From a virus (lineage: Duplodnaviria > Caudoviricetes), in the IMG/VR virus record IMGVR_UViG_3300029258_003380, positions 33,967-97,966 of that record: DNA of 64,000 nt. One strand, given 5' to 3'. Numbering within the stretch: the stretch's first letter is position 1; each line of letters begins with the position of its first letter. The translations under genes and the position numbers were made by a program. Shown piece by piece: positions 1-64,000 of the stretch. The notes under the pieces are model-generated. The model made no database searches. It was not told the DNA's origin and saw only the letters and a list, made by a program, of their open reading frames with translations.

Positions 1-2
1 AA

Positions 3-290
3 GGCGATGAGACAGAGGACGATATAGAAGAACCTTTGAGCAGGAAGTACAAACAACTGAAGCACGACTATCAGGCTCTACAAAACCAGGAAATGCTAAA
101 GAGCAAGGATCTCAGAAGATATGGTGCGTTGGATCTATCAGAGTTTGAGACACATTTAATGGAAACTGTTTCACAGTGCATTCCGGATGAAGGTGTCGAG
201 CGACATCTGAAGAGGCAACTGGACTTGGTTCATAAACTACAATCAAAGTACAAAAGAGGTGGGGACGATGAAAGAACAAGAACTACGTGA
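3..290 (+). CDS. Hypothetical protein, probably 5'-truncated
   Basis: Frame of ORF 36..290 is open back to the window edge; overlaps next gene start. Confidence 0.55.
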   Translation, partial: GDETEDDIEEPLSRKYKQLKHDYQALQNQEMLKSKDLRRYGALDLSEFETHLMETVSQCIPDEGVERHLKRQLDLVHKLQSKYKRGGDDERTRTT

Positions 291-594
291 AAGAGCAACG
301 TGCGGAGTCTGTAGGAAAAGAATCGGTCATACAGGGCTGCCCATGTTCTGGACTTTAAAAATCGAGAGGCACGGGTTGAAGGCCGATGCGATGCGACGCC
401 AGGACGGCTTGGCTGCGATACTTGGCAATAGCGTTCTAGCCAGTGTCATGGGTCCGCACGAGGAGATGACAACTCCACTCATGGATAAGCCGGTGACAGT
501 GACGGTGTGCGAATCCTGTGCCGTGGAACGTGTGTGCATCGCTCAGATTGCCGAAGAGCATGGCAAGAATGATGACGAAGATGAGGAAATCTAA
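268..594 (+). CDS. Hypothetical Zn-finger protein
   Basis: GAGGTGG RBS before ATG268; CGVC and CESC motifs. Confidence 0.75.
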   Translation: MKEQELRERATCGVCRKRIGHTGLPMFWTLKIERHGLKADAMRRQDGLAAILGNSVLASVMGPHEEMTTPLMDKPVTVTVCESCAVERVCIAQIAEEHGKNDDEDEEI

Positions 595-1102
595 AAAAGA
601 GCGATTGAACAATGGGATGTTTGTGTTTTCAATAACACTTGCTCTGATTGTATCTACAACGGTGTCAGTGGCTGATATTATTTGCGCCCAGTATGACATG
701 GTTCGAGACGTTGTGTTTGAGATTTTGATCATTGCTGTTTCTGTGATTTATGCAATGGTTCTGCTGTTTTATGTCGTTGCGCGAGCTTCTGAACCTGTGG
801 CCGGCTGGATATTGGAACGCCTTGGTAAACATCGGGGGAATCGTAAACACAAAGAATCCGGACGTGTTGGGATGCCACCATATCATCATAATTGTCGATC
901 ACTGATTTTGCCACTAACCGACGTCGGAACACTTGGTTTTGTGCATTGCGAGGATTGCAGACATTCCGTTAAAACTCACGATGTGAGTGACGTCATTGGC
1001 ATTTGCTGCAATGGTAAAAGCCCCGAATTCAGCAAACAAATACAACTGTTTCAGAAAGGGACCGGTTGTTCAGCAGGAGAAACGCGGGAATGGGAGATAT
1101 GA
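581..1102 (+). CDS. Hypothetical membrane protein with Cys-rich C-terminus
   Basis: Two hydrophobic stretches, then PPYHHNCRS and CEDCRH motifs; start chosen at ATG581 overlapping upstream stop. Confidence 0.7.
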   Translation: MRKSKKERLNNGMFVFSITLALIVSTTVSVADIICAQYDMVRDVVFEILIIAVSVIYAMVLLFYVVARASEPVAGWILERLGKHRGNRKHKESGRVGMPPYHHNCRSLILPLTDVGTLGFVHCEDCRHSVKTHDVSDVIGICCNGKSPEFSKQIQLFQKGTGCSAGETREWEI

Positions 1103-1105
1103 AGC

Positions 1106-1183
1106 ATGAGTAGATTTCCAAGACCGTGGTATCGAGGCGATTGTTGCGGCAAGTACGTCTGGTGCTGCACTTGTTGGCTGTAG
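1106..1183 (+). CDS. Putative 25-aa Cys/Trp-rich micropeptide
   Basis: MSRFPRPWYRGDCCGKYVWCCTCWL; GGGAG upstream; fills the gap between two genes. Confidence 0.4.
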   Translation: MSRFPRPWYRGDCCGKYVWCCTCWL

Positions 1184-1193
1184 GAGGGGAGTT

Positions 1194-1565
1194 ATGAGCA
1201 ATGCGATCAATGAATCCGGAGCGATGTCGATGTTGCGTGAGATGGCCAGGATTCTCGCCAAAAAGATAGACACGGATGGGCTACTGATGGCTGAAGACTA
1301 TGCTACGCGAGCAGTAGCTGTTATCCGGAGATTGGAGAAAGAGCGCGTTGACCTGACCGACAAGATCCTCAAGCAAGAGGCCATAATCGAAGAGATGGGC
1401 GGTGCTGTTACGACTGCCATGTTGCGCCAGGGGATACTGGCTACGCACGAGGATTGTCCGAAGTGCGGTACGCGTGGGTTCGAAAATGGTGTGGCCTGTG
1501 AGGAATGTGGAGGAGTTGGACGAAGGAAGCTCGATAAACAAGTTCGGCAGCGGAGTGAGCCATAA
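1194..1565 (+). CDS. Coiled-coil protein with DnaJ-type CxxCxxxG Zn finger
   Basis: GGAGGGG RBS; CPKCGTRG...CEECGGVG. Confidence 0.75.
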   Translation: MSNAINESGAMSMLREMARILAKKIDTDGLLMAEDYATRAVAVIRRLEKERVDLTDKILKQEAIIEEMGGAVTTAMLRQGILATHEDCPKCGTRGFENGVACEECGGVGRRKLDKQVRQRSEP

Positions 1566-1585
1566 AAGACGGATGGAGGTTCGTA

Positions 1586-2191
1586 ATGATCAAACAAACA
1601 ACGACAGTACAAGAGGTAGTGGAACTACTTAACGATCTAACAAAGCGCGACAGGGAAGGAATGGAGACGCTGGTAAACACTAGAGTCTCTGTAGAAGCGC
1701 CCATTGCCGACCATTCCACAGTCCAGGTCATGGTTCACAAAGCGGACGACGGGCGCACGTTGTATCTTATCGGCGCGTTGGGATTGCTCAACGGGCTCTT
1801 CGGGGTAGACGAGTCGACAGGGATGGGCGCTATTGCCGCTGTATTCGGAGTCCAGTGTCCAAAATGCGGATCCGATGACAACGATGGACGTGTCGTTGGT
1901 GATAACTGTAGCGACTGCGGCGAAGCATTGGTATTGGGCAAGCTTCAGGGGTTCGCGCTTACGAATGTGGCGCCTTTGGTGTTCGACGATGACGATATCG
2001 AAGATATTTGGGCTATGGAGGACGACAACGGTGGGGACGACCTATACCTATTGACATGTCGTGACCGTGGTTTAATCGGCGGTGATACGATCAGTATTGT
2101 GAGCATTGGTGACTACGATGGCAATTATACAGTCGTGAATGTCTCTCCGGCGACTGATGGGTTCGTTCGGATCACACTGAGGCTGTTGTAG
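1586..2191 (+). CDS. Hypothetical Zn-ribbon protein
   Basis: GGAGGT RBS; CPKCG...CSDCG. Confidence 0.75.
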   Translation: MIKQTTTVQEVVELLNDLTKRDREGMETLVNTRVSVEAPIADHSTVQVMVHKADDGRTLYLIGALGLLNGLFGVDESTGMGAIAAVFGVQCPKCGSDDNDGRVVGDNCSDCGEALVLGKLQGFALTNVAPLVFDDDDIEDIWAMEDDNGGDDLYLLTCRDRGLIGGDTISIVSIGDYDGNYTVVNVSPATDGFVRITLRLL

Positions 2192-2208
2192 TATAAAAAT
2201 GGAGAGGG

Positions 2209-2622
2209 GTGGTGAAGATGTCGACCAAATTAACAAAGCGACAAAAACAAGTTCGTACAGCAATCGTACTCGGGCTAGGAAAGTGGAATGATTTAAAAAG
2301 CAGTAAATTAGATTTGTCGAATGGTACTATCTGGTGTGGTCTTTGCGACATATTTATGTTCGGAACTAGAATGTGCACCAATTGTCCTTTGGATCTCGCG
2401 GGCAAACACTGTTTGGCGGAGAATGGTTATTACGACAAATTCGCAACGAATGAAGATGATGGGTGGGGATTGTATTACGATCACGAAAACGATAGCGATA
2501 AGCGTCTTGAAAATCTCGACGGCGAGTTGAAAGTCGAAACCGCTGCCCTAATCGACGGCATGATTTCGGATCTGGAATTGGCGTTGAAGTGGTTCGATGA
2601 TGGGGGCTATCGTGAATACTGA
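2209..2622 (+). CDS. Hypothetical Cys-rich protein
   Basis: CGLC...CTNCPL...C motif; purine-rich RBS (start may be ATG2218). Confidence 0.7.
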   Translation: MVKMSTKLTKRQKQVRTAIVLGLGKWNDLKSSKLDLSNGTIWCGLCDIFMFGTRMCTNCPLDLAGKHCLAENGYYDKFATNEDDGWGLYYDHENDSDKRLENLDGELKVETAALIDGMISDLELALKWFDDGGYREY

Positions 2623-2782
2623 GAACAAAGAAGAGGCTCACAAGCATGATGACTGCTGTTGGGGGTTTGAACGGAAGTCCGGGGAGGGTGGATACGATCG
2701 TTGTGCTATTTGCATTCATGCCGACATCCAATGGGAGGGCATCTATTGCTTACGAGGCGCAGTGAAAAAGGGTGATAAATGA
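2612..2782 (+). CDS. Small Cys-rich hypothetical protein
   Basis: GTG start overlapping upstream gene; CAICIH; stop overlaps next ATG. Confidence 0.55.
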   Translation: MNTENKEEAHKHDDCCWGFERKSGEGGYDRCAICIHADIQWEGIYCLRGAVKKGDK

Positions 2783-3159
2783 GATTTATCAAAGGGCAAT
2801 TCGACACGATCAACACTACTGAGCAAATATTCGAGAAACTGATGGCGCAGATAAAGCCCCCTAAGCTAGTAGGCAACGTCATGGGAATGGATTTATACGA
2901 ATCTGAGCACATGCGGGAAGGCGTTGTTGCAATTATTAATAAGTCCGGGGGTGTTGTGGGCGTTATTGACGCAAGGGGGGAAGATAAAAACGAAGAAGAT
3001 GGTGTAGTTCCGATGAAACCTCATCCGAGCGAGTGTCCCAGTTGTAGTTGTGAGGTGGTGTATTACGGGCGATTCGGTAACGAGTATTACTGCGATGATT
3101 GCGGTTGGAGCATGGATGCGACTACCGGCGAGATAACCTATGAAGGCGAACCCGACTGA
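2779..3159 (+). CDS. Hypothetical protein with C-terminal Zn ribbon
   Basis: CPSC...CDDCG; ATGA overlap. Confidence 0.7.
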   Translation: MRFIKGQFDTINTTEQIFEKLMAQIKPPKLVGNVMGMDLYESEHMREGVVAIINKSGGVVGVIDARGEDKNEEDGVVPMKPHPSECPSCSCEVVYYGRFGNEYYCDDCGWSMDATTGEITYEGEPD

Positions 3160-3176
3160 GTTAAGGATCAATAAAG

Positions 3177-3560
3177 ATGGCAACTAGAAAAGAAGCATTG
3201 ATGAATTTGATAAGCGAAATAGATGATGACGCAAATACAATCCTGATAGAGCACAGTCAAACCGAATGCAAATGGAAGATGGCTTATTCATACGACTATA
3301 AAGTTGCTAAGGAATTGTCTGGTGGTAGTGCTATTCATGGATGGAGATTTCACCATTCCTACGACCCGCCAAGGAAACCTGTACCAAGAGGCGGGTGGGC
3401 ATTAGCATGGGATGATGACGAGTCAAAAGCTGATGCCTTAATATCAACTGGAAAGGTTGAATCTGGGCAGTTGCGCTGTTGTTTAGACCCACCAGGTGGA
3501 CCGGTGGAATCAACAAAATTGTACTCAAACTGGAAACATTTGGTGGTGAAGGATGACTAA
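3177..3560 (+). CDS. Hypothetical protein
   Basis: AAGGA RBS; tightly packed with neighbours. Confidence 0.65.
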   Translation: MATRKEALMNLISEIDDDANTILIEHSQTECKWKMAYSYDYKVAKELSGGSAIHGWRFHHSYDPPRKPVPRGGWALAWDDDESKADALISTGKVESGQLRCCLDPPGGPVESTKLYSNWKHLVVKDD

Positions 3561-3972
3561 GAAAAAGTATGCAGTCACTGTACATATAAATCAGGCCGAT
3601 GGATACCAGGTTTACGGCATCGAAGCAGAGAGTGAGGAGGAAGCCAGAAATAATTGGTACAACGGAGACATCATATTTGAAGAGTACGAAACTGGATGGG
3701 ACAAAGGCTATGGATCAGAGCCAGAACCGGAGGTTGAGGAGGTTTCTGAATTTGATTATGGATGCGACCAGAGAGCCACGCATGATCTGAAAACAGCCAA
3801 TGAGAAGATAAAGATTCTCGAAAAACGAATTGATGATCTAATAAAAGAATCCGGCATTGTAGAAATGAGAGCCCAGTCACTGATGGTGGCCAATTTATAC
3901 AATATACCGGAGCGGTTGGGAGCCTTGGAACAAGCAATTGTGCATCAGAGGCGAGTCCTAAGGGGGGATTAA
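3553..3972 (+). CDS. Hypothetical protein with coiled-coil C-terminus
   Basis: Overlaps upstream gene and abuts downstream gene. Confidence 0.7.
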   Translation: MTKKKYAVTVHINQADGYQVYGIEAESEEEARNNWYNGDIIFEEYETGWDKGYGSEPEPEVEEVSEFDYGCDQRATHDLKTANEKIKILEKRIDDLIKESGIVEMRAQSLMVANLYNIPERLGALEQAIVHQRRVLRGD

Positions 3973-4509
3973 ATGTCAAAAGAATATTTCAACGAAACAG
4001 AAGATCATTACGCTATAGACATTGAGGTCGAGTGCTCTAATTGCAAGGGCACCGGCCTTTATGTTGGGATGAGCGAGCGTGACGGTGCGGCGGTAGTCTG
4101 CCATACCTGTGCTGGTTCTGGTAAAGTCACGTTTAAACGCGAGTTCCCAAAGTTCGTAGGGCGTAAGCGTCGGGACAATGTGAAGCGTGTCTACAAGTCA
4201 GGAGCAGGTTACACGATTTCCGCCAGCGATGTTACAACGAAAGATGGTAAGCTCATACGTTTTTCACAAGCTGGATCCGACTACGACAAGTGGTTGTGGG
4301 GGGCCGTTCCAAAGCCCATTGAAGATCTCCACTGTCCTTATATGCATACAAATCAGAATATGCAGTTGTCCGACCATGAGGCGCACGCCGTCTACGAGGA
4401 GTATTGTATGGCGCAAGGCTTATGGGGTTGCCTTGTTTCTGATTGTAAGCGTTTTGAGAATAAAGCCGAGTGTTGGCGTCGTTACCACGAGTTGTTGGAG
4501 GCTAAGTAA
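3973..4509 (+). CDS. DnaJ-type Zn-finger hypothetical protein
   Basis: CSNCKGTG...CHTCAGSG. Confidence 0.75.
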   Translation: MSKEYFNETEDHYAIDIEVECSNCKGTGLYVGMSERDGAAVVCHTCAGSGKVTFKREFPKFVGRKRRDNVKRVYKSGAGYTISASDVTTKDGKLIRFSQAGSDYDKWLWGAVPKPIEDLHCPYMHTNQNMQLSDHEAHAVYEEYCMAQGLWGCLVSDCKRFENKAECWRRYHELLEAK

Positions 4510-4691
4510 TGCCACGAAAACCAACTAGACTCTCGCTGATCAAGAAGGCGCTCAAGAAGTTGCAACAACACATGTACGCATGCAGGCTGACAAGTGGTAC
4601 GCGTGCATGTAAGAAATGTTCAGCTGCAGATGTCTGCTCGCAGTACTCGGTAGAGACAACACTCAAAGAAGCGATCAAATTGGATGATTGA
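4509..4691 (+). CDS. Small basic Cys-rich protein
   Basis: TAATG coupling; C...CKKC...C. Confidence 0.55.
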   Translation: MPRKPTRLSLIKKALKKLQQHMYACRLTSGTRACKKCSAADVCSQYSVETTLKEAIKLDD

Positions 4692-4974
4692 AATCAAGAA
4701 TGCAGAAAGAGAAGAGTTGGCAAAGTGTTTTTGCGGCTGCAACGATAAGCGTTTGAGGGTTCGTTGTATAGTCTTTAGGAAAAGGCATTCAATGATGTTT
4801 GCGTCAAGAGTTGCCCATTACCAGGTGCGCTGTTCTGCTTGCGGTAGAGAGGATCCGTGGTGTGAAGATATCGATGAAGCGATATGTACTTGGAATGAGA
4901 TACACAAAAAGAAACTATTGCGATGCAAGGCTTTTGTGGTAAGAATAATAAAAAGAGTTTTCAGATTGATCTAA
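4684..4974 (+). CDS. Lar/restriction-alleviation-like Zn-ribbon protein (tentative)
   Basis: CFCG...VRCSACG...EAICTWN pattern resembles the Lar-like family. Confidence 0.55.
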   Translation: MIEIKNAEREELAKCFCGCNDKRLRVRCIVFRKRHSMMFASRVAHYQVRCSACGREDPWCEDIDEAICTWNEIHKKKLLRCKAFVVRIIKRVFRLI

Positions 4975-4992
4975 AGGGAGGGGGCCATCAGC

Positions 4993-5283
4993 ATGGGAGC
5001 GTTAATTGATCCAAACAAAGACAACAAGAATGACCAGAGAACAGCCTATGTATTCGATAAGACAAAGGAACATTATGTGAAGGTCGATTTCATGGATATA
5101 AAGAGAGGCGATATTTTTGTTTTAATCGAGCCTGATGGTACGCCTGTGGCAAACTTAGTCAGAGGGAGCGTGGCATCAATAGCAGTGGATAATGTCTTTG
5201 TACAAGACGGAGTAGAAGGTGTTCGGGCTATACCGTACAGAGAACCAAGCGAGATTGACGTTGCTAAGGAAGCGAAGATTTAG
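4993..5283 (+). CDS. Hypothetical protein
   Basis: GGGAGGGG RBS; 96 aa. Confidence 0.7.
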   Translation: MGALIDPNKDNKNDQRTAYVFDKTKEHYVKVDFMDIKRGDIFVLIEPDGTPVANLVRGSVASIAVDNVFVQDGVEGVRAIPYREPSEIDVAKEAKI

Positions 5284-5315
5284 GCGAATAAAGATCAGAA
5301 AGTAGGTATAAAATA

Positions 5316-5522
5316 TTGGGAGAACGCACCGATAATTGGAATGAACGAAAAGTGAAGTCCGAGTCTTGGATTTGTCCAGACTGTGGATCGGCGCTCAAAG
5401 AGATCCCTGCAAAGGATATGCATCCTGTGTACAGTGATGACGCAAAGGCACGAGGCTGTACTAATCAGGAATGCAACTTCAAGTGTTTCATTTCGCAGGA
5501 GGTAACAGATGCCCAAACTTAA
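5316..5522 (+). CDS. Small Zn-ribbon protein
   Basis: WICPDCG...CTNQEC; start uncertain. Confidence 0.55.
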   Translation: MGERTDNWNERKVKSESWICPDCGSALKEIPAKDMHPVYSDDAKARGCTNQECNFKCFISQEVTDAQT

Positions 5523-6108
5523 CGACGCACGCTGGGTTAAACTCAGTGTGGACAAACTAGTTGCAGCTGACTGGAATTACAAGGTCGAGGATCCGGACCA
5601 AGAGGAAAAGCTGATTGCGAACATCAAGCGCAACGGCCAGGTGGAAAACATCCTGGTAAGAGAACTTGAGTCAGGTTTCTACGAGGTGATCAACGGGAAT
5701 CACCGGTTGGATGCGTTTAAGAAGCTCGGTATTCCCACTGCAATTTGCTACAACTTTGGCGAGACATCGGATGCGCAGGCACGGCGGATTGCAGTAGAAA
5801 CCAACGAGCCAAAGTTCCGCCGCGATGACGCCAAGTTGGCCGTCCTTATCAAGGAGATGATGGATGGTCCTGGCAGTGAATTTACGCTGGAAGATCTGAG
5901 TACCACGATGCCCTTTGACCGAACTGCTCTGGAAGGGCTCGTGACTATTCCTGGCTTCGACTTGGACAAGTTCAAAAAATCTAACGATAAAGAATTGGCG
6001 AACCTTGCCAAGAAAAAAGAGAAGAAAACCCCTGGCGTATCCATCACCGTGCATGCCACATGTCCTGACTGCGGACGTAAATTCAAGGTGAGCGGCAAGA
6101 AGAAGTAG
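5509..6108 (+). CDS. ParB/Srx N-terminal domain protein with C-terminal Zn knuckle
   Basis: IANIKRNGQVENILVRE...YEVINGNHRL ParB motif; TCPDCGRKF; directly upstream of terminase. Confidence 0.85.
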   Translation: MPKLNDARWVKLSVDKLVAADWNYKVEDPDQEEKLIANIKRNGQVENILVRELESGFYEVINGNHRLDAFKKLGIPTAICYNFGETSDAQARRIAVETNEPKFRRDDAKLAVLIKEMMDGPGSEFTLEDLSTTMPFDRTALEGLVTIPGFDLDKFKKSNDKELANLAKKKEKKTPGVSITVHATCPDCGRKFKVSGKKK

Positions 6109-7685
6109 TGACCGAGGCGATACACAAAGACTTTCGGCCGCCCCTAGGCCACCTTCCACGTGTGATCCAGGACGAGATGGTTCGGCCGCCATCGAGGGAG
6201 CGCCTTGTAAAACGTATCGCAGCGATGAAGGCGCACCACATCAACATGGCGCGAAAGTCTTCGTCAGCGTTCATGGAGTATGCCTTCTTGGACGAGGACA
6301 CAGGCTTGCCCTATGAGCAGCAGTGGTTTCATGACGAGTGGCATCTGGCTTGGGACCGTTATCAACGTGTGATGGTGATTGCTCCACGAGACCATGCCAA
6401 GACCAGTAATGTCGTGGGACGGGTAATCTGGGAGTTGGGCAGCAATCCGAATCTGCGTACGAAGGTAGTATGTGCCAGCGATGGGAAGGCTAAGGAGCGA
6501 CTTTATGAGATAGATCAGCACATCACTACCAATCCCAGGGTACGAGAAGTCTTCCCTGAACTGATGCCAAACCCCAATGCCCAATGGAACGCGCACCACC
6601 TGGTTCTGAAGCGTACGGCAAGACACAGAGACGCCTCTGTTGAGGCTCTTGGTATTACGTCGTCAGCGACAGGCGGACGCGCCGACCTGCTGCTTGCTGA
6701 CGATGTGGTAGACCGTCGTAACGCGCTCACAATGCCTGCACTGCGCGCACAGATTAAACAAGCATGGAAGTCGGACTGGGTAAATCTGCTAGAACCGACT
6801 GGCCGTCTCTTTTATATCTGTACATTGTGGCATCCGGGAGATCTGTCACATGAGATATTGGAAGGAAACACCTTCCATGTGCTCCGATACGACATAGACG
6901 ATAATTTTGGCGCGATGTGGCCGTCCAAGTGGAGCGAAGCTGCGCTTAGAATGCGGTATAACGAGATCCTGAGCATCGAGTTCAACCGAGCATTTCGTAA
7001 CCAGGCTATCGATCTGGATTCTGCCATGGTGCAGCCCTCGTGGTTTCAGTTCTGTGATTTGCGTACAGATGAACGGTTTGCTGAACTAGTGGAGCAGGAT
7101 AGCCTTGTATTTTTCACATCTTACGACCCGGCCGGAACACCGACTGGCAAGAAAGATCAGGACTATACAGCGGCTTGCATTGGAGCAGTAGACAAAGATC
7201 GGGGAGTTCTGTACATCGTCGACGCCTGGCGTCAGCGAATGTCCATAAAATCACTGGTAGATACAATCTTTGTCGAGGCAACGACATACGACCCGTGGCT
7301 TGTCCTGATCGAGAAGGTTGGTCAAGCCACAGTGGACGACTGGGTGATTAACGAATACCCACAGATGGAAGGACACATCAAGGTAACGAAGCCTCGGATT
7401 AGCAAGCAGATGCGTCTCCTAGGAACTACACCACTCCTGGAAAAAGGGAAGGTTGTGTTCTCGGCGCACTTGGATCCGAATAGTAAATTATTTGATGGTG
7501 CCAGGGGCTCTCTTGTAGACGAAATGATCGAGTTTCCATTTTCCAAGCATGACGACATGGTGGACTCGTTTTCACAGCTTGTTGCTGTCGCACGAACACA
7601 CTTCCTTGACGTGGACGCCGACGGCGGCGAAGATGTAATGGAGATCCGCATTGGCGACGAAGAGGAAGATGACTACGTATTCTAA
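6108..7685 (+). CDS. terL: Terminase large subunit
   Basis: Walker A APRDHAKT, Walker B LLLADD, RNase H-like nuclease motifs YDPA and HDDMVD. Confidence 0.93.
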   Translation: MTEAIHKDFRPPLGHLPRVIQDEMVRPPSRERLVKRIAAMKAHHINMARKSSSAFMEYAFLDEDTGLPYEQQWFHDEWHLAWDRYQRVMVIAPRDHAKTSNVVGRVIWELGSNPNLRTKVVCASDGKAKERLYEIDQHITTNPRVREVFPELMPNPNAQWNAHHLVLKRTARHRDASVEALGITSSATGGRADLLLADDVVDRRNALTMPALRAQIKQAWKSDWVNLLEPTGRLFYICTLWHPGDLSHEILEGNTFHVLRYDIDDNFGAMWPSKWSEAALRMRYNEILSIEFNRAFRNQAIDLDSAMVQPSWFQFCDLRTDERFAELVEQDSLVFFTSYDPAGTPTGKKDQDYTAACIGAVDKDRGVLYIVDAWRQRMSIKSLVDTIFVEATTYDPWLVLIEKVGQATVDDWVINEYPQMEGHIKVTKPRISKQMRLLGTTPLLEKGKVVFSAHLDPNSKLFDGARGSLVDEMIEFPFSKHDDMVDSFSQLVAVARTHFLDVDADGGEDVMEIRIGDEEEDDYVF

Positions 7686-8262
7686 GTCGGGTACACTTGT
7701 GGATGTAGAGACCGGAGGGCAATTCTGCCGGCATGATCATGGAGGTGCCATTGTGACAACCGAAATCGCGCAACATCCGTTTCTCATCTTAGATGGCAAA
7801 GCGTTTGTGACGTTGACAGATACCACCATTGTCACCATAAGAGACAGCAAATGGAACAGCATACTTGGGACGTGGATGCGCCTACCCGGTGGGTGTGAAG
7901 TCGACGTGGATAGTGACGAGATAAAGAGCGCCATGAAAGAAATCGAATCATGTGGCCAGCAATGGGACGAAGCTGCGGTTATTCGTCCCGACCTCTTTAC
8001 CATTTGTGAAGGCGGGATGGAACTCCTGGTCCCTTGCGTGGTTCGAGACGGAGATCTTCCGCCCGTGCATGTCATGGTACCAGTCAGTGACATCCAGGAG
8101 TCATTTCAACAGATAGAGATAGGAACCGGGGCTCACGTGGACGTGCAATCGAAATGCAAACACACAGGCGCGCAGATCGGTACCACGAATTGCCGTTGTT
8201 GCGCTCGTAGATGGTGGCAGGCTGCCGTCCAGAAGCTGGAGGAACACGATGGCGAAAAGTGA
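7669..8262 (+). CDS. Hypothetical protein
   Basis: GAGG RBS before ATG7669; C-terminal CKH...CRCC. Confidence 0.7.
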   Translation: MTTYSKSGTLVDVETGGQFCRHDHGGAIVTTEIAQHPFLILDGKAFVTLTDTTIVTIRDSKWNSILGTWMRLPGGCEVDVDSDEIKSAMKEIESCGQQWDEAAVIRPDLFTICEGGMELLVPCVVRDGDLPPVHVMVPVSDIQESFQQIEIGTGAHVDVQSKCKHTGAQIGTTNCRCCARRWWQAAVQKLEEHDGEK

Positions 8263-8785
8263 GCAAGCACCGCCGCGTGTGAGACTATCGAAAAGCATCG
8301 ATCTTGGTAAGGCCAAGGATGGTTGCAAGCGATGTAACGGCCGGGGGATAACGGGATACAAGGAAGCAGACCTTGGCGATGGCGAGGGAACACAGAATAT
8401 CCCAATCATCTGTAGGTGTGTGAGCCGTGGTGGCGGGGTGGCACCAGACGAACTTGACAGGATACTGGCAGAAGCAAAGAAGAATATCGACGATGGTGTG
8501 TTTCATGAGCACGTAGTTGCTGACTTCCACGCTACATCGGACGAGCAGAAGCCAAGGATTGTCGCTGCGTTCCTCCGGGACGTGGTCGATGATCGCAAGG
8601 ACAGTGTTTCAAAGGAAGCAATTGGAAAGGTGTTGGAGTTGATACGCCGGCGCAAAGACTGGAACGATCTGCGAGTGGAGGCGACAAGGATACTGATGCG
8701 CCAGGCAGCAGATCCACTTGCGGAGCAAGATACGCGGGACTTGGCCCACAAGGCTATGGCACAGTCCAGAGAAAATATGAACTAA
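8249..8785 (+). CDS. Hypothetical Zn-binding protein
   Basis: GGAGG RBS; CKRCNGRG...CRC. Confidence 0.75.
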   Translation: MAKSEQAPPRVRLSKSIDLGKAKDGCKRCNGRGITGYKEADLGDGEGTQNIPIICRCVSRGGGVAPDELDRILAEAKKNIDDGVFHEHVVADFHATSDEQKPRIVAAFLRDVVDDRKDSVSKEAIGKVLELIRRRKDWNDLRVEATRILMRQAADPLAEQDTRDLAHKAMAQSRENMN

Positions 8786-8795
8786 GGAGGACACG

Positions 8796-9113
8796 ATGGC
8801 ATTTCCAGAAATCAGACTTTATGAATTTGATGAGAACCCGGCCGGCACTTTGCCACTTGGCGATGGTCACGTACACGACGTGAGGCAGATGTCGGACAAG
8901 GGTTATGAGTTCAAGACGGCCCTTGGTTGCGCTGCGGTCTTTACTCTCGAGGGATCCGTAGCCGGCAGCGTATGGACGACGATACAGGCCGGGATAGGTG
9001 CGGCTGATGCTCAGGGTTCTATTGGAGACGAATACAACTACGTGCGAGTCAATGGGACGACTGCGGGTGTGTTGTTAGGCGCTGAACTGAAGATAGCAGG
9101 GAAGGTACTGTAA
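8796..9113 (+). CDS. Small beta-sandwich protein, probably virion-associated
   Basis: AAGGAGG RBS; FTLEGS...WTTI...YNYVRV pattern; coupled to portal. Confidence 0.7.
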   Translation: MAFPEIRLYEFDENPAGTLPLGDGHVHDVRQMSDKGYEFKTALGCAAVFTLEGSVAGSVWTTIQAGIGAADAQGSIGDEYNYVRVNGTTAGVLLGAELKIAGKVL

Positions 9114-11029
9114 TGGCCCCCCGGGTAAGGAAGAGCGGCAAAGCCGGGGCTACAAGAAAAAGTAACGACCCAGCGTTCCACGTGGACGTTCGCGAGATAC
9201 TGGCCAAGGCATCTGTGATGACCGGTCGTGAGGTTAACGAGTCCTCTGCCATTGCTGCTCTTGACACACGGCGTGACATGTACGGCGATTCAGGCGCCGT
9301 TGAGCCGCCATATGATCCGGAGTCACTGCTGAACTACATCGAATTGACACCACACCTCGCGCCCAATATCGCCAGCTACCAGACGAACATCGAGGGGTAT
9401 GGCTACCAAGCTGTAGTGAAAGTGCCTTGGATGGAAGATCTGGACAGCGAAGAAGCGACGGAGGCTATCCGTAACGCACTCCAGATCGAGAGGTATGTGG
9501 ACCAGGAGGAGGCGATTTTAGCAGCGGCTGAAAAGGCAGAAGACGATGCGCCAGTGGATGTGGACGACGGCGGCGAAGTGACCGACGAAGAAGTGGATGA
9601 GGTGCGCAAGAAGTTGGCAATTGGCCTACGCAGGGAAGAGTACTTCTTCAATGCATTCTTCGATACCTGTTGCAGCACGATGTCGTTCATCAAGCTTCGC
9701 CGAATCACTAGATTTGACATCGAGGGCAATGGGTGGGGCGCGTGGGAAATGCTCGAGGATGGTTATGGTAGACTCAAGCGGCTCAACTACATCCCAGGAT
9801 ACACAGTGCGCCCAATGCGTGACGAGGGAGAACTAGTCGAGACAACGGAAGACGACCCGATTACACCATTGTCAGAGGGACGTGAGATCCCTGTGCATCG
9901 CCGGTTCCGTCGGTATGTCCAGATAGTTGGAGATCGGAAGTCTTATTACAAATCCCCCAATGATCCCAGAGTGATAAGTGCCACTACGGGCAAGATCTAC
10001 AAGTCAGTGGAGGAAATGCGCAAGCCCAAAGACGATGGCGGCGAAGGAAAGAATGCCAGAGAAGCCAACGAGTTGATCTACATACCGCTCCATGACCCGC
10101 GTACGCCGTGCCCTCCACCTCGCTGGATAGGCAACCTGCTGGCAGTACTTGGTGTACGAGAGGCAGACGAGACCAACTACTTCTATCTGGACAGTAGTGC
10201 GATACCACCAGGCATCTTGTTTGTTGGAGGCGGCAAGGTACCACGGGATATGAAGGACCGACTCGAGCAGCGGATGACACAGGAGTTTGGTGGTAGCGAG
10301 AACCGTCACAAGATCTTAGTTGTGGAGGCGCATCCGATGAAGCAAAAGGGTGAGGAGCGGACCCTGATGCCGACAATGGAGTTTGAGTCACTTCGTGGAG
10401 CACAGCAGTCTGACGCCACATTCACGAACTACGACGAACGCAGTGCCGACAGGATAGGTGCTTCGTTTCGGTTGCCTCCGATGCTGCGTGGTTACACACC
10501 AAAGAATCTGAATCGTGCAACTGCCATCGCGGCACTTTCGTTTGCTGAGGAACAGGTTTTCGAGCCAGAGCGCGAGGACATCGACTGGATCATCAACAAG
10601 TACATATTGCCACGGATCGGTGTGACTCTTCATACCTTCAGGTCAAACTCTCCACCGACCCGTAGTCCGGAGGAAATTGCCGAGCTGATCAAGGTTGCAG
10701 CGCCTAATGGTGGATTGCTTCCATATGAGATTCGTTCGTTATTGGGCGATGCCCTGAACCGTGGCCTAGCGAAAGTCGAAGAGGAGTGGGCTCGGTGGCC
10801 AATGCCGATGACACTTGCAGGGATTGGCGATGGCGGACAGGTCACACCAGAAGAGGGTGATGAAGAAGCCGTTCTTTCAATGGGCCAAGTGACAAACCAG
10901 CTAGATCAGCTCACAAAGCGTGTCGAAGCGATCTTGACCGATGAGTTGCGCCAGGCCGGGTTTGATTTGGATCTTGAGGTTTCAGCGCGTAATATAGACG
11001 AGCTGCCCGTGGAAGGCGACGATGAATAG
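9113..11029 (+). CDS. Portal protein (PBSX-like)
   Basis: VEPPYDP, DIEGNGWGAWE, IGASFRLPPMLRG, FAEEQVFEPERE motifs; position after terminase. Confidence 0.9.
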   Translation: MAPRVRKSGKAGATRKSNDPAFHVDVREILAKASVMTGREVNESSAIAALDTRRDMYGDSGAVEPPYDPESLLNYIELTPHLAPNIASYQTNIEGYGYQAVVKVPWMEDLDSEEATEAIRNALQIERYVDQEEAILAAAEKAEDDAPVDVDDGGEVTDEEVDEVRKKLAIGLRREEYFFNAFFDTCCSTMSFIKLRRITRFDIEGNGWGAWEMLEDGYGRLKRLNYIPGYTVRPMRDEGELVETTEDDPITPLSEGREIPVHRRFRRYVQIVGDRKSYYKSPNDPRVISATTGKIYKSVEEMRKPKDDGGEGKNAREANELIYIPLHDPRTPCPPPRWIGNLLAVLGVREADETNYFYLDSSAIPPGILFVGGGKVPRDMKDRLEQRMTQEFGGSENRHKILVVEAHPMKQKGEERTLMPTMEFESLRGAQQSDATFTNYDERSADRIGASFRLPPMLRGYTPKNLNRATAIAALSFAEEQVFEPEREDIDWIINKYILPRIGVTLHTFRSNSPPTRSPEEIAELIKVAAPNGGLLPYEIRSLLGDALNRGLAKVEEEWARWPMPMTLAGIGDGGQVTPEEGDEEAVLSMGQVTNQLDQLTKRVEAILTDELRQAGFDLDLEVSARNIDELPVEGDDE

Positions 11030-11261
11030 CCTGTTTTCAAAACCTCGAGGAGTGTCTGTTGGAGACGTATTTATCAACAAGGAATTGGAGGCGAAGGGTG
11101 AGCCTCATCCGATGCGCGTAGTTCGTGTGAAACGGGTAGACGATACAGGAATGATCCTGCTTGTATCGAATATTTACGGGATTGGTGGCATGGAGCATAC
11201 AGTAACCAACGAAACACTACGTAAAGAATATCGAAGTGAAAAAGAAGGAAATGACAAGTGA
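11022..11261 (+). CDS. Small hypothetical protein
   Basis: Overlaps neighbours at both ends. Confidence 0.6.
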   Translation: MNSLFSKPRGVSVGDVFINKELEAKGEPHPMRVVRVKRVDDTGMILLVSNIYGIGGMEHTVTNETLRKEYRSEKEGNDK

Positions 11262-12376
11262 TTTCGAAACTCACAAGTGACAACATCCAGGGAATGCTTA
11301 ACGCACTTGATCATCCCGTGGCAGCGAAGATCAATGAGATCATCGACATGGTGAACGCAGGTGGCATTCTTCAGGACCTCCAGAGCGTTCTCGACACCGG
11401 AAGCGTGGCTGCTATCACCACGCCGTTCGACATCGGCTTCGGGATGCTCGACGTCTTCGACCTCGTTGCAGGTCACGGCACGGTCCACGGAGCCTTTGAC
11501 ATATCCAGTACTAACACCTATGGACCGGCGTACCCACCAAGGGACCCAACTGCTGCCCTTGGACCGTCGTCGTTCGCGGCTGGATTTCTTAACGAGGTCA
11601 CTGGGTACGCCGCAGCTGCCTTTGCGGGAACCAGCAAAGCCACAGGCTCATATGCCTTCGCTCAGGGCGAGAACTGTGAGGCATCTGGGTATGCTAGCCG
11701 CGCTGTCGGAGATCAGTGCAAGGCGGCTCACTCTTACACCGAGGCCAGGGGCTTCAACTGCGAGGCATCGTACTATTCGGCGCTGGCGATGGGGGGGTTC
11801 TGTCGAGCTACTGCGGCGTCGGCAACAGCGATAGGAAATGGCTACTGGAATGGTGGTTCTATCTACAGGTGGCTCCAGGCTCACGGTCAAGGCGCGTTCA
11901 ATTTGTCATCGGTCAATGGGTCATACGGTGCTGCACAGACCGGAGCCTCTGGTGCAAGGTCTTTCATCTTGGGGGGAGTCAACCACGAGACCGAGGCCGG
12001 ATCTGCCGATGCGATGATTCTTGGCGGAGGGAACGTCAAGATGGAGACCAGCGCCTTACGGTCTGTCGCCATCGGCCTTATGAATGCCGTCATAGCTGAC
12101 CCAGACAAGGTATACCTCCGGAACTTGAACCTATGGGATGCGGTGCCACGGGATGACTCCCTCACTGAGTTGTTGGCCTACAAGCCTGCCGACAAGTCAG
12201 TTCAGTACGTGGACAAGACTTCTGTCTCAATGCACCTGGGCTACGGAGCAACAGGAGCGAGGCCGGCAGGCCTAGTCGGGACTGATACTGGCAAGCAATA
12301 TTTCGACACCACCGTTGGAGCGCCGATTTGGTGGAACGGATCCGGGTGGGTTGACGCTAGCGGCTCGCCCATCTAG
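11258..12376 (+). CDS. Fibre-like protein with YadA-head-type 14-aa beta-roll repeats
   Basis: Repeats ATGSYAFAQGENCE/ASGYASRAVGDQCK/AAHSYTEARGFNCE; C-terminal YFDTTVGAPIWWNGSGWVD. Confidence 0.8.
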   Translation: MISKLTSDNIQGMLNALDHPVAAKINEIIDMVNAGGILQDLQSVLDTGSVAAITTPFDIGFGMLDVFDLVAGHGTVHGAFDISSTNTYGPAYPPRDPTAALGPSSFAAGFLNEVTGYAAAAFAGTSKATGSYAFAQGENCEASGYASRAVGDQCKAAHSYTEARGFNCEASYYSALAMGGFCRATAASATAIGNGYWNGGSIYRWLQAHGQGAFNLSSVNGSYGAAQTGASGARSFILGGVNHETEAGSADAMILGGGNVKMETSALRSVAIGLMNAVIADPDKVYLRNLNLWDAVPRDDSLTELLAYKPADKSVQYVDKTSVSMHLGYGATGARPAGLVGTDTGKQYFDTTVGAPIWWNGSGWVDASGSPI

Positions 12377-12387
12377 AGGAGGAAGAC

Positions 12388-12459
12388 ATGAACAAGATAG
12401 ACGACAAACCGAAACCGGGGCAGCCCGACCCTAAGAAGTGGCCACCCGAGTGCGACTAG
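12388..12459 (+). CDS. Putative 23-aa micropeptide
   Basis: Strong GAGGAGG RBS; MNKIDDKPKPGQPDPKKWPPECD. Confidence 0.45.
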   Translation: MNKIDDKPKPGQPDPKKWPPECD

Positions 12460-12484
12460 TAGTGTGATGACAAGTAACTATAAT

Positions 12485-12604
12485 GTGTCGTTGGCGGAAT
12501 GTTATACGCAGCCCTCAGGTAAGGGGCTCGTTGAAAATGGTGGAACATCTGTTGTTGAACAGTATTAAACCTCAACGATGCAGGTGCGAATCCTGCACGG
12601 CACA
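12485..12604 (+). tRNA. Non-canonical tRNA-like RNA with 52-nt variable region; identity uncertain (GGT in the 7-nt loop, Leu-like body)
   Basis: Acceptor GTGTCGT/ACGGCAC, D arm GCGG-AATGTTAT-ACGC, anticodon arm GCCCT-CAGGTAA-GGGGC, T arm GCAGG-TGCGAAT-CCTGC, discriminator A, then CTA. Confidence 0.75.
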
Positions 12605-12673
12605 CTACGCAGACATTATAACCATCCACGAAAGGAGGACAGCATGTTGAAATAGAAAAAGGAGAAGTGCAGA

Positions 12674-12901
12674 ATGTCGCACCACAAAAGACGTAAACCT
12701 AGGAATCAACGCGCCGGATGTAAGCAGTGCAAGCCATGGAAAATAAACGGGGTTGGTAAAGACAAACCAATTTCGGAAGCATGGTCTGATTACAAGCGCA
12801 GACAATTTAAAATGCGAGACATGAAAGAAGACATCGCAGGACAAGATTCAATCATCGTAGCCAATTGCCGGGAGGAGAAGCAAAATGGGAACCTTCCCTG
12901 A
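12674..12901 (+). CDS. Small basic hypothetical protein
   Basis: AAGGAG RBS; RAGCKQCKPWK. Confidence 0.7.
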   Translation: MSHHKRRKPRNQRAGCKQCKPWKINGVGKDKPISEAWSDYKRRQFKMRDMKEDIAGQDSIIVANCREEKQNGNLP

Positions 12902-13379
12902 TCGACTGGATCCAATTACTGTTCCGCTGCCGATTATGATACCGGGCAGTGAAGGTGCGCCAGACATAACAGAACTGACATTCACCGTCACAAAGGTGCT
13001 CGAGCGTGAATACGGGGACGGCGTTTACATCATGGCCTCGGCCCGATATGAAATGGTGACAGATCTAGAGACGCAAGAATTTGGTTTTGTAACAAATCGG
13101 AACACGGGCAAGATCCAGGAGGCTTCGGAGGCCATCTTCTTTTCTGCCGCTAAGTATGCAGCGTTTGTGCTGGCATATACAAAGCAGACACCACCATTAC
13201 CGTTGCCAGACAACCCAGGACTGTTCTCGCCATGGTCCAGCGCAGTCATTGACACAGTGGATGGGACATCACCATTCCGTGGTTTCTGTGCCGGCATCCA
13301 CTCATTGGCGTCGGATGCAGTAGAAACTGCGGAGATCTTATTCCGTTCAATGTGGCACGAAGAACCGCATGGAGATTAA
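12885..13379 (+). CDS. Hypothetical protein
   Basis: GGAGGAG RBS; 164 aa. Confidence 0.7.
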   Translation: MGTFPDRLDPITVPLPIMIPGSEGAPDITELTFTVTKVLEREYGDGVYIMASARYEMVTDLETQEFGFVTNRNTGKIQEASEAIFFSAAKYAAFVLAYTKQTPPLPLPDNPGLFSPWSSAVIDTVDGTSPFRGFCAGIHSLASDAVETAEILFRSMWHEEPHGD

Positions 13380-13762
13380 TGATGGCGCAAAAAGAATGGT
13401 ACAATGGTCCGTACAAAGTTGTAGATGGAATAGACACATTGGGGCGCCGTCCGAGCCCCGGACTAGGTGATATTATCGCACATCGCAGTGGTGCCTTGGT
13501 ATTGCGGTGTCCCAAATGCCATGCGATGCAGTTCACCCGGGCCGTTGTCTACAATAGCAAGGAGAACCCAACACTGGACCGTCCGATACATTGCGGCAGC
13601 GGTCATTGCAAGAAGTGCGGGATATGGTTCAGTATTACCGGCGGAACATCAGAGCAGGTAGATGAACCTGTGAAAGCAACGAGGCCAATTCCACGCAAGC
13701 TCGCCAAGGCCGGCGTGCATCCATCTCCAAAGATCAAGATCAAACAACCACAGGATTCATAA
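13379..13762 (+). CDS. Zn-binding hypothetical protein
   Basis: TAATG coupling at both ends; CPKCH...HCGSGHCKKCG. Confidence 0.7.
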   Translation: MMAQKEWYNGPYKVVDGIDTLGRRPSPGLGDIIAHRSGALVLRCPKCHAMQFTRAVVYNSKENPTLDRPIHCGSGHCKKCGIWFSITGGTSEQVDEPVKATRPIPRKLAKAGVHPSPKIKIKQPQDS

Positions 13763-16700
13763 TGCTTGGCGTGTATTCCAATCCAGCACGTGGCTTCATG
13801 ACTTTATATCCGGTAGCTGATCTTGGTGATGACGCTGTCGTTGCGTTGTGGAAAGTTGGTGTGCGCGCCAAGAGTCAGATTTGCAAAGCAGAAGGTTTTG
13901 CTCTTCTGGTCATGTCCTGCGATAGGGTGCTTCCCATACGAATCAACTCCAAGACAGTCCAGCAGGCACGCCAGGAAGCGATCAAGTGTGTTCGCTCAGG
14001 GGAGGTCACCCTGCTCAAGTCCAGATACAGGGGACGGCACACGGTGTTTGAGAGGGTAGAGACGATCAGCGTGATGAGACCGGGAGTTGCTGAGTTGGAC
14101 AAAGCCGCCAGTCTCGTTGCTCCGAGCGGTGTATTGCTGGAGAAGGCGCTATCTCCGCAGGATCCAACCGATGCTCGTATGATCGCTAAACGTCTCGGAA
14201 GTCAGTTGCGGTTTGCAGAACAAAAGGTATTGGGAAACAAACTGGAGAAGTACGTTAAGCGCCTGAATGTAGACTGGCCAAACCTATCTCACAAGGAAAC
14301 ATCGAGACATCTGGCGAGTATTCGTGGAGAACTCCGAAAGATGCTTGGTACGGCGGCCGTTGAGGTAATGCCCACATGGAGTGGCAAGATAGAAACCAGA
14401 TTGAAAGGTGTCTTTGCGAATGCACGAAAGGTGGTCCAGAGCAACTTCCTTCCTAGTGTGGGTGTGTCACTACGCCAGCCAGATGTTGTGGCAATCGGAG
14501 CAATTGCAGATCAGAGCGGTTGGTGGATGCGCGATGCCGCAGGCGTCCGGTCGGACAGACTAACTGCACGTGCACGCAAAGTGGTGGCACAGGGGCTGCG
14601 CGATGGACTAGGCCGTCATGACATTGGGGAGATGCTGCAGAAGACCTTGCCCAAAGCGTGGCAGGCCATGGGGTCCAACTACTTCACTGTTGTTGCAGCA
14701 GCTGCGGTAAACAGAGCACGCTCATATTCGGAAGTCAGTGGTTACATCGAAGTTGGTATCGAGGCGCTGGAGGTGCAGGCAGTACTCGATGAGCGCACGA
14801 CGGAAATATGCCGATGTCTGGACGGACAGGTCATCGATACGCATGTGGTCAGTCAGCAAATTGTAGGCGCCATGAACGTGGCACGTCCGGAGGACATCCG
14901 TGATGCCTCTCCATTCCTGAAGGAGATTACCAACCAAAAGACTGGTGTGCGCAGCATTGTCACCGCGAATAACGGGACCAAAATTGCGGATGTAGTTCGC
15001 AGCGGTGTTGGGCGCGTCGATGATCGTGGAATATTCAAATACTTCAAGGCCGGCAACCAGCTCGCCGATGCCAACATAGGACCGCCTCCTTATCACCACA
15101 TTTGCAGATCATGGACGATACCTGTCACTACGACAGTGTCCGTTCCGAGAAATAAAATGGCTCGGGCAGGCGGCGGCGCACCTACTGCACCTAAGATAGT
15201 TCCAAAGGGTGGGAAGCCACGTCCAGGGGTTGGACCACGGCCGCAGATTATGCATCCCAAGCCGACTACCAGGGAGCAACCGCTTGTCGGTGATCCAGAC
15301 CTGATCGAACGCTATCCGTTTACACAGGATTTTGTTACGCCAGGCAATCTTCCAGCTCGTTGGTACAAGGATGCTGCTACGGGAGAACTCAAGCATGCAG
15401 CGGTATACCAGCGGTATCAGTACGACCCACAGAGCCGCGTCATTCGCGGGCTCGGTAGACCGTCGCAGGTAGCCAAACCCAAAGATCCGCTTAAGGACGT
15501 GTTGTCCGATCTGTCCAGGAAACTGAAACTATCTGCAGATACAAACGGCGTAGTAATGAATGTCGAGAAGCTGGGCACTAGAACTACGAAGGACTTTGTG
15601 CTCGCCGAAACTAAACAGCCAGCTGCCCATCGGGTCTACACGGTACGGAGCACTACAACGGGTGAGCTAGAATATTTGAAATTCAACAGTGACCTGCGTC
15701 GCAAATCCAGAAATGCTCTGTCAGATCTACGCCATGCAGAATCGGCAGCTAAGATGGAACAGGCGTTGGCACGCATGGAGAAACAGGGATACCTGATCCG
15801 TACCAAGGACGCATCCACGGTTACTTTTGGGAAACCAGCACCGAAGATGGCTCCCAAGGCCAGCCCTGGTCCAAAGCGTCCCCCCGCTACTCCACCTAAA
15901 AAGACGCCAAAGAAAAAGCCAACAGACCCAACGATTGCACCGAAGCCAAAACCGAAGATTGTGGCACCCAATAAGAAGCCTCCAAAAAAGAAACCGCCAC
16001 AACCCCCAGAGCCACAACAGCCCGCATCAGGTAAGGTAGATGACTATAGTGAATATGGATTGATAGAAAACAAACCTGTCACGGAGCAGTTGCAAAAACG
16101 AATAGAGATGGAAGGGGCTCGTCTATCCGATTATTTGTCCAATGAAACGGCAAAGATGCAGTCAAGGTTTGGACGGAATCTTTTTGACCATGAACGGGCA
16201 GATAGAATCAGAGATTTTGTTGCGGCAGAGACAGGCAGTGTCAGTAAGTTTACAAGAAAAGTCATCACCGACAACACGGAGGCTCCTAATTCTTTTACAA
16301 AGGCAGTTTTGAAAAGGACCACCCAGCGCAAGGTGCGCCGTGGCTCGATGGGAGCGAACGTATTACCGTCGAAGGTAGGATTGAGGAAAGTCTCAATATC
16401 AGATACGGCCAAGTTGTATAACGATGCCTTTGAACATCTCAGTCAGCGTGTTATGGATGCAGCCTTGGACAAGGGACTTCCTCGAGTGTTTTACGCAACC
16501 AAAGTCCGAGGTGGCGCATATCACTCCCATAATTTTAACGCGATTGTTTTGCCAGGAGAAGCCAGTGCGGCGGAGATTAAACGAATATTCCGTCATGAGT
16601 TCGGTCATTATGTAGATACTTTGGGAAAAGGAAAGGAAGCGGCCATTGAATTTCGAGAGATATACGCCACTCATGGTGGGCGGGTATTTACCAAGACGTA

Positions 16701-16911
16701 TCCCAGTGGTTTCAGTTACAAATACAAACGAGGAAAGTGGGAAGACGAGTATTGCGGCAGAGTGTATGAGCATGCCGCTGCGGAAACAAATTCAGTGATG
16801 TCAGAGTCGTTCGCAGAGAGCACAAAACTCAAGCTAAATAAGATGTACGAAGCCAATCCAGACCATGTTGGCTACTACATGGCACAGGCAAAGGGGAGTT
16901 TCATACCATGA
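13762..16911 (+). CDS. MuF (SPP1 gp7-like) minor head protein with long C-terminal extension ending in an HExxH domain
   Basis: AVLDERTTEICRCLDG and PPPYHHICRS MuF motifs; Pro/Lys linker; HEFGH at 16594-16608. Confidence 0.88.
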   Translation: MLGVYSNPARGFMTLYPVADLGDDAVVALWKVGVRAKSQICKAEGFALLVMSCDRVLPIRINSKTVQQARQEAIKCVRSGEVTLLKSRYRGRHTVFERVETISVMRPGVAELDKAASLVAPSGVLLEKALSPQDPTDARMIAKRLGSQLRFAEQKVLGNKLEKYVKRLNVDWPNLSHKETSRHLASIRGELRKMLGTAAVEVMPTWSGKIETRLKGVFANARKVVQSNFLPSVGVSLRQPDVVAIGAIADQSGWWMRDAAGVRSDRLTARARKVVAQGLRDGLGRHDIGEMLQKTLPKAWQAMGSNYFTVVAAAAVNRARSYSEVSGYIEVGIEALEVQAVLDERTTEICRCLDGQVIDTHVVSQQIVGAMNVARPEDIRDASPFLKEITNQKTGVRSIVTANNGTKIADVVRSGVGRVDDRGIFKYFKAGNQLADANIGPPPYHHICRSWTIPVTTTVSVPRNKMARAGGGAPTAPKIVPKGGKPRPGVGPRPQIMHPKPTTREQPLVGDPDLIERYPFTQDFVTPGNLPARWYKDAATGELKHAAVYQRYQYDPQSRVIRGLGRPSQVAKPKDPLKDVLSDLSRKLKLSADTNGVVMNVEKLGTRTTKDFVLAETKQPAAHRVYTVRSTTTGELEYLKFNSDLRRKSRNALSDLRHAESAAKMEQALARMEKQGYLIRTKDASTVTFGKPAPKMAPKASPGPKRPPATPPKKTPKKKPTDPTIAPKPKPKIVAPNKKPPKKKPPQPPEPQQPASGKVDDYSEYGLIENKPVTEQLQKRIEMEGARLSDYLSNETAKMQSRFGRNLFDHERADRIRDFVAAETGSVSKFTRKVITDNTEAPNSFTKAVLKRTTQRKVRRGSMGANVLPSKVGLRKVSISDTAKLYNDAFEHLSQRVMDAALDKGLPRVFYATKVRGGAYHSHNFNAIVLPGEASAAEIKRIFRHEFGHYVDTLGKGKEAAIEFREIYATHGGRVFTKTYPSGFSYKYKRGKWEDEYCGRVYEHAAAETNSVMSESFAESTKLKLNKMYEANPDHVGYYMAQAKGSFIP

Positions 16912-17210
16912 AGGGGCAGATACCGATAATTGACAAAAAAGGGGATGTGGTGGCAAGACTCAGTTGGAAGGGCGATGAAAGAAAAGGCACCGGTACATGG
17001 TGGTATGCTACAAAGGATGTAGAAAAGTCGATTATCAATTTGATAGAATTCAATGCAGATCTCAAGAAGGTTGGTTATGCTGACATGACCCACGATGCAG
17101 GAACTGTGAGGGGTTGGACGGGGTTCGCAGGCAACTACCAGGCGCTCTGTTCGTCGTTGCCGAGCATAGGATTAGATGTTGACGACGAGAATATTACGTG
17201 GCCAATGTAA
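16908..17210 (+). CDS. Small hypothetical protein, candidate immunity partner of the MuF extension
   Basis: ATGA overlap with MuF stop; 100 aa. Confidence 0.65.
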   Translation: MKGQIPIIDKKGDVVARLSWKGDERKGTGTWWYATKDVEKSIINLIEFNADLKKVGYADMTHDAGTVRGWTGFAGNYQALCSSLPSIGLDVDDENITWPM

Positions 17211-17218
17211 GGTCACGG

Positions 17219-17248
17219 TTGACGCAGTCCGTCAGGAAGGGTTAGGCT
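17219..17248 (+). promoter_or_regulatory. Putative sigma70-type promoter overlapped by a short inverted repeat
   Basis: TTGACG-N18-TAGGCT; TGACG-N5-CGTCA. Confidence 0.4.
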
Positions 17249-17255
17249 GTAAGGA

Positions 17256-17624
17256 ATGGAAGTGCTGATACAAAAACCTTTGGGGTCGTCTACAGGTGGA
17301 CCATTTGCACAATTATTGCTAGAACCACACCAGGCTGTACGTGCAGCCCGGATGTTCGAGCGCGTGTTGCGCGAATCCTTTGAATACGACGAGAAAACCA
17401 TGGGAAAGCCCTTCCGGGAACGGGTTCAAAACGGAACAGAGATGAAGAGACGTGCGCAAAAGATGGCACGATGGTTTAGGGTGTTCCGTGCCGACCTGGG
17501 GTATTCTATTTCCAGGATCGAAGCTGAGTTGGCGCAAGCGTTGCGCTGCGAACTAGACGGAGGAATCTACACGCCGGCTCCAAGTCGGGGTTCTTATGGC
17601 GTGCCGGAAGGAGACACACAATGA
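17256..17624 (+). CDS. Hypothetical protein
   Basis: 122 aa; ATGA overlap with next gene. Confidence 0.7.
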   Translation: MEVLIQKPLGSSTGGPFAQLLLEPHQAVRAARMFERVLRESFEYDEKTMGKPFRERVQNGTEMKRRAQKMARWFRVFRADLGYSISRIEAELAQALRCELDGGIYTPAPSRGSYGVPEGDTQ

Positions 17625-18541
17625 AAAAGAAATTTATGGAGCTTGTAAAACGTCAAACAGTACTCGCTGCGAAAGCTGCCAGCGGTACCGCGTCCAAAGT
17701 GGAGGTTGCAGAACTTGCCAAGATCACAACGGCGATCAAGGCTGCCACTGACGATGACAACGACACACAGGCCACCACACTCACAACCATGACACTCACC
17801 GAGTTCCGTACCTGGCACGACAAGGCGGTCAAGGCCATCGAAGACGGTGACGCGGAACTGCTGCCGCTGGTCAAGAAGAACTTGGCCTCCATCAAAACAC
17901 AGGCGAAGACCGACGGTGAGGATATCGTAGCGGTCGAGATGCCGGTGGAGAAGTCCGAGACCGACCGTATCGCAGAACTCGAGGCCAGGATCAAGGCGCT
18001 TGAGTCGGAGGATGAAGATGGCGATACCGGCGGTGAAGGAGATGATCCTGAAGGAGCAGCTGCCGCATCCAAGGAAGCGAAACCCACAGCGCAGGCTCTG
18101 GCCTTGGAAGCGATAGACACATTGCTCGCCAAGTATGAAGAGGTTAAGACTGCAATCGAAGCCGGTGGTGTTACCAAGGAGCAATTGGACGCGATGTGGG
18201 ACGACTGGCTCCTCAAGGATGCGATTCGCACGAGTGCCGCCATTATGGCCAAATGCGAGGAACTTAAGACTTGCGTTACCGATGTGATGCCAGTCCTTGA
18301 GAAGTTGGATGACGGAGAAGATGGCGGGGACGGCGATGGTGATGGCGGCGACGGAGACGGTGGTGACGGTGAAGAAGATGACGCCGGTGGTGAGGGTGAC
18401 GGCGGAGACGGTGGGGAAAATGACGTCAACAAATCAGGTCCTTCCAGTGCATGGCTTGGCGGCCGGGATTTGGCGGCGAAGAACCAGACACCAGAGGAAC
18501 AAGTTGCGGCGATAAAAGCGGCTAAGGAAAAAGGTCGGTAA
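17621..18541 (+). CDS. Acidic helical scaffold-like protein
   Basis: AAGGAG RBS; coiled coils and D/G low-complexity tract; head-module position. Confidence 0.7.
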   Translation: MKKKFMELVKRQTVLAAKAASGTASKVEVAELAKITTAIKAATDDDNDTQATTLTTMTLTEFRTWHDKAVKAIEDGDAELLPLVKKNLASIKTQAKTDGEDIVAVEMPVEKSETDRIAELEARIKALESEDEDGDTGGEGDDPEGAAAASKEAKPTAQALALEAIDTLLAKYEEVKTAIEAGGVTKEQLDAMWDDWLLKDAIRTSAAIMAKCEELKTCVTDVMPVLEKLDDGEDGGDGDGDGGDGDGGDGEEDDAGGEGDGGDGGENDVNKSGPSSAWLGGRDLAAKNQTPEEQVAAIKAAKEKGR

Positions 18542-18568
18542 TAGGTCTCAACGTTCCGGAGGTACACC

Positions 18569-19600
18569 TTGGAAATCGGAATCTTTACATCGAGCCAGAA
18601 GAACGACGATGGCGTGCCGATATCTTTTTTCGGCATGAACGACACCCACATTTTGGCGGCACTGTATAAAGCTGCGACAGCGATTGCTGGTCCTGGCATG
18701 GACTCATTTGATCCGCCGGCAGGCATGAAGGTGCACAAGGTCGGTTCTGTTTCGGTGGAGGGAGTCGACGACGAGTCGGTGTATGTTATTCAGGCCGATG
18801 ATGCTGCCAAGCCAGAGGGTGGTCGCATGCCAGGTGGTGCCAACGGGACATGGGCCATACAGTCGCTTATCTTTAGCAAAGATGAATTCACCGTTGAGAC
18901 CGCGCGCAAATGGGTAACCGACCACGATGGCTTCGGTGACTATGGCGTGGACGAGACCGAGACTTCGTTTAGATTCCGTCAGTACGACCCTGAATATTTC
19001 GATGAGTTCCGCACGATAACAGTGGACACGGGCATATCGGCCTCCTATGGCAAGATTGACAAAGAGACGGATACCACGACAGAAGATGCAGCCAAATCTT
19101 TGGAGGCGTCTATCCGCAAGTGGGAAGCTGTTCACAACGTCAACAAGGCGATCATGGCCTCTGGGCTAAAGGTCCTTTCCGAGACGGCAGTTGTGACCAA
19201 AGGCGAGGATGGCGAATCCGAGGAACGCTTTGTCATGTCCCTAGTGTTGGAGCCGAACGACGGCCAAGACGGGGCTCCTCTTAAGCCTGATACACAGGGT
19301 GACATTTACAGCGCGGCAGATGTACGCAAAGCGGCTCATGCTTGGATGGAGCACCACGGCGCGATAGATCTGCGCCATTCCTGGAAGGCACTTGGCAAGG
19401 ACGAGGTCCGGCCACTCGAGACATACGTGGCTCCTGTAGATTTCACATTGGGTGAAGGGGACAATGCGTACGACGTAATCAAAGGAACATGGCTGCTAGG
19501 TGTTCGTATCGTAGACGATAAATTATGGGACGAAGTCAAAGACGGCGAACTAGGGGCTTATAGCATCGGTGGCACCGCCATCCGTGAGCCAGCAGAGTAG
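18569..19600 (+). CDS. XkdF-like prohead serine protease
   Basis: GGAGGT + TTG start; VLEP...DTQGDIY...VRKAAH, KGTWLLG...LWDEVKDGELGAYSIGG. Confidence 0.85.
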   Translation: MEIGIFTSSQKNDDGVPISFFGMNDTHILAALYKAATAIAGPGMDSFDPPAGMKVHKVGSVSVEGVDDESVYVIQADDAAKPEGGRMPGGANGTWAIQSLIFSKDEFTVETARKWVTDHDGFGDYGVDETETSFRFRQYDPEYFDEFRTITVDTGISASYGKIDKETDTTTEDAAKSLEASIRKWEAVHNVNKAIMASGLKVLSETAVVTKGEDGESEERFVMSLVLEPNDGQDGAPLKPDTQGDIYSAADVRKAAHAWMEHHGAIDLRHSWKALGKDEVRPLETYVAPVDFTLGEGDNAYDVIKGTWLLGVRIVDDKLWDEVKDGELGAYSIGGTAIREPAE

Positions 19601-19609
19601 GAGTTAAGA

Positions 19610-20653
19610 ATGACTATTCCACGCAGTTGGAGCAATAAGGGCGCCGACGATCAGAAGAATGTTTTTCGTCTAACGGATATGGATCCGGAGTTTGTTTCCC
19701 TAGTCACAGCAGGAGCTAATCGCCAAAAGCAGTTTCAGGTAGTCAAGGCGGACGATGCCTCTGATGATGTTCCCGGGGACGACGCGGACAACGACACAAA
19801 GGTGAAGACCCATAAAGCACGTGCCGAACATTTTGGAATCGAAATGCGTGAAGACGGCAACTTGTCATACCCAAGCGGAGAGCCAACGACGAAGTCCCTT
19901 TATGGAGACCCGGTCAATCTCATGTATCCGCTTGGAGTGAATGGCAACGAGGCAGATGGTGAGCTGATCAGCAAAGCCATCGCTCTATTTGAAAAAGACT
20001 CGGATAAGTACAAAGATATGATATCCAAGGTAGGAGTTTTTGCACGAATCATAACGGCTGCGTTGGCAGCAGATGTCGATGTGACCTGCCAAAAAGATGA
20101 CGAGATATACGAGGCGCTACCCGCTGAAATCAAGGAGCGCATCAAAGAAAAGGCGGCAGCTGGTGAAGACGGCGGCGACGATGAAACCGATGGCAACGGG
20201 AACACCTCTCAGGGCGAAGATCTCTCGTCCTGGCTACAAGATGCAGGTGACCACGTGCAGACGCTCTCTCTGGATGTAGCAATCCAGAACGCGCTGGACG
20301 CCCAGGCCGACGGAGACGCACCTGAACACGCAGCAGCCAAAGGGGCGCAAGAGATCAACACCACGGCGGCGCCTCCCGTGGCGAAGGTTGGGGTACAGGC
20401 AGACAGTGACGGGCAGAATTTACAAGATGCCAAGATTGCCAAGCTCGAGGGTGAGCTTAAGAAAGCGCGGAGGGAAATCGTCGCGTTTAAGGCTAAGGTA
20501 TCGCGCCTGTCCAAGGGTGTGGGCAAATCCAGTGTTATGTTGACCGGCGAAGTCGGAGCACCAAGCACATCTGCTCATACTGAAAAATCAAGTCCTTCTC
20601 ACGGTGCATTTAGCGCCGGAGGTGACATCGCTGCGGCGATTAGAGAGGACTAA
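19610..20653 (+). CDS. Capsid scaffolding/assembly protein
   Basis: N-terminal EFVSLVTAGAN motif, C-terminal coiled coil; directly upstream of capsid. Confidence 0.7.
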   Translation: MTIPRSWSNKGADDQKNVFRLTDMDPEFVSLVTAGANRQKQFQVVKADDASDDVPGDDADNDTKVKTHKARAEHFGIEMREDGNLSYPSGEPTTKSLYGDPVNLMYPLGVNGNEADGELISKAIALFEKDSDKYKDMISKVGVFARIITAALAADVDVTCQKDDEIYEALPAEIKERIKEKAAAGEDGGDDETDGNGNTSQGEDLSSWLQDAGDHVQTLSLDVAIQNALDAQADGDAPEHAAAKGAQEINTTAAPPVAKVGVQADSDGQNLQDAKIAKLEGELKKARREIVAFKAKVSRLSKGVGKSSVMLTGEVGAPSTSAHTEKSSPSHGAFSAGGDIAAAIRED

Positions 20654-20685
20654 CACCAACAAGACCCACAAGGGAGGAACTAAAA

Positions 20686-21624
20686 ATGGCAACTGCAAAT
20701 CAAACAATCATGGCCAAAGCGGACATGGAGGTCGCTGACCTCATCGCCGATGGTGGATATCTTCAAGCCGAGCAATCTGAGAAGTTTGTCGTAGACATGA
20801 TCAAAGCATCCGTGCTTATGAGCATGATCAACGTGCAGACTACGAAGTCGCACACCAAGCAAATCGACAAGGTCGGGATCAGTGGCCGCGTACTGCGCCC
20901 TGGTACCAGTGGACATGCACTCGCAGCGGCGGACAGGGTAAAACCCACCACCGACAACGAGACATTGCACACGCATCTAATGAAGTCCGAGATCAACCTC
21001 AACGACGAGGTACTCGAAGACAACATCGAGGGCGGAAACTTCAAAACGACGGTCATGGCCATGATGGCAGATCATACGGCCCTGGACCTGGACGACCTCC
21101 TGGCCAACGGCGACACCACTTCGGCCGACCCGTTGCTCGCGCTGCTCGACGGCATGATCGTGTCGGCAACGTCGCACATCGTGAACGCAGCTGGTGTACC
21201 AATTGCGAAGTCGATGCTGAAGGATGCGATCAAGGCGATGCCATCGCAGTACAACCGCATGAAACGGAACCAGCGATTCCTGACGTCGGAAGATGCGCAG
21301 ATCGACTACCACGACTACCTGGCCGACCGAGCCACTGTCCTGGGTGACAAGAAAGTTCAGGACGACTCGCCAGATCGCTACGGCAACAGGGCGATCACGG
21401 GTATTCCGGTATTCCCGGACGACTTGGGCGTTGGTAGTGACGAGACAGCGGTTCTGTTACTGGATCCCAAACTGGCGATCTGGGGATTCTGGCGCAAGGT
21501 CAAGGTCGAGACCGATAGGGATATTCGCACAGGCGAATGGATCATGGTCACGTCCTTGCGTGGTGGATTCCTCTACAAAGAGGAAGACGCGGTCGTCAAA
21601 ATCATAGGCGTCAAGACTCAGTAG
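20686..21624 (+). CDS. Major capsid protein (HK97 fold, XkdG-like)
   Basis: GGYLQAEQSEKF, EVLEDNIEG, DLLANGDT, EEDAVVK; strong RBS and biased codon usage. Confidence 0.9.
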   Translation: MATANQTIMAKADMEVADLIADGGYLQAEQSEKFVVDMIKASVLMSMINVQTTKSHTKQIDKVGISGRVLRPGTSGHALAAADRVKPTTDNETLHTHLMKSEINLNDEVLEDNIEGGNFKTTVMAMMADHTALDLDDLLANGDTTSADPLLALLDGMIVSATSHIVNAAGVPIAKSMLKDAIKAMPSQYNRMKRNQRFLTSEDAQIDYHDYLADRATVLGDKKVQDDSPDRYGNRAITGIPVFPDDLGVGSDETAVLLLDPKLAIWGFWRKVKVETDRDIRTGEWIMVTSLRGGFLYKEEDAVVKIIGVKTQ

Positions 21625-21688
21625 TCCATAGCGTCACAGTTGTTCGAACGAATACGGCGTAATATTCGCCTAAAAATGGAGGAATAAA

Positions 21689-22042
21689 ATGGCCCTTGGA
21701 GCAATTACAATTCATGCCGTAAGGCAAACAGAGGCGGGTGGACAAGCACTGGTATGCAGTTGTGCAGGTGATGGTGCGTACGTGGCCGGCGGAACAGCCG
21801 ACTTCAACGCATCTCTTCGCGCCGCGATCAAAACACTTCACGCCGCAGCAACCGACAAGAACGTGCGCGGTGAAGAAAATGTCTCGTGTCTCTACGTTGT
21901 CCCGGCAAGGGCAGGCGTTTACGTGCCCAGTTATGACTACGCGAACGACAAGCTGTTCGTGTATGACAACAGCACAGACGCAGAGTCCATCGTCGCAAAC
22001 ATGAGCGGCACAACTTTCGAATTCGTCGCGGTTTGTAAGTAA
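21689..22042 (+). CDS. Probable head decoration protein
   Basis: Small protein right after capsid; GDGAYVAGG motif; strong RBS. Confidence 0.65.
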   Translation: MALGAITIHAVRQTEAGGQALVCSCAGDGAYVAGGTADFNASLRAAIKTLHAAATDKNVRGEENVSCLYVVPARAGVYVPSYDYANDKLFVYDNSTDAESIVANMSGTTFEFVAVCK

Positions 22043-22070
22043 GAATCGCGTTCGACAGACCTACGGGGAA

Positions 22071-22123
22071 GCGGCGGCCCTCCGCCCAAGTGATCCCCCC
22101 CCACATCAACGGGGGGTCGCCGC
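22071..22123 (+). other. GC-rich RNA stem-loop (14 bp) with C8-containing loop
   Basis: 22071-22084 pairs with 22110-22123 (2 G-U, no mismatch); no U-tract. Confidence 0.65.
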
Positions 22124-22168
22124 CAAACTGTACAGGGGTTGAAGAGTAGTAAAGAAAAGGAGAATCGC

Positions 22169-22783
22169 ATGATCACGGCAGTTAGACTATTAGAATACGA
22201 CAAGCGCAAGAATCATTGTCTGCGGACCTACACCTCTGGGGCGACAGGTACTAAGTACACGTCTGGGTCGGTGGCAAGCCCGTCGGCATTTCGCGTCGTC
22301 CGCAACAGGAATGAACTGCAGGAGCTTTCCAGTTTTCCACAGTTTGAAATCAAACAGTTTGAAGATCTGGATCATCTGCATGAGTTCGTGCAGCACGAGA
22401 TGGAACAGCGTGCACGAGTTGGTTTGCCAGCGGTACGTGCTGCAGTAATGGGAGGACCGTCAGGAAACGCAAGTGGCAAGCATGTACGACCTACAGTAGA
22501 AAGCCGTCTGCCACGTGCCGCATCCGGACCTCCATCTGATCACACCAAGACGAACACAGGTCGTCAGCCATTGGTTCCGAACACCAAAGAAGATGGTGCC
22601 AACCGAGCCGATGGAGGGGACGCGAAGAAGACAGAAGAGAAAAATGAAAAGAAGGTCCAGGAACCGTCGACGGGCAAAAAGACTCCGCCAAAGAAGTCCG
22701 GCAAGGGCAAGGGCGGAAAGAAGACCAGTAATAAAAAGGCTGCGAGAAAACGAGCGGTGAAACCAGCGGACAACGACAAATAG
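22169..22783 (+). CDS. Hypothetical protein with Lys-rich disordered tail
   Basis: AAGGAG RBS before ATG22169; KKSGKGKGGKK. Confidence 0.75.
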   Translation: MITAVRLLEYDKRKNHCLRTYTSGATGTKYTSGSVASPSAFRVVRNRNELQELSSFPQFEIKQFEDLDHLHEFVQHEMEQRARVGLPAVRAAVMGGPSGNASGKHVRPTVESRLPRAASGPPSDHTKTNTGRQPLVPNTKEDGANRADGGDAKKTEEKNEKKVQEPSTGKKTPPKKSGKGKGGKKTSNKKAARKRAVKPADNDK

Positions 22784-22795
22784 TCGGAGGAAGTT

Positions 22796-23071
22796 ATGGG
22801 ACAAACACCGCAGCCGCGACACGCGGCGATACGAGACACTGGGGACTTGGCACTAGCTGCCTTTGCCCACATGGAAGGTTTTCGGGTTGTCAAGGCAGAG
22901 GAGAACAAACGTGGCCGCATCACTGAGTACAGGTTTACTATCGAGGATCCTGACGAGCGGTGGGAATCACTTTGTTTGGACTTTGCAAACTCAGAGGCAC
23001 AGCGACACGACGCATCTGTGCGCATGTTGAAGCGCCTCTGTAAACGTTCGGCCCGTAACGGGGGTCATTGA
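22796..23071 (+). CDS. DUF5659-like small phage protein
   Basis: GGAGG RBS; TGDLALAAF...GF...FTIED pattern. Confidence 0.65.
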   Translation: MGQTPQPRHAAIRDTGDLALAAFAHMEGFRVVKAEENKRGRITEYRFTIEDPDERWESLCLDFANSEAQRHDASVRMLKRLCKRSARNGGH

Positions 23072-23084
23072 CTGAGGATGACAC

Positions 23085-24137
23085 GTGGCGATTGCGAATA
23101 TTAGATGGCAGGTTGATGCGGTAACACTGGCGGCGCTGGTTGCTGCCGGGTTCGACGCATGGCTTGTCGAGCGCCAAGACGGACCATTCTGGGCAGAAAT
23201 ATCCTACGAGACAACACGACCACCAATAAACGCAGCGGCACTAACCTATCTGTACACAGATCCTTCAGGTCCTGTCGATGCCATTACTGGTGAGGCCAGC
23301 GGTAACTACAGGGCCACACCTTATCGTACAAGTGATGCAGCGACAGACGTACCCATCGGTGCGACCAAGGCAAGGCGCGGATACATAACACCCGATGACG
23401 TCTGGGCCGAGGGTTATGCAAACCCACCCTGGACTCCTGCTTTGGTATGGCGAGGAATTGACAGGGCTACCAACACAATTGATGCCTTGTGCCGCCAGTG
23501 GTTTGAGCCGAGGTATTCGCAGTTTAGTTTCGACGGAACAGGCCATGATCAATTATGGCTGGACCTGCCGATAGCCGCACTTCACGCCATGCTGTATCAA
23601 GACGACACAGTTGTGGAGGTTGACGACTTTGAGGTGTACAATCGTCATCTCACAAGGGGGCAGCTAAACCCTGACGACCGTGCGAGTCCTAAAGTTACAT
23701 ACGCAGATGATCTGTTCTTAGGATCCCGTCGCCGTCGTAGTAGCAGATATAGGGACGGAGCATTGTTTGGATCTGGCAGGAAGAACGTAATCCTCAAGGG
23801 CATATTTGGATACACGGAACTTGGCCCCGGCGATATAGCGGCCGAGACAGTTGTACACTCCCAGATTCCAATAAGCTATGGCCAGACGCCGTCGGAGATA
23901 GTCCGTGCCTGTTTATTGCTGACACTGACATACATGCTGCCGGCAGATGAACAACAGGAAGCTGCACTGGCCAGTAGGATAACCAAGGTGAAGACGAGGG
24001 ACCAGTGGATGGAGTTCGCAGATCCTGGCGGCGGCGGTGCTAATCCAGACGCGAGTTATGGTCTGACTGGCAACATCGAGGTGGACAACATTTTGATGAG
24101 ATATTCTGGTCCGATTCGAATGGGTGGAATTGGATAA
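23085..24137 (+). CDS. Head-tail adaptor/connector
   Basis: IDRATNTIDALCRQWFEP, FGYTE, TPSEIVRACLLL; position. Confidence 0.75.
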   Translation: MAIANIRWQVDAVTLAALVAAGFDAWLVERQDGPFWAEISYETTRPPINAAALTYLYTDPSGPVDAITGEASGNYRATPYRTSDAATDVPIGATKARRGYITPDDVWAEGYANPPWTPALVWRGIDRATNTIDALCRQWFEPRYSQFSFDGTGHDQLWLDLPIAALHAMLYQDDTVVEVDDFEVYNRHLTRGQLNPDDRASPKVTYADDLFLGSRRRRSSRYRDGALFGSGRKNVILKGIFGYTELGPGDIAAETVVHSQIPISYGQTPSEIVRACLLLTLTYMLPADEQQEAALASRITKVKTRDQWMEFADPGGGGANPDASYGLTGNIEVDNILMRYSGPIRMGGIG

Positions 24138-24667
24138 TGGGTATCGTTACACGAGGCCGTCTGATCAATAAATTCGTGGCTGTGATCATGCGCTTGGACA
24201 CAGAGGCTACGTCTCTTGTTGCCGGTGGAGGATATGATCCAGAATTTGACGCTACGATACCGGTCAGCGATGGCACACAACTTGGCTCGACGTCTCGGAG
24301 AGAAATGGCAGCGTTGCGTCTCAATGTTCAACTAGATCGGAAGTCCTGGGGTGAACAGAACATGACACGGGGCGGTCGCCAGATAGTGGCTGATATTGTG
24401 CTTGTGTTCCATTGGCCCGACCTGGAGAACATGGGACTGATCAATGCAGATGGCGAGTGCACCTTGAAAAAGGGCGACAGAATCGACCGTATCGAAACTC
24501 GCAAAGGAGCAATCGAGGCGACATTCGATAATCCACCTGGGATGTTCATCGATGGTTTCGAACGCGCCGGCCATGGGCTTGCACCGTTTGGAACGCCGAG
24601 AACAAATCTGTTATACACATACTGCGCATACGACCGAGTGGCCGGTGTTGCCGCTGGAGGTGTATAA
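24137..24667 (+). CDS. Head closure/neck protein
   Basis: Synteny between adaptor and neck protein; TAATG coupling. Confidence 0.65.
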   Translation: MGIVTRGRLINKFVAVIMRLDTEATSLVAGGGYDPEFDATIPVSDGTQLGSTSRREMAALRLNVQLDRKSWGEQNMTRGGRQIVADIVLVFHWPDLENMGLINADGECTLKKGDRIDRIETRKGAIEATFDNPPGMFIDGFERAGHGLAPFGTPRTNLLYTYCAYDRVAGVAAGGV

Positions 24668-25212
24668 TGACGGTACGAATCTCAGTGACTCAGCACGGTA
24701 TAGATAGGATGTTCCAATCTGTAGAACGTTGGGCCCGCAAGTCCGAGGGTGCAGTGGCGCGTACAACTGGGAAACTGGCGCAGGAACTCCGGAAGGACAT
24801 TGTCACCGGCATAAAGAGCCAGGCACCGGGAGGGATGCAGTTTGTTCCGTTGAAAGCGGCGACGATAGCAGCCAAAGGTAGCAGCAAGGCACTCATCGAC
24901 AACGGCGATATGCTCAGGTCTGTGAATGTTACCAAACTGAACCCATTGGCCTACTTTGTAGGAATTCACCGCGCAGTTAAAACACGAGACGGCAAGTCGA
25001 TGGTGAACCTTGCCGAGGTGCACGAATATGGTTCTAAGAAAGCCAACATACCACCTCGGCCGTTCCTTGTCCCTTCGTACAACGCATGGGCATATGAAGT
25101 GCAGAAGCGTTTTGCGGAGATGGTAGCACGTGACATCGGCGTTCCAATGATCGGTTCGCTACAGGGCAACGTAGGCAGTCGCATGGGCGGCGTCACGTTT
25201 GGAGACGGCTAA
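24667..25212 (+). CDS. Neck/virion morphogenesis protein
   Basis: PLKAATIAAKGSSKALIDNG, AEVHEYG, IPPRPFL. Confidence 0.8.
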   Translation: MTVRISVTQHGIDRMFQSVERWARKSEGAVARTTGKLAQELRKDIVTGIKSQAPGGMQFVPLKAATIAAKGSSKALIDNGDMLRSVNVTKLNPLAYFVGIHRAVKTRDGKSMVNLAEVHEYGSKKANIPPRPFLVPSYNAWAYEVQKRFAEMVARDIGVPMIGSLQGNVGSRMGGVTFGDG

Positions 25213-26180
25213 TGGCAGTCCCAACCGTAACAGGCGTGAACCCAGCGAGCGGGAGCACCCGAGGTAAGAACGTGATTCGTATAGAGGGTACTAATTTCAG
25301 GCTTCCGGATCCTCCGCCTTTAACTGGCGAAGTACAGTCCGAACAACAGAAGACGGTATCTGTGCAGTTCGAGGGTGAAGAATCAGAGTGGGCATACAGC
25401 GCGAGCGATTCGCTCATATTGGCCCGTGTGCCAACATGGAATGGGCCCTATGATATAACCTTCCCGGCACAACTAGATGTGCGTGTGGCCAACCTGGACA
25501 ACAGCGGCGTGGAGATCCCCGGTGAGAACGCCACATTAGCTGACGCCTATTCGATCAACAGGCCTTCCCTTCAAAACGAGTCATATTTGCAACGTGTTGT
25601 GCGCGAGGTGATTCGTTTATTCAGACGCCACGTGCTGGAGAACACACACCACACGACCTCCAGGGACTTCTCGTTGTCACCTGCTACACAGGAGACGCTT
25701 CGTGCAGAGGGGCCCCTGGTACAACTAGGAGGGCCCAGTCTCGTACTGAACAGGTTTCATACCATAGAGCGCGAGACCGTAGAGGAAGACCCTTTGGGTG
25801 GCGTAGACGGCAGGATGCGTCGCAAACCTCCTGTGACTGTTGACATGAATTTCTTGACAACGGTCTGGGCAAACAACATCTACCATCTCGAGGGACTTGT
25901 TCAGGCACTCTTGTTGTTTCAACGCGACATAAAACTGGTCAAGGTTCCGAGAGATCCGACAAATCCTGCCGCTGGCACGAAGGACTATGAGTTCCGGATG
26001 TCCTGGGATTCGTATCCAGATATCAATTCCGACCCAACAACTGATGATCTGATGTACGCCGCGGCAACATTTTTCGTAAGAGGCGTGCATATTGACGAAG
26101 ATATTGGTACCATAGTCGAGCGTGGCTGGATAATTACGCAGAACAACGGGGATCCCGTGCTGCAAGTCCAGTCACACTAG
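25212..26180 (+). CDS. IPT/TIG-domain tail terminator-like protein
   Basis: PTVTGVNPASGSTRGKNVIRIEGTNF (IPT/TIG); precedes sheath. Confidence 0.7.
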   Translation: MAVPTVTGVNPASGSTRGKNVIRIEGTNFRLPDPPPLTGEVQSEQQKTVSVQFEGEESEWAYSASDSLILARVPTWNGPYDITFPAQLDVRVANLDNSGVEIPGENATLADAYSINRPSLQNESYLQRVVREVIRLFRRHVLENTHHTTSRDFSLSPATQETLRAEGPLVQLGGPSLVLNRFHTIERETVEEDPLGGVDGRMRRKPPVTVDMNFLTTVWANNIYHLEGLVQALLLFQRDIKLVKVPRDPTNPAAGTKDYEFRMSWDSYPDINSDPTTDDLMYAAATFFVRGVHIDEDIGTIVERGWIITQNNGDPVLQVQSH

Positions 26181-26189
26181 GAGGTCAAG

Positions 26190-26552
26190 ATGAAAACGGG
26201 ACAAATTATTATTGAAAATCAAACAGAGCGGCACGTCACGTACCGCATTGATCACAAGGCCGTGTGCGTAAAAATAGGCAAATGTTTCTGTCGCCAGGGG
26301 CGTCGAAGCCTGGTTGCCTATTCGTTCCACGTACCCGGCGGTAAGGGTAAGCGGACTTTGCCGTTGCATCCAGGGGTCACAATGATTCCAGAGTTGAAAC
26401 GGGATCTTGGTGGACGGAAACCAGCGATGAAAATCGTTGGAGCGAAGCCCAGCGAGGAAGCCGCGGAGAAACTGGCTAACAAAGCGGCCAGTGGTGATAA
26501 GCCAAGTTCCAAGTCCGGCAAGGGCAAGGGCGGCAAGACGGGGCAGAAGTAG
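26190..26552 (+). CDS. Small basic pre-sheath protein
   Basis: GGAGG RBS; CVKIGKCFC; KSGKGKGGK tail. Confidence 0.7.
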   Translation: MKTGQIIIENQTERHVTYRIDHKAVCVKIGKCFCRQGRRSLVAYSFHVPGGKGKRTLPLHPGVTMIPELKRDLGGRKPAMKIVGAKPSEEAAEKLANKAASGDKPSSKSGKGKGGKTGQK

Positions 26553-26599
26553 GACAACCACAATAGCAACCGCTTCCGCATGGAAGCAGGAGGACGACG

Positions 26600-28876
26600 A
26601 TGGGAGCAGAACTTCTTGCCAGTAAAGTCGTGATCCTTGAGGAGGAGCCGTCAATCCCAACCATAGCAGCACTGCCGAGTGCAGTGACATTGTGCTTGGG
26701 AATTACGGAGCGCGGTCCCATCGCTGACCCGCAACTCCTAACTTCGTTTGAGGATTACAATAGAATCTTCGGTGGGTTCACCCTGGATAGTGACGTAGCA
26801 GTTGCCGCGTACGGATTCTTTCGCCAGGGCGGTACTTTCATGTGGGGTAGCCGTACGTGCCACTTCACCGATCTCACCGATCCAAACACAGCAACGGCCG
26901 AGAAAGGTAGTGTGATGCTGAACAACAGCGGATCGCTTGCCACGCCTGCGGTAGTGGGACCAGGCACAGGGGTGTCTCCGTTTGTGATGACCGACGGCAT
27001 GCACATCGACATCGACATCGGTGCTGGTCCTGTCGTGGTGACATTCAACGGGACTCCGGCACAGGTGCCAAACGCGCCAGTGGTCGGGCCGTACGCTCTA
27101 ATCGGTGGCGAGACGCTGCTGGTGGACGTGGATGGTGTGAGCCAAATCGTAACGTTCTTGCCAACAGACTTCGCAGTTCCAGGTGCAGCGACCGGTCTAG
27201 AAGTTGCAGCAAGGATCAACTCCGACCTGAGTGGAGCCAAGTGTATTCCTGTGGGCGTAGCTCCAGGACCATACGGTCTGATGCTGGAGACGGATGGATC
27301 TGGCAACGACTACTCGCTCAACGTCACCGGTGGAACCGCTGCGCCAGTATTGCTGTTTGCTCCTGGTCTTGTAGTGGGACCTGGCAACGTTGGTAACATC
27401 GCGCTTGTCCTGGCAACAGAGGTCGAGGCGATTGTTGAGGCTACGGTTGGTTTGCTCGGTTTGATCGACGTGATCGTTGGTGGTGGTGTCCCAGGTGACA
27501 TTACAATCGAGACGATTGCAACTGGTCTGTTGGCGCAGATCCAGGTCATGCCGGCATCCACAGTGGACTTCGGTCTGGACAACTTGGTTCACAATGGAGC
27601 CGATGCTGCGGTGCAGCCGACACTCTTGGTCGAGGGTAAAACACCCGGGAGTTACACAGACGACATCCGGATCATCATCGAAGCGGCCACCAACGGCATC
27701 GCCACATATTTCAACCTGAAGGTTGATGTGAGCGGTATCGTTAAAGAGACGTGGCCAAACTGCACAATGGACGACACATCTGCCGACTACGTTGAGACGT
27801 TGATGAACGACGTGAATCTTGGGTCTTTGCTGGTCAAGGTGGTCGATCAGGGTCTGGCACCGGTTGGTATCAAACGCCCCGCAGACGGAACGAGCGCGAC
27901 GATGACAGGTGGAGACGATGGTCTTCTGGGGATCGCAGATGCCGACTACGTAGGGAACGTAGCAGGTCCAACTGGTCTCTACACATTTGACCGAATTCAG
28001 ACCGGCCGGATACTGATCATTCCTGGTCTGTACACGGAAGTTATTCACAAGGGCATGCTGGACTATGCGGAAATCGACCGTAACGGTTCCATGTTCTGCT
28101 TCTTGGACTGTCCGCCTCAGAACACGAAGACACAGGTCGTGACGTACCTGGTTGGTGCAGGATTGCTGGAGTACAGCGAATTCGGTGCCATCCACTGGCC
28201 TTGGATCAAGGTTGGCAACCCGCAGCCGGCGGTTTTTGGCACAGACAGCGAGATCACGATCCCGCCATCGGGTTGGATTGCTGGCAAGTGCGCAGCAAAC
28301 GACCAGCGGCGAGGTGGAGTATACGAGGCACCCGCCGGCTACGGCGAGGGATGGGGCGTGATACGGGGCATGACCGATGTGGAAGATGATCCACAGGGTC
28401 AGACCGAGCACGAGGTACTGGACGAGAAGACACGAGACTATGTGTATCCGTACAGGATCAATCCATTCAACCGGACCAACGGAGGCCTGTGGTATATGGA
28501 CGGGTCACGCACGTTGAAGTCCACTGGCAACTTCCCAAGCATCGGAGAGCGGCGCGGTGTGATCTTCATCGCAGAGTCGATCAAGGCAGGATTGCAGGTT
28601 TTCCGTCACCGATTCAACAACAGGGCGAACCGCATGCGCGCAGAGAGGTCTACCAGGGTATTCCTCGAGGTAGAAATGAACAAGGGAGCATTCCGCAGCA
28701 CGAATCCTGCGACTGCGTTCTTTGTGGACTTCTCGGATGCTCTGAACCCGGTGGCCAACGAGTTCGCGGGAATCATGACTGGTCGTATCGGTCTTGCCAC
28801 AAACAAGCCGACTGACTGGATCATATTGCTAATTACGCAGGACACGAGGGCACTAGAGGAAAGCCTCGCAGCCTAA
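26600..28876 (+). CDS. Contractile tail sheath protein with inserted domains
   Basis: LGITERGP...LTSFEDYNRIFGG, FFRQGG, IPPSGWIAG, GSRTLK, GLATNKP. Confidence 0.93.
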   Translation: MGAELLASKVVILEEEPSIPTIAALPSAVTLCLGITERGPIADPQLLTSFEDYNRIFGGFTLDSDVAVAAYGFFRQGGTFMWGSRTCHFTDLTDPNTATAEKGSVMLNNSGSLATPAVVGPGTGVSPFVMTDGMHIDIDIGAGPVVVTFNGTPAQVPNAPVVGPYALIGGETLLVDVDGVSQIVTFLPTDFAVPGAATGLEVAARINSDLSGAKCIPVGVAPGPYGLMLETDGSGNDYSLNVTGGTAAPVLLFAPGLVVGPGNVGNIALVLATEVEAIVEATVGLLGLIDVIVGGGVPGDITIETIATGLLAQIQVMPASTVDFGLDNLVHNGADAAVQPTLLVEGKTPGSYTDDIRIIIEAATNGIATYFNLKVDVSGIVKETWPNCTMDDTSADYVETLMNDVNLGSLLVKVVDQGLAPVGIKRPADGTSATMTGGDDGLLGIADADYVGNVAGPTGLYTFDRIQTGRILIIPGLYTEVIHKGMLDYAEIDRNGSMFCFLDCPPQNTKTQVVTYLVGAGLLEYSEFGAIHWPWIKVGNPQPAVFGTDSEITIPPSGWIAGKCAANDQRRGGVYEAPAGYGEGWGVIRGMTDVEDDPQGQTEHEVLDEKTRDYVYPYRINPFNRTNGGLWYMDGSRTLKSTGNFPSIGERRGVIFIAESIKAGLQVFRHRFNNRANRMRAERSTRVFLEVEMNKGAFRSTNPATAFFVDFSDALNPVANEFAGIMTGRIGLATNKPTDWIILLITQDTRALEESLAA

Positions 28877-28890
28877 GAAGGGAGTGAACG

Positions 28891-29346
28891 ATGGGAGAAC
28901 CGACTTACTATGATAAAAAGTTCGCGTTCATCGTAGACATCGATGGAGTGGGCTGGGCAGGTTTTACGACGTGCAGCGAGATCGCTGGGGAGTTCGAGGA
29001 TGTTGACCACCGCGAAGGTGGGAGGCGCCATAAGCACAAGGCTCCAGGGCTCGTAGACTTTCCGGATGTCACGCTGACGCGTGGTAGTACCGAAGACTTC
29101 GACCTCTACAACTGGTTCAAGGAGTGTTATGACGCTGCTGCTGGGACTGGCCAGGTACCCCCTGATCTGTTCCGTACAGTGGACGTGATACAATTGGACG
29201 AGGCAGGGAACGAGTTGCGTCGCTATCGTCTTTTCAAAGCATACTGCAAGCGTTGGTCTTCAGGAGACTGGGACAACAATGCAAGCGAGGCCTTGATGGA
29301 GTCGGTAGTTATCCGGTTTGACTACCCGGAGAAGAATCCGAGTTAG
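28891..29346 (+). CDS. Tail tube protein (T4 gp19-like)
   Basis: FTTCSE...HREGG...KAPGL...DVTLTRG...LYNWF. Confidence 0.92.
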   Translation: MGEPTYYDKKFAFIVDIDGVGWAGFTTCSEIAGEFEDVDHREGGRRHKHKAPGLVDFPDVTLTRGSTEDFDLYNWFKECYDAAAGTGQVPPDLFRTVDVIQLDEAGNELRRYRLFKAYCKRWSSGDWDNNASEALMESVVIRFDYPEKNPS

Positions 29347-29351
29347 AATAT

Positions 29352-29435
29352 TTGCCGTTAAGCGGCGATAAGGCATAGGCAATGCCGGCGGTTGTCCCAA
29401 TGATTGGGGTGGCCGTCGGCCGGTCCCTTCGGGGA
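29352..29435 (+). other. Three-hairpin intergenic RNA structure
   Basis: TTGCCG/CGGCGA; 17-bp stem 29384-29400/29404-29420 with 5 G-U; TCCC-TTCG-GGGA tetraloop. Confidence 0.7.
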
Positions 29436-29464
29436 TAGATAACAGTACAGGCAAAGGAGGGGTC

Positions 29465-30328
29465 ATGAAGACCACGAACGTCAAGCTACCGTCAGGCGCA
29501 GTAATTGAGATCAGGAAAATCTCACTCCGTGATGAGAACTTCCTCGCTGGTGCGGCAAGATCCAAACGCAAGAACAATGACAAGGTTCTGATCGAGGTGA
29601 TGTCCAGGTGCACAATTGGATTTGTGGAACCTGGCCCATACAAGGATGTGAACGCAGGAGACAAGGTTAAGTGGGACGACATGCTGTCCGGTGACTGGTT
29701 TGGGGCGATGATCGAACTTCGCAAATTCAGTTACAGGGAGGGTTCCAGCTACGACATACAGGTACAATGTCCAGCCCTTGGATGCAATAACAAGTTTGGA
29801 TGGAAGGTTGATCTGGACAAGGATTTATTTGTCAAGGGTCTACCGGAGGAGTCTGTAGAGGCGATGGCTGAGGGTAAGCCACTGTCGACGACAATCGATG
29901 GTCGTGTGGTGGAGTTCAACCTTGGATACGTCAAGGATAACGAAGCCCAGGATAAACTGGAGAAGCGATTTCCAGGTCGTGAGGTGTCGTGCATGCTCAG
30001 GTCCAGGATCGTCTCTGTGGAGGGTGTGGAACGTCAGGACATTTTGACATGGTTGGATGGGCTGAAGCGCGGCGGGGTAGAGTCTACAAAATACGAAGGA
30101 CTGTGTAGTGACGACACGGAAGATCTGCGAGCCGCGTTCGAAGAGGTCGACTGTGGTGTAGACACTGAAGTTGAGGTCGAATGTACAAAGTCCAGTTGTA
30201 GCGAGGTGTTTACATTAGACCTCCCTTTCGACAACATCTTCACGCCTGCGAGAGCGGCGGGGCAACGAAGAGCACGACGGGAGAGTCCGCCCAGGAAGGA
30301 AGAATCCGAGCGCCAATCGGAGGATTGA
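29465..30328 (+). CDS. Tail assembly chaperone
   Basis: Between tube and tape measure; CPALGC and CTKSSC Zn sites. Confidence 0.8.
   Translation: MKTTNVKLPSGAVIEIRKISLRDENFLAGAARSKRKNNDKVLIEVMSRCTIGFVEPGPYKDVNAGDKVKWDDMLSGDWFGAMIELRKFSYREGSSYDIQVQCPALGCNNKFGWKVDLDKDLFVKGLPEESVEAMAEGKPLSTTIDGRVVEFNLGYVKDNEAQDKLEKRFPGREVSCMLRSRIVSVEGVERQDILTWLDGLKRGGVESTKYEGLCSDDTEDLRAAFEEVDCGVDTEVEVECTKSSCSEVFTLDLPFDNIFTPARAAGQRRARRESPPRKEESERQSED
30223..30229 (+). promoter_or_regulatory. -1 ribosomal frameshift slippery site C CCT TTC
   Basis: X XXY YYZ in the correct phase; -1 frame open to 30522. Confidence 0.55.
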
Positions 30329-30522
30329 CAGAAGAAGACGTCCGCATGCTTCGGTTCCATCTGTCATGGCTTCCACTGTTTGGCGCCGGTCTTCGGATCG
30401 GATACATGGAGACTTTGGATTTAGATATGGATGACGCGTTGGAACTGTTGAATATGGTAATCAAAGAACGCGATAGCGAGATACGCAGCGCGTTTGGGAA
30501 GGACCAGGGGACGTGGCTCTAA
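30325..30522 (+). CDS. Chaperone C-terminal extension (GT-like frame)
   Basis: In -1 frame relative to chaperone; overlaps tape measure start. Confidence 0.65.
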   Translation: MTEEDVRMLRFHLSWLPLFGAGLRIGYMETLDLDMDDALELLNMVIKERDSEIRSAFGKDQGTWL

Positions 30523-33188
30523 ATAGAATGGGCGCCGGTTTCGTGTTAAAGGCCTACGATCAATCAACACCCGTGTTGCGTCGTATCGGCAGCGGTTTCC
30601 GGGGATTACGCAAGACAGTCAAGACGGCAACGATGGGGATGAGTAATTCCATGGCCAACACCGCCATGGGTTTCGCCGCGTTCCATGCAGGCCTCGGCAT
30701 GGTGAAACTGTCCAAGGTAGCTGCCGACTCCGCGTCGAAGTTTCAACAGAGTCTTGCCGCCGTTGGGAAGGTGGCGCGTGCTACAGAGAAAGAACTTGTG
30801 TTGTTGCACGACGCGGCTATCGAGGCCGCTCTCGGTACCAAATTTTCTCCTGATGAAGCGATAGAGGGACTGCAGACTCTGTCCGCTATGGGTCTCAAGG
30901 CCAAGGAATCGATCCAGGCGTTGAATCCTGTATTGGAGTTGGCAACGGGATCTCTGGGGCAGTTGGGTGTTGCCGGCGCCGCAGATGCCGTTATCGGTAC
31001 TGTCAAAGCCATGGGCTTCGAGATTGACCAAGCGGCACGTGTAACTAATCAGCTGCTCAAGATCACACAGATGACCAACTTTCAGAGCCGGGACTTCGCT
31101 GCGTCCATGGGACGTGTAGCTTCTACGGCCAAGTTGTACAATCAGTCTCTAGAGGATTCCCTGATCACAATGGGCCTGATGCGTAACATGAACATTGATG
31201 CATCAGTGGCATCGACTTCGTTACGGGAATCATGGAGAAGACTAGCAACGGACCAGCGTGCCCAGCAAGCAGTGGAAAAGCAGGGCATCAAGATATTCAG
31301 GGACAAAGACGGCAAGATTAGAGACATGTTGGGAGTTATGACCCAACTGGCGGATAAAACTAAGGACCTCAGAGACAAGGAGAAGATGCGTCTCATCACT
31401 GTAGCGTTCGGCGTTCGTGGCATGGCTGCGTTCAATGCCGTAGCTAACGCGACATATACAGTGATGAAGAATGGGGAGAAGATCAACCTGTCAGGGTCCA
31501 ACGCAATCAACGCTATGCGGTACGAGTTATCGGTAGCCGGCGAGACACTGACCGATGTGCAGAAAGAGAGTTTAAAAGCGGCACTTGGAGTGAAAGCGTT
31601 GAGTGATGTGCTTAAGACATCGGTTGGTGTATCCAGAGAGTTCAGGGACGCGCTGTTGGAGACATACGAGGGCCAGAAGCAATTGGTCAGTGGTGCTTGG
31701 AAGACACTTCTAGTTGTGATTGGAGAGGACTTCGCCAAGGCGATGAAGCCGGCAGCTCATGCACTTTATGAATTGGTCTCCGCTGTGACACTGTTTATCA
31801 AATCCATGTCACCACAGGCCAAGGCAACGGTGTTCAAGTTCGTCGTAGTGCTCGGTGGCCTGCTCATGTTGGGCGGTGGCCTGTTGTTGCTGTCGGGCGC
31901 TATGAACATGCTTGGCGGGTCGCTCCTTGGGTTTGTGTTCAGCATAGGTAAATTGCTTGTGATTGGTGCACCTCTGTTAATGATATTGTCCGGTCTGGGG
32001 ATCGGTTTTACGTCGTTGTTCAAAGCGATGAACTTGTTCAAGGGCGAAGGCATGGATGTCGCTCGCGTCATGGAAGTGGTACGCCTCGGTGCTTCTGGCA
32101 TGATGTCTATTCTTACCGGAGAGAAATTTTCGAAAGATCTTAAGGACAATCTGTCCAAGGCCGAAAACCAGGGGCTCGTCAAGTTCTTGCAGAAGTTCTC
32201 TCGGTGGATGGTTCGGATAAAGACTTTCTGGCGAGGCCTGACGGTTGGGTTCGAACAGGGCATTGCTATATTGTCCAAGTCGTCAGCGTTCAATAAGTTC
32301 AAGGAAAAGCTGGAAGGCATAATTGCTGTCTTCACGGGTCCAGACGCAGAGAACAGCGACAAAATACTCAAAGAGTGGGCACAACGCGGTGCCGAGGCAG
32401 GGAGAAAACTTGCGCGGCTCGGAGAGACAGCCGCCGATGTCGTAGGGAAGATAGTGGAGTTGGGCGGAGCCTTTTCTAAATTCATGGCCAACGTTACGGC
32501 AGAGGATATGCAAAAAGGGATCGATACGATGGTGGAAGGATTCCGTACATTTGCAACAGTACTGAGCACGGTGAAAACATTCTTCGGTCAGATCTACCAC
32601 GTGGTGAAATTGTTGCTTGTTGGGATCTATGAGCTTTTCGATATGATCGTCAGAGTTTCCACGATGGGCATTGAAACTGTATGGTCCAAGCTATTCGGAT
32701 CCGAGAAGGAGCAGAGAGCAGTTGCGTCATATTGGGATAAGGAATTCGCACAGAACCCACTGTTCGGAAACACAAAAAGCACAGCGTCTGATCTGGCCAA
32801 TCTTTACAACGCTGCAGCGGAGCAACAGGCTGAAAGCGAGGCCCGTGACGCAGAGTTTGCCAGGGCCAATGCGGGATATAAAGCGTTGAACGGTCTGCGG
32901 ACTCGCAAGGAAGCAGTGCAGGAAGGGATCAAGGTTCCGACTGCTGCCGTGAACGGACCAGGTGCTGAGAGCCTTCAGGGGAACAATCTGTTTGGTGGCG
33001 CTCAGAATGAAATGCAACAGCAGTTTCTGAAGGAGCTTGCAGGTATCAACCATAAACTGACAAAGATGGCAGACAATCCACAGCCGGTTTATATCGATGG
33101 TGAGAAGCTTGGGGAGATCAATGGACGCCAGCCATCAGTTACAGGGGAGGACTCACTTGATGAGGCGCCTGTCTCTGGGGGATTTTAG
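30513..33188 (+). CDS. Tail tape measure protein (TP901-like core)
   Basis: TKFSPDEAIEGLQTLSAMG helical repeats; hydrophobic segment; position. Confidence 0.92.
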   Translation: MALNRMGAGFVLKAYDQSTPVLRRIGSGFRGLRKTVKTATMGMSNSMANTAMGFAAFHAGLGMVKLSKVAADSASKFQQSLAAVGKVARATEKELVLLHDAAIEAALGTKFSPDEAIEGLQTLSAMGLKAKESIQALNPVLELATGSLGQLGVAGAADAVIGTVKAMGFEIDQAARVTNQLLKITQMTNFQSRDFAASMGRVASTAKLYNQSLEDSLITMGLMRNMNIDASVASTSLRESWRRLATDQRAQQAVEKQGIKIFRDKDGKIRDMLGVMTQLADKTKDLRDKEKMRLITVAFGVRGMAAFNAVANATYTVMKNGEKINLSGSNAINAMRYELSVAGETLTDVQKESLKAALGVKALSDVLKTSVGVSREFRDALLETYEGQKQLVSGAWKTLLVVIGEDFAKAMKPAAHALYELVSAVTLFIKSMSPQAKATVFKFVVVLGGLLMLGGGLLLLSGAMNMLGGSLLGFVFSIGKLLVIGAPLLMILSGLGIGFTSLFKAMNLFKGEGMDVARVMEVVRLGASGMMSILTGEKFSKDLKDNLSKAENQGLVKFLQKFSRWMVRIKTFWRGLTVGFEQGIAILSKSSAFNKFKEKLEGIIAVFTGPDAENSDKILKEWAQRGAEAGRKLARLGETAADVVGKIVELGGAFSKFMANVTAEDMQKGIDTMVEGFRTFATVLSTVKTFFGQIYHVVKLLLVGIYELFDMIVRVSTMGIETVWSKLFGSEKEQRAVASYWDKEFAQNPLFGNTKSTASDLANLYNAAAEQQAESEARDAEFARANAGYKALNGLRTRKEAVQEGIKVPTAAVNGPGAESLQGNNLFGGAQNEMQQQFLKELAGINHKLTKMADNPQPVYIDGEKLGEINGRQPSVTGEDSLDEAPVSGGF

Positions 33189-33196
33189 GAGGACGA

Positions 33197-33844
33197 ATGC
33201 CAGGACCTAAATCACCACCGAGCACTGATCCAACTCCCAACTTGGGGTCTATGGCTGGACAGAGGCCAGACACTGCGGCCCGTGGTTATTGCAAGAACCT
33301 ACTGCTCGAGGAGACAGGCAACCCTGACTTCCAAGACATGATCACATTCCCGTTTCGTCCTGCGATGGTGAAATTGAACAACTCAGTTAATGATGAGGAA
33401 ATGGCGGTCATTGGGCAGTCGCACGCATATGACGTTTATACAAATACAGCAAACGTGACAGTGAGTTTTGACCTGTACTACAACGCTCTGATGCAGATAA
33501 AGGACACAACTTCCGAAGGGTTCAGGGAGGGTGGCAGGTCTCTTCTTAATCAGATGAGCGAGGAGATCGAAAAACAGCGGCGATGGCTCCAGTCGTTATT
33601 CTATCCTGGGTACACGTCCCCGGGCGTCGTTGGAGGAGCGCAGGCGCCCGTCATTCTCTGCCTTCCTGGCATTTGCACGATCAGGGCGAAGTTGAAAAAC
33701 ATGGGAGAGGTGATCGAGGACTGTGATATTGAGGGCAACATCACCGCGCTCCGATTGTCGGTGAACTTTAAGGAGGCACCGATGGGCCGCGTAACGATGG
33801 AAGACGTGCTGACAAACGGAATGTTCCGCACGTGGGGGACATAA
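33197..33844 (+). CDS. Tube initiator / CIS-tube-like baseplate protein
   Basis: FPFRP...RWLQSLFYP...APVIL; follows tape measure. Confidence 0.7.
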   Translation: MPGPKSPPSTDPTPNLGSMAGQRPDTAARGYCKNLLLEETGNPDFQDMITFPFRPAMVKLNNSVNDEEMAVIGQSHAYDVYTNTANVTVSFDLYYNALMQIKDTTSEGFREGGRSLLNQMSEEIEKQRRWLQSLFYPGYTSPGVVGGAQAPVILCLPGICTIRAKLKNMGEVIEDCDIEGNITALRLSVNFKEAPMGRVTMEDVLTNGMFRTWGT

Positions 33845-33845
33845 G

Positions 33846-34196
33846 ATGCACGAAAACAGCCGTTATCGTTATTGTACAGTACTCGACTGGGGAGATATTG
33901 GTGGTACTGCCGGCGTCAAGTTATTGGACGAGCGCGAACCGTTTCGATTTAGAGATGAGTCGGACAATACTTTCTACACAGCGCGAGCTGGTGATACGTG
34001 GTGGGGTCTGGCGTGGAAATTCTTCAGATCCTTTCGAAATCCATCATTGTTGTGGTTTCTTCTGTGCGAGTATCAGCCAACACCCGTTGTCGATCCGACG
34101 ATTGCAATAGTTGGTGGCCAGCAAGTTGTCATTCCATCTGAGCGAGTTCTCAGAAATTATGTGTTTAGTCGCGAACAGCGGCGATATCACGCGTAG
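33846..34196 (+). CDS. LysM-like (P2 gpX-type) baseplate protein
   Basis: YTARAGDTWWGLAWKFF...LWF...VIPS. Confidence 0.75.
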   Translation: MHENSRYRYCTVLDWGDIGGTAGVKLLDEREPFRFRDESDNTFYTARAGDTWWGLAWKFFRSFRNPSLLWFLLCEYQPTPVVDPTIAIVGGQQVVIPSERVLRNYVFSREQRRYHA

Positions 34197-34204
34197 GAGA
34201 TTTG

Positions 34205-35596
34205 ATGCCATACGGCGGTGCACAGGTGATCATTCAGCCAATCGACTTCGACGAAGGCGATGATACCTACTATGGGGACTACATGCAGATGGTGGAGTTC
34301 ATCCAGACGCGCCTACTTTCGATGAAGGTTGTGGACAGTGACCGTGGCAAGGACCGCATGTACTTGACCTTTCGCAATAACGATTATGCGATGGTGGATT
34401 CTCCTGTGTTTGCACGCGGGCAGAAGTTGTTTGTCACATGGGGCTGGCCTGGCAATATGGTGGTACCGCGTAGATTTATCGTCCAGAAAGTGAAGGGCGG
34501 TTCTGTTGTAACGATCAAAGCACACTGCCGCCTGGCGCTGCTTGATCAGGAGCGCAAGTATCGTTTTGAAGAGGGGATGACACACAGCGCGTTTGTTCGG
34601 ATGGTAGCAGAAGAATATGGATATAGCGGCACCTACCAATGGGTCGAGGAAACAAATGAAGAATGCGACATCACGCAAAACAATATTACCGACGGCCGCA
34701 TGTTGCACAAGTTGGCACGGCGCAACGGTTTTGTTTTCTATGTAGATGCCTCCGGATTGCACTGGCATGCACGCAACCTGAAGACAGAGCCCGTTCGTTG
34801 GTTTACGTATCGCAAGGACGAGGGCCGTGGTGACATCCTGGCCGAGCCAGCACTGGACATCAACATGACCAAGGGCATCTCCAAGGTTAAGGTAACCTAC
34901 CGAGATCCGGTTACCAAAGAATACGGGACAGTATTCGGAGGCCCAGACGATACGGAGATCCAGAGTCTTGGCGAAGAGACAGAGATGGGGAATCCTGATG
35001 ATCCAGAGCAGGGACGCAGGGCCGGCCGCATGACACGTGTCGATGTCCGGTGTGGCGGGGTAATGACTAAGGAAGAAGCGCAGAGGGATGCGAACGCCAG
35101 ATACTACGAGACAGCCAACAAAAGGTACAAAATGAGCGTGCCCGTTATTGGCGACAAGAAGATCGGCGCAAAGTTGCTGGTGGGATTTGCCGGCATCTCG
35201 GACATGTTGGACGGTCTTTACTATATCAACCAGGCCGAACACATTATAGAGAGCGGCAAGTGGGTCATTGATCTCAAGTGTCGAAAGAACGCTATCAATC
35301 GTCTAAAAACGGCCAAGTCTGCACGACGTGGAAAGAAAGAAGATAAAAACCCAAACGCTGTGGACATGGATGAGTCGGCTGTTGCTGAGATTCAGACCTT
35401 GAAAAAGACGATCACATTGACCACGGATCCTGCTGGCAACATTGTACCTGCGTACACCTTCACATCAGAGGATGGGAATTTCGTTGGACAGTTGTCAAAC
35501 CTAACTCCGGATCAGATTCTGGCGTTGGACGACCAAACACTGAATACACTTTACAACCTTGGCGGACAGTCCGCTGAGCCTGACTCTGGGATGTAA
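34205..35596 (+). CDS. Baseplate hub (gpD/gp27-like)
   Basis: TWGWPG, TDGRMLHKLARRNGFVFYVD, DGLYYINQAEH. Confidence 0.85.
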   Translation: MPYGGAQVIIQPIDFDEGDDTYYGDYMQMVEFIQTRLLSMKVVDSDRGKDRMYLTFRNNDYAMVDSPVFARGQKLFVTWGWPGNMVVPRRFIVQKVKGGSVVTIKAHCRLALLDQERKYRFEEGMTHSAFVRMVAEEYGYSGTYQWVEETNEECDITQNNITDGRMLHKLARRNGFVFYVDASGLHWHARNLKTEPVRWFTYRKDEGRGDILAEPALDINMTKGISKVKVTYRDPVTKEYGTVFGGPDDTEIQSLGEETEMGNPDDPEQGRRAGRMTRVDVRCGGVMTKEEAQRDANARYYETANKRYKMSVPVIGDKKIGAKLLVGFAGISDMLDGLYYINQAEHIIESGKWVIDLKCRKNAINRLKTAKSARRGKKEDKNPNAVDMDESAVAEIQTLKKTITLTTDPAGNIVPAYTFTSEDGNFVGQLSNLTPDQILALDDQTLNTLYNLGGQSAEPDSGM

Positions 35597-35601
35597 GCGA
35601 T

Positions 35602-36213
35602 ATGGTAGCTGACAACACAGGTTTTGAGGGCGACGGATTTGGCGGCAAGCGGTATTACGGCTTGTACATGGGCGAGGTCGTGGAGCGTGGAGATGGTGAT
35701 TTGCGCGGCCGTGTCCGTGTCAATATTCCAGGGTTGCTCGATGGAACTTCGGCATGGGCAGTGCCACGCGGTGGCGGCTCTTCACAGTGGGGATTTGTCG
35801 CCGTTCCTCCAATCGGTGCCGATGTGTATGTCCAGTTTATCAATGGAGACATAAATCGTCCCAGGTATGAACCTGCGGACTATGGAATTCGCGACGGGAA
35901 ACCGGAGATGTTCCCAGAACATGACGATCCCGATGTGATAGTTGGCGGTTTCGGTCCGTTTAGGGTAGTGATTGATCTGCGTAGTGACGAAGAGACAGGC
36001 GTAGCCCCTAGCTTGGTGATCAAGCAGGTAGCGACATTGTCCAACGGTAGCGAGACAGACACAGCGTGGGTTCGTCTTAGTGAGAATTCTGTTCAGGCGT
36101 ATGGCGATTCAGCGGCTCAAGTCACGTCTGGCGCGTTGACAGACATCGATAGTGAGGGTGATATTCAGGTAAAGGGGCGCAAGATAATGCCTCAAACACG
36201 GCCGATTAAATAA
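35602..36213 (+). CDS. Baseplate spike (gpV/gp5 OB-fold)
   Basis: RYYGLYMGEVV...GRVRVNIPG...WA...VPPIGADVYVQFINGD. Confidence 0.88.
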   Translation: MVADNTGFEGDGFGGKRYYGLYMGEVVERGDGDLRGRVRVNIPGLLDGTSAWAVPRGGGSSQWGFVAVPPIGADVYVQFINGDINRPRYEPADYGIRDGKPEMFPEHDDPDVIVGGFGPFRVVIDLRSDEETGVAPSLVIKQVATLSNGSETDTAWVRLSENSVQAYGDSAAQVTSGALTDIDSEGDIQVKGRKIMPQTRPIK

Positions 36214-36321
36214 GGATTAGCAGGGCGTCCACTGTCGGGCGCACGAAACAGCGTGACTACTATGTCGCAGGAAGTGGAGAACGGGGAACCTGGGCTATTC
36301 TGGGCAACCTGAAACAATACT

Positions 36322-37098
36322 ATGGCGTTTCCACCGGAAGAACTTTGTTTTGATTTGCCGGAAATACCGGAACTGGAAGATATGTGCTTCCCCGGTGGGT
36401 TTTGTTTGTCTTATATCTGGGACGCCATTGATCAGATTCCGCACATGGCCGATGTGTCGCTGGACTTCTTCTCTCAAATAGGGCCGGCCATGGCTCCTTT
36501 GCAGCCGTTTTTCAGTTTGCTAGATACGGTCTTGGCAATCTTCCGCTGTGTCCAGGCCATTCCTGATGTGATCACTTCGCTGGATCCTTCCGAACTGCTG
36601 AATTGTATCCCTGCATTGGCCGAACTTGTGGACAAAATACTCAAGCTGATACCACAGTTGTCAATACCAAAGTTGGTAATAGCTGCGATCAAGAATCTGG
36701 CGCATTTGTTGCGTGCGATAGCAGCCGACTTGTTGTATCTCGAGAGCCAGTTGCAGCGCATCGCAGACATGATCGACCGCGCAGCTGACCTGAACGATGT
36801 CAAGATGAACGGCTTCCTAGTATGTGCCCAGGACACAATACAGGGTTCTGTAATGTCGACTGCGGAAGCACTTAAGGGAATTGGTCGCATCGTTTTACTG
36901 ATCAATATCATGATCGGCCTGTTTGGCGGCGAGGAAATACCTTGTTTCGGGGCACTTCTAGAAGACAACGTATCGGAAGGATTTGATGTCATAGTGGACC
37001 TTCTAACCACTTTGGCGGACGTGCTGGACATGATCGCAGACGCAATTCCTGATCCCGATCTTGCACTGACTCTCGCCATGGGAGATTTGAAATGCTAA
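36322..37098 (+). CDS. Acidic amphipathic-helix hypothetical protein in baseplate cluster
   Basis: 258 aa, Leu/Ile/Asp-rich with spaced Cys; no clear RBS. Confidence 0.75.
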   Translation: MAFPPEELCFDLPEIPELEDMCFPGGFCLSYIWDAIDQIPHMADVSLDFFSQIGPAMAPLQPFFSLLDTVLAIFRCVQAIPDVITSLDPSELLNCIPALAELVDKILKLIPQLSIPKLVIAAIKNLAHLLRAIAADLLYLESQLQRIADMIDRAADLNDVKMNGFLVCAQDTIQGSVMSTAEALKGIGRIVLLINIMIGLFGGEEIPCFGALLEDNVSEGFDVIVDLLTTLADVLDMIADAIPDPDLALTLAMGDLKC

Positions 37099-37108
37099 GG
37101 TGGTTTTG

Positions 37109-37525
37109 ATGGTGCAGTTTAAAGAACAGTTTGGTCGAGGTATTGTGTGTCCATTCCAACGCGATGGCAAAGGGGACTTTGCCCACGACACGGGGATGCG
37201 CTTACTCAGGTCTGACATCGGTGAACTGGTTGGGATAATTGGTGCCTCGCCAACAGAACCGGGTGAGTTGCCGTGGGATCCAGACAGGGGCAGCCGGATT
37301 CGTTCATTGCGTCACAGGCGCTTGCATTTGGAAATGACAAGAGCATTGGCTGAGCAGTATACCGGCGCACCAATAACCAGGTATGAGCGAAGGGTGCGCC
37401 TCGGTCCTGTAACAGTCAACCGGGATACCGAGCGCACGTTGCGTATCAACCTGTCTTTCGCGCCAAAGTCGGCACAGACAGGGGAACTAGAAACGTTGCC
37501 ACTCTACGTGGACCAGGAGCAGTGA
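37109..37525 (+). CDS. gp25/gpW-like sheath initiator
   Basis: GELPWDPDRGS...ITRYERRV. Confidence 0.82.
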   Translation: MVQFKEQFGRGIVCPFQRDGKGDFAHDTGMRLLRSDIGELVGIIGASPTEPGELPWDPDRGSRIRSLRHRRLHLEMTRALAEQYTGAPITRYERRVRLGPVTVNRDTERTLRINLSFAPKSAQTGELETLPLYVDQEQ

Positions 37526-37526
37526 T

Positions 37527-39056
37527 ATGACACTACTGCCGCCAAGCTATGATTACACAGACAAAGATTTCGCATCGATCCGCGACAGGACGTTCAACCT
37601 GATACGATCAGTGTTTACAGACTGGAGTGACGAGGCCGTGGCCAACTTCGGCAACGTTCTCGTAGAATCTTTTGCATGGATCATGGACGTCATCACCTTT
37701 TATCAGGACCAGCAGGCACGGGAGGGACGCATCGCGTTTGTCCAGTTGCGACGGAACATGATCGCCCTTTGCAAGTTGATCGGCTACGAACTACCGCCAG
37801 CAACGGCAGCTACAACAGATGTAACAATGACGATCACCAACGCATCGGCGTTGTCCGGGGTGGTAACGCCAGGAGCGACACCTGTTGTTGTACAGACCCA
37901 GAAGGTTACGGATCCGATCAAGGGCGAGATCCAAGGTCCAATTTCGTTCGACCTGTCGCTTGGTGAGACTTCCAAGATATTCCCATGGGAAAACAGCATA
38001 ACACAGACCCCATATGTGGTTGCATCCAATGGTCGTGCCGACATCGAGATATTGTTGCCGTTCGGGCCGTTCCTATGGGGCTCTGAGCAGGTATCCACAC
38101 CGACGCAGCCAGTATGGACCAGGGTGGATTCATTCTACAACAGCGGCCAAACTGATCTGCACTACCGCGTGCAAATTGATCAAAACGATAGAGCCACGGT
38201 TATTTTCGGCGATGGTCAGAACGGTACGATACCAGTGGGGAATATCACCACTGCATACAAGACTGGTGGCGGGATCTACGGCAACGTGGAATCTAACTCG
38301 TTGATAAAAGTGATCGGCACGTTTACTGACAGTTTTGGGAACACAGCCTACATGGAGTGCACAAACGTGTACGCAGCCCAGGATGGGACACCTCGAGAAG
38401 AAGTTGATGCGGCTCGTGTCAACGCCCCGGAATCGATACGTGCCATAAATCGCACAGTTGCCCGGGAAGACTTCGAGATCAATGCCAAACGTGCAGACGG
38501 CGTTGGGCGTGCCCTGATGCTCACCAGCAATGAAGATTCCGTGATCGGTGAGAACCGTGGCAAGTTATTTATTGTTCCAACATCTGGTGGCGTTCCCAGT
38601 TCGCTTCTTCTTCAGCAAGTAGAGGATATTCTCACCCTGCCGCCACCTGATGGGTATCCACACACGCTTACTTTCCAACTAGAAGTTCTGGCTGCCGTGT
38701 ACGAGACCGTTGATGTTAATTGCACGATCTGGTTGCGTGAGGGTTTTGTTCCAAGCGAAGTCAAGGCATCGATCGCAGACAATCTCGAAGACTACTTCGA
38801 GCCGATGCTTGCCAGTGGCGAGGCCAATCCTAATGTGGACTTTGGTTATTACTACAAAGATTCCACAGGAGCACCCGCCGGCGCAATACCGTGGTCTGAT
38901 GTGTTCAATGTTATACGTGACACAACTGGCGTGCGGAAGTTGGAGCACACTCTTCAATTGAACGGAGTCACGGACGATGTCCAGATCAATAACTGGGGAT
39001 TTCCTGCGATGGGCGCTCTGGTAGTCATAAATGGCGACACCGCAGGGGCGATATAG
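37527..39056 (+). CDS. Baseplate J/gp47-like wedge protein
   Basis: DYTDKDFASI, FGDGQNGTIP, YKTGGG, RTVAREDFE. Confidence 0.9.
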   Translation: MTLLPPSYDYTDKDFASIRDRTFNLIRSVFTDWSDEAVANFGNVLVESFAWIMDVITFYQDQQAREGRIAFVQLRRNMIALCKLIGYELPPATAATTDVTMTITNASALSGVVTPGATPVVVQTQKVTDPIKGEIQGPISFDLSLGETSKIFPWENSITQTPYVVASNGRADIEILLPFGPFLWGSEQVSTPTQPVWTRVDSFYNSGQTDLHYRVQIDQNDRATVIFGDGQNGTIPVGNITTAYKTGGGIYGNVESNSLIKVIGTFTDSFGNTAYMECTNVYAAQDGTPREEVDAARVNAPESIRAINRTVAREDFEINAKRADGVGRALMLTSNEDSVIGENRGKLFIVPTSGGVPSSLLLQQVEDILTLPPPDGYPHTLTFQLEVLAAVYETVDVNCTIWLREGFVPSEVKASIADNLEDYFEPMLASGEANPNVDFGYYYKDSTGAPAGAIPWSDVFNVIRDTTGVRKLEHTLQLNGVTDDVQINNWGFPAMGALVVINGDTAGAI

Positions 39057-39065
39057 GAGGCGATA

Positions 39066-42000
39066 GTGGCGCGGCCGATTAACAGATGGGATCCATCGGT
39101 AAATGTTGACATGATCGTCGCCGCGGCGGATGGCCCCCTTGTGATCGATGGAGCGGATGAGAGATGGCCTTTGTTTTGCCAGGAATGGATCCAGCCAGTA
39201 CTGTACAGTTTGTTTGATAAGGTAGGTTTCTCCGAAGAAGTACTGGTAGAGGACGGTGTGGACCCATTGCGTGGGCTCAGGGTTCGTGGATACCAGTACA
39301 TGCCGCCCAATATGGAATTCTTGGTTGCGGATCCCGTGAATGGAGAGCCACAGCCACTGGATGCTGCAGATACTTACAACGGTGAGAACTATCGTTACAT
39401 CAACGGTGGATACCGGATGTCACTGCGCGGCTGGATCGCATCGATGGGCCAGAATGCGCTCAACGTAGACATGCAGGTTCGTTGGGGCGATCCGAGTCAG
39501 CGCAATGTTGCAGATACAAGAGGCGCGTGGACAGGACTTCAGGCAGGTGTTTTTGATGGCCCAAGGTGGTTGACCGATCACTTGATGTACGCATTGCACG
39601 GTAAAAGACTCGGTGACGCATCGTGGGAATACCGTGGTGGACACGTAGACGACCCAGCGGGTGTGTTTACGCCGAATGAGACAGTGATATCCCCATGGGA
39701 CGGCGTAGATTCTGGTCGTGTTCGACTTTTAATATCCGGTGGTGCACCAGCGTGGACAGTAACCACACAAGCCTGGGATCCCTCCATCCCTGGCTGGGTG
39801 GACATAACGTCATCTGTTGTAAACCTTCAGAATCATGCGTTGCCAGGGTTGGAGGATATGTTGACCTTGGGTGGAGCGTTATTCCACGGTGCAACAAAGA
39901 TTTATCCAGGTGCTTTACCTCCGACACCTCCATACCAGGATACGTACTTTCGGCAAGTGTCGGTGTCTCAGTTTGAACCGTGGGTGTTGGACACAGGCAA
40001 CACAAACCTGCGTGAGGAAATGGCGCGTCTCTTGGAGATGGGTCTGGCACCCACGCCACCGTACATGCAACAGTTCCTTACGCGAACACCCGTGATTGAC
40101 GTGGTTCATTACACAAGTGGATCCTCTTATCTTTCGCCGGAAAAATTACGAGACTACGATGATGACGGCGGATGGGGTGTGCTATTTAACGAGGGCACCG
40201 CTCTTGGCATGTCGTCGGTGGAAGAACGTAAAATAATAGCGTTCACCCCCACTCTTGGAAAACACATGCCGATATGCCTGAGTGATGACATGGCATTTGG
40301 CGCTCAACTTCCGTTCAGTTACGTCGGACGCTACAAGTTCAAGGATATGGCATCGTGGGGTAGCGAGAGATGTATCGCCACGTTCGGCCCTATCGGGCAT
40401 CACTTAGGTCCACCATCCGCACCAAATGGCGGGATCGGAATTACATGGCGTGACTCCAATGGTGGTGAGCTTGTGCTCAAGTACTGGGATGGCGTAGCTC
40501 CAGCATTCTTGGAACTTACAGCGCCACTTCGTATGGATGAATATGACGAACGGGTTGTCGATGTTGCATTTAGTTGGACCGGTGATTTCGGATCGATGAT
40601 CAACAGGGACAATCGTGAATTGCGGATTGTCGTTGATGGTGTCACAAAGACAAGTGTTGTCTTCGATCCATTGCTTATAACAGCGACATGGTTGAGCACT
40701 ATCGGATCAGGCAATCCGATCACAGCGAGAAAAAGTTTTGTCGGTCACTGGTTTGGTGGCGCAACTTTCTATGAGCCTGCGAACGACACGGATATTCGCC
40801 ACGCATTCGATCCTGATGGAGAGGGTGGGTTCAACAACCCGTCATTCGAGACGGCCGCAGACTCTGGGCGTCCAGGTGAGGCTCAGGGATGGGAATGGCA
40901 ATCGTTCCAGGACATTGGCGGCTGGGCAGATTTCTCCGCGTATCGTGACGACCTTGCACAGTACCGATACGGCCGTGAGGGTTTCGAAGGAGGCTGGTTG
41001 CGTGCGTATTCCTGGGAATACCCTGATGAGGCTACCAGGTTGTTGGCAACAGGATTCACCGCGGACGACGTTGGGAAGGCGGCGTGGCAAACAGATGTCA
41101 ACCGCAACTACATTCTGACAAATCATTCGCCTATTACTTGGGTGGAGTCCACCGTTGGAGAGAACCAGGGTGCTACCGAGGATCTCCCAGCGGCGTTGCT
41201 CGCCGCGGCACTGTTCAATCCAGGTGTTGGGAACTACGATACGACACAGGAAATCTTTGCGCTGTGGGGGTTTCCACCTGGTGACGCTCCCACATATACC
41301 GGGCTGCCATGGATGGACGCTTACAATCTGATACCACCTTGTCAGGACACATTGGGACCATACACCGGGCCAACAGGCTTCGACGGTTGGTATGACCATG
41401 TATTTGGTACGAACCTAGACCCGTTATGCACAGAGAGTTTCGAGGAAGCGTGGGGCAATGATCCGCTGTCGACATCGGGTGGACAGCGGTGGTGTCCGGA
41501 TACTGCCCCGAACGGTGTGCTCAATGGTGCAGCGATCACATTCCCATTGAACATCCCGCCCAATGAGAATCAACTGGTAGTGATAACTGACATCAATGGA
41601 CCAGTCGTCTTTTCGCTTCCGTCCAACGACTATGCAGATATGGCCACACTGGTTTCAGATCTCAACGCCCAAGTTGCGCTGCATCTATCCGGCCTGGGGC
41701 TGGAGTTTGGAACGTGGGCTGATGGTGTAGAAGAGGGCCTTACTTTCGGATGGGACCATGTAACAAACGTTGCGATATGGTTTGGATTTGCTTCGCTCGA
41801 GTCGGACATGTTTCGTGATGCTCGAGTAGCATTAGGGCTCCGCACCTTTAGTCCTGGTGGCCATGCCACGGGAGTTGGAATACCTGCGTGGATATACTCA
41901 ACGTTGCCGGCAGGTATTGTTTCCACAGATAGAATTTTGTTGGACTCTTGGAGCGCCAACTCTTTCGCGTTGTACACTGACCCAGTGATTGGCCAGTGGA

Positions 42001-42218
42001 TCGCAGAAAACGATATGATCGCAGCCATTTTTGACACAGGTATCTCCGCTCCAACTATACTGGAACGGTACACGTTGCACGGATGGGTATCTCCATTGGC
42101 AACATGGATACCGGATTTGTCAGCGGTGGCTCTGACACAAGCAATGTTTGATGGCGGCACAGAACCGCTGGAACAGTTCGAGGCTACAGAATGGCCAGAC
42201 GAGCCGTTCCCTACGTAG
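39066..42218 (+). CDS. Large acidic baseplate/tail protein with lectin-like (LamG/CBM-like) segments
   Basis: 1050 aa, Trp/Gly/Asp-rich; LRIVVDG and NPSFE motifs; GGAGG RBS. Confidence 0.7.
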   Translation: MARPINRWDPSVNVDMIVAAADGPLVIDGADERWPLFCQEWIQPVLYSLFDKVGFSEEVLVEDGVDPLRGLRVRGYQYMPPNMEFLVADPVNGEPQPLDAADTYNGENYRYINGGYRMSLRGWIASMGQNALNVDMQVRWGDPSQRNVADTRGAWTGLQAGVFDGPRWLTDHLMYALHGKRLGDASWEYRGGHVDDPAGVFTPNETVISPWDGVDSGRVRLLISGGAPAWTVTTQAWDPSIPGWVDITSSVVNLQNHALPGLEDMLTLGGALFHGATKIYPGALPPTPPYQDTYFRQVSVSQFEPWVLDTGNTNLREEMARLLEMGLAPTPPYMQQFLTRTPVIDVVHYTSGSSYLSPEKLRDYDDDGGWGVLFNEGTALGMSSVEERKIIAFTPTLGKHMPICLSDDMAFGAQLPFSYVGRYKFKDMASWGSERCIATFGPIGHHLGPPSAPNGGIGITWRDSNGGELVLKYWDGVAPAFLELTAPLRMDEYDERVVDVAFSWTGDFGSMINRDNRELRIVVDGVTKTSVVFDPLLITATWLSTIGSGNPITARKSFVGHWFGGATFYEPANDTDIRHAFDPDGEGGFNNPSFETAADSGRPGEAQGWEWQSFQDIGGWADFSAYRDDLAQYRYGREGFEGGWLRAYSWEYPDEATRLLATGFTADDVGKAAWQTDVNRNYILTNHSPITWVESTVGENQGATEDLPAALLAAALFNPGVGNYDTTQEIFALWGFPPGDAPTYTGLPWMDAYNLIPPCQDTLGPYTGPTGFDGWYDHVFGTNLDPLCTESFEEAWGNDPLSTSGGQRWCPDTAPNGVLNGAAITFPLNIPPNENQLVVITDINGPVVFSLPSNDYADMATLVSDLNAQVALHLSGLGLEFGTWADGVEEGLTFGWDHVTNVAIWFGFASLESDMFRDARVALGLRTFSPGGHATGVGIPAWIYSTLPAGIVSTDRILLDSWSANSFALYTDPVIGQWIAENDMIAAIFDTGISAPTILERYTLHGWVSPLATWIPDLSAVALTQAMFDGGTEPLEQFEATEWPDEPFPT

Positions 42219-42227
42219 GAGGACCAC

Positions 42228-42977
42228 ATGGGTCAACTTGATTGGAAAGACATCGGTGGCGCACTTAGTGTTGCGACTCTGGCACGTGGCGTGACTAACG
42301 GAATCGACAGGCCTCCGTCGTCGATAGCCAATGATTTTGTTTACGGGTACAATTCACTTGATGCGACAGTGACAGGGGCAGCCGGGAAGTATGTAGATCT
42401 CGCTGGGTTTACGCCTACAGGGTCGTTGCTGTCAGATCCCGATGGTGGGGGATCGATCCGAGGCTGTGTCAAGCGTGTAAGTTCACCCAACAATACGGGC
42501 ATGAGTCCTATGTTGTTTTTCTGTGGGCAGGGCGCGCCCGTATCGGTCAACGACTACGCGTACATTTTGGGCCTTTCGGACGCAGATCCGTATGAGATAG
42601 TCTTGGCGAAAGCTCAGCTCGTAAGTGGTCTTGTAGCCGATGATTCAAACGTAACCATACTGGGACGCTCATCCAGTCAATATGCGATGGGAGACGGGTT
42701 GTGGCACCATTTACGCTTGGATTCAATCGTACAACCAAACGGCGATGTATTGCTCAAGGTCTTTGAGAACGACCTGACCTTGCATCCAGTAGGAGATGCC
42801 CCGGACTGGCAGGCCATTCCTGGCATCCCTGCGAACGGTATAGTTGATGATGCACTTCAGATTCTGACGGGAACTCCGCCTCTTTGGGGTGGGTACGTTG
42901 GGTATGCATTCCAGGTGTCGGAATCTCTGAACAGGCGCGGTGCTTTTGACGCCATCGAGGCATATCGAGTTACCTAA
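42228..42977 (+). CDS. Beta-sandwich virion protein
   Basis: WHHLRLD motif; strong RBS; tail cluster. Confidence 0.7.
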   Translation: MGQLDWKDIGGALSVATLARGVTNGIDRPPSSIANDFVYGYNSLDATVTGAAGKYVDLAGFTPTGSLLSDPDGGGSIRGCVKRVSSPNNTGMSPMLFFCGQGAPVSVNDYAYILGLSDADPYEIVLAKAQLVSGLVADDSNVTILGRSSSQYAMGDGLWHHLRLDSIVQPNGDVLLKVFENDLTLHPVGDAPDWQAIPGIPANGIVDDALQILTGTPPLWGGYVGYAFQVSESLNRRGAFDAIEAYRVT

Positions 42978-44137
42978 TGATCACGTGGTTTGACAGATTG
43001 CGCGGTAGTGCCCAGGGCCGATGCGAGCCCGTTGGTTTCACTGCGCCAGATGGACAACACGTATTTGTGCTTGGTGGGGATAATGCTCTCGAAAGTGCAG
43101 TACTCCAGGGCGGCGATGCTTCCGTTCCAATATCTGGCGACTACACCGAGATTACCCAGGTCGTCGATCTAGCCGACTGGGATCTGGTTGCCGCGACGAT
43201 GGATACCATCGGTGTGCTCATGGGGCAGGCTCAACCGGCGCCAGGTTTTCCAAGTGACTATCCTGCACTGTGGCATTTCAACTATGACATCGGACTTCCA
43301 ACTGCACGCAATCTCGTATCCGGCGGCTTCGGCATGACGGATGTTGGGAATATTGAGGTTGCCAACGAATCCTATTCGCCGGTGTTGACGCGATGCCGAA
43401 AGGTTCCCGTATTAAGTTCATCGGCCCAACTGGTCGGAGCCAATACACCACAATGGTTCCCCGCGGCTCCGCTCGACAACTACACATTCCAGATGTGGGT
43501 GGATTTCGACGGCGTTGCTCATCCTACATCGTGGGGAGTTAGTCCGAATCTTTTCAGTTGTGTCGATGGCGCACCAAACGGTTTCGCTGCATCACTACAA
43601 GGAGCGTTCGGTCCAGGTGCTCACTCATGGATGTTGCAGATTGCACATCATTACGGTGCAACAACGGGGTCTATATTTCCTGGATTTACGTGGGACACTC
43701 CGAATCCTGAGTGGACATTGCTAACTGTCACATGGGACCGATTTGCGGCACCGTGGGATCGCTTGCTGCTGTACATCAATGGCAGTGTGGTACCGGTCTT
43801 GCCGTTTGCAATAGCAGTCAACTCCCCAATAGCTGCAGCGCCGGCCACGCCGATATATTGCGCTGACCCTAATCTGTGGGGAATGCTGGATGAGATGCGC
43901 ATGTTGGACGTCACTCTGACGCCGGCGGAGATTGCTGCCAGTTACGTCGCGTGCACATCCATGCCGACTCCAATCGACTATGCTTGGCGAATGCAAATAA
44001 TTATCAATGCGGAGGTGTACGCCGAACGTGTTATTGCACCCGATGAGCAGCGTAGATGGACAGATTTCAAAGCACCGGTACGAAATCTTAGTGGGCCTGC
44101 GGAAGTAAAATTCCGTCTCATTCTCGAGGAGGTTTGA
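42977..44137 (+). CDS. LamG/ConA-like domain virion protein
   Basis: YTFQMWV, WTLLTVTWD, LLYING, GMLDEMRM. Confidence 0.8.
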   Translation: MITWFDRLRGSAQGRCEPVGFTAPDGQHVFVLGGDNALESAVLQGGDASVPISGDYTEITQVVDLADWDLVAATMDTIGVLMGQAQPAPGFPSDYPALWHFNYDIGLPTARNLVSGGFGMTDVGNIEVANESYSPVLTRCRKVPVLSSSAQLVGANTPQWFPAAPLDNYTFQMWVDFDGVAHPTSWGVSPNLFSCVDGAPNGFAASLQGAFGPGAHSWMLQIAHHYGATTGSIFPGFTWDTPNPEWTLLTVTWDRFAAPWDRLLLYINGSVVPVLPFAIAVNSPIAAAPATPIYCADPNLWGMLDEMRMLDVTLTPAEIAASYVACTSMPTPIDYAWRMQIIINAEVYAERVIAPDEQRRWTDFKAPVRNLSGPAEVKFRLILEEV

Positions 44138-44138
44138 T

Positions 44139-45908
44139 ATGACAACGATGCCAAAGACAGGATTACGGACGCCGACAGATGGTGTCGATCCGTTTACAGC
44201 AATATTTGACAATGAGTTTGCGACCGACGTGGACGATTGGATCGATGCAAATGCGGCAGACCTAAATGCCAGTATTCGTGTCTCTGCGTACGGGGATTTA
44301 CCTAGGTATGACTCAGGATCTGGCAATGTCATATGGGGGAACTTTCGGATCCTTTCGCCGAGGTATACACTCGATCAGCAGGTGGCTTCTGGTTCTGCCG
44401 CGATAAGCAATGGACAGTGTCTCTACATCAACGCCCCGGCCCGCCCGTTTAATGGGGCAGTTGTTGTGCCAGTCGTTGCCGCGATGCCAATAACACCACG
44501 TGATAGAATCGTAGTCGGTATTCTTGTCGATGGTCAATTCTACCTGATGCCAAAGATATCCGACACAATGAAGGGCGCCCAAGGAGCGGCCATACCCCGC
44601 ACTGTTGTCGTTCAACATGGTGCGAACCCTGCAGCAAACGGAACCAACCTTATTGCCGCATACGCCACAGCAAAAACTATGAGTCCTACCTTGGCTTCCC
44701 GGGTTACAGTTGTTGTTCCACCTGGAGAGTACGACCTTGGCGCGTTGTCTTTGGCTGTCGATACTGACTATATCGATATAAAGGGATATGGTGAGGCCGC
44801 AATCGACCTGACTGATGGCACTCCATTTTACCCAGCGACATATATCCGCAGCAGTTCGGCAGTCGCCGTTTTGCAAATTACTGCGCGAACTTCTGACATA
44901 ACCAGGTTGCGAATAGGAAACACTGGGGCCGGTTCGGCTGTCAATATTGATGAAGTAAACGGTGCCGACGGTTTGAAGATGGAGTGGATCTATGCAACGG
45001 CTCCGACCAGTGGCATCGGTATCGGCGCTACTGGAACAACAAAGGCGATAAACAGTGGTTTCAAAAACTGTCTGTCAGTAGAATCCATTTTGAGGTGTCA
45101 GCAATTTGGTGGAACTGCGATGCAATGTGCCGGTGGTGCATATTCATTCTGTTCGTATCTTGGTGACACTACAAAAGTTGAATGCAACGGAGTGCTCATA
45201 GACTGTTGGACAACCAATTTTTCATATGGATACAACGACTCAGGAGACGCCGAAATATCGGGACGTCTTCTTCGTTGTTATGGGATGCAACATTGTTACG
45301 GAGTGTCACAAGGTGGCAGTCCATACTATGGAACGTTCAGCGCGGATGCCAGAAATTGCACCGCGACAGGTCACTCTTTTGGCGGCGGAGATGTTACATC
45401 TGGACAACATAGATTCACTGGAGAGGCACGTGATTGCTACTCTGGATTAGATTCGTTTGGCGGCAATGCAAATGGTTTGTTCAGTGGTATGGCATTGCGT
45501 TGTGAGGCCAACAATACTTCGTTCGGTTGCGGTGGAATGACAGGAAGTCTTGGCAATTGTGTTATTGTTGGTTTGATTTCCAATATGCTAGTTCCAACAG
45601 GTGGCCAGATTTATGACTCGTTTTTCGCTGCAGGTGGTGCATCTGTTGATGTGGACGGTGGGTATTTGAGAAATTGCATTGTTCAAACGCTGGATCCAAG
45701 CATTCCCGTTTTGATTACCAACTCTGCACCAAATAATCCACGTGTTGAAAAGTGCACAATTCACTCATACGCCGCTGCAAATGCCATTGGAGGCACTGGC
45801 ACAGGGTTGATCATTCACTGTTCTATGAACGTGCCCATACTTGGAACGGTGACAAACCTCGAAGCAACGCCCTATAATGTTGTCAACCCGGCAGTGGCGG
45901 CTGGATAG
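44139..45908 (+). CDS. Tailspike/fibre with beta-helix repeats
   Basis: VVVPPGEY lead-in; Cys/Gly repeats CxxxxxSFGG. Confidence 0.75.
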   Translation: MTTMPKTGLRTPTDGVDPFTAIFDNEFATDVDDWIDANAADLNASIRVSAYGDLPRYDSGSGNVIWGNFRILSPRYTLDQQVASGSAAISNGQCLYINAPARPFNGAVVVPVVAAMPITPRDRIVVGILVDGQFYLMPKISDTMKGAQGAAIPRTVVVQHGANPAANGTNLIAAYATAKTMSPTLASRVTVVVPPGEYDLGALSLAVDTDYIDIKGYGEAAIDLTDGTPFYPATYIRSSSAVAVLQITARTSDITRLRIGNTGAGSAVNIDEVNGADGLKMEWIYATAPTSGIGIGATGTTKAINSGFKNCLSVESILRCQQFGGTAMQCAGGAYSFCSYLGDTTKVECNGVLIDCWTTNFSYGYNDSGDAEISGRLLRCYGMQHCYGVSQGGSPYYGTFSADARNCTATGHSFGGGDVTSGQHRFTGEARDCYSGLDSFGGNANGLFSGMALRCEANNTSFGCGGMTGSLGNCVIVGLISNMLVPTGGQIYDSFFAAGGASVDVDGGYLRNCIVQTLDPSIPVLITNSAPNNPRVEKCTIHSYAAANAIGGTGTGLIIHCSMNVPILGTVTNLEATPYNVVNPAVAAG

Positions 45909-45916
45909 GATAGAAA

Positions 45917-48223
45917 ATGGCACTAACCGTTGAACAACTCATGGCAACACTCGGCATCGACCAGGCCGGTGTGGAGATGTCTTTAACGGGTAGGTATGTC
46001 CTGATCCAGAGGGATCCCCAGCCAAGCGAAACCGGTATCGTTATAGATACCGATATCGAGTTCATGTTAGTAGACCTTGATGGAGATCCCACAGACCCGG
46101 CACTGGCGCCGCCAGACTTTAATGTCAACGTGGATTCTGTACAGATATTGTCTTATAGTGGCGGAGTTGCCACGTGGATACCACCATGGTCTGGCAGTGT
46201 GTCTACTCATGCAGTCACAAGTCCATTCGCATATTGGAAGATTGTCGCGACACAGGTCCCTCTGGTGTTTGATTCGGAACAAGTTGTCGACGTAGAAGTC
46301 AATCTTGTGGGCGGTGGAGGTTGGGGGCACGGTCCATGGGGGCATTTTCCATGGGGCCATGCTCCAGCCGGTCCAGTAGCTGGTTCGTTTCAATACCAAT
46401 TTACAACACAGGATCTAACTCCCCCAACATTGATCGCCGCAGAAGGAATTGATCCACATACGGTACGTGTCACATTCGATGACGACATGGCGGTTACTGG
46501 TGCAGGATCTGTTCTAGATATTCTCAACTGGACAGGCGCGTTCCAGCGGTGGAACGTGGATCCTCTGCCCGGTGTAACCCTAGATGCCGAGTTCGTTGTT
46601 GTTGCAGATGTGCCCACGCTGACAATTCCAATTTCTTGGACGTATGCCGATCAGGTCGAGCGTCTCGCCGCTACGGGGTTTGTATCCGATGACGTTGGTC
46701 AGATTGCATTCCAGCAAAGCGATACAACATACTGGCAACTTATCGACACCGTGCCGACATGGCGCCAAGTAACCCCTGTATCGCAGTGGGACATCACTGT
46801 AAATTGGGAACAAACCCCAGGATGCCCTTACCAGATCACTGCTGGTGCGGCCATCGAGGATGATGCCGGCAACGTGATGGATCCTGTCTACAACACAGTG
46901 CACTTCGACGGTTTCACCCCTGAGCCCGTTGAGGGCCGAGCCTTCTCTCACTGGCGCCACATGGTGCCGTTGAAGAACAGGATTGAAGATGCCACACGCG
47001 ATCTAGAACGGTTCTCCAATTGCATCGAGGAGGTGCTTGGTTGGATGCTGTACTACGTGGACAGGTTTACCGACCAATGGGATCCGGACAAGATGTCAGA
47101 CGAGCAAATCGCCGCTGCGTTGTACGACATGGGCAACCCATTTGCAGAGTGGACAGAACTAGATCTTACGGCCAACCAACAAAGAAAACTGCTGCGGATA
47201 TTGATCGAGATTTACAAGTCCAAGGGCACGGCATGGGGAATTGAACAGACTGTGTTTTTCCTGATTGGTGAAGTGGTAACATGCGTAGAGTACTCGGCTG
47301 GAGGGTGGATACTTGGAGTTCATGCCCTGGGTAGTGGCGCCATAGCTGAGGTGATGAGTCTTGGTTGGGATACATGGGACTTCACCTCCATTCCAGCCCC
47401 TTGGCAGCTTACTATCTCACCAGATAATGATCCGCCAGAGACGATCACGTTTGTTCCTGCCGACTTTTTGGATCCGACGGCGGCGACAGCGCCTGAAGTT
47501 GCCGCTGTGATTGCGGCAAATAGTGTGAGGATAGGTTCTTTCGCAGCGTATCCCGGACAGCCGGCTGCTGTATTGGGCACAAATGCGGAACCATTCGCTG
47601 TGTCCCCGGGCGATTCATTCGATGTCTCATTGAACGGGGCACCGGTTTCTACAGTCACTTTTGCATCTGCGGATATCGCCATACCTGGCGCGGCCACATC
47701 GGCAGAAGTAGCTGCAGTTTTTGCTGCAAACTTCCCAGGAGAGATCATTGGACACGACGATGGCGGCCAAGTACTGGTAGAGACGATCATAGCTGGTGTC
47801 TTGGCTAGTCTACAGTTTGCTCCTGGAGCGGTGCAGGCCGCGATAGGTTGGCCCACTACGTTGGCGGTCGGGACCGATCATGGTCAGTTGGTAGTCCATA
47901 GCAACAAAGCTGGGGTGGAGGCATCGGTCCAAGTCACAGGAGGATCCGCAAATGACCTCTTGGAATTCGATGTGAACGAAATTGGCTCAACCGGTGGTGC
48001 TGTTCTGGCACCATCGAACAGTTATACACTTTACTCGTTCGACATAGAGACTCAGAACGTGCTAACCTCGGAGCAACAGGCAATTGTGAGACGCGTCGCG
48101 GAATATATGAAACCTGCCCATACGCATCTCATAGATATTCGAACCGCGGAACCATTGCCGTGGCCAGATGCCTGGATGCTCGGCATAGACGAGCTTGACA
48201 TATCAACCGAGCTTGGGGAGTAG
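45917..48223 (+). CDS. Baseplate wedge protein (P2 gpI-like) with Ig-like and inserted domains
   Basis: IYKSKGTAWGIE and YMKPAHTH motifs; VRVTFD Ig-like region. Confidence 0.8.
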   Translation: MALTVEQLMATLGIDQAGVEMSLTGRYVLIQRDPQPSETGIVIDTDIEFMLVDLDGDPTDPALAPPDFNVNVDSVQILSYSGGVATWIPPWSGSVSTHAVTSPFAYWKIVATQVPLVFDSEQVVDVEVNLVGGGGWGHGPWGHFPWGHAPAGPVAGSFQYQFTTQDLTPPTLIAAEGIDPHTVRVTFDDDMAVTGAGSVLDILNWTGAFQRWNVDPLPGVTLDAEFVVVADVPTLTIPISWTYADQVERLAATGFVSDDVGQIAFQQSDTTYWQLIDTVPTWRQVTPVSQWDITVNWEQTPGCPYQITAGAAIEDDAGNVMDPVYNTVHFDGFTPEPVEGRAFSHWRHMVPLKNRIEDATRDLERFSNCIEEVLGWMLYYVDRFTDQWDPDKMSDEQIAAALYDMGNPFAEWTELDLTANQQRKLLRILIEIYKSKGTAWGIEQTVFFLIGEVVTCVEYSAGGWILGVHALGSGAIAEVMSLGWDTWDFTSIPAPWQLTISPDNDPPETITFVPADFLDPTAATAPEVAAVIAANSVRIGSFAAYPGQPAAVLGTNAEPFAVSPGDSFDVSLNGAPVSTVTFASADIAIPGAATSAEVAAVFAANFPGEIIGHDDGGQVLVETIIAGVLASLQFAPGAVQAAIGWPTTLAVGTDHGQLVVHSNKAGVEASVQVTGGSANDLLEFDVNEIGSTGGAVLAPSNSYTLYSFDIETQNVLTSEQQAIVRRVAEYMKPAHTHLIDIRTAEPLPWPDAWMLGIDELDISTELGE

Positions 48224-48226
48224 GCG

Positions 48227-50731
48227 ATGAACATTTTTGACTTCTATTTTAAGCAGATCGTTACACAGAGCCAGATGGATTGGGCATTTGACAGTGTGCA
48301 GGATGCGATACATAGCGTCTCCTTGGATTGCGCCCTCACGGGGATCCTGGACGGCATGGATCCTCAGCAGCATGCGCCTCTGCCTGACAAGAATGTGGAT
48401 ATTGTTGGCCCTGGTATCGCATACGACCCAGATGGGCAGAGGATCTATGTGCCGGACAGCCTCACCGTACTTGATTGCAGCCAGGACGAGTTTGGTACTG
48501 ACACAGATCCACCCACTGCGGGTTGGTGGCGAGTTTTCTCCATTTTTGCAAGATTCGAACGAGATCTCACGGAGCCTGCGCTCGATGGCAATAACAATGT
48601 CGTCTACACAAAGCAGTTGGAGTCGTTTGAATTCTTCGTGAGGAACGGCACAGAGGCTGCTACTGGGCCAGCGGCAGTACCTCCGCCACTGCTGACAGAT
48701 GCCGTCTTAGTGGTAGACGTTCTCGTGCAAAATGGTTTCACTGCAATTCTAAACTCGGACATGGACTTCTCCAGGCGTGAGGATTGGGTTCGGTTTGCCG
48801 GCACTACAATAGGTGATCGAGTATACGGAACTTCGAAGGATGCGGTAGAAGATCTTCTTTCAATTGTTGACACGTTTGGCGGTGCGTTACCGTTCACGTT
48901 TGGTCAGCAGTGGTTTGGAGCACAGCCAGTTGCAGGCCCAGTACCTCCCCCAACAACTATCCAGACCGCATTGGATGCGATTGTATACGATCTTGGCCAA
49001 TCAGGCGTTGCAAGTGGTGGTTCTCTACTGGTAGGAGCGTTGGACTCTGGTGCATTCCCTGGCGGATATGTTACACCGTGGGCCAGTGCCAACATCCAAG
49101 CTGTGTTGATGAGTCTCGGTATTGATCTCGATGCGCATATCGGGGGCGCGCTACCTCAGCACCCAGCAACTGCTATTTCATTCAACGATGCCATAGTAGC
49201 TGGTTATTTCAACTTTGCTCCCGGAACAATCACCGCTGTTCAAGCTGCAATAAACAACAGTGCGTTCCAGATGCTTTCCAGGGACCATGTTGATGTTTCG
49301 CACGGTGTGGTTCAACGATTCGCAAAAGATCCAACTGTGCCGGCGCCTGCTTACCTGTCCACTATCCAGACTACATATTTTGACAAGGCCGTTTCAGTTG
49401 CCGGCAAATTGCGTGGTGGCAGTGTTGCCGCAGAATCCGTCGACCGAGAGGCATTTATACACGGCGAGGCAGTGTCTGAGGATTTAAGTCCATGGCTTTC
49501 CACGCCGGTTCCATTGGGGCAGCTTACAGACATTGCAAAAACCACCAGGTACATCACATCGCCCAAGGGAGACAATGTCTTAGTCAATTCCTTGTTTGGT
49601 GTTAGTCCTGCCAGTGGTTCGATCCTTGTCGAGATGTTGTTGGATCCTCCAGTTTGGTACACTGGTTCATCCCTGATCATGCACGATCTTGCAGTAATTG
49701 GCGGATATGTTTCAGGGTTGGACGAGATGGTTTCAATCGTAAGCAGCGATGACGGACGCTCTGTGATGATCGCATGCGCACTGGCTGGAAATGTCAACCA
49801 GACAAGATTCTACCGTTACGATCTTATTGCAACAAATACATTGTCGTTCGGGTGGACCCGTTCTGATCTAACAATGGGAGTCGGAAACCAGGGAGCCGGC
49901 ACAGTAATGGACGGCAGTCGGATGGTGAACTGCATAAACAAAGGTTACGCGGCCGGTCTTTTTGGTGCAGTCGCTCTCAATAGCACGCCTGTTTATTTGT
50001 TAGCCTGGGACAACTCTTCTTATTCTGTTGGGAATGGCAATGCTTCATTTGGAGCCTCGAGTCAGCCAACGGCAATTGCATACCACCAAGCACAAGATCA
50101 CCTCTTTGTTGGAGGTTGGGATATACCATCTGTCACAGGACAGATTTTCACGTGCAACATCGCGGTCGGAACTGTAGCGGCTGGCACCTATGGTCCGTAT
50201 GCGTCGGCATCGATAGGCTCAGGGGCCGATGGGTGGATAACTGACATTTGTTCCGCCGGAGATCTTGTGTGGGCAGTTGAGAAGGTAGACGGCAGCGATG
50301 GAATAATAAACGTGTGGAGCTTGGATGCCTTGATAGATAGCGCCAGGTACAAAACAGCCGTTGGAGATGTTACTGGATCTGCCTTGATGAACGGTGGGTG
50401 CAGACTGGCCACGGATGGAATAAAAATGTGGCTACTGACTGACCACATGTACTTCGATGGTTTGGTGAATCATTACCGCCGAGCCTATGTGCAGTCGTGG
50501 TATCCAGATTCTTTGGAGGAATTCATCAGCAGTCCAGCCGCCGCAAATAAACTGATACTTCAACCGAAGCATTTTGTCACACCTCCGGACATTGCATCTC
50601 ATAACAGCAGGCCGAATCCGAACGCTGTTGGACGGATGCTGTTTTGTGGTGGATATAATTACACTGTTACAAACTTCAACGACGCCACTTGGGGAGAAAT
50701 CAAACGAGTGGCAGTGAGTCCGTGGAAGTAA
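48227..50731 (+). CDS. Tail fibre protein
   Basis: FDFYFKQIVT, GIAYDPDGQRIYVP N-terminus; beta-rich C-terminus. Confidence 0.75.
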   Translation: MNIFDFYFKQIVTQSQMDWAFDSVQDAIHSVSLDCALTGILDGMDPQQHAPLPDKNVDIVGPGIAYDPDGQRIYVPDSLTVLDCSQDEFGTDTDPPTAGWWRVFSIFARFERDLTEPALDGNNNVVYTKQLESFEFFVRNGTEAATGPAAVPPPLLTDAVLVVDVLVQNGFTAILNSDMDFSRREDWVRFAGTTIGDRVYGTSKDAVEDLLSIVDTFGGALPFTFGQQWFGAQPVAGPVPPPTTIQTALDAIVYDLGQSGVASGGSLLVGALDSGAFPGGYVTPWASANIQAVLMSLGIDLDAHIGGALPQHPATAISFNDAIVAGYFNFAPGTITAVQAAINNSAFQMLSRDHVDVSHGVVQRFAKDPTVPAPAYLSTIQTTYFDKAVSVAGKLRGGSVAAESVDREAFIHGEAVSEDLSPWLSTPVPLGQLTDIAKTTRYITSPKGDNVLVNSLFGVSPASGSILVEMLLDPPVWYTGSSLIMHDLAVIGGYVSGLDEMVSIVSSDDGRSVMIACALAGNVNQTRFYRYDLIATNTLSFGWTRSDLTMGVGNQGAGTVMDGSRMVNCINKGYAAGLFGAVALNSTPVYLLAWDNSSYSVGNGNASFGASSQPTAIAYHQAQDHLFVGGWDIPSVTGQIFTCNIAVGTVAAGTYGPYASASIGSGADGWITDICSAGDLVWAVEKVDGSDGIINVWSLDALIDSARYKTAVGDVTGSALMNGGCRLATDGIKMWLLTDHMYFDGLVNHYRRAYVQSWYPDSLEEFISSPAAANKLILQPKHFVTPPDIASHNSRPNPNAVGRMLFCGGYNYTVTNFNDATWGEIKRVAVSPWK

Positions 50732-50763
50732 CCGTCTGAACGAGGGAAACACAGGAGGAAAAT

Positions 50764-51972
50764 ATGTCGATAGATAGGTTTACAAAGGACGATATCCAAG
50801 GTTTGCTCAACTCCATAGACCATCCGGTTGTGGAGAAATTGCAGGTCATGATCGACGAGATCAATGCACTGACCGTCGGAGATGGCGGCGGCGTGAACGT
50901 GATATACGCGGACTCCAATCGCACAGACCCATACGTGCCAGATGGCTCAATGGCCGCACCGTACAAGGTGCTTCAGGATGCTGTGGATGCTATTACGACT
51001 CAATCGGCGACGAACAAGTACGTTGTCAAGGCCGCTCCTGGTGTGTATCCGGAGAATGTTGTGTTGAAACGGTTTGTGTACTTGATCGGCACAGCTATGT
51101 TTGGAGCTGCAAGGGACGTCAGGATTGAGCCAGCCGCTGGGATCGCTCTGTCTGTTCCGTACAGGGACTCGTTCATAAACGGTATTTACTGCCAGACGGA
51201 TTCTCCCGTTCCGGCTGAGGCTGCCATCAAGATATTCGACGACGGTGGCGGTGCTGGTGAACACGAAACCTTCCTGTTCAACTTCGCGGCCAGATCCACG
51301 GATGCCGGCCATGCCCTATGGTCGGACACTAATGCCCTCGGTGAGGCCGCGATCGGGATCTACGCGGCGATAGACGGTGGGCCCGCTGGTCATGCTGGCC
51401 TGGTCGACGGATCTGGATTCATCTGGTTCTTAGGCGGCGGCGGCGGCCAGTTCCAAGGCATTAGGATTGTCAACGGCGGTTTCTTCATGTCAGGTGGAGA
51501 GGTTGGGATTAATGCGAACGAAACTGATCCTACTGCATGGGCAATAGAAAATGACGGCGGTTTCTGCGTCCTGCTTGGCAACATGGTTAGCGGGTACAAT
51601 GGGATCGATATGAAAAATGGAGGTTTTGGAGTTCTGACAACAGCAACTTCAATCGGTGGTTTCACTGGCATTCCGGTCAGAACGACACCTGGCACTAGCC
51701 TACTCCTGGGCAACGTCGGATTGGATGGCGGATTGCCCTCATGGACAAACTGGCAAGTAGCTGGCAACGTGGCCATCATGTCGAGTGCAACACAGGGCGC
51801 TGGAACGACAGGAGCAGGTGGTCCGGATCAGCGTCCCACCGTTACATCGACGAGTCTGCCAATGGGCTTCCGTTTCTTTGCAACAGACATTGCACTTGGC
51901 GCGGGCATGGGAGTGTGGTTGACATGGAATGGGACACAGTGGGTTGATACTGTTGGCACCGTTGTGCCATAG
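50764..51972 (+). CDS. Fibre/spike-like protein with beta-helix (pectin-lyase-like) region
   Basis: DGSMAAPYKVLQDAVD...APGVYPENV; C-terminal WNGTQWVD. Confidence 0.75.
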   Translation: MSIDRFTKDDIQGLLNSIDHPVVEKLQVMIDEINALTVGDGGGVNVIYADSNRTDPYVPDGSMAAPYKVLQDAVDAITTQSATNKYVVKAAPGVYPENVVLKRFVYLIGTAMFGAARDVRIEPAAGIALSVPYRDSFINGIYCQTDSPVPAEAAIKIFDDGGGAGEHETFLFNFAARSTDAGHALWSDTNALGEAAIGIYAAIDGGPAGHAGLVDGSGFIWFLGGGGGQFQGIRIVNGGFFMSGGEVGINANETDPTAWAIENDGGFCVLLGNMVSGYNGIDMKNGGFGVLTTATSIGGFTGIPVRTTPGTSLLLGNVGLDGGLPSWTNWQVAGNVAIMSSATQGAGTTGAGGPDQRPTVTSTSLPMGFRFFATDIALGAGMGVWLTWNGTQWVDTVGTVVP

Positions 51973-51984
51973 AGAGGAGTTCGT

Positions 51985-52173
51985 ATGTTTAATTATAAGA
52001 TCGACTATACAAAGGCAGCTATTGCTGCGACCAACGCCAAGAAAGTGTCGGGTGAAAAGGAATATCCCAAGAAACCCAAAGCCAATGACGCTGTTTTCGA
52101 TACCAGTATCGGCAAGGTGAGACTTTGGGACGGCAAGAAGTGGTGTACCTTGAAAACAAGTAGTGGTGTGTAA
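51985..52173 (+). CDS. Small protein with FDTxxG...WDG..W motif
   Basis: GAGGAG RBS; motif shared with 11258 and 50764 C-termini. Confidence 0.65.
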   Translation: MFNYKIDYTKAAIAATNAKKVSGEKEYPKKPKANDAVFDTSIGKVRLWDGKKWCTLKTSSGV

Positions 52174-52209
52174 ACGACGTGGCATACGCCACGAAAAAAG
52201 GAGAGGAAA

Positions 52210-52485
52210 ATGGCCATTGATATTCTCACAAAAGATGAAATCCAAGGATTGTTGAACGCTATCGATCATCCTGTTGTTTTGAAGACAAAGGAGATGATAA
52301 CTCAGATCAACGCAAACGAAGCTGCGATCACTGCCAATCAGTCCGCGCTTGGTGATGGCGGCGCATTGCCCTACGTGGCAGGCGTACCAGTTGACTGGGC
52401 AGGTGCTCCCCCCGCAACGGTAGGAGAGGCGCTAGATCGCATTGGTACCGCGGTTGCTGGATTGCTTGGTGTGCCTATTCCCTAA
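52210..52485 (+). CDS. Small virion protein, paralog of 11258/50764 N-termini
   Basis: TKDEIQGLLNAIDHPV. Confidence 0.75.
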   Translation: MAIDILTKDEIQGLLNAIDHPVVLKTKEMITQINANEAAITANQSALGDGGALPYVAGVPVDWAGAPPATVGEALDRIGTAVAGLLGVPIP

Positions 52486-52535
52486 ACGGTTGTTGCCTTA
52501 ACTTAAGTGAATCAGAGCAAGATCATGGAGGGCAC

Positions 52536-53072
52536 ATGGGCAATTCAAGCGGCAGTAGTTCACCAGTTCCATATACGCCCATACCGACTGGTGATGACCA
52601 CCGTGTGAGAGCGGAATGTAGTGCGGCATTTGCAACAATCACTGCCACGATGAAATCTGTTGGTGATGACGTCCGCGAGATGCGTAACGATGTCAGTGAG
52701 ATCGGAAGGTCTCAGGCTGCGCTCGAGCAATCGGCCCGTGGCCTATGGCATGAGATACGTGACGAACTTCGCCCAGGACTTGATGCTCTTCCTGGCATGA
52801 TCGCTAAATCCGAACGCACACACAGTAAAGACTGCCCGGCACGACGCAAGGCAATGAGACGAGCCGAGTCCAGTAGTGACGACAAACTGGATGTTCGTCC
52901 GTACCGGGATGATGTTACGGGTTCGGTACCGCTGGAGAGTGGCGGACGGTTTATCCGCAACAGCAGCAACGGTCATTACGAGATTCCGAGACCGGTCCTT
53001 TGGATAGGCGGCCTGATCGGTGCTGCTGTCGCTGCTTCCGGATATGTGGTTCAGTTGCTCTCATCCATGTGA
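52536..53072 (+). CDS. Coiled-coil protein with C-terminal TM helix (possible lysis accessory, XhlA-like architecture)
   Basis: GGAGG RBS; PVLWIGGLIGAAVAASGYVVQLL; last gene of late operon. Confidence 0.6.
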   Translation: MGNSSGSSSPVPYTPIPTGDDHRVRAECSAAFATITATMKSVGDDVREMRNDVSEIGRSQAALEQSARGLWHEIRDELRPGLDALPGMIAKSERTHSKDCPARRKAMRRAESSSDDKLDVRPYRDDVTGSVPLESGGRFIRNSSNGHYEIPRPVLWIGGLIGAAVAASGYVVQLLSSM

Positions 53073-53174
53073 GCCCTGTGGCTGGCAATCCTCGTAAATA
53101 GTTCTTTCTCGTATAGTGCAGAATGCCTCAGTATTTGACCTTTAAATAAAAACAATGGCAATGCAGAAATAATA

Positions 53175-53202
53175 TTGACACGCAATGAAAAGCGTATATG
53201 AT
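53175..53202 (+). promoter_or_regulatory. Early promoter/operator copy 1
   Basis: TTGACA-N16-TATGAT containing ACACGC-N8-GCGTAT. Confidence 0.75.
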
Positions 53203-53210
53203 TAAACGTA

Positions 53211-53486
53211 ATGAAACGCAACACACAAAACGAGGAGCAGACAATGAGAGACCTACTATCCGAAATAATAATTGATGAACTGACAAACCTGCAAATCTCC
53301 AAAATAGAATCCGCTGGAAAAACCTCATACTCAGTAGACACGATAAAAAGACATGGATCCTATAATAACCTCTTGGTATGCGCAGACTTGCATACTGCTC
53401 TTGAACTATTTTTGACTACACAGAACGCAACAAGCTACGACCGAGCCAAGCGAATCTTTTTAAGAACGAATAGCCTAGCCAACTAG
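53211..53486 (+). CDS. Hypothetical early protein
   Basis: AT-rich ORF behind promoter; true start probably the internal ATG after GAGGAG. Confidence 0.6.
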   Translation: MKRNTQNEEQTMRDLLSEIIIDELTNLQISKIESAGKTSYSVDTIKRHGSYNNLLVCADLHTALELFLTTQNATSYDRAKRIFLRTNSLAN

Positions 53487-53508
53487 AGACGGTCCGTCCT
53501 GACCCCTC

Positions 53509-53538
53509 GCCTCGGTGTGTAATGCACCGGGGCTTTTT
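53509..53538 (+). terminator. Rho-independent terminator
   Basis: GCCTCGGTG-N7-CACCGGGGC followed by TTTTT. Confidence 0.75.
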
Positions 53539-53554
53539 AGGCAGGAGGATACAG

Positions 53555-53998
53555 ATGGTCACCAATAAAAGAGAAAATGACACAGGTCTGAATGATGGCG
53601 CTGCAGCAATTGACGAAACAGCCATTCCTGTTGTTGGCACCGTGCTGTGGCAGGTAATGAATAATGGCAAGTTGCTACGATGTACAGTGGAACACATTAC
53701 TTGCTACAATAGCGCATACCGCGGCATTGTACGGGGGCTCGTATTGAGTCGCCGCAACTCGGAGCAGGGGCATATAGAAAGAACAAAAGTGGATCTTCGT
53801 GCCATGACGCATGATCTAGTTGCACCTGGCGTCTTCTGGACCCGTGCAGATGCTATTGAATTTGTCATTGCCAGATTCGAAGCACAGGGTAAACGGGCAA
53901 AAGCTGCAGCGAAGAATGCTCTCAAACGTTACAATGCAGCAATCGATGACATTGCGGCCTGGGAATCTAGAGACGTAACTAGTGAGGTCTCGAAATGA
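53555..53998 (+). CDS. Hypothetical protein
   Basis: AGGAGG RBS before ATG53555. Confidence 0.7.
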   Translation: MVTNKRENDTGLNDGAAAIDETAIPVVGTVLWQVMNNGKLLRCTVEHITCYNSAYRGIVRGLVLSRRNSEQGHIERTKVDLRAMTHDLVAPGVFWTRADAIEFVIARFEAQGKRAKAAAKNALKRYNAAIDDIAAWESRDVTSEVSK

Positions 53999-54189
53999 TA
54001 TCACACGAGGATCCACGTCTTGTAATCCATATAGCTCCGAAGTTCACTGACACACCCCTTGCCGCGCTCGTAAACGATTTCCCTCCGTACCATGAGATCC
54101 CGGTTCTCGAAGGAGAAAACGACCAGGCTGAACTTGCGTCGACGCTTCCTCCTTGGCTGATTGATTTCGCGGAATGTCTTGTTCCTTGA
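53995..54189 (+). CDS. Small hypothetical protein
   Basis: GAGGT RBS; ATGA overlap. Confidence 0.55.
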   Translation: MISHEDPRLVIHIAPKFTDTPLAALVNDFPPYHEIPVLEGENDQAELASTLPPWLIDFAECLVP

Positions 54190-54217
54190 GCCAGTTTTCT
54201 TAGTGTTAATAAAAACC

Positions 54218-54245
54218 TTTACACGGCATTGCAAACATGTATAAT
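54218..54245 (+). promoter_or_regulatory. Early promoter/operator copy 2
   Basis: TTTACA-N16-TATAAT containing ACACGG-N8-ACATGT. Confidence 0.7.
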
Positions 54246-54331
54246 GATCTTAATGATTACGAAACAACATCTTTGCAAATGGACGGAAAAGGCAAACAGC
54301 TGCCGGCCAGCAATAACACAAGGAGGATCCC

Positions 54332-55819
54332 ATGAATAACGCACAGATCAAAGCAATAACCCGAACTGCCGAAGCCATTAAGCGCGCACGCACTGTGTTC
54401 GATGCTCAGACCCGCCGTTTAGCCCGTACATATATCAGAGACATTCCCAAGACAAACGTCAGCGACATGGCCGACATGGCCGAGAAGTTTGGCGAAGCAA
54501 TGGCCAAGTGTCTTGGTTGTGGGAACACCGTACCAGAAATTGTGGCTGCTCAACACGATGCTCGACGCATCGCAAGAGAAGGCATATCATCTGCGCCGGC
54601 ACAGGATGCAGCCACCAATCTCGACACTGACACCGATTCCGACACCGATCTCGACGCCGATTCCGACGGTGACACGGATACTCCTAAGCCTACAATTCAC
54701 GCCAGTGGCAAGATCCGCACGGTAGCCGAGGCCATTGCACTGGAGAGTGGTGCGCATCTTGGTGACTTGGTTGGCTGGTCATTGTCAGGTACACATCTCA
54801 AGGCCGACGTTGAGGCAGCTGCCGATGTTTGCGGCATTCTGGACGAGTTGCGATTACCCGGAAACACCCCCATCGCATGCTACAAAAAGGCCATCAGTCT
54901 TGTGTTCAACTCTGGGCGCCGTGAGTGTCGTGTCGAGGATGCCGTAATCGTAGAGGACAACGAGTTCCGCCTCGTGCACAGTATTGTAGAACGCCAGTTA
55001 GTGGATGACGCCGGCAACGAGGTCTCTGAAAAAGACGCGGAGTTCGCAACGATTACCAAGGTGGGATTCGACAGAGGCAATTATGCAGATGGTGCAGAGC
55101 CGAAGGATTGTCTGAAACTCCAAGATCCTGATCATCCAGCGGCCATCGCATTGAAAGAGGCCTATGAGGAATTGGCCTATACATACCTGACAGGGGACAT
55201 CCGGAGCGCCTTTCAGTTTGCATTTCGCAACTGGCATGCAGTTCCCACGTTGCCACATGGCGGCCTCTGGTACGTCCCAGCTATCCATGCTGAAAAGGTC
55301 AGGGCCTGGAACGCCTTCATGAGCGAGTTGAACCAGACCACGGTGATAATCCCATGTTTCGACACAGCCGAGACGATGGAGTCATTGCGCGAGGCCACAC
55401 GCCATGGTCTCGAAGCACAACTGAAAGAACTGACGCATCAACTCGACCAGTACAAGGCAGTTGGCTGGAACAAGATCAGAATCAGCACTTTGGAGAAAAG
55501 AGTCGAGGAGTTTGATACACTGCGGAACCGGGCCGAATTGTACAAAGACATCCTGGGGACGGTAGTAGACGATCTGTCATCAAAAGTTGACATTGCTGCA
55601 CAAGTCGTAGTTGGCAGTCTGGATCAGAAAAAATTCGAGGAGCAGAAAGAAAAGGAGATCGAGGCCAAGGCCAAAGAGGATGCCAAAGCCGCGAGGGCCA
55701 AGATCAGGGAAGCCAAAAAAGAACAGCGACGGAAGGGCAAAGAGGTGCGGGTTGGCAAAGAGGTCCGAGCTATCGATATGAGCAGACCGCCTAGTTTCCC
55801 ATTCCCAATTCAATACTAA
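54332..55819 (+). CDS. DUF6744/DUF3150-like protein associated with MoxR-VWA pair
   Basis: GDLVGWSL, GGLWYVP motifs; (DT/DS/DA)n linker; coiled-coil C-terminus; family assignment from memory. Confidence 0.65.
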   Translation: MNNAQIKAITRTAEAIKRARTVFDAQTRRLARTYIRDIPKTNVSDMADMAEKFGEAMAKCLGCGNTVPEIVAAQHDARRIAREGISSAPAQDAATNLDTDTDSDTDLDADSDGDTDTPKPTIHASGKIRTVAEAIALESGAHLGDLVGWSLSGTHLKADVEAAADVCGILDELRLPGNTPIACYKKAISLVFNSGRRECRVEDAVIVEDNEFRLVHSIVERQLVDDAGNEVSEKDAEFATITKVGFDRGNYADGAEPKDCLKLQDPDHPAAIALKEAYEELAYTYLTGDIRSAFQFAFRNWHAVPTLPHGGLWYVPAIHAEKVRAWNAFMSELNQTTVIIPCFDTAETMESLREATRHGLEAQLKELTHQLDQYKAVGWNKIRISTLEKRVEEFDTLRNRAELYKDILGTVVDDLSSKVDIAAQVVVGSLDQKKFEEQKEKEIEAKAKEDAKAARAKIREAKKEQRRKGKEVRVGKEVRAIDMSRPPSFPFPIQY

Positions 55820-55974
55820 ACCACCACTACAACCCCTCCGTTGGCTTCTGACGGCCATTCGAAGAATTCACAAACCATGAGACAGATATTTGAAGACGGC
55901 GCTTAGAGCGGACGTGGGGTGCTGAGGCGCGTGTGTTAAAAGTAATAAAATATTCAAATGTGTTGCAATAAGTA

Positions 55975-56002
55975 TTGACACGCACAGAGAAGCGTGTATT
56001 AT
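55975..56002 (+). promoter_or_regulatory. Early promoter/operator copy 3
   Basis: TTGACA-N16-TATTAT containing perfect ACACGC-N8-GCGTGT. Confidence 0.8.
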
Positions 56003-56070
56003 GGACTGGTGATTAGGATTTGCACACATAACAGCAACAAAGCACGGAACTCAGCGTTGGAGGTATCATC

Positions 56071-57246
56071 ATGACAAATAAAACAAGCGACCCCAATACA
56101 CGTCTCCAGGATGTACGCACCCAGTTGAAGGCTCGATTTGTCGAGCGCAGCGGGCCCGTTGACGGAACATTGACCGCTCTAATTGCCAAGGACCACGTAT
56201 TGCTTCTGGGCCCCCCAGGGACAGCTAAAAGTGACTACGCTGAAGCATTGAGCCGTTGTATAGATTCCTCATTCTTTGAGATTCAGTTGACCAAGGACAC
56301 GGCACCTGAAGAGGTCTTTGGAATGTTTAGTGCCAAGGCGATGATGGAGCAGGATCGGTACCAACGACGTATCGATGGATGTGCACCAGATCGTCAGGTG
56401 TGGTTCCTGGACGAGATCTTCAAGAGCAACTCAGCACTTCTGAATGGATTCCTTCTGGCCATGCAGCAACGCAGGATGCGGAACGGTGCGGACATGATCA
56501 AACTCCCGCTGGAGACGGTGATCGGGGCGAGCAACGAGTATCCGGAGGATGCCAGCCTAGACGCGTTGTACGACCGATTCGCGGTCAAGTTCTGGCTGGA
56601 CTACATCGGCGACCAGGACGCGCTTCTGAAGTTACTCGTGGATGGGCCGGCAGAGATAACTGCAAAGTTGGAAGTTGGCGATCTAGAAGAACTGCGGAAA
56701 CAGGCAGAATCGATTAAGTGGGGGATGGGCGAGGCCGAGACCCTTCTAGGGGTTAAAAGTGCCTGCGAAAAGGCTGGATTTACAGCTAGTGACAGGACAT
56801 GGATCGGGAAGGCTCCGAAGTTGATACGTGCCAGGGCGGTAGTGAATGGACACTCCCAAGTGCTGCCGAGCGATTTCCTGGTCTTGGCTGATGTGATCTG
56901 GAAGACGCACGAGGGTCGTCCAGAATTGCTCAAGGCCATCGGGAACGCTGCGGATCCATATGGTTCTCGTGCCACTTCAATAATCGATGGGGTGAGGATT
57001 GCGATGAAATCCCTGCCAACATTGGAAGATGTGAAGGTTGGAACGCTTACTAAATTAGCGGCTACAAGGACGCTTGGCGAAATACAGGGCAACCTTGCGG
57101 GCCGGCGCGATGCGATCATGGAGGTGCACGACAAGGTCGGGGATGATAACTTGCAAGTAAAAGAGGCCGTGGAAGTGGTCGAATTGGCCATGAATAAACT
57201 GGTGGATAGGGCGCGCGAGATCACGATGTACCGGCCGGTTGAGTAA
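56071..57246 (+). CDS. MoxR-family AAA+ ATPase (RavA-like)
   Basis: Walker A GPPGTAKS, Walker B FLDEIFK, GASNE, ALYDRF. Confidence 0.92.
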   Translation: MTNKTSDPNTRLQDVRTQLKARFVERSGPVDGTLTALIAKDHVLLLGPPGTAKSDYAEALSRCIDSSFFEIQLTKDTAPEEVFGMFSAKAMMEQDRYQRRIDGCAPDRQVWFLDEIFKSNSALLNGFLLAMQQRRMRNGADMIKLPLETVIGASNEYPEDASLDALYDRFAVKFWLDYIGDQDALLKLLVDGPAEITAKLEVGDLEELRKQAESIKWGMGEAETLLGVKSACEKAGFTASDRTWIGKAPKLIRARAVVNGHSQVLPSDFLVLADVIWKTHEGRPELLKAIGNAADPYGSRATSIIDGVRIAMKSLPTLEDVKVGTLTKLAATRTLGEIQGNLAGRRDAIMEVHDKVGDDNLQVKEAVEVVELAMNKLVDRAREITMYRPVE

Positions 57247-57258
57247 TAGGAGAAGATC

Positions 57259-58719
57259 ATGAGTCTCATATACCAACCTAGCCAGTTTCAACGGCACCTG
57301 TGGAATGACTATACAATGGCTGACCAGGACGCGGCACGGGCCGAATCCGATGGTCGCGCTCGATACGAAGCATTTCCTGACTGGGCAGCTGAGATGTTTC
57401 ATTACTTTCACGCGGACACACCAGACAGGATGGAGACCCCCGCACCAGGATCGGATGTTTTCCAGCGATTCGATGCTGCGATGCAAGATGTTCCAGAGGT
57501 CACGGATCTGCGGGCACAGACCGTTGGCAACGATACATGGGCAGGCGTGGTTACAACATCAATGATAGATGACCTGTTGAAAAATGTGGCAGCACCAGAT
57601 GCACAGGTCGAGGACGTCAGGGAGGATGCTGCGACCGCAGATTATCTGGAACGACTATTAGCCGATGCGGACCACAGGGGAGACGAAGAAGAATGTGAAG
57701 CCATTGAAGACGCATTGGACGAGATGTATGGTGAAATGGAGAAAAAGGGCGCCGCAGCAAGCGAGGAAGCAGATCTCTTAGATATGACCAACGTACGACA
57801 GGCGCTGAGGAATGCAGCTGCAAACGCATCCGAGCAGATAGCACAGATGCAGGCGATGATCGATTCGTATGGTGTTGGCCTGGACAAGCACAGTGGACGC
57901 AAAGCTCAGATGGAGGCAGGAAGAAAACTGTCCAAGTTGGTTGGAGACAATGAACGACTTCGTAAGATAGCAGAACTTGCCGGCCGTCTTCGCAGGATCG
58001 CATCGGAACAACAACGACGTAAGCCTAGGTTTGGTGCGGGTGAGCGAGTGGGGCGGAAGTTTTCCAACGATCTCGGCAACCTGTGTTTCAGGGAGTTGGT
58101 GTACGGGGCCCCGGGGATGAGACATGTATTCGCAGCAAAATATGCGGAGAGCAACTTGGCGTGTAACGAGAAAGCCGACAAGCAGAAAGATCACAAGGGT
58201 CCGATTGTTATGTGTTTGGATTCGTCTGGATCCATGATGGCTGGAGACGCAGATGTGTGGGCTGCAGCGGTTTGTCTGGCATTTATGCAGGTAGCGAAGG
58301 AGCAGGATCGAGGATTTGCAATCGTACACTTTGGCAGTTCTGTTTTGCGTGTTGACAAGTTTCCCGGGAAAGATGCGATGACGCCAGAGGCAATAACGGA
58401 CGCGGTAAACTTTTTCGCAGCCGATGGTGGAACGAACTTCATGCGTAGTCTGGACTGTGCCGTGGATGTCATTCGGGAGCAGGGCGAGTTCAAGCAGGCA
58501 GATATAGTAATGGTGACGGACGGCCGATGCAGTATCTCGCCCCAGTGGAAGATCAAGTGGAATCGTAATCGTGATGAGTTGGACTTCAGATGTCACTCGA
58601 TTCTAGTAGGCACAGCCACAAGAAAAGAAATAAATGAGTCATTCAGTGACGAGACAGTTGTGTTGCAAGATGCAATGCGAGACGAGCATGACATGCATCA
58701 CATTTTTGGAAAAGTGTAG
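57259..58719 (+). CDS. VWA-domain protein (ViaA-like)
   Basis: MIDAS: KGPIVMCLDSSGSM...GGTNF...ADIVMVTDG. Confidence 0.92.
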   Translation: MSLIYQPSQFQRHLWNDYTMADQDAARAESDGRARYEAFPDWAAEMFHYFHADTPDRMETPAPGSDVFQRFDAAMQDVPEVTDLRAQTVGNDTWAGVVTTSMIDDLLKNVAAPDAQVEDVREDAATADYLERLLADADHRGDEEECEAIEDALDEMYGEMEKKGAAASEEADLLDMTNVRQALRNAAANASEQIAQMQAMIDSYGVGLDKHSGRKAQMEAGRKLSKLVGDNERLRKIAELAGRLRRIASEQQRRKPRFGAGERVGRKFSNDLGNLCFRELVYGAPGMRHVFAAKYAESNLACNEKADKQKDHKGPIVMCLDSSGSMMAGDADVWAAAVCLAFMQVAKEQDRGFAIVHFGSSVLRVDKFPGKDAMTPEAITDAVNFFAADGGTNFMRSLDCAVDVIREQGEFKQADIVMVTDGRCSISPQWKIKWNRNRDELDFRCHSILVGTATRKEINESFSDETVVLQDAMRDEHDMHHIFGKV

Positions 58720-58734
58720 TGATAAGGAGGTCGT

Positions 58735-59043
58735 ATGCCAAGTAAAAATGATGCCGAGATTGCGGCTAGGAAAATCGAAATCCTAGCCGAACTCATCAGT
58801 GGCAACCGAATCAATGGGAAGGATGGGGCGACCGTTATTAATAGGGTTTTCGAGCAATACATAAAAGCAGTTGTCGAGGGGGTTCATGCTTCTGCCAAGG
58901 ATCATGCCAGGGTTGTGTACGGTCTGGGTGTGGGACTCGATGCTGCACTGAAGGCCTTGAAACGCAAATCTCCCGTGATGGTTCGGTATATTGACGGCAA
59001 TGCCCTTATGACATGGATCATGGAGCCAGACGATGAATCATAG
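58735..59043 (+). CDS. Hypothetical protein
   Basis: AAGGAGG RBS; 102 aa. Confidence 0.7.
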   Translation: MPSKNDAEIAARKIEILAELISGNRINGKDGATVINRVFEQYIKAVVEGVHASAKDHARVVYGLGVGLDAALKALKRKSPVMVRYIDGNALMTWIMEPDDES

Positions 59044-59071
59044 GGTGTTTTGTAAAATGTCACAAAAAACA

Positions 59072-59100
59072 CTGACACGTCGACAGAATAGTGTTATACA
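59072..59100 (+). promoter_or_regulatory. Early promoter/operator copy 4
   Basis: CTGACA-N17-TATACA containing ACACGT-N8-TAGTGT. Confidence 0.55.
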
Positions 59101-59148
59101 CTAGAATAATTGGACGTGTGTCCGGAAACATGGAAGGAGAAAAGAAGA

Positions 59149-59403
59149 ATGAGTAAGGTGAATCAATTCAAGGCGAGGGTAGAGTTGCTGTGTAAGAAGC
59201 GCGGATGGACGCTGCGTGAACTAGCCCGTCAGATGGACAAGAGCCCACAAGGGCTTCACGACGTTTTGCAGCGTGGGGATCCGAAGGCATCTCTGTTACG
59301 CGAGTTTGGCCAAGTACTCGATGTGGGGCCAGACGAATTGCTGGAAGACGTTAGTCCCGCAGAATACGGCGAGGAGTTCATGCCGACGATGGACGAGGAG
59401 TAG
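59149..59403 (+). CDS. Cro/CI-type HTH transcriptional regulator
   Basis: RGWTLRELARQMDKSPQGLHDVLQRGDP; AAGGAG RBS. Confidence 0.88.
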   Translation: MSKVNQFKARVELLCKKRGWTLRELARQMDKSPQGLHDVLQRGDPKASLLREFGQVLDVGPDELLEDVSPAEYGEEFMPTMDEE

Positions 59404-59440
59404 TTAATCGGCCGCAGCCAATGGTCGAGAGGAGGCACAA

Positions 59441-60613
59441 GTGGAGACTCCGACACGTCCGCCTGAGCGGCGGACAAAGGATATGTTGACAACGTTGGCA
59501 ACCTGCCCGCGTAGATACAAAATCGAGTACGAAGACAACTACAGGTTGAAGGGACGGCGTCCACCACCATGGCCGCCCAACGTCAAACAGATCTTGCGCG
59601 ATGCTCTGCGCGATAGGGACATTGCGGTTGCTAGGGGGCTCAACAAATTTCGCGTACAAGCTGCCGCCAATGCTGTTGTTATGGCATATAACAACGAGTA
59701 CAGACGCACATTGGATACAATGAACACACGCGAGCAGGACAAGTGGACAGATGTTGTTTCCAAAGTGATCGAAGATGCTACGCAGATCTTGGACAACTAT
59801 CAGTACTCAATTCGCGACGCCGGAGACTTTAAATTCATGCTAGGCAGCGATGGCAACCCGCTGGTGGACAGAGTTGTTGAGCATTCGCTTGGTCAGACAG
59901 GTCAGACATTTGCAGCTTGTGTCGACGGGGTTCTAGATCGCGGGCAGCTAGGTGCTGCTGTATTGGTTAGGAAGTTTACATCCAACCCGTATCCAGACGT
60001 AGTTGCCGAAGATGTGGAACTGGACCAGTGGCTTGCAGCTGCTATGTGGTCAGCCACCAAGGCCTCTGATAAAATTGTGACGGCAGCAGTCGTGGAGATT
60101 GTGAGAACAAAACCTCCAGGAATTCCCAGCACGGTCAAATGTCGCCAGTGCTCAGGTACTGGCAATGTACAGTCCAAAGATGAAAACGATACGAAACCTA
60201 TAACATGCGCGGGATGCGGAGGATCCGGGATCGGCGGCATGTCAAAGAAGGCGTGTGACACAACACTCGAGAAGTGGAACGCAACGGTGAAGCATTCCAA
60301 ACTGGATCTCAACGCAGAGAATGAGCGATGTGCGTCTATCGTAAAGCGCCTCGAGGAGCGTGGTGAGACTTTCGTTTACAGAGTTGTTGTTGAATCGTCT
60401 GTACAACAGATCAAGCAGTGGACCATGGACGTCGATGCGATGCTCGGCGTCGAGGATCACTATCGTAGTGCCAGGGTATGGCCTCGGAATGGTGCGGCAT
60501 GTGTCTCTCGTTTCGGTGCATGTCCGTATCGCAACGCATGTAGTACGCCAGATGGTGGAACTGAGATGGCAACGTTTATTAAACACAATGTTCTATTCCC
60601 AGGTATTGGGTAG
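59441..60613 (+). CDS. PD-(D/E)XK (Cas4/AddB-like) protein with DnaJ-type Zn-finger insert, catalytic motif degenerate
   Basis: TCPRRY and C-terminal C...CPYRNAC Fe-S ligands; VDGV...VLVRKFTS; CRQCSGTG...CAGCGGSG. Confidence 0.75.
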   Translation: METPTRPPERRTKDMLTTLATCPRRYKIEYEDNYRLKGRRPPPWPPNVKQILRDALRDRDIAVARGLNKFRVQAAANAVVMAYNNEYRRTLDTMNTREQDKWTDVVSKVIEDATQILDNYQYSIRDAGDFKFMLGSDGNPLVDRVVEHSLGQTGQTFAACVDGVLDRGQLGAAVLVRKFTSNPYPDVVAEDVELDQWLAAAMWSATKASDKIVTAAVVEIVRTKPPGIPSTVKCRQCSGTGNVQSKDENDTKPITCAGCGGSGIGGMSKKACDTTLEKWNATVKHSKLDLNAENERCASIVKRLEERGETFVYRVVVESSVQQIKQWTMDVDAMLGVEDHYRSARVWPRNGAACVSRFGACPYRNACSTPDGGTEMATFIKHNVLFPGIG

Positions 60614-60622
60614 GAGGAAACA

Positions 60623-61840
60623 ATGAACGCAAAGGTTGAATGGCTGAAAGGGCGCCAGAAAGGTGTCGGATCTTCTGACTCTCCTATTCTTGCCCTCGGA
60701 GAAGTTTTCAAGAAAACGCCTGTGGATCTATATATCACCAAGAAGAAGACGATCACGGCTGATGATGTTCTTTCCGAAGATGACAATCCACACCTGCGCC
60801 GTGGCAACACATACGAACCACTTGCAGTCGCAATGTACGAGGCACAGGAAGGAATCAAAGTTTACGCACCAGAGACTGATAAGGAGCGATATCACGACTT
60901 CCAGGTATGGGATCCGGACTCGCCAATGTTTGCAGACTTCGATGGTCTGTGTGCCGATGGCTGGGTACTGGAGATCAAAGCTCCGATGCAACGTGTATGT
61001 GACTCGTTCCGCACGACAGGTATACGGGACTACTACATGATCCAATCGGCTCACCTGGCGCATTGTGCGAACGTGTGCACGTTGCCATTCCTGGGTGACG
61101 AGTGGAAGGGGAAGATCAAGGGCACCAGGGTTGTGATATATGAGTGTGAAAATGTGGACCTCCAGATAATCGAGCTACCCATAGACGATGATGTAAGCGC
61201 GGTTTTGCAGGATAATGCGCGGAGATTCTGGAACGAAAACGTACTCAAGAGTGTTCCGCCGGCGGCTGCCAAGTTCACACAGCCTACGCTGGAGAAGAAA
61301 GGCAAAGCCGTCTACACACAGATGTCCGGTCAGGCATGGAAAGATGCTGTGGATACGTACAAATTGGCGAAAGAACGAGAACTAGCAGCCAAGGTCGGCA
61401 TGGAGGCGGCCAAGCGAACGATCATGGGTGTCATGGACGATGCGGACCTTGATGCGGTCCAGGTAGGTTTCCACAAATTCCTGAACAAGCAGCAAGCAGG
61501 CCGTAAGACATTCGACAAAAAAGCCCTTCAGGCGGATTACCCAGACATGGATTTGTCCATGTACGAAGTTCAGGGCAAGCCGTTCAAGACGTTTCGATAC
61601 TACGGGCCCAAAGACAGGAAGCAGTCCAAGCATGACGATGTTGGCGCAGAGATTATGACTGTTCAGACCGAACTGATCGAATTTGCTAAATCCAAGTTCG
61701 ATATCGAGGCAGGTGTAGAAACCTTCGACGAGTTGCGTGCCAGGGCAGATCTGTACGCAGCAATGTTGGAGATGGAAATAGGCGAAGTGCGAGACGCTAT
61801 CGAGAAAGCAGCCGATGCGGTCACGCAGAAATTAGGTTAG
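60623..61840 (+). CDS. YqaJ/lambda-exonuclease family recombination nuclease
   Basis: WLKGRQKGVGSSD, RGNTYEP, ADFDGL...VLEIKAP, YMIQ. Confidence 0.9.
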   Translation: MNAKVEWLKGRQKGVGSSDSPILALGEVFKKTPVDLYITKKKTITADDVLSEDDNPHLRRGNTYEPLAVAMYEAQEGIKVYAPETDKERYHDFQVWDPDSPMFADFDGLCADGWVLEIKAPMQRVCDSFRTTGIRDYYMIQSAHLAHCANVCTLPFLGDEWKGKIKGTRVVIYECENVDLQIIELPIDDDVSAVLQDNARRFWNENVLKSVPPAAAKFTQPTLEKKGKAVYTQMSGQAWKDAVDTYKLAKERELAAKVGMEAAKRTIMGVMDDADLDAVQVGFHKFLNKQQAGRKTFDKKALQADYPDMDLSMYEVQGKPFKTFRYYGPKDRKQSKHDDVGAEIMTVQTELIEFAKSKFDIEAGVETFDELRARADLYAAMLEMEIGEVRDAIEKAADAVTQKLG

Positions 61841-61855
61841 GAAAGGAAGAGGCAC

Positions 61856-63076
61856 ATGGCACATCCGAACTACAGAACGATAGAAAAATGGTTGGAGTCA
61901 CAGGGCATTAGGGAGATGATAGACGAATCACTTCCTGACGGTATCTCGACAGATGCGTGGATCAATTCCGCACTGACTCATATTGGCAGCGACAAAGATT
62001 TGCTCGAGGCGGACCCACAGTCAACACTGGGTTCGATTCTTGAAGCATCTACACTTGGTGTTCGGTTCGAGGGACCACTGGGGGAAGCCTACCTCGAGGC
62101 TCGTTCATCCAAGTACAAGGCTGACGACGGTACGTGGCAGTGGCGCAAGCTCACACAGTTGCAGATTCAGTACCGTGGACTAATGAAGTTGGCTCGCCGT
62201 GACCCGTTGGTGCGCAAGGTCGAGGCCATCATTGTTCACGAGAACGATGTCTTTGATCATCGCCTTGGTAGTGATCCATATCTGAATCACACATGGGACG
62301 TCAGGAAACAGCGCGGCAAAATGGTCGCTGTGTACGCAGCACTCAGGTATCACGATGGTTTTTATGATTTCGGTCAGCCGTACCCGATGAGTGCAATATA
62401 CAAGCACAGGGATCGTATTCTTTCAGACAAGAACATTCGTGTTGAGCGCAGGGATGACGGATCCGAGGTGTTCTGGAAGACGTGGAAGGAAGGCAAACCA
62501 GAAGAGGCTATGGCTGACTTTCAGATCCGACGCATTCCCTGGATCACCTATATCGAGGCAATGGCGCAGAAGACCGCTGTACGTTGGAGCGCGAAATTCT
62601 GGGATCTCTCACCTGAGTTTGATAAGGCAGCTGCTTTAGTCAGCCTGGCCGAGTCCAGCAAGGGGCAGTCCATGGTCGATGTTGCGCGCAACGTTGTGGG
62701 CTCGGAAGTTCTAGACGGGCCTGACAGCCCGTCAGGGGGCGCTACAGACGATGCCCAGGTCCAGGGGCGTAGTATCCTCAGAATGGGCACGCTCAAGGAG
62801 AGGATGCTTGCCGAGACAGGTGTGCAGGTCGACGATGCCCCAAGCGAGAATGAACAACGCGTGGAACTGGACGAATCAGAATTGGCACGTAAAGATGCCG
62901 ATGACCAGGCACAAGGCGGCGAATTATCCGAGAAGGACAAAGAGGAGGCTTTGGCGTTGGAGCAGGAAGAAGCTAGGGAGTTTGCCAGACAACAGGAAGA
63001 GCAGGTCAAGCAAGGTGGCAAGTCAAAAAAGAAAAATCCATCGAAAAATACCGGCCGTGGCCGCAGTAACAATTAG
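61856..63076 (+). CDS. recT: RecT-family single-strand annealing protein
   Basis: PLGEAYL, QLQIQYRGLMKLARR, VHENDVF, MAQKTAVR. Confidence 0.9.
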   Translation: MAHPNYRTIEKWLESQGIREMIDESLPDGISTDAWINSALTHIGSDKDLLEADPQSTLGSILEASTLGVRFEGPLGEAYLEARSSKYKADDGTWQWRKLTQLQIQYRGLMKLARRDPLVRKVEAIIVHENDVFDHRLGSDPYLNHTWDVRKQRGKMVAVYAALRYHDGFYDFGQPYPMSAIYKHRDRILSDKNIRVERRDDGSEVFWKTWKEGKPEEAMADFQIRRIPWITYIEAMAQKTAVRWSAKFWDLSPEFDKAAALVSLAESSKGQSMVDVARNVVGSEVLDGPDSPSGGATDDAQVQGRSILRMGTLKERMLAETGVQVDDAPSENEQRVELDESELARKDADDQAQGGELSEKDKEEALALEQEEAREFARQQEEQVKQGGKSKKKNPSKNTGRGRSNN

Positions 63077-63079
63077 GTC

Positions 63080-64000
63080 ATGCGGGACTACAGCATAATA
63101 TCGGGCAGGTTTTGGATTGGTGACACTGGCAAGGAATTGCGTGATGACAGGGACGCCCAAATTCTCGCCATGTACTTAATATCATCACCACATTCGTCAA
63201 TGATTGGGTTGTATTACTGTCCCCTGATGTACATCGTACAGGATACTGGTTTGCAGTTGGACGAAGTGCAGGCGGCAATGGAAACTCTCTGTGATATGGG
63301 ATTTTGTTTGTACGACTACGACACAGAGACTGTGTTTGTGATCGAGATGGCCCGGTTCCAAATAGCAGAAGGATTGGATCCAAAGGATAACAGACGTGTC
63401 GCCGTGACTCGAGAATTAGGAAAAGTGCGCTCCCCGTTTGTGACACTGTTTGTTGACAAGTATGGAGAGGCATTCCATTTAGATGTCAACAGTTATCCAT
63501 CCTCCCTCAACTGGAAGGTTCCCAAATCCACAATTCTAGCCATTGCAAAGCGCGACGGACGACAATGCGATGGCTGTGGCGCGACAGATGACATTGCAGT
63601 TGATCATGTAGTTGCCAGGATAAATGGGGGGACCAATGACATTCAGAATCTCCATTTTCTATGCAAATCTTGCAACAGTAAAAAGGCAATTATAGATAGA
63701 CGGGTGTTCTGGGAGAATGCGGATGGACAGACCCTTAATAAGGGGGGTCAAACTCAGCCAGACCCCCCCCTTACCAAGGGGGGCAAAACTCAAGAACACC
63801 CCCCCCTTACTAAGGGGGTGAATCCGAAGAATACCCCCCCCTTACCGAGCCAGGATCAGGATCAGGATCAGGATCAGGATCAGGATCAAGAACATAGTAA
63901 GCAGGGTGATGAGGTCAGGCGAGAATCGCCTTCCCTCCTGATACCGGATCCAGTTACTGGTCCACCGCCCCCCCCCAACGGAGCATCGGATAAACTCAAA
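63080..64000 (+). CDS. Phage replication initiator-like protein with internal HNH domain, 3'-truncated
   Basis: Translated by hand, open to window end: MRDYSIISGRFWIGDTGKELR...YLISSPH..MIGLYYCP; RDGRQCDGCG...VDHVV...GGTNDIQNLHFLCKSCNSKK. Confidence 0.85.
   Translation, partial: MRDYSIISGRFWIGDTGKELRDDRDAQILAMYLISSPHSSMIGLYYCPLMYIVQDTGLQLDEVQAAMETLCDMGFCLYDYDTETVFVIEMARFQIAEGLDPKDNRRVAVTRELGKVRSPFVTLFVDKYGEAFHLDVNSYPSSLNWKVPKSTILAIAKRDGRQCDGCGATDDIAVDHVVARINGGTNDIQNLHFLCKSCNSKKAIIDRRVFWENADGQTLNKGGQTQPDPPLTKGGKTQEHPPLTKGVNPKNTPPLPSQDQDQDQDQDQDQEHSKQGDEVRRESPSLLIPDPVTGPPPPPNGASDKLK
63732..63846. repeat. Iteron-like palindromic repeats, probable replication origin
   Basis: CCCTT-N3-AAGGGGG three times plus a half site, spaced 36, 36, 35 bp. 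Confidence 0.75.
63851..63886 (+). repeat. (CAGGAT)6 tandem repeat encoding (QD)6
   Basis: Six exact copies. Confidence 0.95.

Follow-up and report, generated by a model that had tools for sequence, protein, structure and literature searches.

A tRNA-derived RNA element with a leucine-type shell and an oversized middle in the head-gene region of a tailed phage

In a tailed phage, a stretch of 120 nt that lies after the portal gene and before a MuF-like head gene closes like a tRNA around an oversized middle. Is this a working tRNA, what is left of one, or an RNA that serves some other end? We examined it within a window of 64,000 nt, the whole stretch of DNA analyzed (positions 33,967 to 97,966 of virus record IMGVR_UViG_3300029258_003380), to which all coordinates refer (Table 1). 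A first-pass annotation, made from the letters of the window, had described a tRNA-like RNA with a giant structured variable arm inside the packaging module, and had weighed a selected tRNA mimic, an intron-bearing tRNA, a packaging-linked RNA and decay.

Table 1. Parts of the element, the neighboring open reading frames and the inserted segment, in window coordinates.
Feature	Position	Strand	Basis or remark
tRNA-shaped RNA gene, leucine-type (class II) shell with non-canonical 69-nt middle	12485–12604	+	MFE cloverleaf, model R1, shuffles
Acceptor 5′ strand GUGUCGU, pairing with 12597–12603 (7 bp including one G-U)	12485–12491	+	Fold
U8, G9, leucine-type D arm GCGG-AAUGUUAU-ACGC (no GG), A26	12492–12510	+	Sequence and fold; D stem 3 bp
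Anticodon-arm-like hairpin, 5 bp, loop CAGGUAA (A33; GGU at 34–36)	12511–12527	+	Fold
52-nt arm: 7-bp UCGUUGA/UCAACGA, 3-bp GGU/ACC, 5-bp CUGUU/AACAG, GUUG loop	12528–12579	+	Fold
T arm GCAGG-UGCGAAU-CCUGC, 5-bp stem, G55	12580–12596	+	Sequence and fold
Acceptor 3′ strand ACGGCAC, discriminator A, trailer CUA (CCA not encoded)	12597–12607	+	Sequence
A73 (discriminator)	12604	+	End of 120-nt element
Relic o164 start ATG ACA AGT, stranded by the insertion	12467–12475	+	Relatives read ATG GCA AGC there
Lineage-specific insertion of ~412 nt: RNA gene, mini-ORF leader and o75	12476–12887	+	Alignment with L001, L003, L010; edges approximate
Shine-Dalgarno AGGAGG and 3-codon mini-ORF ATG TTG AAA TAG (12644–12655)	12633–12655	+	Leader of o75
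o75, 75-aa basic CxxC protein (MSHHKRRKPRNQRAGCKQCKPWKING...)	12674–12901	+	431 clusters at E<=1e-3
Portal gene	9113–11029		Upstream of element
MuF-like head gene	13762–16911		Downstream of element

Fold and tRNA origin of the element

On re-checking the letters of the window, the sequence of 12485–12607 was as first described. The cloverleaf is the minimum-free-energy fold of these 123 nt (-43.2 kcal/mol, z -2.8; 4 of 200 shuffled sequences folded equally well), and all its helices are intact, with 20 base pairs in the shell, 15 in the arm and zero mismatches. The 69-nt middle is made up of an anticodon-like hairpin (the first 17 nt, perfectly paired) and the three-helix arm, which gives a variable region of 52 nt against a normal class II size of about 13–21 nt. 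Folding of 256 nt in context left the internal arms in place, and here an upstream segment (12459–12466) competed with the acceptor 5′ strand for 12600–12607. A14 and A15 are present in the D arm, and the equivalent of U48 is the final base of the 52-nt arm (12579).

In tRNA, U33, G18G19 and U55 build the anticodon U-turn and the elbow, and U33 is near-universal. The element departs from these invariants, with A33 for U33, GU for G18G19 and G55 for U(ψ)55. The base equivalent to G19 is thus a U, which together with G55 removes both elbow contacts; a loosening of the elbow is suggested by G55 and the D loop without GG. Fold and sequence therefore agree with the first-pass annotation on the cloverleaf, the three-helix arm, the altered bases at 33 and 55, the missing D-loop GG and the CTA tail, and its description of a tRNA-shaped RNA that keeps its stems while departing from a working tRNA is upheld by the fold and the altered invariant bases.

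tRNA detectors do not report the element. ARAGORN at default settings called 0 tRNAs in the window and 0 in the whole genome, and at gathering thresholds Rfam gave no match in the window. In E-value mode over 12300–12800, the Rfam tRNA model (RF00005) scored 13.9 bits (gathering threshold 29; E 6.6), with an alignment that covers the T arm and acceptor only. Likewise, no tmRNA was returned by ARAGORN -m at default settings, and neither tmRNA nor phi29-type pRNA by Rfam. The scoring by ARAGORN and Rfam that had been proposed as a check thus came out negative, with no default call and a score below threshold. We then made seven in silico deletions inside the arm and ran each through ARAGORN at default settings. 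Five of the seven, those in which part of the basal stem was left, were called as tRNA-Thr(ggt) starting at 12485; the deletion with one base left on each side was called with an undetermined two-base anticodon, and removal of the whole arm gave no call. Because shortened versions are called, arm length is the main thing that hides the element from detectors.

A structure script that required four stems, U8, G53-C61 and a T loop of T[T/G]C[A/G]A on either strand found one match in the 97,966-bp genome and none in each of 30 Markov-shuffled genomes. The stems without these signature bases were not significant (2 real matches versus a mean of 0.7 in shuffles). The element is tRNA-derived and not a product of chance. 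Among 82 ARAGORN-predicted tRNAs in the loci fetched at that stage, the D arms of tRNA-Leu were the best local matches of its 5′ half.

A class of phage RNAs with a leucine-type shell

Scanning for the pattern GGCGGAAY-N5-10-ACGC-N62-92-GGTKCRAWTCC returned at least 116 viral loci, a set whose standing as a 'class' is biased by the pattern having been modeled on the D arm and T loop of the element under study. Acceptor closure among the 117 matches listed was a perfect 7 bp in 64, 6 pairs in 1 and 4 or fewer in 52. Two such scans, both narrow patterns in which G at position 55 was permitted, together gave at least 64 distinct elements of 107–140 nt (mean 122). The D-arm bases are invariant across class members, and 53 of the 64 listed have A73 and 60 have U48; the trailer reads CTA in 10 of 64 and CCA in 3 of 64. 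Their middles are unalignable, with no enriched 5-mer. A GGUAA loop motif shared by the class was considered and rejected (9 observed versus 6 expected, and no 5-mer above shuffles).

The window's element carries most traits of the class, namely 7 of 7 acceptor pairs, a length of 120 nt, U8-G9, a D arm of the form GCGG-AA..-ACGC, U48 and A73, and its D and T arms lie 2–4 changes away from those of class members. It departs from the class T loop UUCRAWU, reading UGCGAAU. Six class members have the window's T arm except for U55G, all 64 listed members have U55 and none has G55, so that the window's G55 is unique among them; the changes relative to the closest class shells sit at otherwise invariant loop positions. 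A perfect anticodon-arm-like hairpin is found in 1 of the 64 listed members and in the window's element. The D loop is a different matter, since 12 of the 64 also lack GG there, and a D loop of AATGTAAAG defines a subclass with 13 loci among the matches listed. On these sequences, the GG-less D loop reads as a conserved trait of a subclass and not as damage, and the missing GG on its own speaks neither for special selection nor for decay.

A covariance model (R1) built from 57 class members, with the window left out, matched the element over its full length (model positions 1–115) with 53.3 bits and an E value of 9e-12. Comparators scored 49.5 bits (T5 RNA1), 27.4–45.6 bits (tRNA-Leu genes) and 21.8 bits (T4 rnaC), and the element of locus L190, whose sequence is in the training set, scored 80.8 bits. 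The gap between the window and genuine tRNA-Leu is only ~8 bits, much of the signal being the tRNA-Leu shell and the length. The R1 score and the tRNA-Leu D-arm matches bear out the earlier assignment of the D arm and discriminator as leucine-type. On sequence comparison, the better reading of the element places it in a large class with a leucine-type shell and a hypervariable middle. The 'giant variable arm' of the first-pass annotation is real as a 52-nt arm and probably better seen as part of a 69-nt non-canonical middle of the kind typical of the class, albeit one with an anticodon-arm-like hairpin in its first 17 nt.

Searches for closer relatives of the element and its arm were negative throughout. 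There was no homologue by blastn against 50,697 phage records, by blastn and ARAGORN in 10 related phage loci, by blastn in 51 metagenome o75 loci, or by a structure scanner run over loci L001–L078 (including 68 o75 loci). Neither the exact 24-mer of T arm and acceptor nor the D-arm 18-mer occurred in viral contigs, and a pattern joining the D arm with the G55 T arm had no match in genome contigs. A whole class element used as blastn query against phage records gave no match, and a 36-nt shell query returned mostly annotated tRNA-Leu genes, which was uninformative. In this class it is usual for a middle to have no homologue. The test named beforehand for the proposal was the existence of homologues whose arm covaries, and none turned up in the searches run; with no homologue of the arm or middle to align, selection on the arm can at most be conjectured. 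A second copy of the arm is absent from the 98-kb genome (longest other matches 13–17 nt), and we therefore rejected the idea that a mobile hairpin had entered the variable loop. Five viral contigs, all protein-like, share a 20-mer with the arm; it reads NGGTSVV in the relic-ORF frame in all five, the similarity ends soon beyond this peptide, and we treat the recurrence as a compositional coincidence.

We found no description of this class in the literature searched. It is large (at least 64 distinct examples from narrow patterns) and is missed by ARAGORN, and its function, if found, would be relevant to the contest between phage and host over tRNA.

The inserted segment and o75

The element is missing from all 10 related loci that share these head genes (portal 69–83% identical). 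In these relatives the stop of a small ORF abuts the o164 start, and alignment places 412 extra nt at that point in the window. The inserted DNA has a GC content of 45% (over 12460–12884) versus 58% and 52% in the flanks, and the element forms its left end, 10 nt from the left junction. Sequence comparison thus identifies the element as an arrival in a small piece of foreign DNA, or cassette, and ARAGORN found the phage to be without any other tRNA. A sigma-70 promoter at TATAAT (12479–12484) was considered and set aside, as it has no usable -35 box and is unlisted in the promoter scan.

The other gene of the cassette, o75, belongs to no family in Pfam, PHROG or NCBIfam, and the ESM Atlas places it in unnamed phage clusters with a low-confidence model. 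An identical o75 protein is on record for three contigs. Its C terminus is non-conserved and runs into the new o164 start at 12885, and the mini-ORF leader layout is kept before o75 relatives in eight loci (L011, L012, L014, L021, L028, L033, L034 and L068). Genes related to o75 are often part of phage tRNA arrays: of 59 distinct o75 loci, 17 have a same-strand tRNA or tmRNA no more than 400 nt away, in 15 of them upstream, and the closest relatives of o75 (76–80% identical) stand between tRNA-Met and tRNA-Ile, beside a tmRNA. Two complete o75-bearing jumbo phage genomes each have an over-long tRNA-like match (113 and 150 nt) that ARAGORN does not call, one of them amid 10 called tRNA genes and the other with one tRNA called in the stretch fetched. 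The leucine-shell loci listed show no such association. None of these 116 loci has an o75 homologue, and no neighbor gene is common to them (neighbor clusters comprise at most 2 members), so that a link of the class to o75 or to a neighbor gene was rejected, and the combination with o75 is a peculiarity of this phage. The presence of a solitary, cassette-acquired tRNA-like RNA in a head-gene operon shows movement of such genes between unrelated phages.

Proposed working, rival explanations and known systems

On balance we lean, with modest confidence, toward a tRNA-derived, non-decoding RNA gene that belongs to the leucine-shell class and entered the genome with the ~412-nt cassette. Because it is a leucine tRNA frame with an oversized, unique middle, the element, judged by its sequence, almost certainly cannot read codons. 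It would be transcribed on the plus strand within the long head-gene transcript and cut at 12485 by host RNase P, at a site that has an acceptor/T-arm helix and a U in position -1. Enzymes of 3′ processing would trim it after A73, and these steps would free a stable tRNA-shaped RNA and at once set the 5′ terminus of the mRNA that carries the leader and o75. The leucyl-tRNA synthetase of E. coli reads parts of tRNA-Leu that the shell keeps, and because of this overlap our best guess is a non-decoding tRNA look-alike, which would serve a tRNA-binding factor as substrate, sponge or decoy. This copy, on sequence grounds, may be partly degenerate; partial decay is possible since G55 is unique among the 64 listed class members, and the loss of both elbow contacts through G55 and U19 could reflect decay or poor recognition by processing enzymes. 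We also speculated that leucine-shell RNAs might serve as anticodon-less, exchangeable decoys or sponges, the window's copy, with its mimic of an anticodon loop and its overlong variable arm, being one that was mobilized with an o75 acting on the same pathway, which we regard as rather unlikely. Such decoys would still be engaged by tRNA machinery of the host (RNase P, the CCA-adding enzyme and possibly leucyl-tRNA synthetase), and their targets would be host factors by which tRNA bodies and variable arms are sensed or attacked, e.g., Septu- or retron-type nucleases that cleave the variable loops of class II tRNAs.

A functionless relic is a less probable but serious alternative to a non-decoding gene: a dead tRNA shell or tRNA copy would have come with o75 out of a tRNA array and would now be slowly decaying. 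The position at the very edge of the insertion fits such hitchhiking, as do a phage without other tRNAs, relatives that manage without the element, the lack of any homologue in the searches run, a G55 that none of the 64 listed members shares, and changes at loop positions that the closest class shells hold invariant. However, pairing is complete in all helices (20 base pairs in the shell, 15 in the arm) and the GG-less D loop is a conserved subclass trait; that all three changed loop positions lie outside stems is not significant (estimate ~0.17). That the element is instead a functional tRNA, with an enormous variable arm, which reads Thr codons ACC/ACU through GGU and is charged with Thr or Leu, we consider improbable. 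A perfect 5-bp stem and 7-nt loop stand at the anticodon position, unlike in 63 of the 64 listed class members, ARAGORN sees tRNA-Thr(ggt) once the arm is shortened in silico, and another phage element (L182) combines a Leu-type body with an arm of ~40 nt, an encoded CCA and a canonical elbow. Against decoding are A33, G55 and the U at the G19 equivalent, an Rfam tRNA score of 13.9 bits where 29 is the gathering threshold, and the absence of any other tRNA in the phage; moreover, Thr codons would be mistranslated if a tRNA that decodes through GGU were charged with Leu.

The remaining proposals have very little probability. An intron-bearing tRNA-Leu(CAG), in which removal of a 29-nt intron (12520–12548) would give a 92-nt class II tRNA, is exactly what ARAGORN -i returns for 12485–12605, and CUCAGGU resembles a Leu(CAG) anticodon loop. 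However, the spliced anticodon stem is weak (a C-U mismatch and a G-U pair) and discards a better GCCCU/GGGGC helix, while ARAGORN at permissive settings (-ps70 -i) yields 307 such models in the genome; the intron proposal of the first-pass annotation comes down to this forced model with its mismatched stem. Group I introns are far longer than 29 nt, and we know of no bacterial or phage mechanism for removing a tRNA intron of that size. It is no more probable that the region is a coding stretch (an ORF of 55 aa at 12483–12650, or a relic ORF at 12464–12568) or a chance fold and not an RNA gene. Open frames do cross the element, translation from the relic o164 start at 12467 could run through it to give a 33-aa peptide, and the recurring arm 20-mer encodes NGGTSVV in the relic-ORF frame in five viral contigs; this similarity stops not far past the shared peptide, no Shine-Dalgarno sequence precedes 12483, tblastn of the 55-aa ORF had no match in 50,697 phage records at E<=1, and the tRNA signature bases and R1 score are far beyond chance. 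Least credible is a packaging-linked RNA (phi29 pRNA-like) or a head-module signal that acts in cis, for which the location between portal and MuF-like genes and the size of ~120 nt would speak. Its absence from all 10 related loci that carry these head genes largely refutes it, and the foreign cassette, the tRNA sequence signatures and an Rfam result limited to a weak tRNA also argue against it; the location between head genes is supported, and a link to packaging is unlikely.

The preferred reading, a non-decoding tRNA-derived gene, has partial parallels. Class II tRNA-Leu (RF00005) shares with the window's element the acceptor, U8, the D arm GCGG-AAU..-ACGC, U48, the T arm and A73; it differs in having a variable arm of about 13–17 nt, U33, G18G19, U55 and a Leu anticodon, whereas the element has 52 nt, A33, GU, G55 and GGU. 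YrlA, a bacterial Y RNA, ends in a Ro-binding stem and not at an acceptor. One study presents this Ro60 partner as a tRNA mimic, an RNA that does not decode and contains a module of tRNA-like acceptor, D and T parts (PMC4201824), in which respect it resembles the element. Rfam returned only a weak tRNA for the element, however, and no TROVE domain was detected in the 100%-complete genome, in a search whose positive controls were found. Phage tRNAs can also resist or soak up tRNA-cutting defenses, as one study describes for the tRNA-Tyr of T5 against retron-Eco7 and that of T6 against Septu, with a 'distinctive variable loop' conferring resistance in phage class II tRNAs attacked there (PMC13096335). 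Those are working tRNAs with arms of normal size and shown effects, whereas the window's RNA is linked to no defense system.

Closer counterparts are the stable RNAs of T4 and T5, which are annotated without known function and to which the window adds a solitary case. The T4 record (NC_000866) lists rnaC (species 1 RNA, 70908–71046) and rnaD (species 2 RNA), small stable RNAs of the tRNA region of which a 2010 review states that the 'biological roles are unknown' (PMC3014915). T4 rnaC has, like the element, a T arm and a closing helix around a long middle, but it lacks a leucine-type D arm and matches R1 weakly (21.8 bits); no tRNA-like fold was seen in rnaD. In the T5 record (NC_005859), RNA1 and RNA2 are annotated as 'tRNA-like stable RNA with unknown functions'. 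Both are phage RNAs of ~125–145 nt with acceptor-stem closure and a canonical-type T arm, as in the window, and RNA1 (30501–30644) shares two further traits, a D arm of leucine type (GCCGGAATTGGTAGACGG) and a middle that is long and non-canonical. They lie in a large tRNA array and, by record annotation, are observed RNA species, whereas the window's element is solitary in a head-gene operon and known from its sequence. By sequence, T5 RNA1 appears to be the closest annotated counterpart that we found and T4 species 1 RNA a looser analogue. Unlike T5 RNA1, the element has an anticodon-like hairpin, G55 and a GG-less D loop. With its anticodon-arm-like hairpin and discrete long arm retained, it has the look of an intermediate form, which may show a route from leucine tRNAs to anticodon-less shells.

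Fold of the element and its detection as a tRNA

The virus record that holds the window is 97,966 bp long and is rated 100% complete by CheckV. The sequence that the first-pass annotation had described at 12485-12607 (+) was borne out, and the cloverleaf it had drawn is the minimum-free-energy fold (RNAfold; -43.2 kcal/mol, z -2.8), with all 35 base pairs fully paired. The internal arms were retained in a 256-nt fold, in which 12459-12466 (GUAGUGUG, just left of the junction of the insertion that carries the element) can pair with 12600-12607 (CACACUAC, the 3' end of the element), competing with the acceptor stem for the acceptor 3' strand.

The four stems alone are not significant: the genome has two such places, and shuffled genomes average 0.7. 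When tRNA signature bases (U8, G53-C61 and a T loop of T[T/G]C[A/G]A) were demanded as well, the element was the single match in the genome, versus none in each of 30 shuffles. ARAGORN at default settings called no tRNA anywhere in the whole genome, Rfam gave no match at gathering thresholds, and Rfam in E-value mode over 12300-12800 gave a sole match, covering T arm and acceptor, at 13.9 bits. We made seven in-silico deletions within the 52-nt arm and ran each through ARAGORN at default settings: five of the seven, in which part of the basal stem was kept, were called as tRNA-Thr(ggt) with 12485 as the exact start, one further deletion was called with the anticodon undetermined, and removal of the whole arm gave no call. 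Because ARAGORN calls a tRNA after arm deletions, the core of the element passes as a tRNA and is hidden mainly by the length of its arm.

Features of the element, its insertion and the comparison loci
Feature	Location	Size	Details
Element, acceptor stem	+	7 bp	RNAfold
Element, D stem	+	3 bp	RNAfold
Element, anticodon-position stem	+	5 bp	loop CAGGUAA; RNAfold
Element, long arm	+	52 nt	7, 3 and 5 bp, GUUG-closed; RNAfold
Element, T arm	+	5-bp stem	loop UGCGAAU; RNAfold
Element, 3' end	+		A73 then CUA; sequence
Portal gene	9113-11029		tblastn to annotated portals; Pfam Phage_portal below cut-off
Virion structural gene	11258-12376		PHROG
Neighbour gene		1049 aa	weak MuF match
Insertion content 1			tRNA-shaped element, 10 nt from left junction
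Insertion content 2	12644-12655		strong Shine-Dalgarno and 3-codon mini-ORF
Insertion content 3	12674-12901	75 aa	o75, basic CxxC protein gene
Leader and o75, window	12633-12901
Leader, other o75 loci	L011, L012, L014, L021, L028, L033, L034, L068		directly upstream of o75 match
Class examples	L099:10-148; L190:3845-3965; L093:3663-3775 (minus)		class loci L079-L194, L202-L212
Over-long tRNA-like element, jumbo phage	G002:C1:99014-99126 (L221)	113 nt	acceptor closure and T arm, no canonical middle
Over-long tRNA-like element, jumbo phage	G004:C1:385730-385879 (L222)	150 nt	acceptor closure and T arm, no canonical middle, CCA end

The insertion and its o75 gene

The element arrived by insertion together with a translational leader and o75, and is absent from all ten related IMG/VR loci compared, whose portals are 69-83% identical. 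In the four closest relatives the stop of a 23-aa small ORF abuts the start of o164, the next gene downstream; in the window about 412 extra bases (12476-12887) lie at this junction. The original o164 start (ATG ACA AGT, 12467-12475) is stranded upstream of the insertion, and the start now falls at 12885, within the end of the inserted DNA, which has a GC content of 45% versus 58% and 52% in the flanks. The four closest relatives all share the 23-aa ORF (12388-12459, MNKIDDKPKPGQPDPKKWPPECD), which is rich in proline and lysine and has a strong ribosome-binding site; in them its stop codon is coupled to the start of the gene that follows.

No family in Pfam, PHROG or NCBIfam was found for o75; a profile search groups it with other small phage proteins in a sizeable family (431 clusters at E<=1e-3) with the pattern MSHHKRRKPRxQRAGCKxCKPWK.NG. 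We gathered 68 o75 loci, 59 of them distinct, and found no homologue of the element among them. In 17/59 distinct loci o75 has a tRNA or tmRNA on its own strand no more than 400 nt away (upstream in 15), and the closest relatives (76-80% identical) come from phage genomes of 176-195 kb, where they sit between tRNA-Met and tRNA-Ile, adjoining a phage tmRNA. The leader runs GAAAGGAGGA, a mini-ORF of 3-7 codons, a stop, a second ribosome-binding site and ATG, a layout kept in the window and in 8 of 10 other loci displayed and conserved in the closer members of the family; the family is one of small basic proteins that belong to phage tRNA arrays and have a translational leader. Given the tRNA and tmRNA genes near o75 relatives, the cassette resembles a fragment of a phage tRNA array. 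In each of two complete jumbo-phage genomes with o75 there is one over-long tRNA-like match uncalled by ARAGORN, which makes a donor with both such an RNA and o75 plausible; ARAGORN finds ten tRNA genes around the 150-nt match and only one in the stretch analysed around the 113-nt match.

Several further features were seen in the two jumbo phages, of 176 and 195 kb, that hold the closest o75 relatives (L011 and L012). Each has a tmRNA (~2075-2570; Rfam 96-106 bits), and a tRNA with anticodon UUA (L012:5476-5551) is a possible ochre suppressor that hints at stop-codon reassignment. The two share a GC-rich stretch of ~120-160 nt (L011:2830-2950; L012:2600-2765) that ends in the hairpin GGCGGGTGGAAGGCCCG, differs between them in position relative to tRNA-Met and matches no Rfam family at gathering thresholds.

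The leucine-type shell and related phage RNAs

The D arm of the element (UGGCGGAAU..ACGC) is of the class II tRNA-Leu type. Scanning IMG/VR for that D arm, followed by 62-92 nt and a T loop with U or G at position 55, returned at least 116 loci. Among the 117 matches listed, 64 have a perfect 7-bp acceptor closure, one has six pairs and 52 have four or fewer, the last being tRNA-Leu genes of the ordinary kind with another tRNA behind them. Another scan, narrower than the first, contributed 13 loci of a subclass, and both scans pooled gave at least 64 distinct elements of 107-140 nt (mean 122). They form a large class of phage RNAs whose leucine-tRNA shell is constant and whose middles are hypervariable.

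Among the 64 distinct elements listed, the D-arm bases are invariant, U55 is present in 64/64, U48 in 60/64 and A73 in 53/64; the trailer is CTA in 10/64 and an encoded CCA in only 3/64. The D loop lacks GG in 12/64, and a perfect anticodon-arm-like hairpin occurs in only 1/64. The middles are unalignable, fold into assorted hairpins and have no enriched 5-mer. The subclass of 13 loci has the D loop AAUGUAAAG and T stem GCAGG/CCUGC, close to AAUGUUAU and GCAGG/CCUGC in the window. ARAGORN misses class elements, although some are picked up by the tRNA model of Rfam with scores of 36-41 bits. Most are solitary: of the 64 listed, only 17 have a tRNA no more than 500 nt away, and the listed loci have no neighbour gene in common and no o75 nearby.

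A covariance model of the shell structure, built from 57 class members with the window excluded, scored the element at 53.3 bits over its full length (E 9e-12), compared with 49.5 for phage T5 RNA1, 27.4-45.6 for genuine tRNA-Leu genes, 21.8 for T4 rnaC and 80.8 for the L190 element of its own training set. The element is tRNA-derived, has a leucine-type shell and resembles the class. In the T5 record RNA1 and RNA2 carry the annotation 'tRNA-like stable RNA with unknown functions', and RNA1 has a leucine-type D arm; rnaC and rnaD are entered in the T4 record as small stable RNAs, whose 'biological roles are unknown' according to a review (PMC3014915). The element is best filed with phage tRNA-like stable RNAs on a leucine-tRNA shell, with two reservations: its G55 is unmatched among the 64 class elements listed, and it keeps an anticodon-like hairpin, so that it stands between true class II tRNAs and anticodon-less shells. 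In the literature covered, no description of the class was found apart from the stable RNAs of T4 and T5; a survey that deals with structured RNAs from IMG/VR treats tRNA-like candidates in general terms only, and its supplementary tables might list members (PMC10690425). The element is of moderate interest alone and of more as part of the class.

A 110-nt element at L182:3439-3548 (minus) has a leucine-type D arm, a canonical elbow, an encoded CCA, an anticodon stem of 5 bp whose loop reads CUGUUUA (GUU, U at 37) and an AU-rich variable arm of ~40 nt, and resembles a genuine tRNA whose arm is oversized.

Proposed working and alternative readings

Leucyl-tRNA synthetase of E. coli reads A73, A14-A15, U48 and the D-loop architecture. 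Because these are the parts that the class preserves in its shell, the element may be a non-decoding tRNA look-alike that still engages tRNA enzymes. Its RNA would be made as part of the + strand head-operon transcript; an intact helix of acceptor and T arm, together with the U that precedes G1, would make it an RNase P substrate, 3' enzymes would trim after A73, and a stable tRNA-shaped RNA would be released. The same cut would also define where the leader-o75 message begins, as an upstream tRNA would do for o75 relatives in tRNA arrays. Defence nucleases have been shown to cleave class II tRNA-Tyr in its variable loop, and a phage tRNA whose loop is distinctive resists them (PMC13096335), so a decoy role for the RNA is conceivable.

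The chief alternative is that the element is a relic without function, carried in together with o75. In favour of this reading are the unique G55, the failure to find any homologue of the element and its dispensability in related phages, but the completeness of all 35 base pairs and a subclass-typical D loop argue against heavy decay. A true decoder is disfavoured, as A33, G55 and U19 argue strongly against decoding and the Rfam tRNA match of 13.9 bits is confined to T arm and acceptor. The first-pass annotation had also offered an intron-bearing tRNA, and ARAGORN with introns allowed does return tRNA-Leu(cag) with a 29-nt intron; in that model, however, the anticodon stem is mismatched and a much better GCCCU/GGGGC helix is given up, and we do not favour it. 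A packaging RNA sits poorly with the ten of ten related loci that do without the element, and a Y RNA is disfavoured because a search of the complete genome gave no TROVE (Ro60) match.

We also consider a protein-coding reading of the stretch to be disfavoured, as tblastn of its 55-aa ORF against 50,697 phage records gave no match at E<=1. The arm 20-mer AATGGTGGAACATCTGTTGT (12536-12555) recurs exactly in five viral contigs (L196-L200; three unrelated sequences), where the stretches displayed read as protein-like sequence and give NGGTSVV, and in the window this frame stays open from the relic start of o164 onwards, over 12464/12467-12568 (...ENGGTSVVEQY*). This recurrence is probably a coincidence of composition, a coding origin of the arm being less likely.
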